In this document: positions 1 through 32,919 of the stretch, one piece after another
How positions within the stretch are numbered: position 1 is the stretch's first letter
Layout of the letters: each line of letters begins with the position of its first letter
Virus record (IMG/VR): IMGVR_UViG_2541047853_000004
Strand: one strand, 5' to 3'
Length of the DNA stretch: 32,919 bases
From: a virus
Taxonomy: Duplodnaviria; Heunggongvirae; Uroviricota; Caudoviricetes
Notes under the pieces: model-generated
Seen by the model: only the letters and a program-made list of their open reading frames with translations
Databases searched by the model: none
Told to the model about the DNA's origin: nothing
Program-made: the position numbers and the translations under genes

Positions 1-1053
1 TTACGGGGTAATGCCAACCGCTGCCGCCACTTTGTCGCCACTTGGCAGCGTTGCCAGAGGATTGAAACGGAGCGCCGTTTCCAGATGATCCGGTGCTAGA
101 TGTGCGTAACGCATCGTCATTTTTATATCGTGGTGTCCGAGAATTTTTTGTAAGGCCAGAATGTTTCCACCCGACATCATGAAGTGCGCCGCAAACGTAT
201 GGCGCAGAACGTGTGTGAGTTGACCGCGAGGGAGCACGATAGACGTTTTTTCCATCACGGATAAAAATTGAAAATAGCAGTCTGTGAAGAAATTGAACCC
301 ATCAAGCGCCATGATCTCTTCGTAAAGCTCTTTACTGATAGGGATGCTTCTGTTTTTCTTCCCTTTCGTTCTGACAAAGGTAATTCGGTATTTGGTCACC
401 TGTGAGCGGGTAAGATTTACGGCTTCACGCCAGCGTGCGCCTGTGCTTAAGCATATCTTAACTACCAGTGCCAGAATTGGGTCCTGACGTTTGCAATCAG
501 CCAGCAATTCAACAATCTGCTCATGGGTAAGCCATGCCATCTCTTTTTCTGCGATGGTGAATTTTCGCATGTTCTCCAGTGGGTTCGGATACGACCATTC
601 GCCCAGACGGGATAGTTCGCTAAAAACACTACTTAGATAGCTTTGCTCCAGGTTAATGGTGACCGGGCTGGCTCCTTTCTTCCATTTCTCGCTGAAGTAG
701 ATCTCACCTGTCAGTCGTTTATCTCGATAATGGGCAAACATTTTAGATGTGAGATCGGTTGCAAGGGGATTGCCCAGAGCGTCAACCATCAGCAGCAATT
801 TGTCATAGACATGCTGCCCAGCAGTCAGAGATTTACCATGTAGTTTGAACCATAGTTCAACCACGTCTTTCAGTGTTCGACGATCCACTGATTCACCCAG
901 CCAGGGCTTTGCTTCGGTTTCTTCCATCGTGTGGCGCTCAAAAGCCAGAGCTTCGCCTTTGGTGGCGAATTGTTTACGCACACGACGCCCACTGCGTCCG
1001 GCGGGGTAACATTCGCAAAGCCATTTTCCTGTGGTGAGTTTTCGTACTGCCAT
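1..1053 (-). CDS. int: tyrosine integrase, P2 Int-like
   Basis: 350-aa ORF starting MAVRKL (P2 Int starts MAIKKL by recall). C-terminal catalytic boxes VLRHTFAAH and MRYAHL are present. Start ATG is rc of 1051-1053. Confidence 0.9.
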   Translation of the reverse strand: MAVRKLTTGKWLCECYPAGRSGRRVRKQFATKGEALAFERHTMEETEAKPWLGESVDRRTLKDVVELWFKLHGKSLTAGQHVYDKLLLMVDALGNPLATDLTSKMFAHYRDKRLTGEIYFSEKWKKGASPVTINLEQSYLSSVFSELSRLGEWSYPNPLENMRKFTIAEKEMAWLTHEQIVELLADCKRQDPILALVVKICLSTGARWREAVNLTRSQVTKYRITFVRTKGKKNRSIPISKELYEEIMALDGFNFFTDCYFQFLSVMEKTSIVLPRGQLTHVLRHTFAAHFMMSGGNILALQKILGHHDIKMTMRYAHLAPDHLETALRFNPLATLPSGDKVAAAVGITP

Positions 1054-1054
1054 A

Positions 1055-1083
1055 AAAAATGCCCTCCAGTGGAGAGCATTTTT
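1055..1083 (-). terminator. candidate intrinsic terminator/attenuator immediately upstream of the int start codon
   Basis: Plus-strand aaaaatgccctcc-agt-ggagagcattttt forms a 13-bp stem with one mismatch, flanked by an A-run and a T-run. On the minus strand the U-run ends directly at the int ATG. Confidence 0.35.
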
Positions 1084-1131
1084 ACTGTATGTATAACCAG
1101 TGTCAATGTATGATGCTTGAGGTTACATACA

Positions 1132-1503
1132 TCATAAGTACCGATATGATTGCGGGGCCGTTATGTTATCACCTAATGAACTTAGATGAAGCGGTTGATC
1201 ATAGATTTTTAGATTGCCAATTTCTATAGCAAAGGCTTTTTCTTTGCTATGAAAATATGAGTCAAAAAATTGTTTGCTGATACCTGCGTATTGGCTTGTT
1301 TTTTCCCATACAATACTTGGCTTGTCTTCTATAACATCTGCAATGTCAAATTCAGCAACAACTTTACCGACAGGCATTGTTGAATAAATAACCACAGATT
1401 TTACATCCGGTTTTTTGAAAATTCCTTTTCGGAATTCAAATTTCTTTGTTCCATTAAGGATTTTTTCTACATGCTCTGGGTTAATTGACAATAATACTTT
1501 CAT
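1132..1503 (-). CDS. ASCH-domain (PUA-like fold) protein
   Basis: ORF beginning MKVLLSINPEHVEKILNGTKKFEFRKG...VVIYSTMPVGKVVAEFDIADVIED matches the ASCH pattern as I recall it. Visibly AT-rich. Preferred start is the internal ATG (rc of 1501-1503); the ORF track extends to a TTG at 1515. Overlaps the upstream gene stop. Confidence 0.6.
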   Translation of the reverse strand: MKVLLSINPEHVEKILNGTKKFEFRKGIFKKPDVKSVVIYSTMPVGKVVAEFDIADVIEDKPSIVWEKTSQYAGISKQFFDSYFHSKEKAFAIEIGNLKIYDQPLHLSSLGDNITAPQSYRYL

Positions 1504-2551
1504 TGACGCCACCAAGTTTAATAATGCTATTAAACTGTTCGTTTGTTAACTTCATGATCCCCCAGTAAGCTCGCGGGGATAATCCTACTTCAGAAATAAG
1601 TTTAGCACGATTTAGTCTTTTGGGCAAAGCAAGGTTATATGTAAAGCTTATAATATATGGGTATTTTTTTGTTCTATAAAAACTTTTAAGCTCAGATTCT
1701 GTAAAAACAGAATATCTAGAACAGTAATTTAGAAATTCTTTCTCTGTAACGAAAGAGTTTATATTTCTAACTTTTTCTACTACACATAAAGAAGTAGCAA
1801 CAGAACGGTAATATGCAGGCCCTTGATTATCGGATGTTCGGTATATAACGATTATATCGTTTGGCTTCATTAATTCAACATCTGACATGCCACAAATATA
1901 TACTTTTCTAATGCTATTTGCATATGATACATCAGCAACAACATCTGGTGACTCTGTAATTAATTTTGAGTCAGGGAATAAACGAGTATGAAATACGGGG
2001 TATATTGAAAGCAAGAATTTATTTTCACTGCCTCTGTTATTAATAAATGGATAATCTGACAGTATATCGCCCGTAAGAGCATTACTATTCATTTCTTTTA
2101 TTAGTACTCGCTCTACACCATTTTCAGATTCTTTTACTCCAATATCTATAAAGCCATAGATTTTGAATAGTCTAATTAAGTAGTCATGTTTTTCAAAAAC
2201 AGTCACATATATATTGTTAGCATTATTATCTAGAGCGTGATCGAATATTTTTTTTAAAAATCGTTGACCACGAAGAGTTCCTTTTGGATTAAATTTAAAT
2301 GTTCCAACTTTTAGATGAATACCATCAGGAATATTTGGTTTTGTATCTTCAATGATACCTACTTCTGTTTTTAGATACAAAAAACCATCAATTTTATTTT
2401 GTTCATCATAAAGGACATATGCATAATCATTTGATTTACATTTAGAATGGAACCAATCAATAAACCCATGAGCATAATCGGATTTTAAAGAGTCAAAAAA
2501 AACATCAGAAAAATCTACTTGATTAAAAGGTATGTATTTTAAGTTTTCCAT
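1481..2551 (-). CDS. hypothetical protein: N-terminal GNAT-like acetyltransferase fold fused to a C-terminal PUA/ASCH-like region
   Basis: 356 aa. N-terminal half has a GNAT-like core (LKVGTFKF...LRGQRFLKKIFDHALDNNANNIYVTVF...LFKIYGF). C-terminal half (IIVIYRTSDNQGPAYYRSVATSLCVVEKV...) resembles a PUA-like barrel. AGGA RBS lies 9 nt upstream; start is 2 bp from the upstream gene stop. Very AT-rich. Domain calls are by eye only. Confidence 0.5.
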   Translation of the reverse strand: MENLKYIPFNQVDFSDVFFDSLKSDYAHGFIDWFHSKCKSNDYAYVLYDEQNKIDGFLYLKTEVGIIEDTKPNIPDGIHLKVGTFKFNPKGTLRGQRFLKKIFDHALDNNANNIYVTVFEKHDYLIRLFKIYGFIDIGVKESENGVERVLIKEMNSNALTGDILSDYPFINNRGSENKFLLSIYPVFHTRLFPDSKLITESPDVVADVSYANSIRKVYICGMSDVELMKPNDIIVIYRTSDNQGPAYYRSVATSLCVVEKVRNINSFVTEKEFLNYCSRYSVFTESELKSFYRTKKYPYIISFTYNLALPKRLNRAKLISEVGLSPRAYWGIMKLTNEQFNSIIKLGGVNESIIVN

Positions 2552-2553
2552 GT

Positions 2554-3336
2554 TTACAATCCTATTTTAAAATCACATGATAAGCAAATTGATTTAGTTT
2601 TAGATATGACGGCGAGTGTTTTCCCCGGAGTTTGACAATTAGTACAAACATTCCAATTTTTCGGTTTTCCATCAATCTTATATATGTTGGCTAAAATATC
2701 ATCTAAAGGAAAAAATGTTTTCATCATGTCTATAATGCTTGCTGCATAGTTTTTCTTTGCCTCGACTAATTTTTGTTCAGGCATGTTTTTATCATTTATC
2801 AAGCAATGAACCAGGTTATTAAGAGGCTCTTGATATATCTCCTCTCGAAAAATTAGAAATGCACTTAAAAAGTCTTTACGTATTTCTTTATTATTACTTT
2901 TACCTAAGTGAATTACTTTATTTCTTTCTTTGCGCAAAATATCATAAATTTCATTAAAGCGCGGTGAAAGATTTCGCCCACTGATACTTTGTGCTATTCT
3001 ATGTAGCTCGGTTGCGTCTAATGTTGAACATTCGAAAAATGATTTGTTTTTATAGCAGTCTTTTACTTCTTTTAAAAGTAAATAAACACTATGCTCAGCA
3101 ATTATAGACTTTAGATATATTTCAGCAGAATTAAAGAGTATTACTAAGCCAGATTGAAAGAAACTCTCTTTTTCGGATATTAAGCGTTTCAGTCGTTGTT
3201 CTTCTGTTTCAGGTTGAGCTGGGGCTTGCAATAACTCAATGTCAGAATAAAAGTGTAAGTAGAATGTTTTAATGAAAAACTCAAGGTTCCTTTTGGCATA
3301 AAGAAGCATCTCTTCATTGTTAGGAAGGTCTGTCAT
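2554..3336 (-). CDS. hypothetical protein with HEPN-type Rx4H motif (RNKVIH) and C-terminal CxxC-x16-CxxC zinc ribbon
   Basis: 260 aa. Motif ILRKERNKVIHLG is encoded at 2908-2925 (rc AGA AAT AAA GTA ATT CAC). C-terminal CTNC...CLSC. Start ATG directly follows the cI stop (TAAATG on the minus strand) with an AAGGA RBS. Very AT-rich. Confidence 0.5.
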   Translation of the reverse strand: MTDLPNNEEMLLYAKRNLEFFIKTFYLHFYSDIELLQAPAQPETEEQRLKRLISEKESFFQSGLVILFNSAEIYLKSIIAEHSVYLLLKEVKDCYKNKSFFECSTLDATELHRIAQSISGRNLSPRFNEIYDILRKERNKVIHLGKSNNKEIRKDFLSAFLIFREEIYQEPLNNLVHCLINDKNMPEQKLVEAKKNYAASIIDMMKTFFPLDDILANIYKIDGKPKNWNVCTNCQTPGKTLAVISKTKSICLSCDFKIGL

Positions 3337-4293
3337 TTAAATATCCTTATATATACCAAAACATTTTGCTATTACATTAATATCCGCTAATAGACATTCA
3401 AAAGTTGTACTTTCATTAGATACTTTTACTTTTGCAATTGGAATTCTGGTTAGATCTCTAACACTAAATTTTCCTTCGATTTCAACTAACCATTTTCCAT
3501 CGGTTACTTCATCAAATGCTTTGTCTGCAAGATATACATTTCCTTCATCTACTATAGATATGGGGTTTTTCACCTTGCTGGGTAACATGGTTTTATCAAA
3601 AGGGAGATAATTTGTATCAAACAACATACCATTTATAACTTTTTTCCGTGTGATAGCAATAATATCGCTCTTAGCGTCTTCAAAGACGGGACCATTACCG
3701 GTTGTTAGCCACATTAATGAAGCTCCGGTTTCAAGTGCGCACTGGATGATCCAATCAGCTGGAAAGGTATCTCTCATGTAACGATTGGCTAATGTGCTTT
3801 TTGAAACACCAATGTGATCCGCTAGAGCTTGCCTTGTCTTAAATCCATAGGCGATAACTATTCGCTCGATTGCCGCTTTTCCTCCTTGATTAACCTCAAT
3901 GAGGCTCTCGTTCTTTCGGTGAGTATTGTTCTCATTTGGGGATTTTGTGTCTAAAGTGAGAGAATGAATCTCCTTACCATCTTTATGGTGGTTCTGTTCT
4001 GTATTATGTGTGACAGCCTCTACTGTGTTATCGGTACCAAATGCCAACCATTCAACCGACACGCCAGTTTCCATGCTGCAGATTATGACCCAGTCGGCAG
4101 GGAAGGTATCACGAGCATATCTGTTCGCCATTGTGCTTTGGGATATCCCTAAGTGGTTACAGAATGCTTGACGTGAAGTGAAGCCATAAGCTTTCAAAAT
4201 TCGGTCAATGACCTGTTGCCCTCCACGATTCTGCATGATTACAGTTTTCATTGCATCATCAACATGGCGAAATGTGATTTTGTGTGTTGACAT
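3337..4293 (-). CDS. cI: immunity repressor, 186 CI-type, with tandemly duplicated N-terminal HTH domain
   Basis: 318 aa. Two consecutive copies of the phage CI-repressor HTH signature (ILKAYGFTSRQAFCNHLGISQSTMANRYARDTFPADWVIICSMETGVSVEWLAFG and IVIAYGFKTRQALADHIGVSKSTLANRYMRDTFPADWIIQCALETGASLMWLTTG), then a C-terminal domain. Divergent from apl/cox. Confidence 0.8.
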   Translation of the reverse strand: MSTHKITFRHVDDAMKTVIMQNRGGQQVIDRILKAYGFTSRQAFCNHLGISQSTMANRYARDTFPADWVIICSMETGVSVEWLAFGTDNTVEAVTHNTEQNHHKDGKEIHSLTLDTKSPNENNTHRKNESLIEVNQGGKAAIERIVIAYGFKTRQALADHIGVSKSTLANRYMRDTFPADWIIQCALETGASLMWLTTGNGPVFEDAKSDIIAITRKKVINGMLFDTNYLPFDKTMLPSKVKNPISIVDEGNVYLADKAFDEVTDGKWLVEIEGKFSVRDLTRIPIAKVKVSNESTTFECLLADINVIAKCFGIYKDI

Positions 4294-4381
4294 ATCCGTT
4301 TTGCGATCCTATTCTCCGATTTGTGAAGTTGAAGTCACGATTAAAACCTGCTTATCACAAGACAATAGGAGATGTTGCATC
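4294..4381. promoter_or_regulatory. lysis-lysogeny switch region between cI and apl (face-to-face or divergent promoters and operators expected)
   Basis: 88-bp intergenic region between divergently oriented repressor and excisionase genes. Contains gtgaagttgaagtcac (4323-4338) with a GTGA...TCAC inverted pair. AGGAG RBS for apl at the 3' end. Promoter positions not resolved. Confidence 0.4.
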
Positions 4382-4603
4382 ATGACCCCTAACATTTCAA
4401 TAACTCTGAATACGCCACACGTCACAATTGAGCGTTATAGCGAACTTACTGGTCTTTCGATCGACACAATCAACGATATGCTGGCTGACGGTCGCATCCC
4501 TCGGCATCGCCTTCGGAAAGACAAGAAAAGAGAAAAGGTGATGATCAACCTTGCTGCCCTTACCGTTGATGCACTTACTGATTGCAATGTTGTATTCAAC
4601 TAG
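4382..4603 (+). CDS. apl: Apl/Cox-type excisionase and transcriptional regulator
   Basis: 73-aa basic protein ([43 protein letters not shown]...) at the position of P2 cox / 186 apl. Internal ATG with AGGAG RBS chosen over the longer track ORF. Confidence 0.6.
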
Positions 4604-4635
4604 TTCCATTTTGGGATACATCAGGGGTGTCGACC

Positions 4636-5145
4636 ATGTTTGATTACCAAGTTTCCAAACATCCACATTTTGATGAAGCCTGTCGTGCATTCGCATTGCG
4701 CCACAACCTAGTGCAACTGGCAGAACGTGCTGGCATGAATGTGCAGATTCTGCGGAACAAGCTGAACCCAGCTCAACCTCATTTATTAACCGCACCAGAA
4801 ATCTGGCTGCTTACCGATCTGACTGAAGATTCAACGCTGGTAGATGGTTTTCTGGCTCAGATTCACTGCCTGCCATGCGTACCGATTAATGAGGTGGCAA
4901 AAGAGAAACTGCCACATTACGTCATGAGTGCAACCGCAGAGATCGGGCGTGTTGCTGCAGGTGCGGTATCTGGCGATGTAAAAACCAGTGCAGGTCGTCG
5001 TGATGCTATCAGCAGCATTAACTCTGTAACACGACTGATGGCGTTGGCTGCTGTTTCATTGCAGGCCCGTTTACAGGCTAACCCTGCGATGGCGAGTGCA
5101 GTTGATACCGTGACTGGCCTCGGTGCTTCATTCGGTTTGCTGTGA
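4636..5145 (+). CDS. cII: CII-type lysogeny-establishment activator (186 CII-like)
   Basis: [49 protein letters not shown] matches my recollection of the 186 CII N-terminal HTH. Position is directly downstream of apl. Confidence 0.75.
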
Positions 5146-5152
5146 GGTGCTT

Positions 5153-5449
5153 ATGCTGACGAAAGAACCATCATTTGCATCGCTGCTGGTAAAGCAAAGT
5201 CCGGCAATGCACTACGGTCACGGCTGGATCATGGGTGAGGATGGAAAACGCTGGCATCCATGTCATTCACAAGATGAATTGCTGTCTGAATTGACCACGA
5301 GGAAACGGAGAAAGTCAAAATGTATGCAGCGGAAAGTGAAGTGGTTTATCAGTTTCGTTACAGAGGGGAGAGTTATTCAGTACCTGAAGATGATTTGCTC
5401 TGTTGTTATCCGTCGTTGTCGGGCGATGGCAGTTACTTTTTCACGCTAA
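5153..5449 (+). CDS. hypothetical early protein (position of 186 fil/dhr-like genes)
   Basis: ATG with GAGGTG RBS 5 nt upstream. The 3' third overlaps the next ORF in another frame, so the true 3' end is uncertain. Confidence 0.4.
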   Translation: MLTKEPSFASLLVKQSPAMHYGHGWIMGEDGKRWHPCHSQDELLSELTTRKRRKSKCMQRKVKWFISFVTEGRVIQYLKMICSVVIRRCRAMAVTFSR

Positions 5450-5544
5450 AGGATGGGACGTTTTTACGGGGAGAGCAGGTTAAAGAGACGATACGAAAAA
5501 ATGTATCTCCTCTTGAACGTTACCGTAAGAACAAAGAACGATAG
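5320..5544 (+). CDS. hypothetical early protein
   Basis: 74-aa ORF MYAAESEVVYQFRYRGESYSVPEDD... with a GGAG-type RBS. Confidence 0.5.
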   Translation: MYAAESEVVYQFRYRGESYSVPEDDLLCCYPSLSGDGSYFFTLKDGTFLRGEQVKETIRKNVSPLERYRKNKER

Positions 5545-5566
5545 TTGCGTTTTGGGGATATGAATT

Positions 5567-5908
5567 ATGGCAATTAATGGCGCTGCGGCGACTGTTCCAT
5601 TAAGCCCCGGTGAACGCCTGAATGGACTTAATCACATTGCGGAGTTAAGGGCGAAAGTTTTTGGTCTGAATATTGAGTCAGAGCTTGAGCGGTTTATTAA
5701 AGATATGCGTGATCCACGCGATATTAATAGCGAACAAAATAAACGGGCACTGGCTGCCATATTCTTTATGGCAAAAATTCCAGCTGAACGTCATAGCATC
5801 AGCATTAATGAGCTGACCACTGACGAAAAGCGGGAGTTGATTAAAGCAATGAATCATTTTCGTGCAGTAGTGAGCTTATTTCCCAGACGGCTAACCATGC
5901 CGAATTAA
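5567..5908 (+). CDS. hypothetical early protein
   Basis: 113-aa ORF in the early rightward operon. No domain recognised. Confidence 0.55.
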   Translation: MAINGAAATVPLSPGERLNGLNHIAELRAKVFGLNIESELERFIKDMRDPRDINSEQNKRALAAIFFMAKIPAERHSISINELTTDEKRELIKAMNHFRAVVSLFPRRLTMPN

Positions 5909-5975
5909 CCAACTAATGAAATTAATGGCGTAAACCCGCCGGGCATCCCTTTATCTAAATTCAGGAGAATTGATT

Positions 5976-6209
5976 ATGCGTAATATTGAAACCCTCTCGA
6001 CCAAAACCGGACCGGATGACGCAGGGCTTAATATTTTACTGACAGAGGCTCGTCTGGAAGAACGCCGGGCAAGGGCTGAAGCAATGGCTGCTCGCCTCGA
6101 TAGCCTGGCGTGTCATATCACATCCCGCCAGCTAAACCACGTCGAAGCGGCAGAACTGCTGCGTGTGACTGCTGAAGCAATCCAGAACGAAGCGCAGGAG
6201 ATCCACTAA
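5976..6209 (+). CDS. hypothetical early protein
   Basis: 77-aa ORF with AGGAGA RBS. ATG at 5976 preferred over the TTG at 5970. Stop overlaps the next start (TAATG). Confidence 0.55.
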   Translation: MRNIETLSTKTGPDDAGLNILLTEARLEERRARAEAMAARLDSLACHITSRQLNHVEAAELLRVTAEAIQNEAQEIH

Positions 6210-6436
6210 TGGCTGATGCAATGGATCTCGTACAGCAGCGCGTTGAAGAAGAACGCCAGCGCCATATCCGTGCTGTCCGTGCCAAAACACCGGGCGTGTC
6301 ACGCGTACTTTGCATTGAATGTGAAGCGCCAATTCCGCCAGCACGACGCCGCGCCATTCCGGGAGTGCAGCTTTGCATTACCTGTCAGGAAATCGCAGAA
6401 CTGAAAGGCAAACATTACAACGGAGGTGCTGTATGA
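6209..6436 (+). CDS. TraR/DksA-family C4 zinc-finger protein
   Basis: CIECEAPIPPARRRAIPGVQLCITCQ is the C4 zinc-finger signature of TraR/DksA-like phage proteins. Confidence 0.7.
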   Translation: MADAMDLVQQRVEEERQRHIRAVRAKTPGVSRVLCIECEAPIPPARRRAIPGVQLCITCQEIAELKGKHYNGGAV

Positions 6437-7290
6437 GCACCATCCTGAAATGGGCGGGAAATAAAACCGCCATTATGGCAGAACTGAAAAAATACCTTCC
6501 TGCTGGCCCGCGACTGGTTGAACCTTTCGCGGGTTCCTGTGCAGTGATGATGGAGACGGATTACCCCAGCTATCTGGTTGCGGATATTAATCCTGATTTA
6601 ATCAACCTCTATAAAAAGGTTGCCGCTGATTGTGAATCGTTTATATCTCGCGCCAGAGTTTTATTTGAGAACGCAAACAGGGAGATGGCTTATTACAACA
6701 TAAGGCAGGAGTTTAATTACTCAACTGAAATTACTGATTTCATGAAAGCGGTATATTTCCTGTATCTCAATCGTCACGGTTACCGTGGTTTATGTCGCTA
6801 TAACAAGAGCGGGTATTTCAACATTCCCTACGGTAATTATAAAAATCCGTATTTCCCTGAAAAAGAAATTCGCGCATTTGCAGAGAAAGCCCAGCGGGCA
6901 ACGTTTATCTGCGCGAGCTTTGATGAAACGCTGGCGATGCTGCAGGTGGGGGATGTGGTGTATTGCGATCCGCCGTATGACGGTACGTTTTCCGGCTATC
7001 ACACTGATGGTTTCACTGAAGATGACCAGTATCACCTGGCATCCATTCTTGAACATCGGTCATCAGAAGGACATCCGGTCATTGTTTCTAACAATGACAC
7101 ATCCCTGATTCGTTCGCTGTATCGCAATTTTACTCACCACTATATCAAGGCAAAACGCAGCATCGGCGTGTCAGCTGGCGAGGGTAAATCTGCAACAGAA
7201 ATCATTGCTGTTTCCGGGCCGAGCTGCTGGTTGGGATTTGATCCTTCGCGTGGCGTGGATAGTTCTGCCGTGTACGGAGTGTGTGTATGA
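6433..7290 (+). CDS. DNA adenine methyltransferase (Dam-like, D12 class N6-MTase)
   Basis: [11 protein letters not shown] start, SAM-binding EPFAGS, catalytic DPPY ([12 protein letters not shown]). No adjacent restriction gene seen. ATG overlaps the upstream stop (ATGA). Confidence 0.85.
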
Positions 7291-9701
7291 GTCATGACGA
7301 TATGAACAATTGCAGCGGCTTTAACGAGGCCGCCGCAGCATTTTCATGGAACGGCTCGAAAAAGGCCATTAACCCTTATCTGGACCCGGCGGAAGTTGCG
7401 CCGGAGTCTGCACTTTCAAACCTGATCACTCTGTACGCTGCCGATAACGAGCAGGAACAACTGCGCCGCGAGGCACTGAGTGAGCAGGTCTGGGAGCGTT
7501 ATTTCTTTAATGAATCCCGTGATCCTGTCCAGCGCGAAATGGAGCAGGATAAGCTCATTAGCCGGGCAAAGCTGGCGCATGAGCAGCAGCGTTTTAATCC
7601 GGACATGGTCATTCTGGCGGACGTAAACGCCCAGCCTTCCCATATCAGCAAGCCGCTGATGCAACGTATTGAATACTTCAGCAGCCTGGGCAGGCCAAAG
7701 GCTTATTCCCGCTATTTGCGTGAGACGATTAAGCCATGTCTGGAGCGACTGGATTGTGTACGTGACAGTCAGCTATCTGTTTCTTTCCGTTTTATGGCAA
7801 GCCATCAAGGGCTGGAGGGGCTGCTGATCCTGCCTGAAATGAGCCAGGATCAGGTGAAACGCCTGTCCACCCTGGTAGCAGCGCATATGAGCATGTGTCT
7901 TGAGGACGCTTGTGGTGATTTGTATGCCACCGATGACGTTAAGCCAGAAGAAATCCGCAAGACATGGGAAAAGGTGGCAGCGGAAACCCTGCGTCTGGAT
8001 GTTATCCCGCCTGCGTTTGAGAAACTTCGTCGGAAAAGAAACCGCCGCAAACCAGTGCCCTATGAACTCATCCCGGGTTCGCTGGCGCGTATGTTGTGTG
8101 CCGACTGGTGGTATCGGAAATTATGGAAGATGCGTTGCGAATGGCGGGAAGAGCAGTTGCGTGCTGTCTGCCTGGTCAGCAAAAAAGCATCCCCCTATGT
8201 CAGCTATGAAGCCGTGATGCATAAACGTGAGCAGCGCCGTAAGTCGCTGGAGTTTTTTCGTTCTCATGAACTGGTGAACGAAGACGGCGACACGCTGGAT
8301 ATGGAAGATGTGGTAAACGCCAGCAGCAGCAACCCGGCGCATCGCCGCAATGAGATGATGGCCTGTGTTAAAGGTCTGGAGCTTATCGCGGAAATGCGCG
8401 GTGACTGCGCCGTTTTCTACACCATTACCTGTCCGTCACGTTTCCATTCCACGCTCAATAACGGCAGACCCAACCCGACCTGGAAAAACGCGACGGTAAG
8501 ACAAAGCAGCGATTATCTGGTCGGTATGTTTGCTGCATTTCGTAAGGCGATGCACAAAGCCGGGTTGCGCTGGTATGGCGTGCGGGTGGCTGAGCCGCAT
8601 CACGACGGCACAGTTCACTGGCACCTGTTGTGTTTCATGCGCAAAAAAGACCGCCGCGCCATTACTGCATTGTTGCGTAAGTTTGCTATCCGTGAAGACC
8701 GCGAGGAGCTGGGCAATAACACGGGGCCGCGCTTTAAGTCTGAGCTGATTAACCCGCGCAAAGGAACGCCGACAAGCTACATAGCGAAATACATCAGTAA
8801 GAACATTGACGGGCGTGGTCTGGCTGGCGAGATCAGCAAGGAAACGGGTAAATCTCTTCGTGATAACGCTGAATACGTGAATGCCTGGGCGTCTTTGCAT
8901 CGTGTTCAGCAATTCCGCTTCTTTGGTATTCCGGGGCGTCAGGCTTACCGTGAACTGCGATTGCTGGCTGGTCAGGCGGCAAGGCAGCAGGGTGACAAAA
9001 AAGCAGGTGTGCCGGTACTGGATAACCCGCGCCTTGATGCCATTCTGGCTGCTGCTGATGCTGGTTGTTTTGCCACCTATATCATGAAGCAGGGAGGTGT
9101 ACTGGTTCCCCGTAAATATCACCTCATCAGAACTGCTTATGAAATTAACGAAGAGCCGACCGCCTATGGCGATCACGGTATTCGTATTTATGGCATCTGG
9201 TCACCCATTGCAGAGGGCAAGATCTGCACTCATGCAGTGAAGTGGAAAATGGTTCGTAAGGCCGTTGACGTTCAGGAGGCGGCAGCCGACCAGGGCGCTT
9301 GCGCCCCTTGGACTCGTGGCAATAACTGTCCCCTTGCTGAAAATTTGAACCAACAGGAGAAAGATAAATCAGCTGATGGGGACCCCAGAACGGACATTAC
9401 CAGCATGGATGACAAGGAGTTGCACGATTACCTGCACAGTATGAGCAAAAAAGAGCGCCGGGAACTGGCAGCAAGGTTACGCCTGGTGAAACCGAAACGG
9501 CGTAAAGACTACAAACAGCGAATTACAGACCATCAGCGACTGCAGCTCGTGTATGAGCTGAAGTCCAGAGGATTTGATGGCAGCGAGAAAGAGGTCGATT
9601 TACTCCTTCGCGGAGGCAGTATTCCGTCAGGAGCAGGCCTGCGTATCTTCTATCGGAACCAGCGTTTGCAGGAAGATGATCAGTGGCGGAACCTGTATTA
9701 A
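7287..9701 (+). CDS. A: replication initiation endonuclease, P2 gpA-like (HUH rolling-circle)
   Basis: About 805 aa with HUH motif ([10 protein letters not shown]) and tyrosine motif (YIAKYISKN). Start ATGA overlaps the Dam stop. Confidence 0.85.
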
Positions 9702-9793
9702 TTACGCGGGTTAACAATTCGTGCTCTTAATAATACCAGGCATATCAGGCTGATGAACGTAAAAAAACGTTTTACATCAGTAAGATTATTATA

Positions 9794-9813
9794 TACTGTA
9801 AATATAAACAGTG
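9794..9813 (+). promoter_or_regulatory. LexA (SOS) box
   Basis: TACTGTAAATATAAACAGTG fits CTGT-N8-ACAG with an AT-rich spacer, 42 bp upstream of the ATG at 9855. Confidence 0.7.
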
Positions 9814-9854
9814 GTTATACATACAGTATTGCGTGTGGTGTCATAGGAGGAAAG

Positions 9855-10043
9855 ATGCAGGACTATTTTTTGGAGTCTTTGAAGCTCCAGCGCATTGATT
9901 TTTTTCTTAAGCTTGTAGCGGCTAGTGAGTGTAGTGATGAAGAGAAGGGGCTGGCTCTGCAGTGGGTTTCTGAATTGACTGATGAACTCATGGCAAAAAT
10001 CAGAACCCACGAATACAACCGCTCAATGGATGTCATCAGCTGA
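9855..10043 (+). CDS. small SOS-controlled protein, possible Tum-like antirepressor module
   Basis: 62-aa ORF (MQDYFLESLK...) with AGGAGG RBS at 9845-9850, directly downstream of the LexA box. Function inferred from position only. Confidence 0.45.
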   Translation: MQDYFLESLKLQRIDFFLKLVAASECSDEEKGLALQWVSELTDELMAKIRTHEYNRSMDVIS

Positions 10044-10053
10044 GGTGACTTTT

Positions 10054-10287
10054 ATGCGCATTGAAATAATGATCGATAAAGAGCAGAAGATTAGCCAGTC
10101 TACCCTGGACGCCCTTGAATCCGAGCTTTACCGCAATCTGCGCCCCCTGTATCCCAAAACGGTAATTCGCATTCGCAAAGGTAGCTCTAACGGTGTGGAA
10201 CTAACCGGACTGCAACTGGACGAAGAAAGAAAACAAGTGATGAAAATTATGCAGAAGGTGTGGGAAGACGACAGCTGGCTGCATTAA
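10054..10287 (+). CDS. DinI-family protein
   Basis: 77 aa; MRIEIMIDKEQKISQSTLDALESELYRNLRPLYPKTVIRIRKGSSNGVELTGLQLDEERKQVMKIMQKVWEDDSWLH parallels E. coli DinI as recalled. In the LexA-box operon. Confidence 0.7.
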   Translation: MRIEIMIDKEQKISQSTLDALESELYRNLRPLYPKTVIRIRKGSSNGVELTGLQLDEERKQVMKIMQKVWEDDSWLH

Positions 10288-10422
10288 GAAACGTTGCTGG
10301 CGTCTGAACTTGCTTCTGGCGTCAGCAAGGTTGAACAACGAGCCCTTGCGAGGCGTTAACTCTGTAGTGCATGTCTATGCCGCATGAGATCGCATGATCG
10401 TTTGAGGATCGTTTTTGCTAAG

Positions 10423-10447
10423 GCCCGCCAGAACTGGCGGGCTTTTG
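10423..10447 (+). terminator. rho-independent terminator after the tum/dinI-like operon
   Basis: GCCCGCCAG-AA-CTGGCGGGC perfect 9-bp GC-rich stem followed by TTTTG. Confidence 0.6.
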
Positions 10448-10491
10448 CGTAGATTATGCAGGTGCATGAAAACCACTACATAAAGCGGGCA

Positions 10492-10510
10492 GGCGTGGCG
10501 GGGATACGAG
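10492..10510. other. candidate cos cohesive-end sequence
   Basis: GGCGTGGCGGGGATACGAG; the first 13 nt match my recollection of the 186/P2 cohesive end (GGCG[T/A]GGCGGGGAAAGCA). Location near the terminase-proximal end fits. Recollection not verifiable here. Confidence 0.3.
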
Positions 10511-10599
10511 CGCGCGCTGATGGGGGGCGCAGTGCTTTTGGCATAGTTATGAGGTAGAATTTCAAAATACTTTTTAGCGCTGTTGGAGGTATAGACAAA

Positions 10600-11145
10600 A
10601 TGGACGTTATAACTGGAGTTGCAGAGTTTTTTCGAAAAGTACCTGCAGCATTTCTTGTGGCTATTACATGTGTTTTAGGTCTTATACTTTTTCTGCCAGA
10701 CTCTTTGGCAGTAAAAGTGGCTGTTGATGGCTTTCGTAATGAGTATAGGATTTTTATTGGACCTGCATTTTTACTGTCTGTATCTTATTTAGTTGCAAGA
10801 GTCTATCTCTCTTTCTATGACTTACTTGGTGAAAGGCAGGCTAAGAAGGTACGCACTTCCTACCTTGAGAAGCTAACAGCAGAAGAAAAAGGATATTTAA
10901 AGTCTTATATTACCGAAGGTGTTAATTCACTTATGTGTGGGCCTGAGGATGGGGTCATGGGGGGACTTGTGGCTAAGGGGATTACTTATAGAGCCACCAG
11001 TGTTGGGGATATGATCTACGGTTTTGCTTTCAACTTACAGCCATGGGCGCGTGAACATTTAGAGAAAAATAGTCATTTATTAGATGGGGCTATTGGGCGT
11101 GCAATGACTCCAAGAGAAAAATTAAACTTTAGATTGGGACGCTAA
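10600..11145 (+). CDS. AT-rich accessory membrane protein (two predicted N-terminal TM helices), candidate superinfection-exclusion/abortive-infection protein
   Basis: 181 aa with GGAGG RBS. Hydrophobic segments AAFLVAITCVLGLILFLP and IFIGPAFLLSVSYLVARVYL. Visibly lower G+C than flanking genes. Sits between the A/cos region and Q. Confidence 0.5.
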   Translation: MDVITGVAEFFRKVPAAFLVAITCVLGLILFLPDSLAVKVAVDGFRNEYRIFIGPAFLLSVSYLVARVYLSFYDLLGERQAKKVRTSYLEKLTAEEKGYLKSYITEGVNSLMCGPEDGVMGGLVAKGITYRATSVGDMIYGFAFNLQPWAREHLEKNSHLLDGAIGRAMTPREKLNFRLGR

Positions 11146-11174
11146 CCAGTCACACATTACCAATGTGTGACTGG
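11146..11174. terminator. perfect 13-bp palindrome between convergent genes (probable terminator)
   Basis: CCAGTCACACATT-ACC-AATGTGTGACTGG directly after the 10600-11145 stop and before the Q stop; T-rich stretch follows on the plus strand. Confidence 0.4.
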
Positions 11175-11189
11175 TGGTGGTTATTTCTT

Positions 11190-12224
11190 TTATTCAATGT
11201 CAAATTTATATGGTTCAAAAGAAATAACCTTTTCCCCCAACCACTCATTTAGTTCTTCGAGTCTTTTTTGTAGCGGTATTAACTCATTACGGACAAAGAC
11301 GCGGCTGGCTTTTTCCACATCACCAAAGCCGCCGGTATTGTTGGGAATAATGCCCATCATCTGCGGCGGTACGCGGTGTGCTGCCATCATGTCATCGCGG
11401 CTCACGTTCTTAATGTTCAGAAATTCATCCTTTGCTGCAACCTCAGACAGTGGGATGATCTGGATGCCGTCTTTTTTACCGTTGGGCGAATACATAAACA
11501 GGTTGCGGAAGTTGCCCGGACCTTTGGCGCTTTTCATCGCGTTGCGGAGGTTGTTCACATCCTCCTGGTTCTGCGCGGCGTCAGTCATATACATGATGAA
11601 GCCTGCATGGCTGCCGTTGATGTAATACTTACGGCGGAACAGCGTGGCGGACTCGTTGAGCAGGGCTGACGGAATGGCAGAAAGATAACCGGGCAGGCCG
11701 TAGATCTCCTGATTAATATCCGGTTCCATCAGATGAAAAATGCTGCCTTTCGTGAACTGATACGGCTGGGTTGTCATACCGTATTGCACAAACCAGTAGG
11801 TATCCAGGTCTAATCCGCGTCGGGTGTATTTTGCCAGCGCAGGTTCAAGGGCGATCACTTCACCGAAGCGGTTCGTGCGTTTCTCCAGATAGGCATTGCC
11901 AAATACCAGATAGTCCTGCACAAAACGCGAAAAAGCCTGCTGGCTGAGCAGAGGATGAGGGATATAGGTACTGGTCAGAATGTTACACTTTACTGCAATC
12001 GGGGAACTGTGATGCACGGCAGCGCGGAAGGTGCGCGCCAGTCCGTTAAAGCTGACGGGAGGCTCATACCAGCGGTCCATCTGTACGCATTCCACATAGT
12101 CCAGCAGTTCACGGCGGTCCAGAACAGGAACGGGATCGCCGAAGCTGAATGCTTCGGCTGTAGTTTGACTTTTAAGCTGGATCTGATTCGTCGCCGCAGC
12201 GCGGTTCTTCTTACTCTTTCCCAT
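11190..12224 (-). CDS. Q: portal protein (P2 gpQ-like)
   Basis: 344-aa ORF at the conserved position, leftward and upstream-adjacent to terminase P. Start ATG overlaps the P stop (TGATG). Confidence 0.85.
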   Translation of the reverse strand: MGKSKKNRAAATNQIQLKSQTTAEAFSFGDPVPVLDRRELLDYVECVQMDRWYEPPVSFNGLARTFRAAVHHSSPIAVKCNILTSTYIPHPLLSQQAFSRFVQDYLVFGNAYLEKRTNRFGEVIALEPALAKYTRRGLDLDTYWFVQYGMTTQPYQFTKGSIFHLMEPDINQEIYGLPGYLSAIPSALLNESATLFRRKYYINGSHAGFIMYMTDAAQNQEDVNNLRNAMKSAKGPGNFRNLFMYSPNGKKDGIQIIPLSEVAAKDEFLNIKNVSRDDMMAAHRVPPQMMGIIPNNTGGFGDVEKASRVFVRNELIPLQKRLEELNEWLGEKVISFEPYKFDIE

Positions 12225-13990
12225 CAAAAAATCTCCACAATATTGCTGGTATTGGCGGATTCGCCCTGCAGCGGTTCGTTAAACAGTGCGTGCATCGTTG
12301 CCCAAGCCAGATCGGCGTGGCTGGCTTCTTCGCTGCGGCTGGCTTCATAGGTCGGGCGGTTGCCACTGGCGGTGGTGGCGCGACGGATTGCCATGAATGA
12401 CTGCGCAATGTCGGTGTGCCCGGCGTCAAACTCCAGACGGCGGTGGCTGATAATGTCGTAGGCCTTGAGTACCAGGGCGTTTTTAACGTTGGGGTTGTAG
12501 ACAAACTCCCGGACGGCAGGAAAGAACGCTTTCACGTTCTCATAAACCCCGTGACCAACGCCGGTTGAGTCGATACCGATGTATGTCACGTTGTACTGTT
12601 CAGTCAGTTTTTTGATGGCGTTAGCCTGGGCGCGGAAGTCCATCCCGCGCCACTGGTGACGCTCAAGAATGCGGAACTTACCGCCCGGCACGGCTGGCGG
12701 TGCCACCACCACGCACCCGGCGCTGTCGCCGTTTTGCGTACCTTTTGCCGGGTCATAACCGATCCACACTTCGCGCCAGCCAAACGGGCGCAGGGCCAGT
12801 GCATGAAAGTCGGTCCAGACTTCCCAACTGTCCACCATGCACGCCTGCAGCTCGCTGAGCGGGAACACGGACGCGAGATCGTCAACAAACTCGCACATCA
12901 GCAGGTTCTGGTATTCGTCCGGGCTGTACTCCAAGCGTAGCTGGTCGAGGTCGAACAGGTTACAGCCGCCGCGCACCGCATCTTCCACGGTGACTATCTG
13001 GCGGTATTGCCCGTCTGCGCACAGCAGGCCGGGGGCCAGATTGCTGTGGGACAGGTCGATGTCCACCTTATCGGCTTTGTTGCGCCCACGGTTGAACAGC
13101 GCACCGGACCAGAACGGATAAGCACTGTGTGTCAGGCTGGATGGCGTGGAAAAATAGGTTTGTCGCCATTTTTTGTGAATAGCCATACCGGAAGCCACTT
13201 TGCGCAGCTCCTGGAATTTCGGTATCCAGAAATATTCATCCAGATACAGGTTGCCGTGGTAACTCTGGGCCGTGCGGGCATTGGTGCCGAGGAAATACAG
13301 TGTGGCTCCGTTAGGAAGCACCATCGGATCGCCTTTCAGCTCCACCTCGACTTCTTTGGCGAAGTCGATGATGTACTGTTTAAAGACGTGAGCCTGTGCC
13401 TTACTGGCAGAAAGGAAAATCTGGTTACGTCCGGTAAGCAGGGCGTCAATCAGGGCTTCACGGGCAAAGTAAAAGGTCGCACCGATCTGGCGTGACTTCA
13501 GCAGGTTGCGGATGCGGTTGGTTTTTCCGGCTTCCCACCAGTGGCGCTGGTAGTTGAACATGGAGGAATGGAAGATTTCTTCCAGCTTCTCAATCTGTTC
13601 ATCGGTGAAAACATTCTTTTCCGGCTGACGGCGCGGGCCTTTGTTGCGGTTGGCGACGTTAGGGTTTAAGTCGGCTTCGTTGCCGCCATTGTTAAACTTG
13701 CCGATCCGCGCATGGCGCTCCGACTGGCGCGCCAGCAGGTCAATTTCTTTAAAGTCTTTCCCTTCTTTGTGCTCCTTCATGATGAGCTGGCAGTAGCGTG
13801 CGGCGGTGGTGAGCTGCATCTGATCCAGCGGCCCATAGTCACCCCACTTGTCGCGTTTTTTCCAGCTGTGAACGGTTGCAACTTTCTCGCCCAGCATTTC
13901 AGCAATGCGGGCTACGCGGTATCCCTGAAAGTACAGCAGCATGGCCTGTCGACGGGGATCGAGATCTGCGGGTGTCAGTGTGGTGTTCAT
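12224..13990 (-). CDS. P: terminase large (ATPase) subunit, P2 gpP-like
   Basis: 588-aa ORF, leftward, divergent from the O-N-M capsid operon as in P2/186. Confidence 0.85.
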   Translation of the reverse strand: MNTTLTPADLDPRRQAMLLYFQGYRVARIAEMLGEKVATVHSWKKRDKWGDYGPLDQMQLTTAARYCQLIMKEHKEGKDFKEIDLLARQSERHARIGKFNNGGNEADLNPNVANRNKGPRRQPEKNVFTDEQIEKLEEIFHSSMFNYQRHWWEAGKTNRIRNLLKSRQIGATFYFAREALIDALLTGRNQIFLSASKAQAHVFKQYIIDFAKEVEVELKGDPMVLPNGATLYFLGTNARTAQSYHGNLYLDEYFWIPKFQELRKVASGMAIHKKWRQTYFSTPSSLTHSAYPFWSGALFNRGRNKADKVDIDLSHSNLAPGLLCADGQYRQIVTVEDAVRGGCNLFDLDQLRLEYSPDEYQNLLMCEFVDDLASVFPLSELQACMVDSWEVWTDFHALALRPFGWREVWIGYDPAKGTQNGDSAGCVVVAPPAVPGGKFRILERHQWRGMDFRAQANAIKKLTEQYNVTYIGIDSTGVGHGVYENVKAFFPAVREFVYNPNVKNALVLKAYDIISHRRLEFDAGHTDIAQSFMAIRRATTASGNRPTYEASRSEEASHADLAWATMHALFNEPLQGESANTSNIVEIF

Positions 13991-14026
13991 GGCACAAACC
14001 TACAGCCTTGAATGACGGCTTTCCCC

Positions 14027-14044
14027 GCCTGCGGTTTGTGTGGT
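14027..14044. promoter_or_regulatory. TGT-N12-ACA dyad (Ogr-type late promoter element) in the P/O divergent control region
   Basis: TGTgtggttgtcggtACA, about 90-105 bp upstream of the O start. Confidence 0.5.
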
Positions 14045-14132
14045 TGTCGGTACAAATACCGCGCATTGTTTCACTGCCCCCATCACCGCAACCATAAGGC
14101 TCCAGTAAGTTTTTTCTAACGGAGCACGGCTC

Positions 14133-14966
14133 ATGACAGTGAAAGCAAAGCGTTTTCGCATCGGGGTGGAAGGTGCCACTACCGACGGACGTGAAATCCA
14201 GCGTGAATGGCTGGAACAGATGGCAGCCAGCTACAACCCGGCGGTGTATACCGCGCTGATTAACCTTGAGCACATTAAGTCTTATCTGCCGGACAGCACC
14301 TTTAACCGCTACGGCAAGGTGACGGCGCTGTTTGCTGAAGAAATCACGGAAGGTCCGCTGGCGGGCAAGATGGCGCTGTATGCCGACGTTGAGCCAACGG
14401 AGTCCCTGGTGGAGCTGGTGAAAAAAGGCCAGAAATTATTCACCTCTATGGAAGTCAGCCCGAAGTTTGCTGATACGGGCAAAGCCTACCTGGTCGGCCT
14501 GGCTGCCACTGATGATCCCGCCAGTCTGGGTACGGAAATGCTGACATTCAGCGCCAGTGCAGCCCATAACCCGCTGGCAAACCGCAAGCAGAATCCCGCC
14601 AATCTTTTTACCGCTGCAGAGGAAACGGTGATCGAACTGGAAGAAATCCAGGAGGACAAGCCGTCCCTGTTTGCCCGCGTCACGGCACTGTTCACCAAAA
14701 AAGAGCAGTCCGACGATGCCCGGTTCTCTGATGTGCATAAGGCCGTGGAGCTGGTCGCCACTGAGCAGCAAAGCCTGAGCGCACGCACCGAAAAATCCCT
14801 GTCTGAGCAGGAAGAACGTCTGTCTGAGCTGGAGACTGCCCTGCAGGCACAGCAGACAGCCTTTAACGAACTGGTGAATAAGCTGAGTCATGAAGACAGC
14901 CGCCAGGACTACCGCCAGCGTGCAACAGGCGGTAACGCCCCCGCTGACACTCTGACCAATTGCTGA
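14133..14966 (+). CDS. O: capsid scaffolding protein (gpO-like)
   Basis: 277 aa, acidic and Q/E-rich C-terminal half; first gene of the rightward capsid operon. Confidence 0.8.
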   Translation: MTVKAKRFRIGVEGATTDGREIQREWLEQMAASYNPAVYTALINLEHIKSYLPDSTFNRYGKVTALFAEEITEGPLAGKMALYADVEPTESLVELVKKGQKLFTSMEVSPKFADTGKAYLVGLAATDDPASLGTEMLTFSASAAHNPLANRKQNPANLFTAAEETVIELEEIQEDKPSLFARVTALFTKKEQSDDARFSDVHKAVELVATEQQSLSARTEKSLSEQEERLSELETALQAQQTAFNELVNKLSHEDSRQDYRQRATGGNAPADTLTNC

Positions 14967-14982
14967 TGGAGCACAAAACCCG

Positions 14983-16041
14983 ATGAAGAAGAATACCCGC
15001 TTTGCTTTTAACGCTTACCTGCAGCAGCTGGCGCGTCTGAACGGTGTGGCCGTTGAAGAACTGTCCAGCAAGTTCACTGTAGAGCCGTCTGTGCAGCAGA
15101 CGCTGGAAGATCAGATCCAGCAGTCCGCCGCATTCCTGACGCTGATTAACGTCACGCCAGTGACTGAGCAGTCTGGTCAGTTGCTGGGGCTGGGTGTTGG
15201 CAGCACCATTGCCGGAACCACTGATACCACAGCTAAAGAGCGTGAGCCTGTCGATCCGTCGCTGATGGTCGATGTGGAATACAAATGCGAGCAGACTAAC
15301 TTTGACACGGTGCTGACCTACGCGAAGCTGGACCTGTGGGCGAAGTTTCAGGATTTCCAGGTGCGTATCCGTGACGCCATCGTAAAACGTCAGGCACTGG
15401 ACCGCATCATGATCGGCTTTAACGGCGTGAAGCGTGCGAAAACCTCCAACCGTAGCGAAAACCCGCTGCTGCAGGATGTGAACAAAGGCTGGCTGCAGAA
15501 AATCCGTGAAGATGCACCGGATCACGTCATGGGCAGCACCACCACGGGCGGTGAAACCACACCGGGTGCGGTGAAAGTCGGTAAAGGTGGCGAATATGCC
15601 AACCTGGACGCAGTGGTGATGGATGCCGTCAATGAGCTTATCGACGTGGTCTACCAGGACGATGACGATATGGTGGTGATTTGCGGTCGTGAACTGCTGT
15701 CTGACAAGTATTTCCCGCTGGTCAACAAAGAGCAGGAAAACAGTGAAAAACTGGCTGCCGATATGATCATCAGCCAGAAACGCATGGGTGGCCTGCAGGC
15801 CGTGCGTGCGCCGTTCTTCCCGCCGAATGCGCTGCTGATCACCCGTCTGGATAACCTGTCCATCTACTGGCAGGAAGACACCCGCCGCCGTTCAGTTATC
15901 GACAACCCGAAACGTGACCGGATTGAAAACTTTGAATCCGTTAACGAAGCCTATGTGGTTGAGGACTACCGCTGCGCCGCACTGGTGGAAAACATCCAGA
16001 TTGGTGACTTCAGCGCCGCCGCAGCAGAAACCGGAGCGTAA
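14983..16041 (+). CDS. N: major capsid protein (gpN-like)
   Basis: 352 aa; N-terminus TRFAFNAYLQQLARLNGV...KFTVEPSVQQTL parallels P2 gpN as recalled. Confidence 0.85.
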   Translation: MKKNTRFAFNAYLQQLARLNGVAVEELSSKFTVEPSVQQTLEDQIQQSAAFLTLINVTPVTEQSGQLLGLGVGSTIAGTTDTTAKEREPVDPSLMVDVEYKCEQTNFDTVLTYAKLDLWAKFQDFQVRIRDAIVKRQALDRIMIGFNGVKRAKTSNRSENPLLQDVNKGWLQKIREDAPDHVMGSTTTGGETTPGAVKVGKGGEYANLDAVVMDAVNELIDVVYQDDDDMVVICGRELLSDKYFPLVNKEQENSEKLAADMIISQKRMGGLQAVRAPFFPPNALLITRLDNLSIYWQEDTRRRSVIDNPKRDRIENFESVNEAYVVEDYRCAALVENIQIGDFSAAAAETGA

Positions 16042-16044
16042 TTC

Positions 16045-16695
16045 ATGAGCCTGAGTCCCGCACGGCAGCATCGCCTGCGCGTTCAGGCTGAACAGGCCGC
16101 TCGCGAGGGTGGCAGTGTTCGCCACGCGTCGGGCTATGACCTGATGCTGCTGCAACTGGCGGAAGACCGCCGCCGTCTCAAGGGCGTTCAGTCCACGGTC
16201 AAAAAAGCGGAAATCAAGGTGGAGCTGCTGCCGAAGTACGCCGCCTGGGCGGAGGGCGTCCTGGCTGCCGGAGGCGCTCAACAGGATGACGTGCTGATGT
16301 ACGTGATGCTGTGGCGCATTGATGCCGGAGATTATGCCGGGGCGCTGGAGATCGGGCGTCATGCCCTGCGTCATGGCTGGGTGATGCCGCTGGGTAACCG
16401 CAACGTGCAGACCGTGCTGGCAGAGGAAATGGCAGATGCAGCGCAGAGCGCAATGCTTGCCGCCACCGACTTTGATGCCGATCTGTTGCTGCAGACGCTG
16501 GAGCTGACAGACGGTCTGGATATGCCGGACCAGTCACGGGCGCGTCTGCATAAAGCGATTGGCGCTGTCCTGAGTGAAAGCAATCCGGCTTCCGCCCTTA
16601 ATCATCTCAACCATGCGTTACAGCTCGATCCCCGCTGTGGCGTGAAAAAAGACAAACAGCAGCTGGAGCGCAGACTGCGCAATGACAGCCGCTGA
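16045..16695 (+). CDS. M: terminase small/endonuclease subunit (gpM-like)
   Basis: 216-aa ORF immediately after N; assigned by synteny. Confidence 0.7.
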   Translation: MSLSPARQHRLRVQAEQAAREGGSVRHASGYDLMLLQLAEDRRRLKGVQSTVKKAEIKVELLPKYAAWAEGVLAAGGAQQDDVLMYVMLWRIDAGDYAGALEIGRHALRHGWVMPLGNRNVQTVLAEEMADAAQSAMLAATDFDADLLLQTLELTDGLDMPDQSRARLHKAIGAVLSESNPASALNHLNHALQLDPRCGVKKDKQQLERRLRNDSR

Positions 16696-16790
16696 CAGAA
16701 CGTGCCCCCGCGCACGGGCGGCACGGGGTGGCGAAAGGCACTGCCACATCAAAATCCCGTCCACCGCCCTCTATTTCAGGAGAAAGCAGC

Positions 16791-17255
16791 ATGAAGTTTG
16801 TTGCGCCAGAACAGGCACCGGAACAGGCGGAAATCATCAGAAATACGCCGTTCTGGCCTGATGTGGACCTGTCGGAGTTTCGCTGTGTCATGCGCACTGA
16901 CGGCACGGTGACGCAGCCGCGTTTAAAGCAGGTTGCGCTGTCGGCAATTTCGGAGGTCAACGCAGAGCTGTATGAGTTTCGCAGACGTCAGCAGATGCTG
17001 GGATATGCCTCGCTGGCAGAGGTTCCGGCGGAACAGCTGGACGGCAAAAGTGAGCGCATTCATCACTATTTCAACGCGGTTTACTGCTGGGCACGCGCCA
17101 TGCTCAACGAGCGTTATCAGGACTATGACGCCACGGCATCCGGTGTGAAGCGGGGCGAGGAACTGGCGGAAGCAAGCGGTGATTTGTGGCGTGACGCCCG
17201 CTGGGCCATCAGCCGGGTGCAGGATGCGCCGCACTGCACAGTGGAGCTTATCTGA
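16791..17255 (+). CDS. L: head completion/stabilisation protein (gpL-like)
   Basis: ATG at 16791 with AGGAGA RBS preferred over the track start at 16728. Stop overlaps the X start (TGATG). Confidence 0.75.
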   Translation: MKFVAPEQAPEQAEIIRNTPFWPDVDLSEFRCVMRTDGTVTQPRLKQVALSAISEVNAELYEFRRRQQMLGYASLAEVPAEQLDGKSERIHHYFNAVYCWARAMLNERYQDYDATASGVKRGEELAEASGDLWRDARWAISRVQDAPHCTVELI

Positions 17256-17458
17256 TGAAAGTGCGTGCGCATCAGTATGACACGGTGGACGCGCTTTGCT
17301 GGCGTCATTACGGGCGCACGCAGGGTGTCACGGAGCAGGTACTGAAGGCAAATCCGGGGCTTGCCGAATACGGCCCCTTTTTACCTCACGGGCTGCAGGT
17401 GGAGCTGCCGGACATTCCGACAACCACCACCGTGCAGACCGTCCAGCTATGGGACTGA
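17255..17458 (+). CDS. X: tail protein X
   Basis: 67-aa ORF at the conserved position. Confidence 0.8.
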   Translation: MKVRAHQYDTVDALCWRHYGRTQGVTEQVLKANPGLAEYGPFLPHGLQVELPDIPTTTTVQTVQLWD

Positions 17459-17461
17459 ATT

Positions 17462-17677
17462 ATGACGCTTGAGCGAATCAGCGCCTTTATCACGTATTGC
17501 ATCGCCGTCGTGCTGGCCTGGCTGGGCGATTTGTCCATCAAGGATGCCTCAACGCTGGGCGGCCTGATGATTGGTGTACTGATGCTGGCTATCAACTGGT
17601 ACTACAAACACAAAGCCTACCAGCTTCTGCGCGACGGGCAGATCTCGCGGGAGGACTATGAATCCATCAATCGTTAA
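17462..17677 (+). CDS. holin (putative, two TM segments)
   Basis: 71 aa; hydrophobic segments ISAFITYCIAVVLAWLGDL and LGGLMIGVLMLAINWYY with a charged C-terminus. Immediately upstream of the endolysin. Confidence 0.6.
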   Translation: MTLERISAFITYCIAVVLAWLGDLSIKDASTLGGLMIGVLMLAINWYYKHKAYQLLRDGQISREDYESINR

Positions 17678-18170
17678 ACGCTGCCTTGTCGGGGCCGTGC
17701 TGGCTATTGCTGCCACGCTGCCGGGTTTTCAGCAGCTTCACACCTCCGTGGAGGGGCTGAAACTGATTGCTGATTACGAAGGCTGTCGTCTGCAGCCGTA
17801 TCAGTGCAGCGCGGGTGTCTGGACCGACGGCATTGGTAATACGTCGGGCGTCATTCCCGGCAAAACCATTACGGAGCGACAGGCAGCAGAAGGGCTGATC
17901 TCCAACGTGCTGCGTGTGGAGCGGGCGCTGGAAAGGTGTGTGAAGCAACAGCCGCCGCAGAAGGTGTATGACGCTGCGGTGTCGTTTGCCTTCAACGTGG
18001 GAACGGGCAATGCCTGCAGTTCCACACTGGTGAAATTACTCAATCAGCGGCGCTGGGCGGATGCGTGCCGACAGTTGCCGCGCTGGGTTTATGTGAAAGG
18101 TGTTTTTAATCAGGGGCTGGATAACCGCCGTGCGCGGGAGATGGCCTGGTGCTTACAGGGAGCAAACTGA
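17658..18170 (+). CDS. endolysin (lysozyme-like, possible N-terminal signal-anchor)
   Basis: 170 aa; hydrophobic N-terminus CLVGAVLAIAATLPG followed by lysozyme-like EGLKLIADYEGCRLQPYQCSAGVWTDGIGNT. Confidence 0.75.
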   Translation: MNPSIVKRCLVGAVLAIAATLPGFQQLHTSVEGLKLIADYEGCRLQPYQCSAGVWTDGIGNTSGVIPGKTITERQAAEGLISNVLRVERALERCVKQQPPQKVYDAAVSFAFNVGTGNACSSTLVKLLNQRRWADACRQLPRWVYVKGVFNQGLDNRRAREMAWCLQGAN

Positions 18171-18171
18171 A

Positions 18172-18549
18172 ATGAAAAAGAAAGTAATCAGCGGGCTGTT
18201 TCTGATGTTATGGATGGCGCTGTTGATCGCAGCAATTGTGTATCCGCAGGGGATTTTTCCGGTACTGGCAGCGTCCGGTGTCTGGGTAGCCTGTCTGCTG
18301 ACATGGGCGGTAATTCCGGTAGCACTGGCTGCGTTAATTAAGAACGGCCCGCTCTGGCAGGAGTTGAGGGCATCTTTGCTAAAGACCATTACCCGAAAAG
18401 AAAACGTATTTATCAGCTGGGTGATGCGATTGCTGATTGTCGTAAGTTTCGCCTGGACGGGGTGGGCTATTACCCTGGTCTTTTATCTGCTGACCGTTAT
18501 TGCCTTCTGGATGATCCGTAATCAGATTGCGCAACAGGTAGCAGCATGA
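18172..18549 (+). CDS. lysA: LysA-like membrane protein (lysis accessory)
   Basis: About 125 aa, multi-pass hydrophobic; AGGGAG RBS; position between endolysin and LysB. Confidence 0.55.
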   Translation: MKKKVISGLFLMLWMALLIAAIVYPQGIFPVLAASGVWVACLLTWAVIPVALAALIKNGPLWQELRASLLKTITRKENVFISWVMRLLIVVSFAWTGWAITLVFYLLTVIAFWMIRNQIAQQVAA

Positions 18550-18974
18550 ACCGGTTGCTGCTGGTTGTGCTGGCGTTATTACTGGCGGCGCTGGGCTGGC
18601 AGACGTGGCGGCTGGCTGATGCCAGCCAGACCATCAGCACGCAGGCAGACGAGCTTCGGAGCAAAAGCCAGGCACTGGCAAAGAGCAACAGCCAGCTTAT
18701 CAGCCTGTCCATTCTGACTGAAACCAATAACCGGGAGCAGGCGCGGCTCTATGCCGAAGCAGAACAGACCAGTGTACTGCTGAGACAACGACAACACCGG
18801 ATTGAGGAACTGAAACGTGAGAACGAGGATTTACGCCGCTGGGCTGATACTCCTTTGCCTGCTGACATTATCCGGCTGCGGGAACGCCCCACACTCACCG
18901 GAGGTGCAGCTTACCGTCAGTGGTTGTCCGCGAGTGACGCCGTGTCGGCTGGGGCAGGCAGCGCCGCGCACTAA
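18546..18974 (+). CDS. lysB: LysB (Rz-like inner-membrane spanin)
   Basis: 142 aa; N-terminal TM (LLLVVLALLLAALGW) then a coiled-coil-like charged region. Confidence 0.6.
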   Translation: MNRLLLVVLALLLAALGWQTWRLADASQTISTQADELRSKSQALAKSNSQLISLSILTETNNREQARLYAEAEQTSVLLRQRQHRIEELKRENEDLRRWADTPLPADIIRLRERPTLTGGAAYRQWLSASDAVSAGAGSAAH

Positions 18975-19107
18975 CGGTGACCTGAACGCGTTGCTGGATG
19001 AAACGGAGGCCGCCTGGGCGGTCTGTGCAGACAAAGTGGACATGATTATTGCGTGTCAGGAGCGAAACAGTGAACAAACCACAATCCCTGCGCCACGCCC
19101 TCAATAA
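18817..19107 (+). CDS. lysC: LysC (Rz1-like outer-membrane lipoprotein spanin), embedded out of frame in lysB
   Basis: Lipoprotein signal with lipobox LLCLLTLSGC. GTG start. Overlaps lysB in a different frame. Confidence 0.55.
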   Translation: MRTRIYAAGLILLCLLTLSGCGNAPHSPEVQLTVSGCPRVTPCRLGQAAPRTNGDLNALLDETEAAWAVCADKVDMIIACQERNSEQTTIPAPRPQ

Positions 19108-19501
19108 AGCGGTGACTTATGTCCGCAATAACCCGGACAAACTGCATCTGTTTGTAGATAACGGTTCGCTGGTTGCCACGGGGGCCAGCTCCATGTCATG
19201 GGAGTACCGCTATACCCTGAACGTGGTGATAGAGGATTTCAGCGGCGACCAGAATCTGCTGATGGCCCCGGTTTTACTGTGGCTTCGGGATAACCAGCCC
19301 GATGCCATCAATAACCCGGCGTTACGGGAAAAGCTATTCACCTTTGAGGTGGATATTTTGCGCAACGATGTCTGTGATATCAGCCTTAACCTGCAACTGA
19401 CGGAACGTGTGCTGGTCAGTACTGACGGCAGTGTGTCGAGCGTTGAAGCTGTAGCAGAACCCGATGAACCTGAAGAAATGTGGACGGTGAAACGTGGCTG
19501 A
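19070..19501 (+). CDS. R: tail completion protein R
   Basis: GTG start with AGGAG RBS 7 nt upstream; (M)NKPQSLRHALNKAVTYVRNNPDKLHLFVDNGS resembles the P2 gpR N-terminus as recalled. Confidence 0.7.
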   Translation: MNKPQSLRHALNKAVTYVRNNPDKLHLFVDNGSLVATGASSMSWEYRYTLNVVIEDFSGDQNLLMAPVLLWLRDNQPDAINNPALREKLFTFEVDILRNDVCDISLNLQLTERVLVSTDGSVSSVEAVAEPDEPEEMWTVKRG

Positions 19502-19940
19502 ACTGCAGAAGGTGGACGACTGGCTGAGTGCCTTGCTGGCGAATCTGGAACCAGCCACGAGAAGCCGCATGATGCGCCAGCTGGCGCAGGAACTGCGCCG
19601 GACACAGCAGCAGAATATCAGGATGCAGCGCAATCCAGATGGCAGCAGTTATGAACCGCGCAGGGTAACAGCACGCAGCAAAAAAGGCCGCATCAAACGT
19701 CAGATGTTTGCAAAGCTGCACACCACAAAATACCTGAAAACTGCCGCCAGCGCCGACTCTGCCAGCGTACAGTTTGAAGGCAAGGTGCAGCGTATTGCCC
19801 GTGTTCACCATTACGGCCTGCGTGATCGCGTCAGTCGCAAAGGACCGGAGGTCCGTTACGCAGAGCGCCGCCTGCTGGGTGTAAATGATGATGTTGAGGC
19901 AATGACCCGCGACATGATTCTGCAATGGCTGGCGGGGTGA
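19494..19940 (+). CDS. S: tail completion / virion morphogenesis protein S
   Basis: 148-aa ORF at the conserved position; GTG start overlapping the R stop. Confidence 0.7.
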   Translation: MAELQKVDDWLSALLANLEPATRSRMMRQLAQELRRTQQQNIRMQRNPDGSSYEPRRVTARSKKGRIKRQMFAKLHTTKYLKTAASADSASVQFEGKVQRIARVHHYGLRDRVSRKGPEVRYAERRLLGVNDDVEAMTRDMILQWLAG

Positions 19941-19944
19941 TCTT

Positions 19945-19962
19945 TGTATCAGCACTGATACA
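19945..19962. promoter_or_regulatory. TGT-N12-ACA dyad (Ogr-type late promoter element) upstream of V
   Basis: TGTATCAGCACTGATACA, a perfect 18-bp palindrome. Confidence 0.5.
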
Positions 19963-20008
19963 AGTTGCAGCACTGCCGCCTTTCTTCCCCTGATGGCAAC
20001 CTTTCCCT

Positions 20009-20587
20009 ATGAACGCACAATTAACCGAAATCATGCGCCTTATCACCAACCTGATCCGCACTGGGGTAGTCACCGAAGTGGACAGGGAAAACTGGCTTTG
20101 CCGGGTGAAAACGGGCGAGCTTGAAACCAACTGGATCAGCTGGCTGACGCTGCGTGCCGGGAATGCCCGCACATGGTGGCGACCATCGGAAGGTGAGCAG
20201 GTGGTGCTGCTGAGTCTGGGCGGCAATCTGGAAACCGCCTTTGCGTTACCCGCCATCTATTCGAATCAGTTCGCGCCACCGTCGACGTCGGCGGACGCCT
20301 GCGTGACAGAACATCCTGACGGTGGCTGGTTTGAATACGAACCCGCCACCGGACGCTGGTATGTCAGGGGCATCAAATCAATGGTCATTGAGGCCGCTGA
20401 CAACATCACCATGAAAACCAGTGAGTTTGTACTGGAGGCTGACCGCACGCGCATTAACAGCGAAGTGGTGATCAATGGTGGCGTTACCCAGGGCGGCGGA
20501 GCGATGAGTTCTAACGGGATCGTGGTTGATGCGCATCAGCATACTGGCGTCCTGAAAGGCGGCGATACAACCGGAGGCCCGGTATGA
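20009..20587 (+). CDS. V: baseplate spike/assembly protein V
   Basis: 192 aa; RTGVVTEVD...CRVKTGELETNWISWLTLRAGNARTWWRPSEGEQVVLLSLGGNLETAF parallels P2 gpV as recalled. Confidence 0.8.
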   Translation: MNAQLTEIMRLITNLIRTGVVTEVDRENWLCRVKTGELETNWISWLTLRAGNARTWWRPSEGEQVVLLSLGGNLETAFALPAIYSNQFAPPSTSADACVTEHPDGGWFEYEPATGRWYVRGIKSMVIEAADNITMKTSEFVLEADRTRINSEVVINGGVTQGGGAMSSNGIVVDAHQHTGVLKGGDTTGGPV

Positions 20588-20943
20588 CGCTTTATAGCGG
20601 GATGAACAATACCAGCGGCAAAGTCATTACTGATATTGACCATCTGCGCCAGTCGGTGCGGGACATTCTGCTGACGCCGCAGGGTAGCCGCATTGCTCGT
20701 CGTGAATATGGTTCCCTGCTGTCGGCACTGATAGACCAGCCACAAAATCCGGCGTTACGCCTGCAGGTCATGTCGGCAGTGTATGTGGCGCTGAGTCGCT
20801 GGGAGCCACGGCTGACGCTGGATTCTATCACCATCAACAGCAACTTTGACGGTTCTATGGTGGTGGAGCTGACCGGGCGGCGTAATAACGGTGTGCCTGT
20901 TTCCCTTTCCGTATCAACAGGAGCAGAGAATGGCAGTGATTGA
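20584..20943 (+). CDS. W: baseplate wedge protein W
   Basis: 119-aa ORF; start overlaps the V stop. Confidence 0.8.
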   Translation: MTLYSGMNNTSGKVITDIDHLRQSVRDILLTPQGSRIARREYGSLLSALIDQPQNPALRLQVMSAVYVALSRWEPRLTLDSITINSNFDGSMVVELTGRRNNGVPVSLSVSTGAENGSD

Positions 20944-21838
20944 CCTTTCGCAGTTGCCTGCGCCGCAGATTGTGGATGTGCCGGACTTTGAGACGCTGCT
21001 TGCCGAACGCAAGGCAGAATTTGTGGCGCTTCATCCGAAAGATGAGCAGGAAGCAGTGATCCGCACGCTGGAACTGGAATCTGAACCCGTCACCAAATTG
21101 TTGCAGGAGAACGCTTACCGTGAGTTGCTTCTGCGCCAGCGCATTAACGAAGCCGCGCAGGCGGTGATGGTGGCTTACGCGATGGGCGGCGATCTGGACC
21201 AGCTAGCTGCCAACTACAACGTGAAACGCCTGACGGTGACGCCTGCTGATGATGACGCTGTGCCGCCCGTTGCAGCTGTGATGGAAAGCGATGAAGCGTT
21301 ACGCCTGCGTGTGCCTGCGGCTTTTGAAGGGCTTTCGGTTGCGGGGCCAACCGCAGCTTATGAATTTCATGCCCGAAGCGCCGACGGTCGGGTGGCGGAT
21401 GCCAGTGCAACCAGCCCGGCACCTGCAGAGGTGGTGCTGACTGTCCTTAGCCGCGAAGGCGATGGAACTGCAGAAAAAGACCTGCTGGACGTGGTGGAAA
21501 AAGCTCTGAACAGTGAGAACGTTCGCCCGGTGGCTGACCGTCTTACGGTTCGCAGCGCAGAAATCATCCCGTATCGCGTGGAAGCCACCATTTTTCTCTA
21601 TCCGGGACCGGAAGCAGAGCCGGTAATGGCAGCGGCAAAAGCCAGTCTGCAGAAGTACATTGCCAGCCAGACGAGGCTTGGTCGGGATATTCGCCGTAGC
21701 GCCATCTTTGCTGCTCTGCATGTTGAGGGTGTTCAACGTGTGGAACTGGCTTCTCCGCTGGCGGATGTGGTCCTGAACAAAACACAGGCGGCATCATGTA
21801 CGCAGTGGAGCGTAACCAACGGAGGAACGGATGAATAG
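20940..21838 (+). CDS. J: baseplate assembly protein J
   Basis: MAVIDLSQLPAPQIVDVPDFETLLAERKAEF parallels the P2 gpJ N-terminus; ATGA overlap with the W stop. Confidence 0.8.
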
Positions 21839-22436
21839 TCTGCTGCCACTGGGTTCAACTTCACTGGAGCGCCGACTGGCGCAAACCTGTAGCGGGATTT
21901 CTGATTTGCAGGTGCCGCTGCGTGACTTGTGGAATCCGGCTACCTGTCCGGTCAGCTTCCTGCCTTATCTCGCCTGGGCGTTCTCTGTGGATCGCTGGGA
22001 CGAGGGCTGGACAGAAAGCGTCAAACGCCAGGTAGTGAAGGATGCTTTTTATATTCATCAGCATAAAGGAACCACCAGTGCCGTGCGGCGGGTGGTGGAA
22101 CCGTTCGGATTCCTGATCCGCATTATTGAGTGGTGGCAGACCGGAGAAACACCGGGCACGTTTCGCCTGGATATCGGCGTGCAGGACCAGGGCATCACTG
22201 AAGATACCTATCTGGAACTTGAGCGACTGATAAGCGATGCCAAACCATGTAGCCGCCACATGATCGGCATGTCCATCAATCTGCAGACCAGCGGCCCGCA
22301 TTGGGTGGGAGCCGCCAGCTATCTTGGCGAAGAAATCACGATCTATCCGTATATCAACGAAACGATTATTTCCGGTGGCACCGCGCATGAAGGCGGGGCG
22401 GTCCATGTTATTGACACAATGAGAGTGAATCCATGA
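21831..22436 (+). CDS. I: baseplate/tail protein I
   Basis: 201-aa ORF with GGAGG RBS at the conserved position. Confidence 0.8.
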   Translation: MNSLLPLGSTSLERRLAQTCSGISDLQVPLRDLWNPATCPVSFLPYLAWAFSVDRWDEGWTESVKRQVVKDAFYIHQHKGTTSAVRRVVEPFGFLIRIIEWWQTGETPGTFRLDIGVQDQGITEDTYLELERLISDAKPCSRHMIGMSINLQTSGPHWVGAASYLGEEITIYPYINETIISGGTAHEGGAVHVIDTMRVNP

Positions 22437-23776
22437 GCACAAAATTTTATACCCTGCTGACGGATATTGGCGCGGCGAAACTTGCCAGCGCCGCCGCGCT
22501 CGGTGTGCCGCTAAAAATTACCCATATGGCGGTGGGCGATGGCGGTGGAGTATTGCCAACGCCGGACGCAAAGCAGACGGCACTGGTAAATGAGAAACGC
22601 CGGGCTGCGCTGAATATGCTTTATATCGACCCGCAGAACAGCAGCCAGATTATTGCCGAACAGGTGATCCCTGAAAACGAGGGCGGTTGGTGGATACGTG
22701 AAGTGGGCTTGTTTGATGAGTCCGGGGCATTGATTGCCGTGGGCAACTGCCCGGAAAGCTATAAGCCGCAACTGGCTGAAGGTAGCGGGCGCACTCAGAC
22801 CGTGCGCATGGTGCTGATTACCAGCAGCACGGACAATATCACCCTGAAAATCGACCCTGCTGTAGTGCTGGCAACCCGCAAGTATGTGGATGACAAGGCA
22901 CTGGAGCTGAAGGTGTACGCGGATGATCAGATGGCAAAACATCTTGCCGCACCGGACCCGCATTCACAGTACGCGCCAAAAGCCAGCCCGACATTTACCG
23001 GAACCCCCAAAGCGCCAACGCCAGCGGCGGGGAATAATACCACGCAGGTTGCGACCACTGCGTTTGTACAGGCGGCACTGACGGCCCTTATTAATGGTGC
23101 GCCAGCCACGCTGGACACGCTGAAAGAAATAGCCGCAGCCATTAACAATGATCCGAATTTCAGTACCACCATTAACAATGCGCTGGCACTAAAAGCACCG
23201 TTGTCGAGTCCGGCACTCACCGGAACGCCAACAGCCCCCACGGCGGCGCAGTCGGTCAACAATACACAGATTGCCACTACGGCTTTTGTGAAATCGGCGA
23301 TTGCAGGAATGGTGGGTTCTGCACCTGCTGCACTGGATACACTGAACGAACTGGCGGCGGCACTGGGGAATGATCCGAACTTTGCCACGACAATGCTTAA
23401 TGCGCTGGCAGGTAAACAACCGCTGGACAATACGCTTACCAATTTGAGTGGAAAGGATGTAGCTGGTCTTCTCGCATACCTTGGTTTGGGAGGAACGCTA
23501 CAAAGCCTCAACGCCGGGGATTCCGTTATTTATCTGCCAATCGGTGAAAAGACACTGATTATCCAGATCGGTGTAGTCCCGTTTTTTTCTGCTTCAACGT
23601 ACACGAAAACGTTTAATGTTCCGTTTCCTAATGGCCTGCTTTTAGGCCTTGCCTCGTGGGACGCTCAGCCCGGAACGACAGTTAACGTTGGTTCGTACTC
23701 CCCCGAGAGCATGACGCTATTCAAAAGCGGCTCACCCAGTTCAAATGCCTGTCACTGGATAGCAATAGGATTTTAA
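22433..23776 (+). CDS. H: tail fibre protein H, with internal tandem repeat and an exchangeable C-terminus
   Basis: 447 aa; N-terminus MSTKFYTLLTDIGAAKLA. Two tandem copies of a roughly 70-aa fibre repeat (about 22985-23430). The 3' end lies inside the invertible segment. Confidence 0.8.
   Translation: MSTKFYTLLTDIGAAKLASAAALGVPLKITHMAVGDGGGVLPTPDAKQTALVNEKRRAALNMLYIDPQNSSQIIAEQVIPENEGGWWIREVGLFDESGALIAVGNCPESYKPQLAEGSGRTQTVRMVLITSSTDNITLKIDPAVVLATRKYVDDKALELKVYADDQMAKHLAAPDPHSQYAPKASPTFTGTPKAPTPAAGNNTTQVATTAFVQAALTALINGAPATLDTLKEIAAAINNDPNFSTTINNALALKAPLSSPALTGTPTAPTAAQSVNNTQIATTAFVKSAIAGMVGSAPAALDTLNELAAALGNDPNFATTMLNALAGKQPLDNTLTNLSGKDVAGLLAYLGLGGTLQSLNAGDSVIYLPIGEKTLIIQIGVVPFFSASTYTKTFNVPFPNGLLLGLASWDAQPGTTVNVGSYSPESMTLFKSGSPSSNACHWIAIGF
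23481..23492 (+). repeat. left inverted repeat / candidate invertase crossover site inside H
   Basis: TTGGTTTGGGAG at 23481-23492; its exact reverse complement CTCCCAAACCAA is at 24985-24996. Confidence 0.55.
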
Positions 23777-23777
23777 T

Positions 23778-24200
23778 ATGTACAATTACTACGCATTAAA
23801 AAATAAATTCTACCCAACACACCTTCGCGGCGAATACAAAAAAAACGGCATGTGGCCAACAGACTGCATTGATATTGACGACTCTGTATTTACGGAGTTT
23901 ACGGGGGTACCACCAACCAACCAGATGCGTATTCCTGGCGATAATGGGCTGCCAGTTTGGGGAGATATTCCCCAACCAACACATGAGGAACAGACTGAGA
24001 TTGCCGAACAATACCGCCAGCAACGGCTACAGCAGATTGACGAAGTAACCGTCGACTGGCGGGTTGAATTAATGCTCGGCGATATCAGTGATGAAGACAA
24101 AGAGAGGTTGTCTGAGTGGATGGCGTATAAAAAAGCAGTGAAAGCCGTCGACGTATCAACAGCTCCTGATGTTATCTGGCCTACATCGCCGGAGGGGTAG
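23778..24200 (+). CDS. G: tail fibre assembly protein G
   Basis: 140-aa ORF directly after H with a Tfa-like C-terminus (...DVSTAPDVIWPTSPEG). Confidence 0.7.
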   Translation: MYNYYALKNKFYPTHLRGEYKKNGMWPTDCIDIDDSVFTEFTGVPPTNQMRIPGDNGLPVWGDIPQPTHEEQTEIAEQYRQQRLQQIDEVTVDWRVELMLGDISDEDKERLSEWMAYKKAVKAVDVSTAPDVIWPTSPEG

Positions 24201-24615
24201 GCCAGTTGATATCCGGTGCGCTGGATGTGTCTACAGCCTCCAGTGCGCCCAGATAATCCAGCCACAGATTGTATTGCTCCTTCTCCGCTTCTGTCAGACG
24301 TCCCAGCACCGCTTTACCGGGCCATTGCCTGTTATTCATGTAGAGAATGGCCTCATCAATGAGCTGTTGCCGCATATTTTGGGCATTCGATACCATTTGT
24401 TCTGGGGTGGTCGGGGGAATTTCAAGCCAGCATGGCATTCCTGCATCATTTACACCGCGATACTTACCTGCTGGCGGCTCACCAATAAAATCAAGATACA
24501 AACTTTCATCAACTTCCAAGGCATCAGAAGGCCATGAGTCTGCTGCGATGTAGCTTTCTTTAAGCTCTCCGGCATAAAACGCATTTTCAGATGCAGAGAA
24601 ATATTTCATATTCAT
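24181..24615 (-). CDS. alternative tail fibre assembly protein (inverted cassette)
   Basis: 144 aa, paralogous in architecture to G (C-terminus ...DTSSAPDINWPTPPAM) and convergent with it. Confidence 0.7.
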   Translation of the reverse strand: MNMKYFSASENAFYAGELKESYIAADSWPSDALEVDESLYLDFIGEPPAGKYRGVNDAGMPCWLEIPPTTPEQMVSNAQNMRQQLIDEAILYMNNRQWPGKAVLGRLTEAEKEQYNLWLDYLGALEAVDTSSAPDINWPTPPAM

Positions 24616-24616
24616 T

Positions 24617-25036
24617 TCAGTACCCTATTACAAAATATCGGCCGTAACATGCTACCTCGTCACTACTGCGCGTTGCTGCCGCGCCCACTGACTCAGTATT
24701 AAGACAGATTGCTGTAGCAGTGATAGTGGTTCGGCTCGTTGTACTTATTGCATACACCGTCGGGCGGGTGATCTGCGTTGTATTATCATGTGTTGCATAT
24801 GCCTGCATCGCGGCAGTCGGAAAAGCAATCGGCAGATTAATATCCACAGTGCCGCCTGATCTCAGAGGTGTCAGTATTCCCCATTGCATAATAAACGTCT
24901 GGCGGACACCGCTAATTAATATTGGGAATGTGGCGTATCCCGCTGAACCAAGACTACCTGTCGCAACACCTGCGGCACTGATATCTCCCAAACCAACGTT
25001 TAAGAAAATGCAGAGGTAACGGCTAACTGGCATCAT
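24617..25036 (-). CDS. alternative tail-fibre C-terminal segment (silent cassette, joined to H on inversion)
   Basis: 139-aa ORF on the opposite strand whose 5' end carries the same TTGGTTTGGGAG core as the H crossover point. Typical of Gin/Cin/Pin-type fibre switches. Confidence 0.6.
   Translation of the reverse strand: MMPVSRYLCIFLNVGLGDISAAGVATGSLGSAGYATFPILISGVRQTFIMQWGILTPLRSGGTVDINLPIAFPTAAMQAYATHDNTTQITRPTVYAISTTSRTTITATAICLNTESVGAAATRSSDEVACYGRYFVIGY
24985..24996 (-). repeat. right inverted repeat / candidate invertase crossover site
   Basis: CTCCCAAACCAA on the plus strand, reverse complement of 23481-23492; located beside the invertase gene. Confidence 0.55.
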
Positions 25037-25063
25037 CCCCGGTATTTATTCAGGGGATTGATC

Positions 25064-25621
25064 ATGCTTATTGGCTATGTACGCGTGTCAACAAATGACC
25101 AGAACACCGATTTGCAACGTAATGCACTGAACTGCGCGGGATGTGAGCGGATTTTTGAGGATAAAATCAGTGGCACTAAGTCCGACAGACCGGGGCTGAA
25201 AAAACTGCTCAGGACACTATCGGCAGGAGACACGCTGGTCGTCTGGAAGCTGGACAGGTTGGGGCGCAGTATGCGGCATCTTGTTACGCTGATAGAAGAG
25301 TTGCGCCAGCGTGGCGTGAATTTCCGAAGCCTGACTGACAGTATTGATACCAGTACCCCAATGGGCCGTTTCTTTTTTCATGTCATGGGTGCCCTGGCTG
25401 AAATGGAACGCGAACTGATAGTTGAACGCACTATGGCAGGGCTGGCTGCAGCTCGTGCCAAAGGCAGAGTAGGTGGACGCCGTCCTAAGTTGACCACCGA
25501 ACAGTGGGCACAGATTGGACGTTTACTCGAGGCCGGAGAATCAAGACAGCGTATTGCACTGATTTTTGACGTGGGCGTTGCTACCATTTATAGAAAATTT
25601 CCGGCGAATAAGAGCAATTAA
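25064..25621 (+). CDS. serine DNA invertase (Gin/Hin/Cin/Pin family)
   Basis: MLIGYVRVSTNDQNTDLQRNAL catalytic-serine N-terminus, resolvase-like core, C-terminal HTH (GVATIYRKF). Adjacent to the invertible fibre cassette. Confidence 0.85.
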   Translation: MLIGYVRVSTNDQNTDLQRNALNCAGCERIFEDKISGTKSDRPGLKKLLRTLSAGDTLVVWKLDRLGRSMRHLVTLIEELRQRGVNFRSLTDSIDTSTPMGRFFFHVMGALAEMERELIVERTMAGLAAARAKGRVGGRRPKLTTEQWAQIGRLLEAGESRQRIALIFDVGVATIYRKFPANKSN

Positions 25622-25678
25622 TCGCCCTGAATCAGCATTCTTTTGATTTTTCCTGTAAGCGGACAAATACCGTCATTT

Positions 25679-25696
25679 TGTGTGAATAACGGCACA
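25679..25696. promoter_or_regulatory. TGT-N12-ACA dyad (Ogr-type late promoter element) upstream of FI
   Basis: TGTgtgaataacggcACA, 77-94 bp upstream of the FI ATG. Confidence 0.5.
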
Positions 25697-25772
25697 ACTG
25701 CGATTAGCTGTTTGTCAGGCACAATCACTTCAACATAGGGCGAAGCCTAATCCAATCAGGAGGTTTGCCACT

Positions 25773-26945
25773 ATGGCTCAGGATTACCACCACGGGGTGC
25801 GCGTTGTTGAAGTCAACGAAGGCACCCGATCCATTACCACGGTGAGCACCGCCATCGTGGGTATGGTCTGCACGGGCGATGATGCCGATGCAAAAATGTT
25901 CCCTCTTAATAAACCCGTGCTGATCACTGATGTGCTGACTGCCAGCGGTAAAGCGGGTGAGTCCGGTACTCTGGCCCGTTCGCTGGATGCCATCGCTGAC
26001 CAGGCAAAACCCGTGACTGTTGTTGTGCGTGTGCCGCAGGGTGAAACGGAAGACGAAACCACGACCAATATCATCGGCGCAGTGACCGCTGAAGGTAAAA
26101 AAACTGGCATGAAAGCCCTGTTATCTGCCCAGTCACAGCTCGGCGTTAAACCACGCATTCTGGGTGTACCTGGTCACGACACCAAGGCGGTAGCTACTGA
26201 GTTGCTGAGCGTAGCGCAAAGCCTGCGTGGGTTTGCTTACCTGTCAGCGTATGGCTGCAAGACAGTGCAGGAGGCGATCACTTACCGCGAAAACTTCAGC
26301 CAGCGCGAAGGGATGCTGATCTGGCCTGACTTTACTGGCTGGGACACGGTGCTGAATGCCGAAGCAACGGCATATGCCACCGCCCGTGCGCTTGGTCTGC
26401 GCGCCAAAATTGACGAGCAGACCGGATGGCACAAAAGCCTGTCCAACGTGGGCGTGAACGGTGTCACCGGAATTTCTGCAGATGTGTTCTGGGATCTGCA
26501 GGACCCGGCAACCGATGCAGGTCTGCTGAACCAGAACGACGTCACCACGCTTGTGCGTAAAGACGGTTTCCGCTTCTGGGGTTCCCGCTGCCTGAGTGAT
26601 GACCCGCTCTTTGCCTTCGAAAACTACACCCGCACGGCGCAGGTGCTGATGGACACGATGGCAGAAGCACACATGTGGGCGGTGGATAAACCGCTTAACC
26701 CGTCGCTGGCCCGCGACATTATCGAAGGTATCCGCGCCAAAATGCGCAGCCTGGTCAGTCAGGGCTATCTCATTGGTGGTGATTGCTGGCTGGATGAGTC
26801 GGTGAACGACAAAGACACGCTGAAAGCCGGAAAACTCACCATCGACTACGACTACACGCCAGTGCCGCCACTTGAAAACCTGATGCTGCGTCAGCGCATC
26901 ACCGATCAGTACCTGGTGAATTTCGCCAGCCAGGTCAGCGCGTAA
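25773..26945 (+). CDS. FI: tail sheath protein FI
   Basis: 390 aa with CAGGAGG RBS; N-terminus [19 protein letters not shown] as in P2-family sheath proteins. Confidence 0.85.
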
Positions 26946-26954
26946 GGGGACAAC

Positions 26955-27470
26955 ATGGCTTTACCACGCAAATTAAAACACATGAACCTGTTTAACGACG
27001 GGAACAACTGGCAGGGGATCGTTGAGTCGCTGACGCTGCCGAAATTTACCCGCAAATATGAGAAGTATCGCGGCGGCGGAATGCCGGGTGCGGTGGATGT
27101 GGATCTGGGGCTTGATGACAGTGCGCTGGACACAGAATTTTCCATTGGTGGTACTGAATTGCTGCTGTTTAAACAGATGGGTAAAGCCACGGTGGATGGC
27201 ATCCAGCTGCGCTTTACCGGCTCTATTCAGCGTGACGATACCGGGGAAGTGCAGGCCGTGGAGCTTGTCGTGCGTGGACGTCACAAAGAAGTGGATTCCG
27301 GCGAGTGGAAGACGGGCGAAAGCAACACCACCAAAGTGACCAGTACCAACAGCTACGCGAAGCTGACCATCAATGGTGAGGTGCTCTATGAAGTGGACCT
27401 TATCAACATGGTGGAAATTGTGGACGGTGTGGACCTGATGGAAGCGCACCGCAACGCCCTCGGCCTCTGA
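26955..27470 (+). CDS. FII: tail tube protein FII
   Basis: 171 aa following the sheath gene; MALPRKLKHMNLFNDGNNWQG. Confidence 0.85.
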   Translation: MALPRKLKHMNLFNDGNNWQGIVESLTLPKFTRKYEKYRGGGMPGAVDVDLGLDDSALDTEFSIGGTELLLFKQMGKATVDGIQLRFTGSIQRDDTGEVQAVELVVRGRHKEVDSGEWKTGESNTTKVTSTNSYAKLTINGEVLYEVDLINMVEIVDGVDLMEAHRNALGL

Positions 27471-27524
27471 TATATCTGAACGGCGCGGGATACCGCGCCA
27501 GAACCCAATTGACAGGACAGCAAA

Positions 27525-27827
27525 ATGAGCGATAAGCAGACTGAAAAGACCATTCAACTGGATACCCCTATCAAGCGCGGTAAAACAGAAATCACCGAAA
27601 TTGTGCTGCGTAAACCGCAGTCCGGTGCGCTGCGCGGTACACGCCTGCAGGCCATTATGGATATGGATGTAAACGCGATGATGACCGTGATCCCCCGCAT
27701 CTCCAGTCCGGCACTGACTGCACAGGAAATTGCAGAGATGGACCCGGCAGATCTCACTGCCATGTCGGTTGAGGTTGTCACTTTTTTGTTGAAGAAGTCG
27801 GTGCTTGCCGGTTTACCGACAGCCTGA
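27525..27827 (+). CDS. E: tail assembly chaperone E
   Basis: 100-aa ORF preceding the tape-measure gene; contains the T7G slippery site near its 3' end. Confidence 0.8.
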   Translation: MSDKQTEKTIQLDTPIKRGKTEITEIVLRKPQSGALRGTRLQAIMDMDVNAMMTVIPRISSPALTAQEIAEMDPADLTAMSVEVVTFLLKKSVLAGLPTA

Positions 27828-27961
27828 CGGTTGACGATCTGGTGGCAGATATCGCCACCATTTTTCACTGGCCGCCATCCGTTACTGACGTTATGCCGCT
27901 GACCGAAGTGCTGGAATGGCGGTATAAAGCGATTCAGAGAAGCGGGGCCAACGATGAGTGA
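27525..27961 (+). CDS. E': E+E' fusion chaperone made by programmed -1 frameshift
   Basis: Slippery heptamer T TTT TTG at 27782-27788. The -1 frame then reads ...LTVDDLVADIATIFHWPPSVTDVMPLTEVLEWRYKAIQRSGANDE to a TGA at 27959-27961, resembling the P2 E' C-terminus as recalled. Confidence 0.7.
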
Positions 27962-30900
27962 TAACAACCTGCGTCTGCAGGTCATTCTTAATGCGGTTGA
28001 CAAGCTCACCCGCCCATTTCGATCTGCGCAGGCCAGTTCAAGAGAACTGGCTGCTGCTGTCAAAAAATCCCGCGATGCAATAAAGCAGCTTGATCAGGCC
28101 GGGAGCAGTCTGGACAGCTTCCGAAAGCTGCAGGCAGAAAATCAGAAATTAGGCGACAGGCTGAACTATGCCCGCCAGCGTGCAAATTTGCTCAGTCAGG
28201 AACTGGGAGCGATGGGGCCGCCTTCGCAACGTCAGGTTGTTGCTCTGGGCCGTCAACGGCTGGCTGTTCAGCGCCTGGAAGAACGCCAGAAAAAGCTGCA
28301 GCAGCAGACGGCGCTTGTGCGTGCTGAACTGTACCGGGCGGGAATTTCTGCGAAAGACGATGCGGGAGCAACTGCCCGTTTAGCCCGTGAAACATCACGT
28401 TATAACCAGGAACTTTCGAAACAGGAGGCGCGGCTGAAGCGACTGGGGGAAGCTCAGCGCAGGATGAATGCAGCGCGTGCCAGTTATGCCCGTTCGCTGG
28501 AGGTGCGTGATCGTATTGCAGGTGCCGGAGCCACCACCACGGCTGCAGGGCTGGCAATGGGTGCGCCAGTGATGGCGGCAGTAAAAAGCTATACCAGCAT
28601 GGAAGATGCCATGAAAGGTGTGGCAAAGCAGGTCAATGGTCTGCGTGACGATAATGGCAACCGCACTGCACGTTTTTATGAAATGCAGGATGCCATCAAG
28701 GCTGCCAGCGAACAGTTGCCGATGGAAAACGGTGCGGTGGACTTCGCTGCACTGGTTGAAGGTGGTGCGCGCATGAACGTCGCAAACCCTGACGACAGCT
28801 GGGAAGATCAGAAACGTGACCTGCTGGCCTTCGCCAGTACGGCAGCAAAGGCGGCAACAGCCTTTGAGCTGCCAGCGGATGAACTGTCAGAAAGTCTGGG
28901 GAAAATCGCCCAGCTCTACAAAATCCCCACCCGCAATATTGAACAGCTCGGTGATGCGCTGAACTATCTGGATGATAACGCCATGTCGAAAGGGGCAGAC
29001 ATCATTGATGTGATGCAACGTCTGGGCGGTGTGGCTGACCGTCTGGATTATCGTAAAGCGGCGGCGCTGGGTTCCACCTTCCTGACACTGGGCGCTGCGC
29101 CAGAGGTTGCAGCCAGTGCAGCAAACGCGATGGTGCGTGAATTGTCCATTGCCACCATGCAAAGCAAGAGTTTCTTTGAAGGGATGAATCTGCTGAAACT
29201 CAATCCTGAAGTGATTGAAAAGCAGATGACGAAGGATGCGATGGGAACCATCCAGCGCGTGCTGGAGAAGGTAAACGCGCTGCCGCAGGACAAGCGCCTG
29301 TCTGCCATGACTATGTTGTTTGGTAAAGAGTTTGGCGATGACGCGGCGAAACTGGCAAACAACCTGCCGGAACTGCAGCGTCAGTTAAAACTGACAGCGG
29401 GCAATGATGCGCTTGGCTCCATGCAGAAAGAATCCGACATTAACAAGGATTCACTTTCTGCGCAGTGGTTGCTGGTCAAAACCGGAGCGCAGAACACCTT
29501 CAGCAGCCTGGGCGAAACGCTGCGCCAGCCGCTGATGGATATTCTGTACACGGTGAAAAGCGTCACGGGGGCGTTGCGTCGCTGGGTGGAAGCTAACCCG
29601 GAACTGACAGGCACACTGATGAAAGCATCGGCTGTTGTGGCTGCGGTTACCGTCGGCCTCGGCACCTTAGCGGTGGCGCTAGCTGCAGTGCTGGGGCCGC
29701 TGGCAGTGATCCGTCTGGGATTCTCTGTGTTGGGTATCAAAACGTTATCTTCCGTTACGGCAGCAGTAACTCGAACCAGCAGCGCGTTGTCCTGGCTGGC
29801 TGGCGCACCACTGGCACTGCTGCGACGCGGGCTTGCTTCATCGGGCAACGCCGCAGGTTTACTTACTGCGCCGTTGTCGTCTTTGCGCCGCACGGCATCA
29901 CTGACGGGAAATGTCCTGAAAACTGTAGCAGGTGCGCCGGTTGCACTTTTGCGGTCTGGATTATCCGGTTTACGTGCTGTTGCTGTGATGTTTATGAATC
30001 CTCTGGCGGTACTGCGCGGTGGACTGGCCGCCGCAGGCACGGTGCTGCGAGTACTGGCATCTGGTCCACTGGCGATGCTGCGCGTTGCCCTGTATGCCAT
30101 ATCTGGTCTGTTAGGTGCTCTGCTCAGTCCGATAGGTCTTGTGGTTACTGCACTGGCGGGCGTGGCGCTGGTTGTCTGGAAATACTGGCAACCCATCACC
30201 GCATTTCTCGGTGGCGTGGTGGAAGGATTCAAAGCGGCGGCAGGTCCCATCAGTGCAGCGTTCGAACAGCTTAAGCCCGTGTTCCAGTGGATTGGCGACA
30301 AAGTGCAGGCGCTGTGGGGCTGGTTTACTGATCTGCTGACGCCCGTTAAGTCGACCTCTGCCGAACTGCAGAGCGCAGCGGCAATGGGGCGGCGATTCGG
30401 GGAGGCACTGGCGGAAGGGCTGAATATGGTCATGCATCCGCTGGACTCCCTGAAATCCGGAGTTTCCTGGTTGCTGGAGAAGCTCGGCATTGTCAGTAAA
30501 GAGGCCGCAAAGGCAAAACTGCCGGAAATCGTGACGCGTCAGCAACCTGCGACGGTGAATGCAGACGGTAAAGTGATGATGCCATCGGGTGGTTTTCCAT
30601 CATGGGGATATGGCTTTGCGGGGATGTATGACAGCGGCGGGTATATCCCGCGCGGGCAGTTTGGCATCGTCGGTGAAAACGGGCCGGAAATTGTTAACGG
30701 CCCGGCAAATGTGACCAGCCGGAGAAATACAGCTGCACTGGCTGCCGTTGTTGCCGGAATGATGGGCGTTGCTGCCGCGCCAGCAGAGCTTCCACCGTTG
30801 CACCCCTTGGCACTTCCCGCGAAAGGAGGAGAAGCAATTGTGAGTCGCGCAGCCACTGTGCCGCTCGTTCAACGGATTGAGGCACCGACGCAGATCATCA

Positions 30901-31031
30901 TTCAGACGCAGCCAGGACAAAGTGCGCAGGATATTGCGCGGGAGGTGGCACGCCAGCTTGATGAACGTGAACGCAGGCTGAAGGCAAAAGCCAGGAGTAA
31001 CTACAGCGATCAGGGGGGATACGACGCATGA
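27954..31031 (+). CDS. T: tail tape measure protein T
   Basis: 1025 aa, coiled-coil N-terminal region and hydrophobic/Ala-Gly-rich central region; downstream of E/E'. Confidence 0.85.
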   Translation: MSDNNLRLQVILNAVDKLTRPFRSAQASSRELAAAVKKSRDAIKQLDQAGSSLDSFRKLQAENQKLGDRLNYARQRANLLSQELGAMGPPSQRQVVALGRQRLAVQRLEERQKKLQQQTALVRAELYRAGISAKDDAGATARLARETSRYNQELSKQEARLKRLGEAQRRMNAARASYARSLEVRDRIAGAGATTTAAGLAMGAPVMAAVKSYTSMEDAMKGVAKQVNGLRDDNGNRTARFYEMQDAIKAASEQLPMENGAVDFAALVEGGARMNVANPDDSWEDQKRDLLAFASTAAKAATAFELPADELSESLGKIAQLYKIPTRNIEQLGDALNYLDDNAMSKGADIIDVMQRLGGVADRLDYRKAAALGSTFLTLGAAPEVAASAANAMVRELSIATMQSKSFFEGMNLLKLNPEVIEKQMTKDAMGTIQRVLEKVNALPQDKRLSAMTMLFGKEFGDDAAKLANNLPELQRQLKLTAGNDALGSMQKESDINKDSLSAQWLLVKTGAQNTFSSLGETLRQPLMDILYTVKSVTGALRRWVEANPELTGTLMKASAVVAAVTVGLGTLAVALAAVLGPLAVIRLGFSVLGIKTLSSVTAAVTRTSSALSWLAGAPLALLRRGLASSGNAAGLLTAPLSSLRRTASLTGNVLKTVAGAPVALLRSGLSGLRAVAVMFMNPLAVLRGGLAAAGTVLRVLASGPLAMLRVALYAISGLLGALLSPIGLVVTALAGVALVVWKYWQPITAFLGGVVEGFKAAAGPISAAFEQLKPVFQWIGDKVQALWGWFTDLLTPVKSTSAELQSAAAMGRRFGEALAEGLNMVMHPLDSLKSGVSWLLEKLGIVSKEAAKAKLPEIVTRQQPATVNADGKVMMPSGGFPSWGYGFAGMYDSGGYIPRGQFGIVGENGPEIVNGPANVTSRRNTAALAAVVAGMMGVAAAPAELPPLHPLALPAKGGEAIVSRAATVPLVQRIEAPTQIIIQTQPGQSAQDIAREVARQLDERERRLKAKARSNYSDQGGYDA

Positions 31032-31513
31032 TGATGGTGCTGGGATTGTACGTGTTTATGCTGCGCACCGTTCCGTATCAGGAACTGCAGTATCAACGCA
31101 GCTGGCGACATGCGGCAAACAGTCGGGTAAACCGACGTCCGTCCACGCAGTTTCTGGGACCGGAAAACGACATGCTGACGCTTTCCGGTGTTCTTATGCC
31201 GGAGATAACAGGCGGCAGGCTGTCGTTGCTGGCACTGGAGCAGATGGCAGAACAGGGGAAAGCATGGCCCCTGATTGAAGGCAGTGGCACGATTTACGGT
31301 ATGTATGTGATTGAGGGACTGAATCAGACTAAAACGGAGTTTTTCCGCGATGGTATGCCGCGCCGGATTGAGTTTACCCTGTCGCTCAAACGGGTGGATG
31401 AATCCCTGTCCGATATGTTCGGTGATCTCAGTGCGCAGCTGAATAATTTGCAGGATACGGCAACGTCTGCCTTAAGCGATATCAGTAAAACGGTGGGAGG
31501 GCTGCTGTCGTGA
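31028..31513 (+). CDS. U: tail protein U
   Basis: 161-aa ORF; start overlaps the T stop. Confidence 0.8.
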   Translation: MMMVLGLYVFMLRTVPYQELQYQRSWRHAANSRVNRRPSTQFLGPENDMLTLSGVLMPEITGGRLSLLALEQMAEQGKAWPLIEGSGTIYGMYVIEGLNQTKTEFFRDGMPRRIEFTLSLKRVDESLSDMFGDLSAQLNNLQDTATSALSDISKTVGGLLS

Positions 31514-32610
31514 ATTTCAGCTCTGAACTGCTTAACAAAGGCAACAAAACTCCGGCATTCAGCATCAGTATTGAAGGCAGGGATATCACTACTGTGCTGG
31601 ACAACCGCCTGATGGGGCTTACGCTGACGGATAACCGGGGCTTTGAAGCGGACCAGCTTGATCTGGAGCTGGACGACGCCGATGGAAAAATCGTGCTGCC
31701 GCGCCGTGGTGCGGTCATTACGCTGGCGCTGGGCTGGAAGGGGCAGCCGCTTTTCCCGAAAGGGGCATTCACGGTGGACGAGATTGAACACACTGGCGCA
31801 CCGGACCGCCTGACTATCCGGGCGCGAAGTGCTGATTTTCGTGAAACACTGAATACCCGCCGTGAAAAGTCGTGGCACAAGACCACCGTTGGGGAAGTGG
31901 TGAAGGAAATAGCTGCGCGGCACAAACTGAAGATGGCATTGGGTAAAGACCTGTCAGATAAACCCGTGGAACATATAGATCAGACCAATGAGAGTGACGG
32001 CAGTTTTCTGATGCGGCTGGCGCGCCAGTACGGTGCTATTGCGTCGGTGAAAAATGGCAATCTGTTATTCATCCGACAGGGGCAGGGTAAAAGCGCCAGT
32101 GGTAAACCACTACCGGTTATCACTATCACACGTAAGGACGGCGACAGTCACCGCTTTACCCTGGCAGATCGCGGAGCTTACACGGGCGTAATTGCCAGCT
32201 GGTTGCATACCCGCGAACCCGCGAAGAAAGAAAGCACCGCGGTGAAGCGTAAGCGCAGGACTAAGAAGCAGAAGAAAGAGCCGGAAACGAAGCAGGGCGA
32301 TTATCTGGTGGGTACGGATGAAAACGTGCTGGTACTTAATCGCACCTATGCTAATCGGAGTAACGCCGAACGGGCAGCGAAAATGCAGTGGGAACGCCTG
32401 CAACGCGGTGTTGCGTCATTCTCGCTACAACTGGCGGAAGGGCGGGCAGATCTCTACACGGAAATGCCAGTGAAAGTCAGTGGCTTTAAACAGCCGATAG
32501 ATGATGCGGAATGGACCATTACGACTCTGACGCATACCGTCAGCCCCGATAACGGTTTTACAACCAGTCTGGAGCTTGAAGTGAGGATTGATGATTTCGA
32601 AATGGAATGA
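31510..32610 (+). CDS. D: tail protein D (late control gene D-like)
   Basis: 366-aa ORF, GTG start overlapping the U stop; last tail gene before ogr. Confidence 0.8.
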   Translation: MNFSSELLNKGNKTPAFSISIEGRDITTVLDNRLMGLTLTDNRGFEADQLDLELDDADGKIVLPRRGAVITLALGWKGQPLFPKGAFTVDEIEHTGAPDRLTIRARSADFRETLNTRREKSWHKTTVGEVVKEIAARHKLKMALGKDLSDKPVEHIDQTNESDGSFLMRLARQYGAIASVKNGNLLFIRQGQGKSASGKPLPVITITRKDGDSHRFTLADRGAYTGVIASWLHTREPAKKESTAVKRKRRTKKQKKEPETKQGDYLVGTDENVLVLNRTYANRSNAERAAKMQWERLQRGVASFSLQLAEGRADLYTEMPVKVSGFKQPIDDAEWTITTLTHTVSPDNGFTTSLELEVRIDDFEME

Positions 32611-32700
32611 TTCTTCGCAATGGAGAACTTTTAAGTTTGCAAAATGGAATAATGCGGTATCATTATTGTGAATTTAGCAAAAATGGGGAGAACTCGAAAA

Positions 32701-32919
32701 ATGATGATTTGCCCACTGTGTGGAAGTGCCGCCCATACTCGCAGCAGTTTTCAGGTATCTTCATTGACCAAAGAGCGTTACAACCAGTGCCAGAACATTA
32801 ACTGCAGCCATACTTTTGTTACCCATGAAACTTTTGTTCGTTCGATTGCAACGCCAAAAGAGTCAAATCCGGTTCAGCCACATCCAATGAAATCAGGACA
32901 GGTGGCGCTCTCTCTTTGA
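32701..32919 (+). CDS. ogr: Ogr/B-type zinc-finger late transcription activator
   Basis: MMICPLCGSAAHTR...ERYNQCQNINCSHTF is the Cys4 Ogr/Delta signature (P2 Ogr begins MFHCPLCQHAAHART by recall). GGGGAG RBS. Stop is the last three bases of the window. Confidence 0.8.
   Translation: MMICPLCGSAAHTRSSFQVSSLTKERYNQCQNINCSHTFVTHETFVRSIATPKESNPVQPHPMKSGQVALSL

Follow-up and report, generated by a model that had tools for sequence, protein, structure and literature searches.

The window, i.e., the whole stretch of 32,919 nucleotides analyzed here, belongs to a 186-like Escherichia coli prophage in which three coupled minus-strand genes, g1, g2, and g3, fill the interval between the cI repressor gene and the integrase gene (int). 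From repressor to integrase, the locus contains the following features:

3337..4293, minus strand: cI repressor (Pfam PF07022 in two stretches, 9.6e-58, and PF16452, 6.7e-31)
2554..3336, minus strand: g1, HEPN-fold protein with a C-terminal four-cysteine zinc ribbon, 260 aa
1481..2551, minus strand: g2, N-terminal GNAT domain and C-terminal ASCH/EVE-type PUA-like barrel, 356 aa
1450..1500, no strand: recombination breakpoint at the g2/g3 junction, located by sliding-window identity against the prophage of E. coli C2 (L001)
1132..1503, minus strand: g3, stand-alone ASCH protein, 123 aa
1054..1131, minus strand: spacer of 78 nt separating int from g3; it contains a promoter-like site
1..1053, minus strand: tyrosine integrase int (Pfam Int_N and Phage_integrase), downstream limit of the cargo slot

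The cI protein is made of two Phage_CI_repr HTH domains and CI_C; its gene is the first of a leftward lysogenic operon and forms the context of the module, outside the module proper. As read from the sequence, the TAA of cI directly abuts the ATG of g1, a 2-bp gap separates g1 from g2 (TAA-AC-ATG), and 23 nt are common to g2 and g3. The longest open reading frame of g3 opens at a TTG (1515), its conserved start being the ATG at 1503 (MKVLLSI). No minus-strand terminator-like site was seen from cI to int; the g3/int spacer carries the promoter-like site TTGACA-17-AAAAAT (1106..1078) and is the place where IS4 is inserted in EC0880B derivatives. The GC content is 0.27-0.35 over approximately 1100-3600, a block that also takes in the 3' third of cI, versus 0.45-0.60 in the rest of the window. 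Since the three open reading frames are long and intact in such AT-rich DNA, and since their homologues are conserved across many genera, they are genuine genes rather than fortuitous reading frames. An earlier note on this DNA had described three tightly coupled, low-GC genes in the orientation of cI, and reading frames, junctions, and base composition all agree with that description.

Two of the three genes are already catalogued. The g2 protein, in which a GNAT-like domain lies N-terminal to an EVE/PUA-like domain, matches the PADLOC model PDC-M11A over its full length (PDLC04419, E 2.4e-130), and the g3 protein matches PDC-M11B (PDLC04425, E 4.9e-48). The latter also passes the gathering threshold of Pfam ASCH (3e-05), and its alignment to ZmASCH (5guq, E 5e-8) spans the whole protein, so that a second PUA-like protein is encoded beside the GNAT-EVE gene. 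Judged on these matches, g2 and g3 are the candidate pair PDC-M11, equivalent to the GNAT-EVE + ASCH operon that Bell, Wolf and Koonin described in 2020 (PMC7641849), with which they share the domain architecture, the overlapping genes, and the prophage location. These authors predicted that (PIN)-GNAT-EVE + ASCH (+AAA_17) operons, common in prophages, are toxin–antitoxin or defense systems; they favored DNA binding for the ASCH partner and suggested a counter-defense role for prophage GNAT-EVE (PMC7641849). PDC-M11 itself is a PADLOC candidate only, and the one paper in which it appears presents it as a prediction. The toxin–antitoxin label of the pair comes solely from GenBank annotation: in the lambdoid Escherichia phage PhiR47_2 (PV340567), proteins 57% and 61% identical to g2 and g3 are annotated as the GevT toxin and the GevA antitoxin, respectively. 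We found no experimental paper on GevT/GevA, GNAT-EVE, or PDC-M11 in the literature, where the PhiR47 phages themselves appear only in a preprint devoted to another subject, the SNIPE nuclease.

The chemistry of both proteins can be anticipated to some extent from their motifs. The octapeptide GxKxxExR, which, with its catalytic Lys and Glu/Thr, characterizes ASCH ac4C amidohydrolases, is present in g3, its G, K, E, and R being invariant among 39 distinct homologues. A 2026 preprint reports that GKER-type ASCH proteins are tRNA ac4C deacetylases that require the Lys and the Glu of this motif. On the other hand, a title cited by Bell et al. 2020 describes ZmASCH, the closest solved relative of g3, as an ssRNA ribonuclease, and the chemistry of ASCH proteins is thus contested. 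By its ASCH fold and by the Lys and Glu of the motif, the g3 protein resembles ZmASCH (5GUQ) and the ac4C erasers of the YqfB/TthASCH type; it differs from them in that its gene, instead of being a stand-alone housekeeping gene, overlaps a GNAT-PUA gene in a mobile operon, and its activity is a predicted one. In g2, the GNAT loop reads RGQRFL and departs from the canonical (Q/R)xxGx(G/A), so that the use of acetyl-CoA is only presumed. The type II toxins TacT, AtaT, and KacT acetylate aminoacyl-tRNA. They have in common with g2 the GNAT fold and, for g2 as a prediction, a toxic action on the translation machinery, but g2 differs from them by its fused PUA-like domain, by its altered acetyl-CoA loop, and by its partner, which is an ASCH protein instead of an RHH/DUF1778 antitoxin. 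As no DUF1778 match lies next to g2, we rejected its membership in the GNAT/RHH type II systems (TacAT, AtaRT, KacAT), of which this partner is a defining component. The idea that g2 would write and g3 erase an acetylation mark is plausible.

The g1 gene is the part without a catalogued counterpart. Its product gave no useful match in Pfam, NCBIfam, or PHROGs, no match to any solved structure in a sequence search of the PDB, and no match in the phage collection; in PADLOC, it produced only weak hits to HEPN-type models (DUF3644, 2.4e-5; HEC-08, 0.0024). It has nevertheless the helical HEPN fold and the conserved Rx4-6H motif of this superfamily, here an Rx4H (RNKVIH, R138..H143) whose R, N, V, I, and H do not vary among 20 sequences, down to 36% identity. 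The four cysteines of the zinc ribbon (C231, C234, C251, and C254) are likewise invariant in the 20 homologues, over the same range of identity. We consider g1 to be a predicted RNase and a lineage-specific third component, the endoribonuclease activity being deduced from the motif alone. Compared with the HEPN toxins and abortive-infection RNases (Csm6, LsoA/RnlA, HepS), it has extra N-terminal helices as well as the C-terminal zinc ribbon. It differs also from the toxins of HEPN-MNT (HepT-MntA) modules: its neighbors are cI and the GNAT-PUA gene, with no nucleotidyltransferase match in Pfam or PADLOC, and membership in the type VII toxin–antitoxin systems was rejected because the MNT antitoxin that defines them is missing.

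The earlier note had read g1 as HEPN plus zinc ribbon, g2 as GNAT plus PUA-like barrel, and g3 as ASCH, and the folds, profiles, and conserved residues above agree in each case. It had also recognized no named system with this composition. This does not stand for g2 and g3, which correspond to PDC-M11A/B, to the operon described in PMC7641849, and to GevT/GevA-like proteins, but it does for g1. The 2020 account of GNAT-EVE + ASCH makes no mention of HEPN (PMC7641849), and the translationally coupled upstream gene that the locus adds to PDC-M11 is covered by none of the PDC-M11 models. A parallel is found in the PIN-GNAT-EVE fusions of Bell et al. 2020: in them as in our locus, an RNase module, metal-independent or of the PIN type, precedes GNAT-EVE on its N-terminal or upstream side, and an ASCH protein is the partner; their AAA_17 kinase is also found in a g1-bearing relative (L045). 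In our locus, however, the RNase is a HEPN and not a PIN and is encoded as a distinct protein that bears a zinc ribbon, and the trio lies in prophages or islets, while the PIN fusions sit near type I RM systems. The trio thus appears undescribed only because its HEPN-zinc-ribbon partner does; from its sequence, the locus appears to be a new three-gene version of a known candidate system, g1 being the new part.

The interval occupied by these genes is variable. The integrase of the window is 100% identical to that of phage vB_EcoM-813R9, in which the cI-int slot contains, instead of the trio, a protein matching the PADLOC PD-Lambda-1 model (E 3e-120), and in ESSI2_ev040 the slot is empty, cI and int being adjacent. 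The genes are therefore cargo, as the earlier note had proposed, and we rejected the possibility that they are core regulators of 186-like phages: relatives have the slot empty or differently filled, and, of 5426 E. coli genomes, no more than 28 carry g1. Given the PD-Lambda-1-like gene of the sister phage, 186-like prophages have at their cI-int junction a hotspot for defense cargo. Compared with the prophage of E. coli C2, the window shows 96-100% identity from int up to and including g3, and about 70% from g2 onward (at the protein level, 96.7% for g3 and 68% for g2). This breakpoint relative to a TM354-type prophage, located at the g2/g3 junction, indicates that g1 travels with g2. In other settings, the GNAT-EVE/ASCH pair occupies the rexAB slot of lambdoid phages and prophages, directly downstream of the repressor, and the gpA-portal hotspot of SopEPhi. 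Lambda rexAB is also accessory cargo, co-oriented with the lysogeny repressor and directly downstream of it; its proteins are unrelated to the trio and the likeness is limited to position and expression logic.

In all 42 loci with a g2 homologue, g2 and g3 are adjacent. The g1 gene lies directly upstream of a GNAT-EVE gene in each of the 13 loci inspected (the window, L003, L005, L006, L007-9, L011, L045, and L053-56), the start of the g2 homologue falling between -34 and +2 nt from the g1 stop, with the ASCH gene alongside. These loci are found in 186-like prophages of Escherichia, Hafnia, Pectobacterium, Yersinia, and Enterobacter and, outside such prophages, in the flank of a P4-like satellite (L008) and in phage-free islets of Dickeya, Morganella, and Enterobacter. 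In these genomes, g1 is strictly tied to the GNAT-EVE/ASCH pair, and the distribution shows that the trio is mobile as a unit between prophages, the P4-like satellite flank, and plain chromosomal islets. The reverse dependence does not hold: more than 95% of the GNAT-EVE/ASCH loci are devoid of g1 (>2613 clusters versus about 26 for the g1 family; about 309 versus 28 of the 5426 E. coli genomes), so the core pair works without it. Of the complete E. coli genomes, at least 6% have the pair, among them those of strain 536 and of O157:H7 strains. In sister loci, the upstream position is held by an unrelated membrane protein (TM354, with two TM segments), by an AAA_17 kinase, or by a coiled-coil TM protein. 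We rejected the idea that TM354 is a diverged g1, BLASTP showing no similarity. Among the neighboring genes, Kiwa KwaB adjoins the pair in one locus (L039), and a NACHT protein lies next to a remote HEPN relative, i.e., in another defense-like context.

Such a distribution could also be produced by two independent neighbors in a cargo hotspot, g1 being a single-gene HEPN defense or toxin that has no functional interaction with the PDC-M11 pair. The turnover of unrelated proteins upstream of g2, the fact that most g2/g3 pairs stand alone, the defense-like contexts of remote HEPN relatives, and a g2 tree in which HEPN-linked and TM354-linked genes are interleaved are all consistent with this. 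However, in the 13 loci, where g1 identity falls as low as 34% and the genomic contexts are unrelated, g1 was never seen without g2 directly downstream; the stop/start overlap or 2-bp gap between them is conserved; and at the breakpoint it is with g2 that g1 moves. We thus hold independence of the two to be quite improbable.

The module could otherwise serve the phage rather than host immunity, either as an addiction toxin–antitoxin system stabilizing the prophage or as a counter-defense or modification device evading host restriction. Bell et al. proposed that phage GNAT-EVE may shield phages from host RM (PMC7641849), EVE and ASCH domains are readers of modified bases, and the annotation in PV340567 would suit pure addiction. 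We regard this as unlikely, because two phage families unrelated to each other both have the genes in the lysogenic operon alongside cI and not in early lytic operons, and because the trio also resides in phage-free islets and beside a P4-like satellite; the KwaB neighbor and the PD-Lambda-1 match in the slot of the sister phage point in the same direction.

The explanation that we favor, with a confidence slightly above even for the whole of it, mechanism included, is that the locus is a three-gene variant of GNAT-EVE/ASCH (PDC-M11) and that the variable cI-int slot houses it as cargo expressed in the lysogen. The g2 protein would be a toxin-type writer, its PUA-like domain docking on RNA, most likely tRNA, which would be acylated. 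The g3 protein would act as the antitoxin of g2, possibly by hydrolyzing the mark, as GKER-type ASCH proteins reportedly do with tRNA ac4C. The g1 protein would be an added RNase effector, holding the N-terminal or upstream place that is taken by the PIN RNase domain in PIN-GNAT-EVE and by the unrelated membrane protein in sister loci. The net effect would be growth arrest or abortive infection excluding superinfecting phages, making the module a functional analogue of rexAB. Toxicity, its neutralization, and phage protection are here predicted functions, inferred for the trio from its genes.

The same enzymatic activities might instead tune host translation in lysogens, as a housekeeping-type system of RNA modification and turnover combining an ac4C writer and eraser with an RNase, and playing no role in conflicts. 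The reported removal of ac4C from tRNA by ASCH proteins (2026 preprint) and the frequency of PUA-like domains in RNA-modifying enzymes (PMC7641849) would fit, but we find this highly improbable given the patchy and mobile distribution (28 and about 309 of the 5426 genomes), the low GC content, the hotspot locations, and the recombination mosaicism; furthermore, a conserved RNase motif of the HEPN type is characteristic of toxins and of effectors of abortive infection.

A broader proposal, which we put forward as tentative and rather doubtful, reaches beyond the trio. GNAT-PUA/ASCH would be the conserved writer/eraser core of an unrecognized modular immune architecture, in which the acyl mark would be the switch for swappable effectors: the HEPN-zinc-ribbon RNase, the two-TM protein TM354, the fused PIN RNase, the AAA_17 kinase, and the coiled-coil TM protein. 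The mark could be laid on RNA or, by analogy with the AMPylation of HEPN toxins by MNT, on the effector itself, and the HEPN trio would be the first defined three-component form.

GNAT-EVE/ASCH pairs are widespread, with more than 2600 protein clusters, and are found in the lysogenic operons of two unrelated families of temperate phages, and yet the literature offers no mechanism for them. The trio offers an obvious effector to mutate, through the Rx4H of its HEPN domain, and nature provides a swap series at one locus, where HEPN, a membrane protein, or nothing precedes the pair; with both at hand, what the core pair does becomes accessible to experiment. If the GNAT protein writes an acyl mark that the ASCH protein truly removes, the two would form a nucleic-acid writer/eraser toxin–antitoxin pair, with a logic comparable to that of DarTG.

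The ORF reading of the window gives three minus-strand genes between the cI repressor and the integrase, exactly at the coordinates of the earlier note (listed here together with cI):

3337-4293, minus strand, cI repressor, 318 aa (299 aa with the RefSeq start call)
2554-3336, minus strand, g1, ORF of 260 aa, HEPN/zinc-ribbon gene
1481-2551, minus strand, g2, ORF of 356 aa, GNAT/PUA-like fusion (GNAT-EVE)
1132-1503, minus strand, g3, ORF of 123 aa, ASCH gene

The tight coupling claimed for them can be read from the sequence, i.e., the cI TAA directly abuts the g1 ATG, g1 and g2 meet at TAA-AC-ATG (a 2-nt gap), and g2 and g3 have 23 nt in common. For g3, the longest ORF begins at TTG 1515, and the start kept across 39 homologues is ATG 1503 (MKVLLSI). 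The low G+C content of the trio was also confirmed (0.27-0.35 across about 1100-3600 vs 0.45-0.60 for the remaining window), the AT-rich block taking in the 3' third of cI too. Since we found no minus-strand terminator-like site from cI to int in the window sequence, read-through from the lysogenic promoter into the trio is predicted and plausible. A spacer of 78 nt separates g3 from int; in derivatives of E. coli EC0880B, an IS4 (L052:1642-2988) lies within this spacer, leaves the trio intact and probably uncouples int from upstream transcription. The cI protein carries two tandem Phage_CI_repr HTH domains (residues ~21-90 and ~140-203), then one CI_C domain; its relatives in the E. coli C2 prophage L001 (217 aa) and in phage vB_EcoM-813R9 (198 aa) have a single HTH.

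The g2 and g3 genes constitute a described and catalogued pair of unsolved mechanism, because they correspond to the operon of Bell et al., to the PADLOC candidate PDC-M11 and to the GevT/GevA annotation. Indeed, g2 matches PDC-M11A (2.4e-130) and phrog_6345; its GNAT motif-B YGF is kept, and its acetyl-CoA loop reads RGQRFL vs the canonical (Q/R)xxGx(G/A). Its family exceeds 2613 clusters (90% identity), and among 5426 complete E. coli genomes at least 309 carry a g2-like gene. By its sequence, g3 is assigned as an ASCH protein, with a Pfam ASCH match above cut-off, a match to PDC-M11B (4.9e-48), a full-length alignment with ZmASCH (E 5e-8) and an invariant GxKxxExR octapeptide. A 2026 preprint reports that GKER-type ASCH proteins need the Lys and Glu of this motif to deacetylate tRNA ac4C. 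Operons of the (PIN)-GNAT-EVE type nearly always include a gene for an ASCH protein and frequently one for an AAA_17 ATPase, toxin-antitoxin or defence roles have been predicted for these modules, none of which was characterised as of 2020, and PIN-less GNAT-EVE genes often lie in beta- and gamma-proteobacterial prophages (Bell, Wolf and Koonin 2020, PMC7641849). HEPN is not mentioned in the text of that paper. The sole paper that we found using the name PDC-M11 lists it as a prediction in an O157:H7 genome. In the lambdoid phage PhiR47_2 (PV340567), a "GevT toxin" 57% identical to g2 and a "GevA antitoxin" 61% identical to g3 are encoded in the rexAB slot right after cI; no publication using the GevT/GevA name was found. 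The trio is, in sum, a three-gene form of a known candidate system with g1 as its new element, and the proposal of a wholly undescribed system appears to stand for the HEPN partner and falls for g2/g3.

The g1 protein has no family match in Pfam, NCBIfam or PHROG, and in PADLOC only weak HEPN-type ones (DUF3644 at 2.4e-5, HEC-08, Csx1). Its AlphaFold model, obtained with 20 homologues as input, is confident (pLDDT 89.4, pTM 0.87), and R138-N-K-V-I-H143 and the four cysteines (C231, C234, C251, C254) do not vary among homologues with as little as 36% identity. Model and invariant residues together identify g1, as predicted, as a HEPN protein whose Rx4H motif is intact and which has a zinc ribbon at its C-terminus. 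All three original domain calls are borne out. The family is small (24-26 clusters; three representatives at 50% identity among 1.84 billion proteins). It is carried by 28 of 5426 E. coli genomes, every copy being at least 99% identical, and a search of 50,697 phage records did not return it. About 350 remote relatives have only the HEPN core in common with g1 and weakly match HEC-08, DUF3644, CARF_HEPN and PDC-S64; one of them adjoins a NACHT protein. On a metagenome scaffold (L046:260-5486), the remote HEPN relative P0146 (320 aa, weak HEPN_RiboL-PSP match) forms an apparent operon with an SLFN_AlbA_2 protein, a 130-aa ORF and a 1021-aa NACHT protein.

Directly 3' of every inspected g1 homologue lies a GNAT-EVE gene (separated by up to 2 nt or overlapping by up to 34 nt), with an ASCH gene alongside, in various settings:

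cI-g1-g2-g3-int in 186-like prophages: Hafnia (L005), Pectobacterium (L053), Yersinia (L054), Enterobacter (L056)
cI-linked locus: Photobacterium (L003)
downstream of a P4-like satellite: L008
phage-free islets: Dickeya (L006), Enterobacter (L007, L009, L011), Morganella (L055)
deep-branching four-gene form, with convergent AAA_17 kinase and ASCH: L045

Nine further family members, on contigs equal in length to those of g2 matches, lend weak support to this linkage. Set beside such an arrangement, the reading of g1 and the pair as two independent systems that are neighbours is quite improbable.

The position upstream of GNAT-EVE is nevertheless swappable. In other E. coli 186-like prophages (L001, L002) integrated at the same site, adjoining rcdA, the gap between cI and GNAT-EVE is filled by a 354-aa protein (TM354) unrelated to g1, with two C-terminal TM helices. 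Its relatives lie upstream of g2 in Brenneria, Raoultella, Scandinavium and Aggregatibacter, and near g2 in Vibrio and Photobacterium. This uncharacterised family (354-405 aa; L001:6583-7647, minus strand; relatives in L010, L012, L014, L036, L029 and L003) has no match in Pfam or PADLOC. Other genes tightly coupled upstream of g2 encode an AAA_17 P-loop kinase or a 506-523-aa coiled-coil TM protein, Kiwa KwaB abuts the pair at one locus, and many g2/g3 loci have nothing coupled upstream. In the g2 tree, HEPN-linked and TM354-linked genes are interleaved inside the Enterobacterales clade. Between the window and L001, identity is 96-100% from int through g3, then about 70% exactly from the g2/g3 junction; at the protein level, g3 is 96.7% identical and g2 only 68%. 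We thus take the exchanged unit to be, from these alignments, the partner plus g2, one ASCH allele serving two diverged GNAT-EVE alleles. The recombination breakpoint is sharp, at the g2/g3 overlap (window 1450-1500). In Photobacterium swingsii (L003:7889-10129), a second, convergent set downstream of cI-HEPN-GNAT-EVE comprises a 132-aa ASCH protein, a short, PUA-less GNAT of 185 aa and a 405-aa protein resembling TM354, which suggests that modules can be combined.

The int-cI junction itself varies in content among close 186-like relatives. In ESSI2_ev040, cI is directly beside int; in vB_EcoM-813R9, which has the same integrase as the window (100% identity), the slot holds a protein of 558 aa under the annotation 'chromosome segregation ATPase' (L049:3242-4918, plus strand), which matches the PADLOC PD-Lambda-1 model at 3e-120 and marks the junction as a predicted defence-cargo hotspot. 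SopEPhi has its GNAT-EVE/ASCH pair between gpA/DinI and the portal gene, and E. coli 536 and several lambdoid phages have theirs directly after the repressor. These placements, with the cI-int one, point to a conflict function expressed in the lysogen. It is unlikely that the trio is purely an addiction module or has the counter-defence role for the phage that Bell et al. suggested, and an RNA-modification role without any conflict function is very improbable. In the window, the region that houses the pair in SopEPhi, from the replication gene gpA (7281-9701) to the portal gene, has these plus-strand genes:

9982-10287, plus strand, DinI-like protein
10600-11145, plus strand, SieB superinfection-exclusion protein (Pfam 4.5e-25)

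Beyond the observed folds, motifs, coupling, linkage and mobility of the trio, we infer its chemistry, target, trigger and phenotype, and the most likely reading, conditional at every step, is a writer/antidote/RNase-effector scheme. The GNAT-PUA protein would be a toxin-type acyl writer docking on RNA, most likely tRNA, and the ASCH protein its antidote, possibly through enzymatic removal of the mark. The HEPN-zinc-ribbon protein would act as a dedicated RNase effector, the positional equivalent of PIN in PIN-GNAT-EVE fusions, exchangeable with a membrane effector. Infection would lead to activation, then to cell arrest, and the superinfecting phage would be excluded. The value of the trio lies in this dedicated HEPN partner and in the natural partner-swap series, by which an unsolved and widespread prophage module becomes testable.

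Follow-up and report, generated by a model that had tools for sequence, protein, structure and literature searches.

Two HTH heads on one oligomerisation domain in a widespread variant of the coliphage 186 CI repressor

Among alternatives to the lambda switch, the CI protein of coliphage 186 is one of the most thoroughly studied; seven CI dimers form a wheel that wraps pR and bridges to flanking sites. Each of its subunits has 192 aa and a single head, much as a sequence-only reading of the locus described here had it (about 190 aa, one module). The sites occupied by the dimers are separated by two DNA turns at pR, and by 32 bp at pB (PMC3675496). Salmonella phage PSP3 is a cultured, long-known 186-like phage. 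The relevant section of a 2011 comparison describes the CI proteins of PsP3 and of a CFT073 prophage as having a 'longer C-terminal domain' and does not call the additional part a second head (PMC3448106). In the literature searched, which took in few subscription journals, no description of tandem heads in a 186-type CI was found. We analysed a stretch of 32,919 nucleotides (hereafter the window), a 186-like prophage of E. coli whose CI has two heads, and we conclude that this two-headed variant of the 186 CI family is widespread and recurrent and has apparently not been studied.

In the 318-aa CI of the window, Pfam detected two copies of PF07022 (Phage_CI_repr; 192.9 bits in total, cut-off 22) and one PF16452 domain (Phage_CI_C; aa 214-312, E=6.7e-31). 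These were the only families above the gathering threshold, and PF00717 (Peptidase_S24) gave no match in this protein at E<=1. A BLASTP comparison of the N-terminal 114 aa with the rest of the protein aligned 77 residues, of which 41 are identical (53%, E=4e-32). This likeness is far above chance and bears out the two consecutive CI-type HTH copies, followed by a single C-terminal domain, that had been noticed by eye, although the module measures about 65 aa and not about 55. The DNA encoding the outer head (N1) and the inner head (N2) is only about 58% identical (116/201 columns), and the copies are therefore old. An AlphaFold monomer model, made with an alignment of 45 relatives, predicted a five-helix bundle for each head (pLDDT about 88-92) and a confident beta structure for the C-terminal domain (CTD). 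The second copy is thus not a degenerate non-HTH region; both heads are intact. Residues 89-134 have a pLDDT of about 30 and the whole model a pTM of 0.39, so the modules are not predicted to pack against one another in a fixed way, and we read these residues as a disordered linker. The linker, described from the sequence alone as polar and His/Asn-rich, has 46 aa and is rich in N, T, E and H.

When the modelled CTD was superposed with Foldseek on that of 186 CI (2fkd), the TM score was 0.92 with an rmsd of 1.4 A over 109 columns, and LexA chains were only distant fold matches (E about 1e-6, 8-12% identity). Full-length 186 CI (2fjr) aligned with E=3.4e-31 to aa 141-318 only, N2 being the one head of the two that aligns to it. 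The homology to 186 CI, the superposition of the CTD and the position of the gene between int and a divergent apl-cII operon, in agreement with the annotated 186 map, confirm the protein as a prophage immunity repressor of the 186 type, here with one oligomerisation domain and two intact HTH heads. In most NCBI records the protein begins at Met20 (299 aa); this Met is not conserved among relatives, and the reading frame upstream of it is. A short N2+CTD isoform made from an internal start was considered and dropped: between aa 76 and aa 173 the sequence, as read, has no Met, and the former -35 has decayed. An AT-rich cargo island of 2.2 kb sits between int and cI. The proposal that cI is AT-rich like this cargo holds for the part that codes for the CTD (30.5% GC, cargo 31.4%) and fails for the parts that code for the heads (46-48%). 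The gene at the apl position is labelled hypothetical protein or MerR family regulator in RefSeq. Elsewhere in the window, a DinI-like ORF lies at about 10057-10287; judged by eye, it is similar to the DinI-like portion of 186 Tum and of PSP3 TumB. The features of the locus are collected in Table 1.

Table 1. Genes, protein domains and candidate regulatory sites in the window (positions are those of the window).
Feature	Position	Strand	Size or sequence	Basis or remark
int	1-1053	minus		ORF
cI, two-headed 186-type immunity repressor	3337-4293, including stop	minus	318 aa	ORF, Pfam, 186 CI homology
C-terminal oligomerisation domain	3340-3654	minus	aa 214-318	PF16452; Foldseek to 2fkd
Inner head N2	3688-3888	minus	aa 136-202; recognition helix SKSTLANRYMRD	pLDDT about 90
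Linker	3889-4026	minus	46 aa (aa 90-135)	predicted disordered, hypervariable
N2-type operator-like palindrome, candidate FL-equivalent	3928-3943	plus	GTTCTCATTTGGGGAT	in linker-coding DNA, about 360 bp left of pR
Outer head N1	4027-4227	minus	aa 23-89; recognition helix SQSTMANRYARD	five helices, pLDDT about 88
N-terminal leader	4228-4293	minus	22 aa, MSTHKITFRHVDDAMKTVIMQN	overlaps repeat R1 and pR -35
Repeat R1	4266-4280	plus	GGCGAAATGTGATTT	just upstream of pR -35
Candidate pR	4287-4315	plus	TTGACA (4287-4292), 17-nt spacer, TATTCT (4310-4315)	consensus scan, 10/12 matches
Repeat R2	4295-4309	plus	TCCGTTTTGCGATCC	inside pR spacer
Repeat R3	4315-4329	plus	TCCGATTTGTGAAGT	from pR -10 to about +8
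apl-like gene	4382-4603	plus	73 aa	ORF and position; no Pfam match
Candidate site at 186 FR position	4604-4616	plus	TTCCATTTTGGGA	just after apl stop; exact match to motif common with pB region
cII	4636-5145	plus	169 aa	PF06892 (Phage_CP76), E=3.2e-42
Candidate site in pB region	32637-32649	minus	TTCCATTTTGCAA	upstream of B/ogr gene; same motif as FR-position site
B/ogr gene	32701-32919			far end of window

The consensus scan returned a single promoter-like site, which lies at the position of the annotated 186 pR and is conserved in relatives. A search for operator repeats between 4294 and 4381 had been suggested, and three candidate repeats were found there or close by, two inside or adjoining the candidate pR (R2 and R3) and one just upstream of it (R1). 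CGWWWTGYGAW, for which 0.61 matches are expected, is matched nowhere else in the 33-kb window, whichever strand is searched, and all three repeats lie on the same strand. A matrix built from relatives only also ranked them as its top three matches (17.8-18.6 bits; next 12.4). The spacing is 29 bp from R1 to R2 and 20 bp from R2 to R3. The repeats are conserved in two-headed phages and in phages with single-headed CIs of the N1 type; in one of the latter, Klebsiella phage ST13-OXA48phi12.1, the second spacing, counted from the sequence, is greater by about 10 bp, a difference that would preserve helical phase. In relatives that carry other N1 types the sequence of pR differs along with N1. A general repeat search around the switch gave only short, chance-level pairs. 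We also searched the window for 186-style operators (TTCAC-N2..11-GTGAA and its everted form, with at most one mismatch); no TTCAC-N5-GTGAA was present, and the near matches close to pR (e.g. at 4312 and 4323) were set aside as they overlap R3 and are not separate sites. The additional half-sites suggested for the region near 1055-1131 did not materialise, as it holds no TTCAC or GTGAA and the nearest match to the N1 matrix, at 1157, scores 11.1 bits, below the shuffle background.

Single-headed phages of the N2 type have the palindromes GATCTCATTTGGGTAC and GTTCCCATTTGGGTAC at pR, and both are absent from pR of the window. A matrix built from these pR operators scored the palindrome inside cI at 21.2 bits and the next best site in the 33 kb at 9.9; in shuffled-sequence controls the mean top score was 13.5 and the maximum 19.4. 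In the 35-kb genome of the single-headed Klebsiella phage KP12, the same matrix found the two pR operators only (24.2 and 23.3 bits), the next distinct site scoring 10.8. The internal palindrome is kept at +299 to +362 nt in 7/12 two-headed lineages, even though the surrounding linker cannot be aligned, and is degenerate or absent in the other five. It lies in DNA coding for a short P-N/I-E motif which single-headed CIs also have at their N terminus; what is conserved could therefore be the peptide, or the site could be no more than a leftover.

The motifs of the N1 and the N2 type are themselves alike (CCGATTTGTGA and CCCATTTGGGT), so each head might recognise the one as well as the other. 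Where N2 of a two-headed CI has ATRY, the internal site is a different one, GATTTCATTATCGAAC. We do not use covariation of helix and operator as an argument; single-headed CIs that share the helix SKSTLATRY use at least two different operator types, and thus the recognition helix alone does not predict the site. The motif TTCCATTTTG occurs exactly twice in the window, after the apl stop and upstream of B/ogr. The FR-position site is conserved in two-headed phages and in both single-headed classes, and the pB region is also present in the single-headed KP12. Assigning these two sites to one head was tried and abandoned: TTCCATTTTG is identical in two-headed, N1-type and N2-type phages, and the sites are therefore assignable to neither. 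A search for pR operators in PSP3, by eye and by repeat search, gave nothing clear.

Comparison of the heads bears on the origin of the gene. In 46 two-headed clusters, N1 heads are 71% identical to one another and N2 heads 76%, and N2 heads have a mean identity of 74% to the heads of single-headed 187-199-aa CIs. By identity, N1 heads fall together, and N2 heads sit with other N2 heads or with the heads of single-headed CIs. The identity between N1 and N2 is 58% within one protein and likewise 58% between proteins, which rules out a recent duplication. Recombination between two immunity regions, an alternative offered in the sequence-only reading, is supported. N1 of the window is up to 88% identical to the heads of single-headed 206-208-aa CIs, and such N1-type proteins (e.g. 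P0107) have the same 22-aa leader and the same layout of pR DNA. At its end the linker (KSPNENN...VNQGG) is homologous to the N-terminal stretch MSTSKYPNEIKINPNQGG of the single-headed 198-aa CIs. The adjoining DNA resembles a decayed pR -35 region of the phages that encode them (TCTAAAG, against TTGACAT in the single-headed phages), and N2 plus CTD runs colinear with the single-headed CI P0035 at 75% identity. Right of pR, the apl and cII genes are almost the same as in single-headed N2-type phages. Since N1, leader and pR match N1-type phages and N2, tail and CTD match a complete 198-aa CI, the gene is an old fusion, in which an N1-type cassette of pR operators, leader and head was placed in frame with the start of a complete N2-type cI. 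The 5' end of the second cI gene became the end of the linker.

The two-headed family has been reshuffled since this fusion. N2 plus CTD is closest to a single-headed CI in 9/44 two-headed proteins, with identities of 75-91% for the window, P0002, P0015, P0024 and P0025. At least five types of N1 recognition helix occur (SQSTMANRY in 30 clusters, SSSTLANRY in 5, SASTMGTRW in 3, SKSTLATRY in 2 and SNSTLANRY in 1), and the N2 helix is mostly SKSTLANRY (29/46 clusters). Over 45 relatives the mean identity is 71% for N1 and 76% for N2, rising to 78% and 84% in the HTH helices; among two-headed relatives it is 59% for the leader, 34% for the CTD, 19% for the linker, whose length ranges from 35 to 51 aa, and 17% for the hinge. 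Judged by these values both heads are under constraint, and neither resembles a decaying relic.

The layout is not a peculiarity of this prophage. It is present in 47 of the best 120 90%-identity protein clusters (291-330 aa), some with hundreds of member sequences, from E. coli, Klebsiella, Salmonella, Citrobacter, Enterobacter, Kosakonia and Edwardsiella. Two-headed CIs are also found in deposited Klebsiella phages (4LV2017, ST11-OXA245phi3.1 and others), where the annotation reads just repressor CI, and in PSP3. Searching 50%-identity representatives with the N2 head yielded further, much more distant two-headed proteins of the same Pfam architecture from Pantoea, Citrobacter, Enterobacter hormaechei, Edwardsiella tarda and Shewanella. 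Nor is the architecture standard for the 186 family: 186 CI itself is single-headed, and in a collection with one genome per species only 2/52 related loci were two-headed; the form is frequent in some Enterobacterales. In the Shewanella protein P0210 each head has the other as its closest relative (69%), and the same is true of P0234, which has two HTH copies and a Peptidase_S24 domain (67%); this indicates separate duplications. The two-headed layout has therefore arisen at least three times independently.

The explanation that we favour, at a probability of roughly one half, is that of a fused two-headed CI with N1 acting on the pR repeats and N2 on the internal palindrome. Each CI subunit would have two working heads, N1 being tethered by the flexible 46-aa linker to a complete inner repressor of N2 and CTD, and the subunits would oligomerise through the CTD as 186 CI does. 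The N1 heads would bind R1-R3, which bracket the -35, the spacer and the -10 of pR, and would turn the lytic operon off; the N2 heads would bind the candidate palindrome inside cI, about 360 bp from pR, and bridging or looping might follow from this FL-like site. N2 may perhaps also act on the operators of incoming single-headed N2-type phages, and the tether would let the outer heads reach sites beyond the inner ones. We infer the assignment of heads to sites from homology with the single-headed phages. That the second head alters operator geometry or immunity specificity, as had been suggested, is plausible. A broader proposal, which we put forward tentatively, is that two-headed CI is a recurrent, selected design in which a near-constant inner head is combined with an outer head that can be exchanged together with its own pR operator cassette. 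It draws on the greater variability of the outer head in the clades of the window and of PSP3 (in the latter, inner heads are 64-84% identical and outer heads 41-79%), and on the independent duplications in Shewanella and in the S24-type repressor.

Several other explanations were weighed. An artefact, in which two neighbouring repressor genes had been fused by misassembly, by a frameshift or through pseudogenisation, was rejected as next to impossible, and no support for it was found: the cI region is 100% identical in at least nine complete E. coli genomes among the matches listed and at least 99% identical in 27/5426 complete genomes, the 90% cluster of this CI has 119 member sequences, one of them on 914 contigs, and 45 further clusters share the ORF and the layout. 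It is also quite improbable that only N2 binds DNA, like the sole head of 186 CI, with N1 as an accessory such as an antirepressor decoy or sensor. N2 does adjoin the CTD as the 186 head does and is the sole head that aligns to 2fjr, and the DinI-like ORF mentioned above would suit such a role, but the pR repeats match those of single-headed N1-type phages, pR has no N2-type palindromes, the recognition helix of N1 hardly varies within a type, and the pR sequence changes together with N1 in relatives of other N1 types.

The same pR operators of N1 lineage, at a promoter without N2-type palindromes, would also fit a protein in which N1 alone matters and N2, a leftover of the fusion, survives as a folded spacer or for the sake of dimer geometry, with the internal palindrome a fossil. 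Single-headed N1-type CIs manage with one head, and the internal site has been lost or has degenerated in 5/12 lineages. We nevertheless consider this unlikely, as no part of the protein is better conserved than N2 (76%; 84% in the HTH helices; SKSTLANRY in 29/46 clusters), as a mere spacer would be expected to drift like the linker (19%), and as the two-headed layout has survived several swaps of the N1 type and arose independently in other clades. A somewhat better candidate, though still a minority view for us, is that the second head mainly widens superinfection immunity, N1 serving the phage's own pR and N2 plus CTD silencing incoming phages of the single-headed 198-aa group. This would account for the colinearity and 75% identity of N2 plus CTD with a single-headed CI, for a recognition helix that is the same as in single-headed N2-type phages, for the abundance of such phages in the same hosts and for the lack of N2-type operators at the phage's own pR. 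It leaves the retained internal site unexplained, however; the CTDs differ (34% identity), and the operators of single-headed phages vary in their flanking bases, so cross-repression is not assured. Widened immunity is compatible with the favoured combination of N1 on the pR repeats and N2 on the internal palindrome, and does not exclude it.

If the 14-mer wheel of 186 CI also forms here, two heads per subunit would give 28 heads of two kinds on a long flexible tether, which matters for the way in which operator spacing, looping and immunity specificity are determined. Should the proposed arrangement be true, one recombination could switch or widen immunity without orphaning the other sites or the oligomerisation domain, and two-headed CI would be a concrete route for temperate phages to change or broaden immunity by modular recombination. 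Two-headed CIs are common in prophages of E. coli, Klebsiella, Salmonella and other Enterobacterales, many with defence cargo beside cI, and their behaviour therefore affects prophage stability and phage competition.

Among known systems, repressors of the lambda CI/LexA type have a self-cleaving S24 CTD, which CI of the window lacks and which the distant relative P0234 pairs with two heads. The C repressor of P2 is about 99 aa long and is not known to have a CTD of the 186 type. The passage concerned in one report has P2 C repress a P2-like early promoter through direct repeats (PMC2995052), and the likeness to the window is confined to the same-orientation repeats at pR; the relevant section of the 2011 comparison gives C and CI as unalignable and C as about half the size of CI (PMC3448106). 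A mycobacteriophage immunity repressor likewise combines two DNA-contacting domains in one polypeptide, but it is reported to be monomeric and to bind one asymmetric site with them (PMC9283540), whereas CI of the window has two like HTH copies and an oligomerisation domain. Much closer are the single-headed CIs of the N1 type (206-208 aa, e.g. P0107 of Salmonella diarizonae), which share leader, head and pR repeats with the window, and those of the N2 type (187-199 aa, e.g. Klebsiella phage KP12), which share N-terminal tail, head, CTD and apl-cII; each has one head only. PSP3 CI (NP_958086, 286 aa) has the two Phage_CI_repr domains and the Phage_CI_C domain and is colinear with CI of the window over 281 aa, but at 30% identity it belongs to a separate two-headed clade together with proteins from Pantoea, Citrobacter, Enterobacter and Edwardsiella.

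With coliphage 186, CI of the window shows differences as well as extensive likeness. The 192-aa, one-headed subunits of 186 CI form dimers in a 14-mer wheel, whereas the 318-aa, two-headed CI is described here as a monomer model with a conserved CTD fold. The operators of 186 are inverted repeats (TTCAC-N5-GTGAA and TCTC...GAGA type), whereas pR of the window has three repeats in the same orientation. FL of 186 lies inside cI 285 bp left of pR, and the internal candidate of the window about 360 bp left; 186 has two CI sites at pB, and the window has a candidate TTCCATTTTG site in its pB region. Both proteins combine heads of the PF07022 HTH family with the PF16452 C-terminal fold (2fjr, 2fkd), and both loci have the gene order int, cI, divergent apl and cII. 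In 186 the operators cluster at pR two to three DNA turns apart, and the repeats of the window are spaced likewise. The intragenic left flanking site, the site after apl and the site near B/ogr of 186 also have putative counterparts at like places in the window.

Most NCBI records of the window CI start the protein at Met20 (4236), giving 299 amino acids, and this version is present on more than 900 contigs. Initiation at the upstream ATG (4293) gives 318 residues. Met20 is not kept in relatives, which have VLQN, VIQN or ILQN at this place, and the reading frame upstream of Met20 is both open and conserved among them. The upstream ATG overlaps the −35 element of the candidate lytic promoter pR. 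In the Klebsiella phage ST11-OXA245phi3.1 record (MK416009.1), CI is annotated as 1..774 only. The tblastn match to CI extends over 1-936, and the annotation therefore omits part of the outer head. In Salmonella phage PSP3, CI (23218-24078, 286 aa) is likewise two-headed, with two PF07022 domains followed by PF16452. A 2011 comparison (PMC3448106) describes this protein as having a 'longer C-terminal domain', wording from which it seems that its second head was overlooked there.

In an alignment of CI relatives, identity was 34% for the C-terminal domain and 71–76% for the DNA-binding heads. Immunity specificity is usually expected to reside in the repressor head, and a C-terminal domain that diverges far more than the heads is the reverse of this expectation. 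The divergence may reflect pressure against mixed oligomers or pressure from antirepressors.

The CI-type head has been tandemly duplicated independently in other related proteins (P0234, P0210, P0260 and P0256). One of these, P0234 (330 aa), combines a Peptidase_S24 domain with two CI-type heads, and in Shewanella proteins of 315–334 aa the two heads are each other's closest relatives. HMMER matched three to five head stretches in a few proteins, including the candidates P0245 and P0262. These multiple matches are unconfirmed, since Pfam supports a single PF07022 stretch for P0245 and finds no such domain at all for P0262.

A 10-mer, TTCCATTTTG, has exactly two occurrences in the 33-kb window (see table). 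FR, the flanking CI site after apl in 186, overlaps the −10 region of pE in that phage. Because the 10-mer is conserved across phages of all three repressor types (two-headed, single-headed N1-type and single-headed N2-type), its sequence may represent either a common CI site of low specificity or a site for another factor.

Features of the window outside cI
Feature	Position	Strand	Size	Remarks
TTCCATTTTG	4604-4616			position equivalent to 186 FR
TTCCATTTTG	32637-32649			upstream of B/ogr
Island	1132-3336	minus		between cI and int
ORF	1132-1515	minus	127 aa	ASCH domain; PADLOC candidate defence system PDC-M11 B, E=4.9e-48
ORF	1481-2551	minus	356 aa	PADLOC candidate defence system PDC-M11 A, E=2.4e-130
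ORF	2554-3336	minus	260 aa	weak matches only (DUF3644, E=2.4e-5)
Region of the next two ORFs	9982-11145			
ORF	~10057-10287			begins MRIEIMIDKEQ
ORF	10600-11145		181 aa	directly before portal gene

The island between cI and int is AT-rich (31% GC). A search of its 260-aa ORF for Pfam and PHROG families found none. Other prophages with a two-headed CI carry different cargo at this spot, such as a GmrSD_N protein in one compared locus (L146).

The window is bounded by the stop codons of int (position 1) and B/ogr (32919), so it covers essentially the entire prophage but not the att ends. The 181-aa ORF, which has a hydrophobic N-terminal stretch, may be a second cargo site. Separately, the ORF at ~10057-10287 appears DinI-like by eye, and was likened on the same basis to PSP3 tumB and to the DinI-like end of 186 tum.

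Follow-up and report, generated by a model that had tools for sequence, protein, structure and literature searches.

A split tumA/tumB module downstream of replication gene A that very probably ties induction of a Fels-2/186-like prophage to the host SOS response

The question raised by positions 9794-10287 of the DNA analysed here (the window, a stretch of 32,919 nucleotides) is why a LexA box followed by two small genes should stand directly behind the replication gene of a P2/186-like prophage. A sequence-only reading of this DNA had proposed that the element couples prophage induction to the SOS response of the host, and homology, together with published experiments on the prophage DuoHS of Escherichia coli HS, supports this proposal. 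The region is very probably the SOS-induction module of a Fels-2/186-like prophage, present in a form in which tum is split into two genes, tumA and tumB. The module is already known, and near-identical copies of it have been studied by experiment.

The window is a P2/186-like, more precisely a Fels-2/186-like (Peduoviridae), prophage. On the minus strand are found int (1-1053), three cargo genes (1132-3336) and cI (3337-4293), which encodes an immunity repressor of the 186 family with a length of 318 amino acids, made up of two tandem HTH and a CI C-terminal domain, and is the presumed target of TumA. These are followed on the plus strand by a putative Apl/Cox-like ORF (about 4385-4603; read by eye and with no Pfam match), a 186-type CII (4636-5145; Phage_CP76), a Dam-like methylase within the ORF at 6373-7290 and replication gene A (7281-9701; Pfam Phage_GPA, E = 3.2e-128). 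The tumA/tumB module (9855-10287, plus strand) lies directly downstream of gene A and is followed by a gene of the SieB family on the same strand (10600-11145), while ORFs resembling portal and terminase genes, recognized by eye only, occupy 11190-13990 on the minus strand. This placing of the module directly after gene A is shared with phages 186, PSP3, Fels-2 and DuoHS. The unit had been likened to the LexA-repressed tum gene that follows the replication gene of 186, and it does occupy the position that p95 and tum hold in that phage.

LexA box 1 (9794-9813, unstranded; TACTGTAAATATAAACAGTG) is positioned so that its left half also serves as the -10 hexamer of the tum promoter. It had been described as a perfect LexA box, which is true of the CTGT-N8-ACAG core, intact here and with no other instance in the 32.9-kb window, and not of the full 20-mer, which has three mismatches to the palindromic consensus TACTGTATATATATACAGTA. 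A loose core of 8 bases turns up easily by itself, at least one instance of it occurring in 38 of 100 shuffles; a site with three mismatches to the consensus was reached in none of the 100. Scoring with a LexA matrix, a check that had been suggested for this site, gave a heterology index (HI) of 4.5, a value within the 0.8-9.2 spanned by the sites used for training, the best value in 30 shuffled windows being 8.1; the matrix was built from 20 known E. coli LexA sites, and these and all other HI values in this work are approximate. With a unique core, a score typical of the training sites and shuffles that fall short of it, the proposed LexA operator can be regarded as real. Between the end of the box and the ATG of ORF1 (tumA) lie 41 nt. 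Its sequence is identical in Fels-2 and in E. coli HS DuoHS, and a box is also present at the equivalent place in phages 186, PSP3, ENT90 and ESSI-2 and in Yersinia phages. Phage P2, from which the element was said to be missing, indeed carries orf91, tin and old after gene A as well as a different small repressor, C, and no LexA-like site in this region of P2 is better than HI 14.8.

The promoter on which this operator would act consists of a -35 hexamer TTTACA (9771-9776, plus strand) with a conserved A-tract just before it, a spacer of 17 nt and the -10 hexamer TACTGT (9794-9799), for which TATACT at 9792-9797 is an alternative; the LexA box at 9794-9813 overlaps the promoter at TACTGT. A consensus promoter scan of 9600-10700 reported none, and the tum -10 fits the consensus at only three of six positions; the promoter was deduced instead from conservation and from comparison with p95 as annotated in phage 186. 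TTTACA is kept across 33 distinct promoter versions and the box is conserved as well, with a spacer between the two that varies freely.

A second LexA-like box (9809-9828, unstranded; CAGTGGTTATACATACAGTA) overlaps the first by 5 bp, the sequence CAGTG being common to both. It scores HI 7.5 and has GTG instead of CTG in one half-site, the left. The right half of this box, ACAGT, is found at a fixed offset of +15 in 21 of 33 related loci despite the changing spacer. The resulting 35-nt double site aligns to double operators located 40-85 nt upstream of colicin-like and bacteriocin genes, and approximately 800 plasmid records, mostly of small and mobilizable plasmids, were matched by the tum operator query, typically over some 42 nt at 84-86% identity. 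The double sites of colicin genes have been described as being bound by two LexA dimers (PMC2994835). The tum operator is probably likewise double and would hold two LexA dimers on its predicted boxes. Only one box is present in phages 186 and PSP3 and in relatives further away, with no second overlapping box below HI 9 in PSP3.

The two-gene unit read from the sequence at 9855-10043 and 10054-10287 was found to be as described for both ORFs. ORF1 (tumA; 9855-10043, plus strand) encodes 62 amino acids and is preceded by the ribosome binding site (RBS) AGGAGG at 9845-9850. A 96-amino-acid ORF beginning at 9753 was considered as the gene and dismissed, as it starts upstream of the promoter and operator and the relatives measure about 62 amino acids with an AGGAGG RBS. 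BLASTP of ORF1 against 186 Tum gave no alignment, even at E = 100, and ORF1 was found to belong to no Pfam family and to have no match in PADLOC. Using a profile made from the N-terminal group of 186 Tum, ORF1 was the sole match among 585 stop-to-stop segments of the window (E = 3.2e-5), and hhalign paired its residues 2-44 with residues 2-44 of Tum at 96.5% probability. In addition, phrog_698 and phrog_8554 match both ORF1 and 186 Tum, one Yersinia phage ORF was matched by both proteins when these served as tblastn queries, and the small ORFs of ESSI-2, Yersinia phages and ENT90 form a graded series between the two. On the strength of these profiles, which were built from few sequences, ORF1 is a homologue of the N-terminal (antirepressor) part of 186 Tum. 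The variable columns within the tumA ORF number 32, 20 and 57 at codon positions one, two and three, respectively, most of them thus being at the third.

ORF2 (tumB; 10054-10287, plus strand) encodes a protein of 77 amino acids, and its RBS, GAGGTG (10042-10047), overlaps the stop codon of tumA. This protein, which had been called clearly DinI-like, belongs to the DinI family: it exceeds the curated threshold of Pfam DinI (PF06183; E = 6.6e-23, 81.3 bits against a cut-off of 24.2), resembles the structure of E. coli DinI over residues 1-75 (1GHH; E = 2.7e-6) and matches phrog_189. It shares 41% identity with residues 71-145 of 186 Tum, in agreement with the statement of the sequence-only reading that Tum has a DinI-like part. 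Comparison of both ORFs with Tum and DinI, as the sequence-only reading had advised, was positive for both, by way of profiles for ORF1 and of this identity for ORF2. The DinI-like protein is probably an accessory one that acts by binding to RecA filaments, adjusting how strong or how long the SOS signal is, a role suggested by family membership only. A weak hairpin at 10032-10049, flagged by the terminator scan and covering the stop codon of tumA and the RBS of dinI, is not significant (-9 kcal/mol, z-score -1.1) and gives no ground for an attenuator or a coupling element.

The unit had also been said to end at a strong terminator. A stable hairpin does lie directly after the dinI stop codon (10290-10332, plus strand; -23.5 kcal/mol, z-score -4.8); with no U-tract and with GGUUGAA next to it, it is no canonical intrinsic terminator. 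What stands of the claim is found about 135 nt downstream, at approximately 10420-10450 on the same strand, where a G+C-rich GGCCCGCCAG/CUGGCGGGC stem followed by UUUU (-23.4 kcal/mol, z-score -4.7) forms a canonical intrinsic terminator that was missed by the terminator scan. The transcript likely ends there. A search of Rfam with 9600-10700 returned nothing relevant, including no known RNA in the spacer at 10288-10450.

Of 5426 complete E. coli genomes, 1143 contain an 801-bp region of this locus, several of them as an exact copy, and the region is shared by numerous phages of Klebsiella and Salmonella. A single search of species-representative genomes, with one protein as query, yielded 33 related loci from Escherichia, Citrobacter, Enterobacter, Klebsiella, Serratia, Pantoea, Erwinia, Tatumella and others. 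A LexA box (HI of 7.0 or lower) occurs 40-97 nt upstream of the tumA homologue in 31 of these. The dinI gene is full-length in 17, partial in three and absent from 13, and it is absent too from ENT90, ESSI-2 and the Yersinia phages; in these 13 loci and these phages alike, the LexA box and the small ORF are both present. Because dinI is so often missing, the LexA box and the small ORF are seen as the core of the module, with DinI as an accessory that is optional in the wider family. Judged from these relatives, the antirepressor would be the small ORF, tumA, and not the DinI-like gene. The 62-amino-acid product, as yet a "hypothetical protein", should accordingly be annotated as TumA, antirepressor, and the product of the downstream gene as the DinI-like TumB.

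Window CI contains two matches to Phage_CI_repr (E = 9.6e-58) and one to Phage_CI_C (E = 6.7e-31), and Peptidase_S24 was not found in it by Pfam; it is a CI of the 186 family without an autocleavage domain. As the repressor has no S24 peptidase domain, SOS induction must go through an antirepressor, and no route from SOS to induction other than TumA is apparent; RecA-mediated autocleavage of CI, considered as another route, is ruled out by the same absence. In the undamaged lysogen, LexA would sit on the operator at 9794-9828, which overlaps the -10 region, and keep the promoter shut, with two LexA dimers presumably placed on boxes that have CAGTG in common. Upon DNA damage, activated RecA would promote the self-cleavage of LexA and the tum promoter would fire, giving a transcript that encodes TumA (62 amino acids) and the DinI-like protein (77 amino acids) and that ends probably near 10450. 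TumA would then bind the 186-type CI (3337-4293) and block its binding to operators, as may be expected from phage 186, so that the early lytic promoter is released and lytic growth can follow. The DinI-like protein would play its accessory part on RecA filaments.

Much of this scheme has experimental counterparts in other phages. It has been described that deletion of tum (ECHS_RS04495) in E. coli HS, or introduction of lexA(Ind-), abolished both the lysis induced by mitomycin C and the production of DuoHS virions (PMC12055606); in the DuoHS record, ECHS_RS04495 is the counterpart of the 62-amino-acid ORF. The mitomycin C experiment that had been named as a check on the proposed role of the element has thus been published for a prophage with a near-identical module, where loss of tum or an uninducible LexA blocks induction. 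The deletion demonstrates that tumA is necessary, and bears neither on its sufficiency nor on dinI. In strain LT2, a lexA null mutation is lethal owing to Fels-2, according to work cited in PMC8072944 and PMC3121763. The tum gene of Fels-2 and of PSP3 is split by a stop codon, and the antirepressor activity has been attributed to the upstream gene in PSP3 (PMC3121763). Tum of phage 186 is a LexA-controlled inhibitor of CI (PMC7708051), and it both binds CI and is needed for SOS-dependent induction according to citations in PMC7708051 and PMC3121763. A literature search for TumA/TumB under these names returned only irrelevant papers.

The binding of TumA to window CI would follow from the example of phage 186. 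Window CI is 36% identical to 186 CI and 47% identical to DuoHS CI, and it carries an HTH in addition to the single one present in DuoHS CI. It is therefore worth considering that the module is intact and uncoupled in this prophage, TumA failing to recognize a CI with tandem HTH, and that the prophage is non-inducible or induced otherwise. Such a reading could draw on the low identity with DuoHS CI, which falls to 32% in the C-terminal domain, and on a related locus (L010) in which an identical TumA (100%) is accompanied by a CI that has a single HTH and only about 50% identity to that of the window. Against this, the HTH adjacent to the C-terminal domain is 73% identical between window and DuoHS CI, so that a conserved target surface exists; PSP3 has a CI with tandem HTH together with a tumA annotated for UV induction; antirepressors that act on several repressors have been documented in Salmonella prophages (PMC3121763); and both the module and cI are intact, with the 801-bp region being preserved exactly in several complete genomes. 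Uncoupling is accordingly very unlikely, and TumA acting on the resident CI is the preferred reading. More generally, TumA is 98-100% identical among prophages whose CI repressors are about 47-50% identical to window CI and have a single HTH. That a near-invariant TumA coexists with CI proteins that differ by at least 50% and have one or two HTH suggests that it recognizes the conserved HTH and could act across immunity types.

Still less probable is that the unit is an SOS-regulated moron cassette whose DinI-like product acts on host RecA, with the small ORF as an unrelated or non-functional leader and with induction independent of it: ORF2 is a clear DinI, ORF1 escapes both Pfam and BLASTP against Tum, and prophages commonly carry dinI homologues under LexA control (PMC3121763, PMC8072944), but it is the small ORF that is conserved and dinI that is dispensed with in 13 of the 33 loci and in ENT90, ESSI-2 and the Yersinia phages, ORF1 has the substitution pattern of a coding sequence as well as profile homology to the N-terminus of Tum, and deletion of a 98%-identical gene abolishes the induction of DuoHS (PMC12055606).

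The SOS-induction module is not the only place in the window where a LexA site was predicted. A putative LexA-controlled int promoter was identified at 1078-1106 on the minus strand, with a -35 hexamer TTGACA (1101-1106) and a -10 hexamer AAAAAT (1078-1083), whose 17-nt spacer is filled by a LexA box (1083-1102; TACTGTATGTATAACCAGTG). With HI 3.8, this is the best site in the window. A terminator-like hairpin follows at 1055-1083 on the same strand (-16.2 kcal/mol, z-score -5.3), and then the ATG of int. The box is identical in DuoHS and in L010, and two further loci, L019 and L042, have retained it as CACTGTTCAAACATACAGTT (HI 6.8) with a different hairpin in the same place. Approximately 1100 E. 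coli genomes share positions 950-1113 and diverge just past the -35 hexamer. Control of this int promoter by LexA is putative and was predicted from the sequence. The literature searched contained nothing specific on a LexA-controlled P2-like int promoter or on a double box at tum, and no description of either the double operator or the int box.

Taken together, the double operator of tumA and the box in the int promoter would amount to three predicted LexA sites by which SOS is wired into the Fels-2/DuoHS clade, where 186 has one, and would provide tight repression and an SOS-gated integrase. This interpretation, together with the suggestion that TumA recognizes the conserved HTH and could act across immunity types, is tentative, and its chances appear slightly below even. 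If true, the double operator would repress tumA very tightly, so that induction comes late and only in some of the cells. A terminator would shield the dedicated int promoter from the variable defence cargo upstream, and the supply of integrase for excision would in addition come under SOS control. The module accounts for the induction by DNA damage, including damage of the kind caused by quinolone-type antibiotics, of a widespread family of E. coli prophages. Its detection here adds annotation and not discovery, since this module was already known from genetic dissection in DuoHS and by inference in Fels-2, PSP3 and 186. The double operator, the LexA box at int and the occurrence of one TumA with many types of CI are modest leads that could refine models of the tightness and coherence of SOS control in prophages.

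Among known systems, the closest are DuoHS (ECHS_RS04495 and ECHS_RS04500) and Fels-2 (STM2728 and STM2726.1). Alignment of 9702-10330 with these two prophages shows a mean column identity of 96%, which is higher within the module, and TumA is identical to ECHS_RS04495 and to STM2728 at 61 of 62 residues. In both, the module is positioned after gene A as it is here, and the promoter, both LexA boxes and the RBSs are as in the window, except that box 2 of Fels-2 differs at two spacer bases. Divergence sets in immediately past the dinI stop codon: hypothetical genes follow dinI in Fels-2 and HS, whereas the window has a non-coding stretch and the gene of the SieB family. The repressor also differs, window CI having two HTH and only the partial identity to DuoHS CI given above.

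PSP3 resembles the window in the arrangement of its module, a tumA of 60 amino acids being followed by a dinI-like tumB, and in possessing a CI with tandem HTH (286 amino acids). Its tumA is annotated as "similar to 5' end 186 tum; UV induction of prophage" and its tumB as dinI-like. It differs in having one strong LexA box upstream (HI 0.9) and a very divergent TumA, with 14% identity to window TumA in alignment. The module of the window is of the split tumA/tumB form found in PSP3 and Fels-2 and not of the fused form of 186.

Phage 186 is alike in that a LexA box lies over the -10 hexamer TACTGT downstream of gene A, in that the N-terminal part of Tum corresponds to TumA and its C-terminal part is DinI-like, and in that the CI to be targeted is of the same family. 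Its annotated p95 promoter consists of TTCACA, 18 nt and TACTGT, with the left end of the LexA box serving as the -10 hexamer, as in the window promoter. In contrast to the window, 186 makes both parts as one fused protein of 146 amino acids with internal starts; it has only one LexA box and only one HTH in its CI, and orf97 is found downstream.

More distant parallels are offered by two other groups of LexA-controlled genes. The Gifsy prophages carry LexA-controlled operons in which a dinI homologue shares its transcript with a small antirepressor (GfoA, GftA) that inactivates a repressor not open to cleavage (PMC3121763). Unlike in the window, dinI comes first in these operons, the phages are lambdoid and the repressor is of another family. 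The operators of the colicin and bacteriocin genes of Col plasmids share with that of tum the two 20-bp boxes with a common CAGTG, and colicins, like the tum product, are lethal to the cell that produces them; the colicin-type arrangement, overlapping 20-bp LexA boxes in front of a producer-lethal gene, is thus present at tum, whereas the downstream genes and the promoter spacing of the colicin and bacteriocin systems are different.

The promoter of tumA, the gene of the 62-aa antirepressor TumA (9855-10043), carries a LexA box at 9794-9813, and a second LexA-like box, CAGTGGTTATACATACAGTA, was identified at 9809-9828 that has 5 bp in common with the first. Its heterology index (HI) is 7.5; the scoring matrix was built from 20 E. 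coli LexA sites (these score 0.8-9.2), and its values are approximate. The two boxes together form a putative double operator, ~85% identical to those that Col plasmids carry in front of their colicin and bacteriocin genes. The second box is kept in 21 of the 33 related loci found by querying species-representative genomes with TumA, whereas 186 and PSP3 lack such an overlapping box.

The strongest candidate LexA box of the window (HI 3.8) is located upstream of int on the minus strand (1083-1102), where it is flanked by a perfect TTGACA and by AAAAAT (region 1055-1106, minus strand). It lies directly upstream of a terminator-like hairpin, which is followed by the int start codon. The same allele of int is accompanied by the conserved box in E. 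coli HS as well as in other genera, which have a different hairpin at this position. This arrangement suggests that the int promoter is SOS-controlled and insulated from the cargo upstream. That cargo, between int and cI, is a block of three minus-strand genes (1132-3336): an ASCH-domain gene (1132-1515) and a second gene (1481-2551) matching PDC-M11B (E = 4.9e-48) and PDC-M11A (E = 2.4e-130), respectively, of a PADLOC candidate defence system, and a third (2554-3336) with only a weak match to DUF3644. The block is present in only ~30 of 1100 E. coli genomes carrying the same int.

Similarity of the window to Fels-2 and to the E. coli HS prophage DuoHS stops exactly at the stop codon of the DinI-like gene dinI; the site of the SieB-family superinfection-exclusion gene downstream of the tumA-dinI module (10600-11145; PF14163, E = 4.5e-25) is therefore a variable cargo slot. 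This gene occupies the same position as 186 orf97 and P2 tin/old. Between the dinI stop codon and a canonical terminator are ~130 nt of non-coding sequence (10288-10420), opening with a very stable hairpin that has no U-tract (10290-10332); an Rfam search of this stretch returned no match.

Labels of the TumA gene in public records are uninformative or misleading: a 100% identical 62-aa copy (Klebsiella phage ST11-OXA245phi3.1, MK416009.1) bears the name 'levan regulatory domain protein' in a single record, most others listing a 'hypothetical protein'.

TumA is 98-100% identical in two related prophage loci (L010 and L003), while their partner CI proteins are only ~47-50% identical to that of the window. 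Judged from these sequences, the antirepressor does not appear to co-vary with immunity type; its target may be the conserved HTH domain, or TumA may be active across immunity groups. The CI repressor of the window (318 aa; 3337-4293, minus strand) has a pair of Phage_CI_repr HTH domains in tandem, which share 60% identity and precede the CI C-terminal domain. The CI proteins of 186 and DuoHS have a single HTH domain, whereas PSP3 CI (286 aa) shares the tandem layout.

What the first reader, a model, noticed from the sequence alone, without database searches (positions are those of the whole stretch)
10600..11145. AT-rich membrane-protein gene between the cos/replication end and portal gene Q: candidate superinfection-exclusion or abortive-infection determinant
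A 181-aa ORF with a strong RBS, two predicted N-terminal TM helices and a soluble C-terminal domain. It is noticeably AT-richer than its neighbours and is flanked upstream by a terminator (10423-10447) and downstream by a perfect palindrome (11146-11174). The A-to-Q interval of P2-like phages is an established hotspot for anti-phage cargo (tin/old in P2). Size and topology resemble SieB-type exclusion proteins, but I cannot confirm homology.
Basis: partly seen in the sequence, partly recalled or inferred. Interest (0 to 1): 0.6.

Follow-up and report, generated by a model that had tools for sequence, protein, structure and literature searches.

The report
SieB-family exclusion gene in P2-like prophage
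The 181-aa membrane protein is a real but divergent member of the known SieB phage-exclusion family, sitting in the known defence-gene hotspot of a P2-like E. coli prophage; public databases already annotate it that way, so it is an ordinary, still untested, anti-phage cargo gene.

Summary
Pfam PF14163 (SieB) matches at 88 bits (cutoff 26) over the whole model, comparable to P22 SieB (101) and lambda SieB (103). The protein aligns end to end with both, though at only 16-22% identity. RefSeq already names the identical protein (WP_021548667.1) "superinfection exclusion B family protein". Rousset et al. 2022 list it as "SieB" in their table of the P2 gpA-gpQ defence hotspot, apparently without testing it. 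Close relatives carry other cargo in the same slot, and only about 23 of 1,276 E. coli genomes with this cos region carry a sieB there. Alleles are old and under strong purifying selection (dN/dS 0.04-0.07). A high-confidence AlphaFold model (pLDDT 94.8) shows an N-terminal helix, a membrane hairpin, a long stalk and a cytoplasmic winged-helix-like domain. This subfamily lacks the internal Esc start used by P22. The most likely function is prophage-expressed abortive infection; this is inferred, not shown. Low novelty.

The parts
10417..10448 (+). Terminator-like GC-rich hairpin plus UUUU that ends the A-orf-dinI transcription unit, upstream of cos
   Evidence: Inverted repeat I2. RNA fold dG -23.7 kcal/mol, z -5.2. 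Conserved in relatives.
10492..10510 (.). cos cohesive-end equivalent (GGCGTGGCGGGGATACGAG); the surrounding cos region is identical in relatives up to about 10517
   Evidence: Aligns to P2's annotated cosR/cosL 19-mer. Fuzzy match. Identical block in four loci.
10518..11176 (+). Variable cargo cassette (the cos-to-Q sub-slot), occupied here by sieB and its control regions, 40.6% GC
   Evidence: Homology to other P2-like phages stops at window 10517-10520. 813R9 diverges there and carries a Ymh-domain gene instead. GC value.
10546..10562 (+). Conserved block GTTATGAGGTAGAATTT containing a candidate -10 hexamer (TAGAAT, 10555-10560); candidate sieB promoter with no good -35
   Evidence: Conserved in 3 of 4 sieB cassettes although the flanks differ. 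Not picked up by the strict sigma-70 scan. This is inference only.
10586..10590 (+). Shine-Dalgarno GGAGG, 10 nt upstream of the ATG
   Evidence: Sequence. A GAGG/AGG motif is conserved in the other alleles.
10600..11145 (+). sieB-family gene, 181 aa. Modelled parts: N-terminal amphipathic helix (2-13), TM1 (15-33), short periplasmic loop (34-50), TM2 continuing into a basic cytoplasmic stalk (43-90), winged-helix-like C-terminal domain (92-161), C-terminal helix (171-180)
   Evidence: PF14163 at 88.4 bits. Identical to WP_021548667.1 'superinfection exclusion B family protein'. AF2 pLDDT 94.8. dN/dS 0.04-0.07.
11145..11175 (+). Perfect 14-bp-stem hairpin followed by a U-rich tract: the sieB terminator, lying between convergent sieB and Q, at the position of P2's tQ
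   Evidence: dG -25.6, z -6.6. A hairpin is kept at this position, with sequence changes, in the other alleles. P2 tQ annotation.
11190..12227 (-). Portal protein gene Q (context; right boundary of the hotspot)
   Evidence: ORF list. PGAP 'phage portal protein'.
7287..9701 (+). Replication endonuclease gene A (context; left boundary of the gpA-gpQ hotspot)
   Evidence: PGAP annotation of the identical locus (window coordinate = L001 coordinate - 1551).
10054..10287 (+). DinI-like gene (context); together with the 62-aa phrog_698 ORF at 9855-10043 it forms the conserved part of the A-to-cos interval
   Evidence: Pfam DinI 80 bits and PHROG 189/698. PGAP annotation.

Best explanation
The gene is a divergent member of the SieB (PF14163) family, carried as a single-gene cargo cassette in the cos-to-Q sub-slot of the gpA-gpQ defence hotspot of a 186/PSP3-like P2-family prophage of E. 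coli. The most likely function is as follows. The prophage expresses it from its own weak promoter during lysogeny. The protein inserts into the inner membrane as an N-in/C-in helical hairpin. When a superinfecting phage reaches the middle of its lytic programme, the protein is triggered through its cytoplasmic winged-helix-like domain, probably by a phage protein rather than DNA. It then shuts down the cell via the membrane, so macromolecular synthesis stops and no progeny are made. This is abortive infection, as described for P22 SieB. What is shown: family membership, architecture, hotspot location, variable occupancy and purifying selection. What is inferred: expression in the lysogen, the anti-phage phenotype, the trigger and the membrane-based killing step.
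For: Family membership: PF14163 at 88.4 bits, E 4.5e-25, full model coverage, cutoff 26. P22 and lambda SieB score 101 and 103 bits on the same model. The three align end to end with shared TM1, TM2, basic stalk and LTxxE..L motif. All 195 and 340 homologs found carry PF14163. The best BFVD structural match is the P22 sieB product, probability 0.99.
Existing annotation: RefSeq calls the identical protein 'superinfection exclusion B family protein'. Rousset et al. 2022 Table S lists WP_021548667 as SieB in this hotspot.
Hotspot: PMC9122126 defines the cos-proximal gpA-gpQ locus as a defence hotspot. Here the slot holds a Ymh protein in 813R9. AIPR, DUF4145 or an unknown gene accompany sieB in other relatives. 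Only about 23 of 1,276 E. coli genomes with this cos region have a sieB there.
Selection: dN/dS is 0.04-0.07.
Phenotype precedent: P22 SieB stops macromolecular synthesis midway through the lytic cycle of superinfecting phages (PMC10461980).
Other contexts: distant homologs sit as single genes in small islands with TA and defence-like genes.
Confidence: 0.72

Rival explanations
1. It is a true superinfection-exclusion protein acting at DNA entry, like P22 SieA, T4 Imm/Sp or HK97 gp15. In this reading the inner-membrane hairpin blocks genome injection by related phages instead of aborting infection after entry.
For: It is a small inner-membrane protein with two TM helices and a short periplasmic loop. 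It is prophage cargo. The family name itself says 'superinfection exclusion'.
Against: The only characterised family members act after injection, midway through the lytic cycle (PMC10461980). The conserved, well-folded part of the protein is cytoplasmic: 28 invariant columns lie mostly in residues 92-171. The periplasmic loop is only about 17 residues. Pfam shows no similarity to SieA or Imm-type families.
Confidence: 0.12
2. It is a membrane-tethered winged-helix regulator, or a lysogenic-conversion 'moron' that benefits the host in some way unrelated to phage defence. Examples would be sequestering or releasing a transcription factor, or sensing envelope stress.
For: The C-terminal domain resembles MarR/ArsR winged-helix regulators. 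The gene is low-GC cargo with its own terminator. No defence database model hits it.
Against: The winged-helix core is net acidic (-2; family median -1), and the helix at the recognition position (118-125, GVMGGLVA) carries no charge, which is atypical for DNA binding. Fold scores are weak. Family membership with two genetically proven exclusion genes is strong. Its location and its neighbours in other genomes are defence-type.
Confidence: 0.08
3. It is a phage-autonomous function needed by the carrier P2-like phage itself, such as a packaging, cos-proximal, lysis-timing or holin-like accessory.
For: It is immediately adjacent to cos and convergent with the portal/terminase operon. It is a two-TM small protein, like some holins.
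Against: It is absent from most close relatives, which carry unrelated genes or nothing in this slot. P2 itself has only 187 nt here. The prophage already has its own holin, lysozyme and spanin cassette. Homologs occur outside prophages as isolated island genes.
Confidence: 0.04

Closest known systems
SieB of Salmonella phage P22 (192 aa; PF14163)
   Same: Same Pfam family with full-length coverage. Same size and order of parts: N-terminal segment, two TM helices, basic stalk, LTxxE..L motif and C-terminal domain. Best viral structural match. Prophage-borne single gene with its own transcription unit.
   Different: About 16% identity, with no pairwise BLASTP hit. P22 sieB sits in the lambdoid PL/N region, not next to cos. 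P22 makes Esc from an internal start at codon 25 under control of the sas antisense RNA. Here the equivalent position is Ala21, with no conserved start codon or SD. Only 6 of 77 subfamily members have a Met there, against 40 of 44 lambda/P22/YopH-type members.
SieB of phage lambda (about 184 aa; PF14163)
   Same: Same family. 22% identity over 143 residues, collinear, BLASTP E = 0.006. Same LTEE motif at the start of the C-domain.
   Different: It lies between ral and N in a lambdoid prophage. It has Met residues just before TM1, like P22. It belongs to a different subfamily.
YopH of Bacillus prophage SPbeta (PF14163, uncharacterised)
   Same: Closest annotated phage homolog by tblastn: 27.8% identity over 92% of the query, E 4e-14. 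It shares the NLQPWAR..L motif.
   Different: Gram-positive host, embedded in a long yop operon. No functional data.
Cargo of the P2 gpA-gpQ defence hotspot (old/tin of P2; systems of Rousset et al. 2022)
   Same: Same hotspot, next to cos. Variable occupancy. This exact protein is listed there as 'SieB'.
   Different: old and tin lie on the other side of cos, at the right end of the packaged genome, whereas sieB lies between cos and Q at the left end. sieB is unrelated in sequence to Old (an AAA/OLD nuclease) and to Tin. It is not among the systems discussed as validated in the main text.
RexB/RexA-type and other membrane-acting abortive-infection systems
   Same: Works-like analogy only. These are prophage-expressed inner-membrane proteins whose activation halts macromolecular synthesis in infected cells.
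   Different: No sequence or family relationship was detected. SieB is a single gene with no conserved partner. Membrane depolarisation by SieB has not been shown.
MarR/ArsR-type winged-helix domains

Membership tests
SieB (Pfam PF14163, superinfection exclusion protein B) | Significant full-length match to the family profile above the curated cutoff | tested here: met
   88.4 bits, E 4.5e-25, cutoff 26, profile positions 2-146 of 147. P22 and lambda SieB score 101 and 103 bits on the same model.
SieB (Pfam PF14163, superinfection exclusion protein B) | Size of about 165-195 aa, with two N-terminal TM helices followed by a cytoplasmic C-terminal domain, collinear with P22 and lambda SieB | tested here: met
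   Hydropathy. Alignment A2. AF2 model at pLDDT 94.8. Basic stalk after TM2. 1,224 family clusters, nearly all 160-200 aa.
SieB (Pfam PF14163, superinfection exclusion protein B) | Predicted structure similar to that of a characterised SieB | tested here: inconclusive
   The top BFVD hit is the P22 sieB product Q38660 with probability 0.99, but E = 0.028 and TM = 0.37. No SieB structure exists in the PDB.
SieB (Pfam PF14163, superinfection exclusion protein B) | Prophage-borne gene expressed in the lysogen from its own promoter | tested here: inconclusive
   It is prophage-borne and bracketed by terminators. Alleles share a conserved TAGAAT block, but no consensus sigma-70 promoter was found. 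No expression data are available.
SieB (Pfam PF14163, superinfection exclusion protein B) | Aborts the lytic growth of superinfecting phages after injection (macromolecular synthesis stops mid-cycle) | not testable with these tools
   The phenotype is known for P22 SieB (PMC10461980). Testing it here needs plaque and physiology assays.
SieB (Pfam PF14163, superinfection exclusion protein B) | Self-immunity through Esc (in-frame internal start just before TM1) switched by the sas antisense RNA. This is a P22-clade feature, not necessarily family-defining. | tested here: not met
   P22 esc starts at codon 25. Here the equivalent residue is Ala21. GTG-20 has no SD and is GTA in another allele. 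A Met occurs there in 6 of 77 subfamily members against 40 of 44 lambda/P22/YopH-type members. No antisense promoter-like site was found.
Cargo of the P2-like gpA-gpQ (cos-proximal) defence hotspot | Located between replication gene A and portal gene Q, next to cos, in a P2-like prophage | tested here: met
   PGAP context. cos aligned to P2's cosR. Hotspot definition in PMC9122126.
Cargo of the P2-like gpA-gpQ (cos-proximal) defence hotspot | Variable occupancy among otherwise near-identical relatives | tested here: met
   Homology breaks at 10517-10520. The slot holds a Ymh gene in 813R9. AIPR, DUF4145 or an unknown gene accompany sieB in others. About 23 of 1,276 genomes carry a sieB here.
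Cargo of the P2-like gpA-gpQ (cos-proximal) defence hotspot | Experimentally validated anti-phage activity | not testable with these tools
   It is listed as 'SieB' in supplementary file 6 of PMC9122126 but never mentioned in the main text. It was apparently not tested.
Known or candidate defence systems in PADLOC-DB v2 | Match to any PADLOC protein model | tested here: not met
   No hit at E of 1 or better.
MarR/ArsR winged-helix DNA-binding regulators | Significant sequence or structure match, and a basic DNA-recognition helix | tested here: not met

The most novel reading that the evidence does not exclude
This P2-borne SieB subfamily may be a self-contained, Esc-less variant. It is about 180 aa, 50-60% identical across Vibrio, Pseudomonas, Halomonas and Enterobacteria, and often stands alone in defence-type islands. 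In this reading a membrane-tethered, non-DNA-binding winged-helix domain senses a specific phage protein. The short N-terminal amphipathic helix, which is the part missing from P22's inhibitor Esc, is the element that converts sensing into membrane failure. If so, the high-confidence model would give the first structural and mechanistic handle on SieB exclusion, whose mechanism has been unexplained since the 1970s. The P2-like carrier would escape simply because it lacks the trigger.
Probability: 0.25. Interest if true: 0.45.

Novelty: already known. Interest (0 to 1): 0.2.

Why it matters
It matters modestly. It confirms that a sequence-only reader can correctly flag defence cargo in the P2 cos-proximal hotspot. 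It also shows that the slot has two sub-sites: upstream of cos, where P2 has old/tin, and between cos and Q, where sieB sits. SieB is one of the oldest genetically defined exclusion systems, yet its mechanism is still unknown and it is missing from PADLOC. A compact, highly conserved, Esc-less subfamily with a confident structural model is a convenient entry point for testing that mechanism. The gene itself is already annotated and catalogued, so it is not a discovery.

Tried and rejected
- PADLOC, PHROGs and NCBIfam scans of the protein gave no usable hits.
- Pairwise BLASTP to P22 SieB found nothing, and only E = 0.006 to lambda SieB. Family membership therefore rests on profile evidence.
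- The first AlphaFold run, with 40 same-subfamily sequences, gave a poor C-domain (pLDDT 40-60) and was not used for fold search.
- A profile search with alignment A2 returned only the same subfamily among the 120 listed hits. I had to seed a third search with YopH, P22 and lambda SieB to get the diversity that raised pLDDT to 94.8.
- A profile search of PDB sequences found only chance hits (Old Yellow Enzyme, E 0.15).
- The strict sigma-70 scan found no promoter on either strand in 10250-11300, so neither the sieB promoter nor a sas-like antisense promoter could be located. The TAGAAT block is only a candidate.
- I considered and rejected an Esc-like internal start at GTG-20: it has no SD and is not conserved.
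- I considered and rejected a DNA-binding role for the winged-helix domain, because its core is acidic and uncharged.
- I considered and rejected a packaging or lysis role, because the gene is absent from most relatives.
- A literature search found no mechanistic or structural work on SieB after the 1993 Ranade and Poteete papers in the searchable library.

Full report

Yes. Window 10600-11145 (+) is a 181-codon ATG ORF. It coincides exactly with the PGAP gene call in E. coli genomes that carry a 100%-identical locus.

- **Composition.** The ORF is 40.3% GC with GC3 30%. The window is 51.4% GC and the neighbouring genes A, Q and P are 50.6-56.4%.
- **RBS.** A GGAGG lies 10 nt upstream of the ATG.
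- **Hydrophobic segments.** Kyte-Doolittle windows give a strong segment at about 15-33 (up to 2.7) and a weaker one at about 51-69 (1.66).
- **Upstream hairpin.** 10417-10448 has a GC-rich 11-bp stem plus UUUU, dG -23.7 kcal/mol and z -5.2 against shuffles.
- **Downstream palindrome.** It has perfect 14-nt arms (11145-11158 and 11162-11175), dG -25.6 and z -6.6.
- **Selection.** Four alleles of the gene from different Enterobacteria give dN/dS of 0.04-0.07 with saturated synonymous sites. It is therefore a real protein-coding gene under strong constraint.

**2. Where exactly does it sit?**

The window is a 186/PSP3-like P2-family (Peduoviridae) prophage of E. coli, integrated next to rcdA/ybjJ. 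It runs from the integrase through the CI/CII/Fil regulators, Dam, replication gene A, a 62-aa ORF and dinI, then sieB, then portal Q, terminase P and the capsid, lysis and tail genes.

P2's annotated 19-nt cohesive end (cosR/cosL) and the sequence before it align to window 10492-10510. The gene therefore lies between cos and the 3' end of Q, making it the first gene inside the left end of the packaged genome.

- In P2 that gap is 187 nt and holds only the tQ terminator. Here it is about 698 nt.
- P2's own exclusion genes old and tin lie on the other side of cos.
- Megablast against 50,697 phage records shows that homology to other P2-like phages stops at window 10517-10520.
- A three-way alignment shows identity through cos. 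After that, phage vB_EcoM-813R9 diverges and carries a Hypoth_Ymh-domain gene in this slot.

**3. What is it?**

Pfam gives PF14163 (SieB, super-infection exclusion protein B) at 88.4 bits, E 4.5e-25, covering model positions 2-146 of 147 against a gathering cutoff of 26. The two genetically characterised SieB proteins score 101.4 bits (P22) and 103.5 bits (lambda) on the same model.

- **Pairwise similarity is low.** BLASTP to lambda SieB gives 22% identity, E 0.006; to P22 SieB it gives nothing.
- **The multiple alignment is collinear end to end.** It shares TM1, TM2, a basic linker and an LTxxE..L motif that opens the C-terminal domain.
- **No other library has a model.** PADLOC, PHROGs and NCBIfam give no hit.
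- **Closest annotated phage homolog.** In the phage collection this is SPbeta YopH, at 27.8% identity.
- **Family size.** The family comprises 1,224 clusters at 50% identity with E of 1e-3 or better in an exhaustive search of 1.84 billion representatives. Nearly all are 160-200 aa and match full length.
- **Own subfamily.** The window protein belongs to a tight subfamily of about 180 aa that is 50-60% identical across Vibrio, Pseudomonas, Halomonas, Aeromonas, Methylophaga and others. It has 28 invariant columns, mostly in the C-terminal domain.

**4. Is it already known?**

Yes, at the level of annotation. RefSeq names the identical protein (WP_021548667.1) "superinfection exclusion B family protein" in about 20 complete E. 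coli genomes. A 76%-identical allele is named "super-infection exclusion protein B" in three more.

Rousset et al. 2022 (PMC9122126) define the cos-proximal gpA-gpQ locus of P2-like phages as a defence hotspot with 1,650 gene arrangements. Their supplementary table lists [quoted passage not shown], which is exactly the three genes of this window. SieB is never mentioned in their main text, nor in that of the 2026 follow-up, PMC13586616. It therefore appears catalogued but untested.

**5. Comparison across relatives**

- The 67-78%-identical homologs, in a Scandinavium-like contig and in Citrobacter, are always the gene immediately adjacent to and convergent with portal Q in P2-like prophages.
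- In those relatives the sub-slot upstream of cos holds different cargo each time: an AIPR protein, a DUF4145 protein or a 288-aa unknown.
- A 70%-identical homolog lies in a plasmid-like context with ProQ, PerC and SLT genes.
- More distant subfamily members in Vibrio, Pseudomonas and Halomonas are single genes in small variable islands. These sit beside integrase remnants, HipBA, CcdAB, an SMC-like gene or a Schlafen-type helicase, with no conserved partner.
- Only about 23 of 1,276 E. coli genomes sharing this cos region carry a sieB here.
- All alleles keep 40-41% GC.
- The upstream regions share the cos core and a conserved GTTATGAGGTAGAATTT block, which is a candidate -10 (TAGAAT at 10555-10560). 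There is no good -35, and the strict sigma-70 scan finds nothing.
- A hairpin is retained downstream in the other alleles, although its sequence changes.

**6. Structure**

AlphaFold with 40 same-subfamily sequences modelled only the membrane hairpin well. After adding lambda-, P22- and YopH-type relatives (alignment A4 of 121 sequences), the model reached mean pLDDT 94.8 and pTM 0.74. The modelled elements are:

| Residues | Element |
|---|---|
| 2-13 | N-terminal helix |
| 16-31 | TM1 |
| 34-39 | short helix in the loop |
| 43-90 | one long helix: TM2 plus a basic cytoplasmic stalk |
| 94-104 | helix |
| 110-113 | strand |
| 118-125 | helix |
| 129-137 and 141-146 | beta-hairpin |
| 148-161 and 171-180 | helices |

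The charge distribution (stalk net +2; family median +4) supports an N-in/C-in topology.

- Foldseek against the PDB gives nothing significant, but almost all top hits are MarR family.
- In the viral library the top hit is the P22 sieB product, with probability 0.99 and E 0.028.
- No PDB entry is related by sequence.

The C-domain is therefore winged-helix-like. Its core is net acidic (-2; family median -1), and the helix at the recognition position (GVMGGLVA) carries no charge. I infer that it binds protein rather than DNA.

**7. Difference from P22 SieB**

P22 protects itself with Esc, an in-frame product starting at codon 25 just before TM1. Synthesis of Esc is switched on by the sas antisense RNA.

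- Lambda SieB also has Met residues at that position.
- In the window protein the equivalent residue is Ala21. The nearby GTG-20 has no SD and is GTA in another allele.
- Across the family alignment, a Met occurs in that segment in 40 of 44 lambda/P22/YopH-type sequences but in only 6 of 77 members of this subfamily.
- No antisense promoter-like site is present.

This subfamily therefore appears to lack the Esc/sas device. The segment that Esc lacks corresponds to the conserved N-terminal helix (consensus ..LTG.ADYFRKIP). By inference, that helix is needed for the killing activity.

**8. Most likely mechanism (confidence about 0.7)**

The gene is a prophage-expressed, single-gene abortive-infection determinant. 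The protein sits in the inner membrane. Its cytoplasmic winged-helix-like domain senses a product of a superinfecting phage, and the membrane part then shuts down the cell. This matches the P22 SieB phenotype, in which macromolecular synthesis ceases midway through the lytic cycle (PMC10461980).

- **Shown:** family membership, architecture, location, variable occupancy and purifying selection.
- **Inferred:** expression in the lysogen, the phenotype, the trigger and the membrane effect.

Rival explanations and my confidence in each:

| Rival | Confidence |
|---|---|
| An entry-level exclusion protein | 0.12 |
| A membrane-tethered regulator or non-defence moron | 0.08 |
| A phage-autonomous packaging or lysis accessory, contradicted by its absence from most relatives | 0.04 |

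**9. Verdict**

The gene is a bona fide, divergent SieB-family member in a published defence hotspot. It is already annotated as such in RefSeq and listed in a published table. Novelty is low and interest is 0.2.

Three points are modestly new:
- the sub-slot position between cos and Q;
- the apparent absence of Esc/sas in this subfamily;
- a confident structural model showing a membrane-tethered winged-helix-like domain.

Together these give a testable handle on the still-unknown SieB mechanism.

Noticed in passing
window 1132-3336 (-): There are three co-oriented genes between the integrase (1-1053) and the CI repressor (3337-4236). An ASCH-domain protein matches PADLOC PDC-M11B (161 bits). 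A 355-aa protein matches PDC-M11A (433 bits, E 2.7e-130). A 259-aa protein has a weak DUF3644 hit. This is a second, candidate-defence cargo locus in the same prophage, in the int-cI slot.
   Followed up: partly
window 24617-25621: A serine recombinase (Resolvase + HTH_7, 179 bits; 25058-25621, +) lies next to an oppositely oriented 138-aa ORF with a Gp53-like tail-fibre C-terminus (24617-25036, -). This looks like a Gin/Cin-type invertible tail-fibre host-range switch.
   Followed up: partly
L002 5032-5772; L014 3794-5581; L015-L017 4776-5642; L003 3898-5049: The gpA-gpQ hotspot has two sub-slots. Upstream of cos, relatives carry DUF4145, AIPR (PF10592) or a 288-aa unknown alongside a sieB downstream of cos. 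In phage 813R9 the cos-Q slot holds a 383-aa Hypoth_Ymh protein instead of sieB.
   Followed up: partly
alignment A4 (family-wide), columns for window residues 14-24: A Met at the position of P22's Esc start, just before TM1, is present in 40 of 44 lambda/P22/YopH-type SieB proteins but in only 6 of 77 members of the window's subfamily. This suggests that Esc-type self-immunity is clade-specific.
   Followed up: partly
L018 1-6546: A 70%-identical SieB homolog (P0006) lies at the end of a contig with ProQ/FinO, PerC and a 687-aa SLT-domain gene. This is a plasmid- or conjugative-element-like context rather than a P2-like prophage.
   Followed up: no
window 3337-4293 (-): The longest CI ORF (317 aa) shows two stretches matching the Phage_CI_repr HTH domain plus Phage_CI_C, whereas PGAP aa. 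This is an unusually long, possibly duplicated-HTH CI repressor.
   Followed up: no
window 9855-10287 (+): A conserved 62-aa ORF (phrog_698, unknown function) and a DinI-like gene lie between gene A and cos. They are present in nearly all relatives and form the constant part of the hotspot.
   Followed up: no

Follow-up and report, generated by a model that had tools for sequence, protein, structure and literature searches.

Does the tail fibre locus of this prophage encode one fibre or two? The fibre gene, H, is followed on the same strand by a gene for a fibre assembly chaperone (tfa), and these two genes face a second chaperone gene (tfa') and a fragment of a fibre gene on the opposite strand, beyond which lies the gene of a DNA invertase. 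A first-pass annotation of this DNA had proposed that the whole arrangement is an invertible cassette for switching the host range, and the open reading frames of H, tfa, tfa', the silent fibre cassette and the invertase all lie where it had placed them. We conclude, with a probability of roughly 93%, that a two-state, site-specific inversion switch of the Gin/Cin/Pin type governs which tail fibre this complete P2/186-like prophage makes. In kind, it is an ordinary switch of the Mu/P1/e14 type with a Pin/Gin-family invertase, and as such is already known. The "window" hereafter denotes the entire stretch of DNA that was analysed (32,919 nucleotides).

Results

The prophage backbone

A complete P2/186-like prophage of E. 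coli makes up the window. In NZ_AP022120, which has an identical locus, the RefSeq annotation of the element, which lies between rcdA and ybjL, begins with an integrase and ends with an ogr/Delta-like protein. The gene set and its order are of the P2 type (int, CI/CII, A, portal/terminase/scaffold/capsid, lysis, V-W-J-I-H-G, FI-FII-E-T-U-D and ogr), and the Pfam matches in the prophage include Tail_P2_I and sheath domains. The flanks of the switch share 96-97% DNA identity with Escherichia phage Cartapus (Peduoviridae, Elveevirus).

Two convergent fibre-chaperone modules

The features of the locus are listed in Table 1. The invertible segment contains two modules, Hv plus tfa and H'v plus tfa', that face each other, with the 3' ends of tfa and tfa' overlapping by 20 bp. 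Whichever way the segment lies, the baseplate-proximal part of the fibre comes from the constant part of the gene (Hc), which remains outside the segment and also contributes promoter and start codon; fused to Hv, Hc yields a fibre of 447 aa. The alternative cassette, H'v, has no start of its own within the segment and comes into frame with Hc once the segment is inverted. The first-pass annotation was right to call the minus-strand reading frame at 24617-25036 a fibre C-terminal cassette, but its outer boundary has to be moved: the first 13 codons (24997-25036) lie beyond the segment and are non-fibre sequence, and the real cassette is 24617-24994.

Table 1. Features of the fibre switch, with positions numbered along the window
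Feature	Position	Strand	Evidence or remark
H, complete fibre gene	22433-23776	+	Pfam Phage_tail_fib and Gp53-like_C
Hc, constant part of H (codons 1-350), outside the segment	22433-23482	+	Pfam Phage_tail_fib, residues 1-150
Left 26-bp site	23469-23494	+	TTCTCGCATACC TT GGTTTGGGAGGA; central TT at 23481-23482
Invertible segment, 1512 bp between central dinucleotides	23483-24994		Inverted in EC0880B, flanks collinear
Hv, variable C-terminal tip, expressed orientation	23483-23776	+	Pfam Gp53-like_C, residues 375-446
tfa, assembly chaperone of Hv, expressed orientation	23778-24200	+	Pfam Caudo_TAP, E = 2.6e-32
tfa', assembly chaperone of H'v, silent orientation	24181-24615	-	Pfam Caudo_TAP, E = 7.7e-31
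H'v, silent alternative fibre C-terminal cassette	24617-24994	-	Pfam Gp53-like_C, E = 3.8e-12
Right 26-bp site	24983-25008	-	TTTTCTTAAACG TT GGTTTGGGAGAT (minus-strand reading); central TT at 24995-24996
Serine DNA invertase, Pin/Cin/Gin group, 185 aa, outside the segment	25064-25621	+	Pfam Resolvase and HTH_7
Putative Fis enhancer homologue (invertase nt 19-90)	25082-25153	+	Homology to the enhancer annotated in P1

The two tips have little in common, with only 22 of 121 positions identical between Hv and H'v (18%), and the two chaperones share 52 of 147 residues (35%). Identities as low as these are consistent with differing receptor or host specificities of the two modules. A promoter scan found no sigma-70-like promoter for either the silent cassette or the invertase gene, and a terminator scan of the locus returned terminator-like matches that were unconvincing. 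NCBIfam had no specific model for the fibre, the chaperone or the invertase group, all matches falling below the cut-offs.

Two recombination sites of the pix type

The 12-bp core TTGGTTTGGGAG is found at 23481-23492 on the plus strand and, as had been claimed, its exact reverse complement at 24985-24996; these are the sole matches in the whole window, even when one mismatch is allowed. The inverted repeat is longer than the core, extending over 24 nt with 79% complementarity (I1; 23469-23492 / 24985-25008). We do not regard the 12-bp repeat alone as significant evidence, as by our own arithmetic a stretch of 3.3 kb should contain about 0.3 perfect inverted repeats of this length, and another perfect one does occur (I5; 23069/24847). 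Its significance derives from a match to known recombination sites, from a reading frame shared by the two cassettes, and from the existence of a natural inverted allele.

Alignment of the cores with gix- and cix-type sites, a check that the first-pass annotation had suggested, revealed recognisable 26-bp sites that are nearly identical to the pix sites of e14. The left site, located within H and encoding the residues ..LLAYLGLG.., aligns with e14 pixL (CTCTCGAAAACC TT GGTTTGGGAGAA), P1 cixL and Mu gix, while the right site differs from e14 pixR (TTTTCATAAACG TT GGTTTGGGAGAA) at 2 of 26 positions. The two sites are in inverted relative orientation, and in each a TT core, identical between them, separates two imperfect half-sites of 12 bp. 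A site matrix derived solely from known pix, cix and gix sites was run over the 32.9-kb window, with shuffles for comparison. The right site obtained the top score in the window (26.9) and the left site scored 24.2; with the next real match at 13.3 and the best shuffle at 16.1, these two sites alone stood above background. A third site, as would be found in a shufflon-like system of multiple inversions, was sought in the window with the same matrix and none was found.

Both cassettes are read across the core as xTT GGT TTG GGA. When inversion was simulated, an in-frame open reading frame of 475 aa resulted, with tfa' directly behind it. Thus, the 447-aa and 475-aa fusions each lie directly upstream of a Caudo_TAP gene, an arrangement typical of invertible fibre switches of the Mu G, P1 C, e14 P and p15B Min type.

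A natural inverted allele

E. coli EC0880B carries the same prophage with positions 23483-24994 inverted; both flanks are collinear and the segment is otherwise unchanged, so that the roughly 1.5-kb invertible segment predicted earlier corresponds to the 1512 bp inverted in this strain. When strands were exchanged in silico at the central TT, the product matched the EC0880B locus along 9519 bp except for an unrelated SNP at 19720; a conservative exchange at the sites is thus borne out by natural alleles. The fibre coding sequence of EC0880B, translated from the locus, is identical to the simulated 475-aa fusion (annotated as WP_047658919.1), and tfa' follows directly downstream. The claim that inversion exchanges both the C-terminus of H and its cognate chaperone therefore holds in the simulation as well as in EC0880B. 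The four assemblies of EC0880B represent one strain in one orientation and hence one inversion event, not four. The EC0880B paper (PMC10569738) mentions neither the prophage nor the inversion.

The alternative orientation, which the first-pass annotation had expected to exist, is also common in public assemblies. Contigs with the exact 447-aa form numbered 299 and those with the exact 475-aa form 228, counts that may take in prophages sharing one cassette and differing in the other; the exact invertase was found on 586 contigs. Among complete genomes, orientation A (that of the window) was represented by six and orientation B by four, plus one 90% relative. Of 5426 complete E. coli genomes searched, about 1290 (~24%) share Hc, with homology stopping at 23493-23509, and the homology to Cartapus ends precisely at 23492. 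In the phages collection, no record had both cassettes, and the best matches covered 47% of the query (flanks only).

The invertase and its putative enhancer

The invertase was assigned to the Gin/Cin/Pin group, as had been proposed, by its identity to Pin (86%), Cin (78%) and Gin (76%). Its Resolvase domain was matched with E = 8.9e-53, and 139 of 184 residues are identical in an alignment with Gin chains of known structure (PDB 3uj3/4m6f; E = 3.6e-93). The catalytic residues R7, S9, D64 and R65 are all conserved in the alignment, and R68 of the DRLGR motif is present by reading of the translation. In Hin, Q151, R154 and L155, together with basic residues at 47, 48 and 51, have been reported to be specific to invertases that depend on Fis and an enhancer (PMC3798978). 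Residues of this type are present here as Q150, R153, L154, K46, K47 and R50. Positions 106 and 114 are tied to Fis-independent mutants, and the residues found there, H106 and M114, are the wild-type, non-hyperactive ones; the solved Gin chains have V at 114.

The first-pass annotation had suggested looking for a Fis-dependent enhancer early in the invertase gene, and a homologue of a known one was found there. The P1 record annotates an "enhancer of Cin-mediated C-segment inversion" at nt 19-90 of cin, and the corresponding region of the present gene matches pin at 63 of 72 positions, P1 at 56 (78%) and gin at 52. About 90 bp separate its start from the nearest site, which is comparable to the distance of roughly 100 bp reported between enhancer and site in hin. 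A second line of evidence, conservation at synonymous sites, proved suggestive: 5 of 19 fully conserved synonymous codons in the region as against 9 of 92 (p = 0.06). At least one other 72-nt stretch of the invertase gene is better conserved, and we did not accept synonymous-site conservation as independent proof of the enhancer.

Comparison with known inversion systems

The closest relative is the P-segment/Pin system of e14 in E. coli K-12 (stfP-tfaP / tfaE-stfE / pinE). Besides the likeness of invertase, sites and enhancer region given above, both systems keep a constant fibre part outside the segment, two convergent modules of tip and tfa inside it, and the invertase gene beside the right site. 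However, e14 is a defective lambdoid remnant in which stfE is annotated as a pseudogene, whereas here the switch belongs to a P2/186-like prophage that is complete and keeps its tail operon intact. The variable cassettes are also unlike, and a short stretch of tfa alone is about 75% similar in DNA.

The G segment of Mu (Gin; S-U / U'-S') has Sc outside, Sv plus U and S'v plus U' inside, and an adjacent invertase, and the C segment of P1 (Cin), likewise with an adjacent invertase, follows the same mechanism and gene logic. These systems share with ours 26-bp sites with a 2-bp core, and the enhancer that the P1 record annotates near the start of its invertase gene has a homologue here. They differ in segment length, which is 1.5 kb here as compared with ~3 kb in Mu G and over 4 kb in P1 (boundaries as annotated in the records), and in backbone, which is that of the Peduoviridae here and not of Mu or P1. 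The core is TT here, as in cix and pix, whereas gix has TC.

Within the Peduoviridae, invertible P2-like loci occur at the same I-H/FI position, for example in Escherichia phage Cartapus, phage 500465-1, Klebsiella phage KP12 and the prophages of EPEC E2348/69. They have the same Hc region and left site and an invertase that is 98.9% identical, but their variable cassettes are unlike ours, with homology breaking exactly at the two sites. In the P2-like prophages of EPEC E2348/69, inversion was shown by sequencing and PCR (PMC4272514). One EPEC locus has three repeats and four variants, whereas two sites only are present here. Phage P2 itself has the same order of tail genes (V-W-J-I-H-G ... 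FI-FII-E-T-U-D) without an invertase or a second cassette; in their place, between G and FI and on the opposite strand, is fun(Z), as the first-pass annotation had correctly stated.

Discussion

The two-state switch proposed here has its basis in the anatomy of the locus, the homology of its sites, the conservation of the reading frame and the clean natural inversion alleles, all of them observed at the locus. One of two fibre tips would be made at a time, each with its matching chaperone. By analogy with its family, the 185-aa invertase is presumably the catalyst of the inversion. It would bind both 26-bp sites, cut at the central TT and exchange the strands, presumably in a Fis-dependent manner, with assistance from a Fis-bound enhancer in the 5' coding region of its own gene. 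In the orientation seen in the window, the products would be the 447-aa fibre and Tfa; in the inverted orientation, they would be the 475-aa fibre, with its unrelated tip, and Tfa'. The exchange of tips presumably alters the receptor, and with it the host range, as a form of bet-hedging.

Among other explanations, the one that survives best, although we consider it decidedly improbable, is that the locus descends from an invertible segment but has ceased to invert, for example because the invertase is unexpressed, so that the orientations in the databases are old, vertically inherited alleles. A promoter-like site was indeed lacking upstream of the invertase gene, yet its reading frame is intact with both catalytic and regulatory residues, and both sites are intact as well. 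The four EC0880B isolates do share one orientation and the three pig isolates the other; nonetheless, the two alleles differ solely by the inversion across 9.5 kb, which argues for a very recent event over long separate descent. Moreover, both exact fusion proteins are abundant, and related P2-like prophages switch in culture (PMC4272514).

Much less credible still is an origin of the inversion alleles from RecA-type homologous recombination at the short repeats, or from assembly error, rather than from the invertase. Invertible regions can assemble ambiguously, but four independent, closed assemblies of EC0880B agree, and the same junction recurs on hundreds of independent contigs. The repeats, although inverted and identical over 12 bp, are too short for RecA-type exchange, since RecA-dependent exchange needs far more than twelve identical bases. 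The breakpoints fall, furthermore, within sites resembling pix, cix and gix beside a Pin-like invertase. Finally, that the 12-bp repeat arose by chance, and that recombination between phages left behind a second fibre gene and a second chaperone gene, we reject as next to impossible despite the frequency with which such repeats are expected and the presence of I5, because the repeat is read in the same frame by each cassette (as the simulation confirmed), extends into 26-bp sites that score as known recombination sites, and coincides with the breakpoints of the natural inversion.

Inversion in P2-like prophages of E. coli is already published, and the two-state switch at this locus raises no new biological question. 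The main value of the finding lies in annotation. What RefSeq presents as a stub, a "gp53-like domain-containing protein", next to a second "tail fiber assembly protein" is the silent half of a host-range switch, and a single gene in its two states accounts for both WP_021548676 (447 aa) and WP_047658919 (475 aa). For comparative genomics, this means that the orientation of the segment should not be scored as a difference between strains. For phage engineering, the 26-bp boundaries are natural exchange points for tips together with their chaperones, in the approximately 1290 complete E. coli genomes noted above.

A further prospect, which we put forward as unlikely, is that the Pin-like invertase acts in trans on other, near-identical pix-type sites of the chromosome, such as those in the fibre genes of e14-like or further P2-like prophages, or that the orientation of the segment gives the lysogen a phenotype of its own. 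Cross-reaction is plausible, given how closely both sites resemble e14 pix. A phenotype of this sort, for example a changed susceptibility to other phages, has lately been claimed in the case of PinQ and PinR of cryptic prophages. If action in trans or a phenotype of the lysogen were true, the host, and not the phage alone, would benefit from the switch.

Anatomy of the locus

The reading frames of the tail-fibre region lie where the first-pass annotation had placed them, and their domains agree with the roles assigned. The silent cassette was correctly taken for a fibre tip, but the first 13 codons of its reading frame fall outside the invertible segment and are not fibre sequence. In RefSeq, this cassette is annotated on its own as a 90-aa 'gp53-like domain-containing protein' (window 24617-24889, -; L002 4618-4890), and many 'gp53-like' fragments of 93-122 aa in public databases fall into clusters with the full fibre. 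Rather than real genes, the 90-aa and 93-122-aa entries most likely represent annotation artefacts that stem from the silent half of the switch. The convergent tfa and tfa' overlap at their 3' ends by 20 bp (24181-24200), where a conserved C-terminal ..WPT(S/P)P.. motif is encoded on both strands. The chaperone 3' ends also overlap in e14 and Cartapus (29 bp), whereas U and U' of Mu are separated.

A prophage identical to the window is carried by E. coli WP5-W18-ESBL-11 and five more complete genomes. As annotated in RefSeq, the WP5-W18-ESBL-11 locus lies between rcdA and ybjL, with a phage integrase at one end and an ogr/Delta-like gene at the other. It contains the whole P2/186 gene set, with CI, CII, replication endonuclease, portal, terminase, scaffold, capsid and lysis genes, and the tail genes in the order V-W-J-I-H-G, then FI-FII-E-T-U-D. 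Escherichia phage Cartapus (Peduoviridae, Elveevirus) is 96-97% identical to the flanks of the switch. In P2, the G-FI interval is occupied by fun(Z) on the opposite strand, in agreement with the first-pass annotation.

Features of the prophage and known recombination sites (site sequences written outside half first)
Feature	Position	Strand	Domain or sequence
Three cargo genes between integrase (1-1053, -) and CI repressor (3337-4236, -)	1132-2551; third gene, 2554-3336	-	
SieB-family superinfection-exclusion gene, adjoining portal gene	10600-11145	+	Pfam SieB, E = 4.5e-25
H, tail fibre	22433-23776	+	Phage_tail_fib at N-terminus, Gp53-like_C as tip
Left site	23469-23494	+	TTCTCGCATACC TT GGTTTGGGAGGA
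tfa	23778-24200	+	Caudo_TAP
tfa'	24181-24615	-	Caudo_TAP
Second fibre tip ORF	24617-25036	-	Gp53-like_C
Right site	25008-24983	-	TTTTCTTAAACG TT GGTTTGGGAGAT
Invertase ORF	25064-25621	+	Resolvase + HTH_7
Candidate enhancer	25082-25153		
Dyad, probable activator site	25679-25696	+	TGT-N12-ACA (TTGTG..CACAA)
e14 pixL (public record)			CTCTCGAAAACC TT GGTTTGGGAGAA
e14 pixR (public record)			TTTTCATAAACG TT GGTTTGGGAGAA
P1 cixL (public record)			CAATCCTAAACC TT GGTTTAAGAGAA
Mu gix (public record)			TTATCCAAAACC TC GGTTTACAGGAA

Recombination sites

The 12-mer TTGGTTTGGGAG and its exact inverted copy, reported in the first-pass annotation, were both located (23481-23492, +, and 24985-24996), and it occurs just these two times in the 32.9-kb window, even at one mismatch. 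The inverted repeat, I1 in our list for the region, reaches 24 nt at 79% complementarity (23469-23492/24985-25008). By arithmetic, about 0.3 perfect 12-bp inverted repeats are expected by chance in 3.3 kb, and a second one, I5, is present; thus the 12-bp repeat alone is unremarkable, and the case rests on other evidence.

The left and right sites are mutually inverted, with identical, non-palindromic TT cores. A position weight matrix was built from four known sites only (pixL, pixR, cixL and gix). Over the two strands of the window, it gave its highest scores to the right site (26.9) and then the left (24.2), the next unrelated match reaching 13.3 and the best of 30 shuffles 16.1. These scores, together with the alignment to pix, cix and gix, place the repeat cores inside recognisable recombination sites. 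The scan recognised no third site on either strand of the window, and the locus is therefore a simple two-state switch.

Invertase and candidate enhancer

Assignment of the 185-aa invertase to the Gin/Hin family was borne out: it matches solved Gin structures (E = 3.6e-93, 139/184 identical residues), and an ungapped comparison over 180 residues gives identities of 86% with e14 Pin, 78% with Cin and 76% with Gin. The catalytic positions R7, S9, D64 and R65 are intact, as is R68 of the DRLGR motif, read from the translation. H106 and M114 are those of wild-type Gin; in the Gin chains that were crystallised, position 114 is V. Hin residues Q151/R154/L155 and basic 47/48/51 are reported to be conserved only in Fis/enhancer-dependent invertases (McLean et al., PMC3798978); their counterparts here are Q150/R153/L154 and K46/K47/R50. 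A promoter scan found no promoter-like site for the invertase.

The P1 record annotates an 'enhancer of Cin-mediated C-segment inversion' at cin nt 19-90. Its counterpart in the window is identical at 56/72 positions to P1, 63/72 to pin and 52/72 to gin, that is 78%, 88% and 72%, as against 67%, 75% and 66% over the rest of the gene. Synonymous sites showed an excess of conservation that is only suggestive (p = 0.06), and the 15-bp Fis cores lack a confident placement; the candidate enhancer is thus supported by homology.

Products and occurrence of inversion

Both cassettes share one reading frame across the core, xTT GGT TTG GGA. An in silico exchange at the central dinucleotides converted the 447-aa H (..LLAYLGLG-GTLQSL..) into an in-frame 475-aa H' (..LLAYLGLG-DISAAG..), with the tfa' start a few bases past the H' stop codon, so that, as proposed, inversion would swap both the H C-terminus and its cognate chaperone. 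The two tips share 22/121 residues and the two chaperones 52/147.

The alternative orientation of the proposed 1.5-kb segment exists in nature. The same prophage is present in four closed E. coli EC0880B assemblies, with window 23478-24996 on the opposite strand and collinear flanks (19481-23492 and 24985-28999). The simulated product equals this locus across 9519 bases but for a single SNP at 19720, well away from the segment, and the predicted 475-aa fibre equals the CDS translated from it (annotated WP_047658919.1). Since the prophages differ solely by a clean, conservative inversion, a recent site-specific event is indicated. Both orientations are abundant: in a 15-billion-protein collection, the exact 447-aa form is found on 299 contigs, the exact 475-aa form on 228 and the exact invertase on 586. 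The junction of the constant part of H (Hc) with the expressed tip (Hv) occurs in six complete E. coli genomes, and that with the silent tip (H'v) in four and one 90%-identical relative.

That the switch is nonetheless a frozen relic appears improbable, as its parts are intact and inversion is the sole difference between the alleles. It is very unlikely that the alleles arose from RecA-mediated exchange or assembly error, as identity spans only 12 bp, the breakpoints fall within canonical sites and independent contigs number in the hundreds. A chance 12-bp repeat is refuted by the EC0880B breakpoints, the matrix scan and the in-frame simulated product matching EC0880B.

Other features of the prophage

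Two of the cargo proteins match a candidate anti-phage system, PDC-M11, in PADLOC: one of 356 aa component A (E = 2.4e-130) and one of 123 aa with an ASCH domain component B (E = 4.5e-48). The third, of 260 aa, has only a weak DUF3644 match. P2-like phages have a known defence-cargo hotspot at this int-proximal position. The SieB-family gene is further cargo of the lysogenic-conversion type. The CI repressor (299 aa) has two matched Phage_CI_repr helix-turn-helix stretches and Phage_CI_C; it is longer than expected for a 186-type CI, and either duplication of the N-terminal domain or a start codon called too far upstream could account for this.

Discussion

The first-pass observation and its interpretation were both correct, and this type of switch is already known. 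The Mu G segment and P1 C segment are systems of the same kind, the e14 P segment is the closest known counterpart, and the P2-like phages Cartapus ('Mu phage Gin invertase homolog'), 500465-1 and KP12 are annotated with the identical arrangement and other cassettes. In P2-like prophages of EPEC E2348/69, sequencing and PCR showed phase variation by inversion (Goldberg et al. 2014, PMC4272514), and systematic inversion surveys recognise tail-fibre genes as a class (PMC9881135). The only new point is this cassette pair, discussed in no paper that we found; the EC0880B paper (PMC10569738) does not mention the inversion.

By analogy with Gin, Hin, Cin and Pin, invertase dimers at both sites would form a synapse on a Fis-bound enhancer and, after cleavage at the central TT, rotate and religate the ends. 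Segment orientation would then set fibre and chaperone expression, since a promoter and start codon are available only to the module that is joined to Hc, and the two tips may recognise different receptors. The constant part of H is common to about 1290 genomes, with similarity ending at 23493-23509, and similarity to Cartapus ends at 23492 and restarts at 24984; thus the sites are also boundaries for fibre-module exchange between phages.

Downstream of the invertase, the dyad begins 94 bp before the start codon of FI (sheath), at 25773, and in P2 the annotated activator-binding site of the late promoter pF begins 97 bp before FI. The dyad probably represents the Ogr-type activator site for the F operon, in which case the late promoter would be intact and the invertase gene would have been inserted upstream of it.
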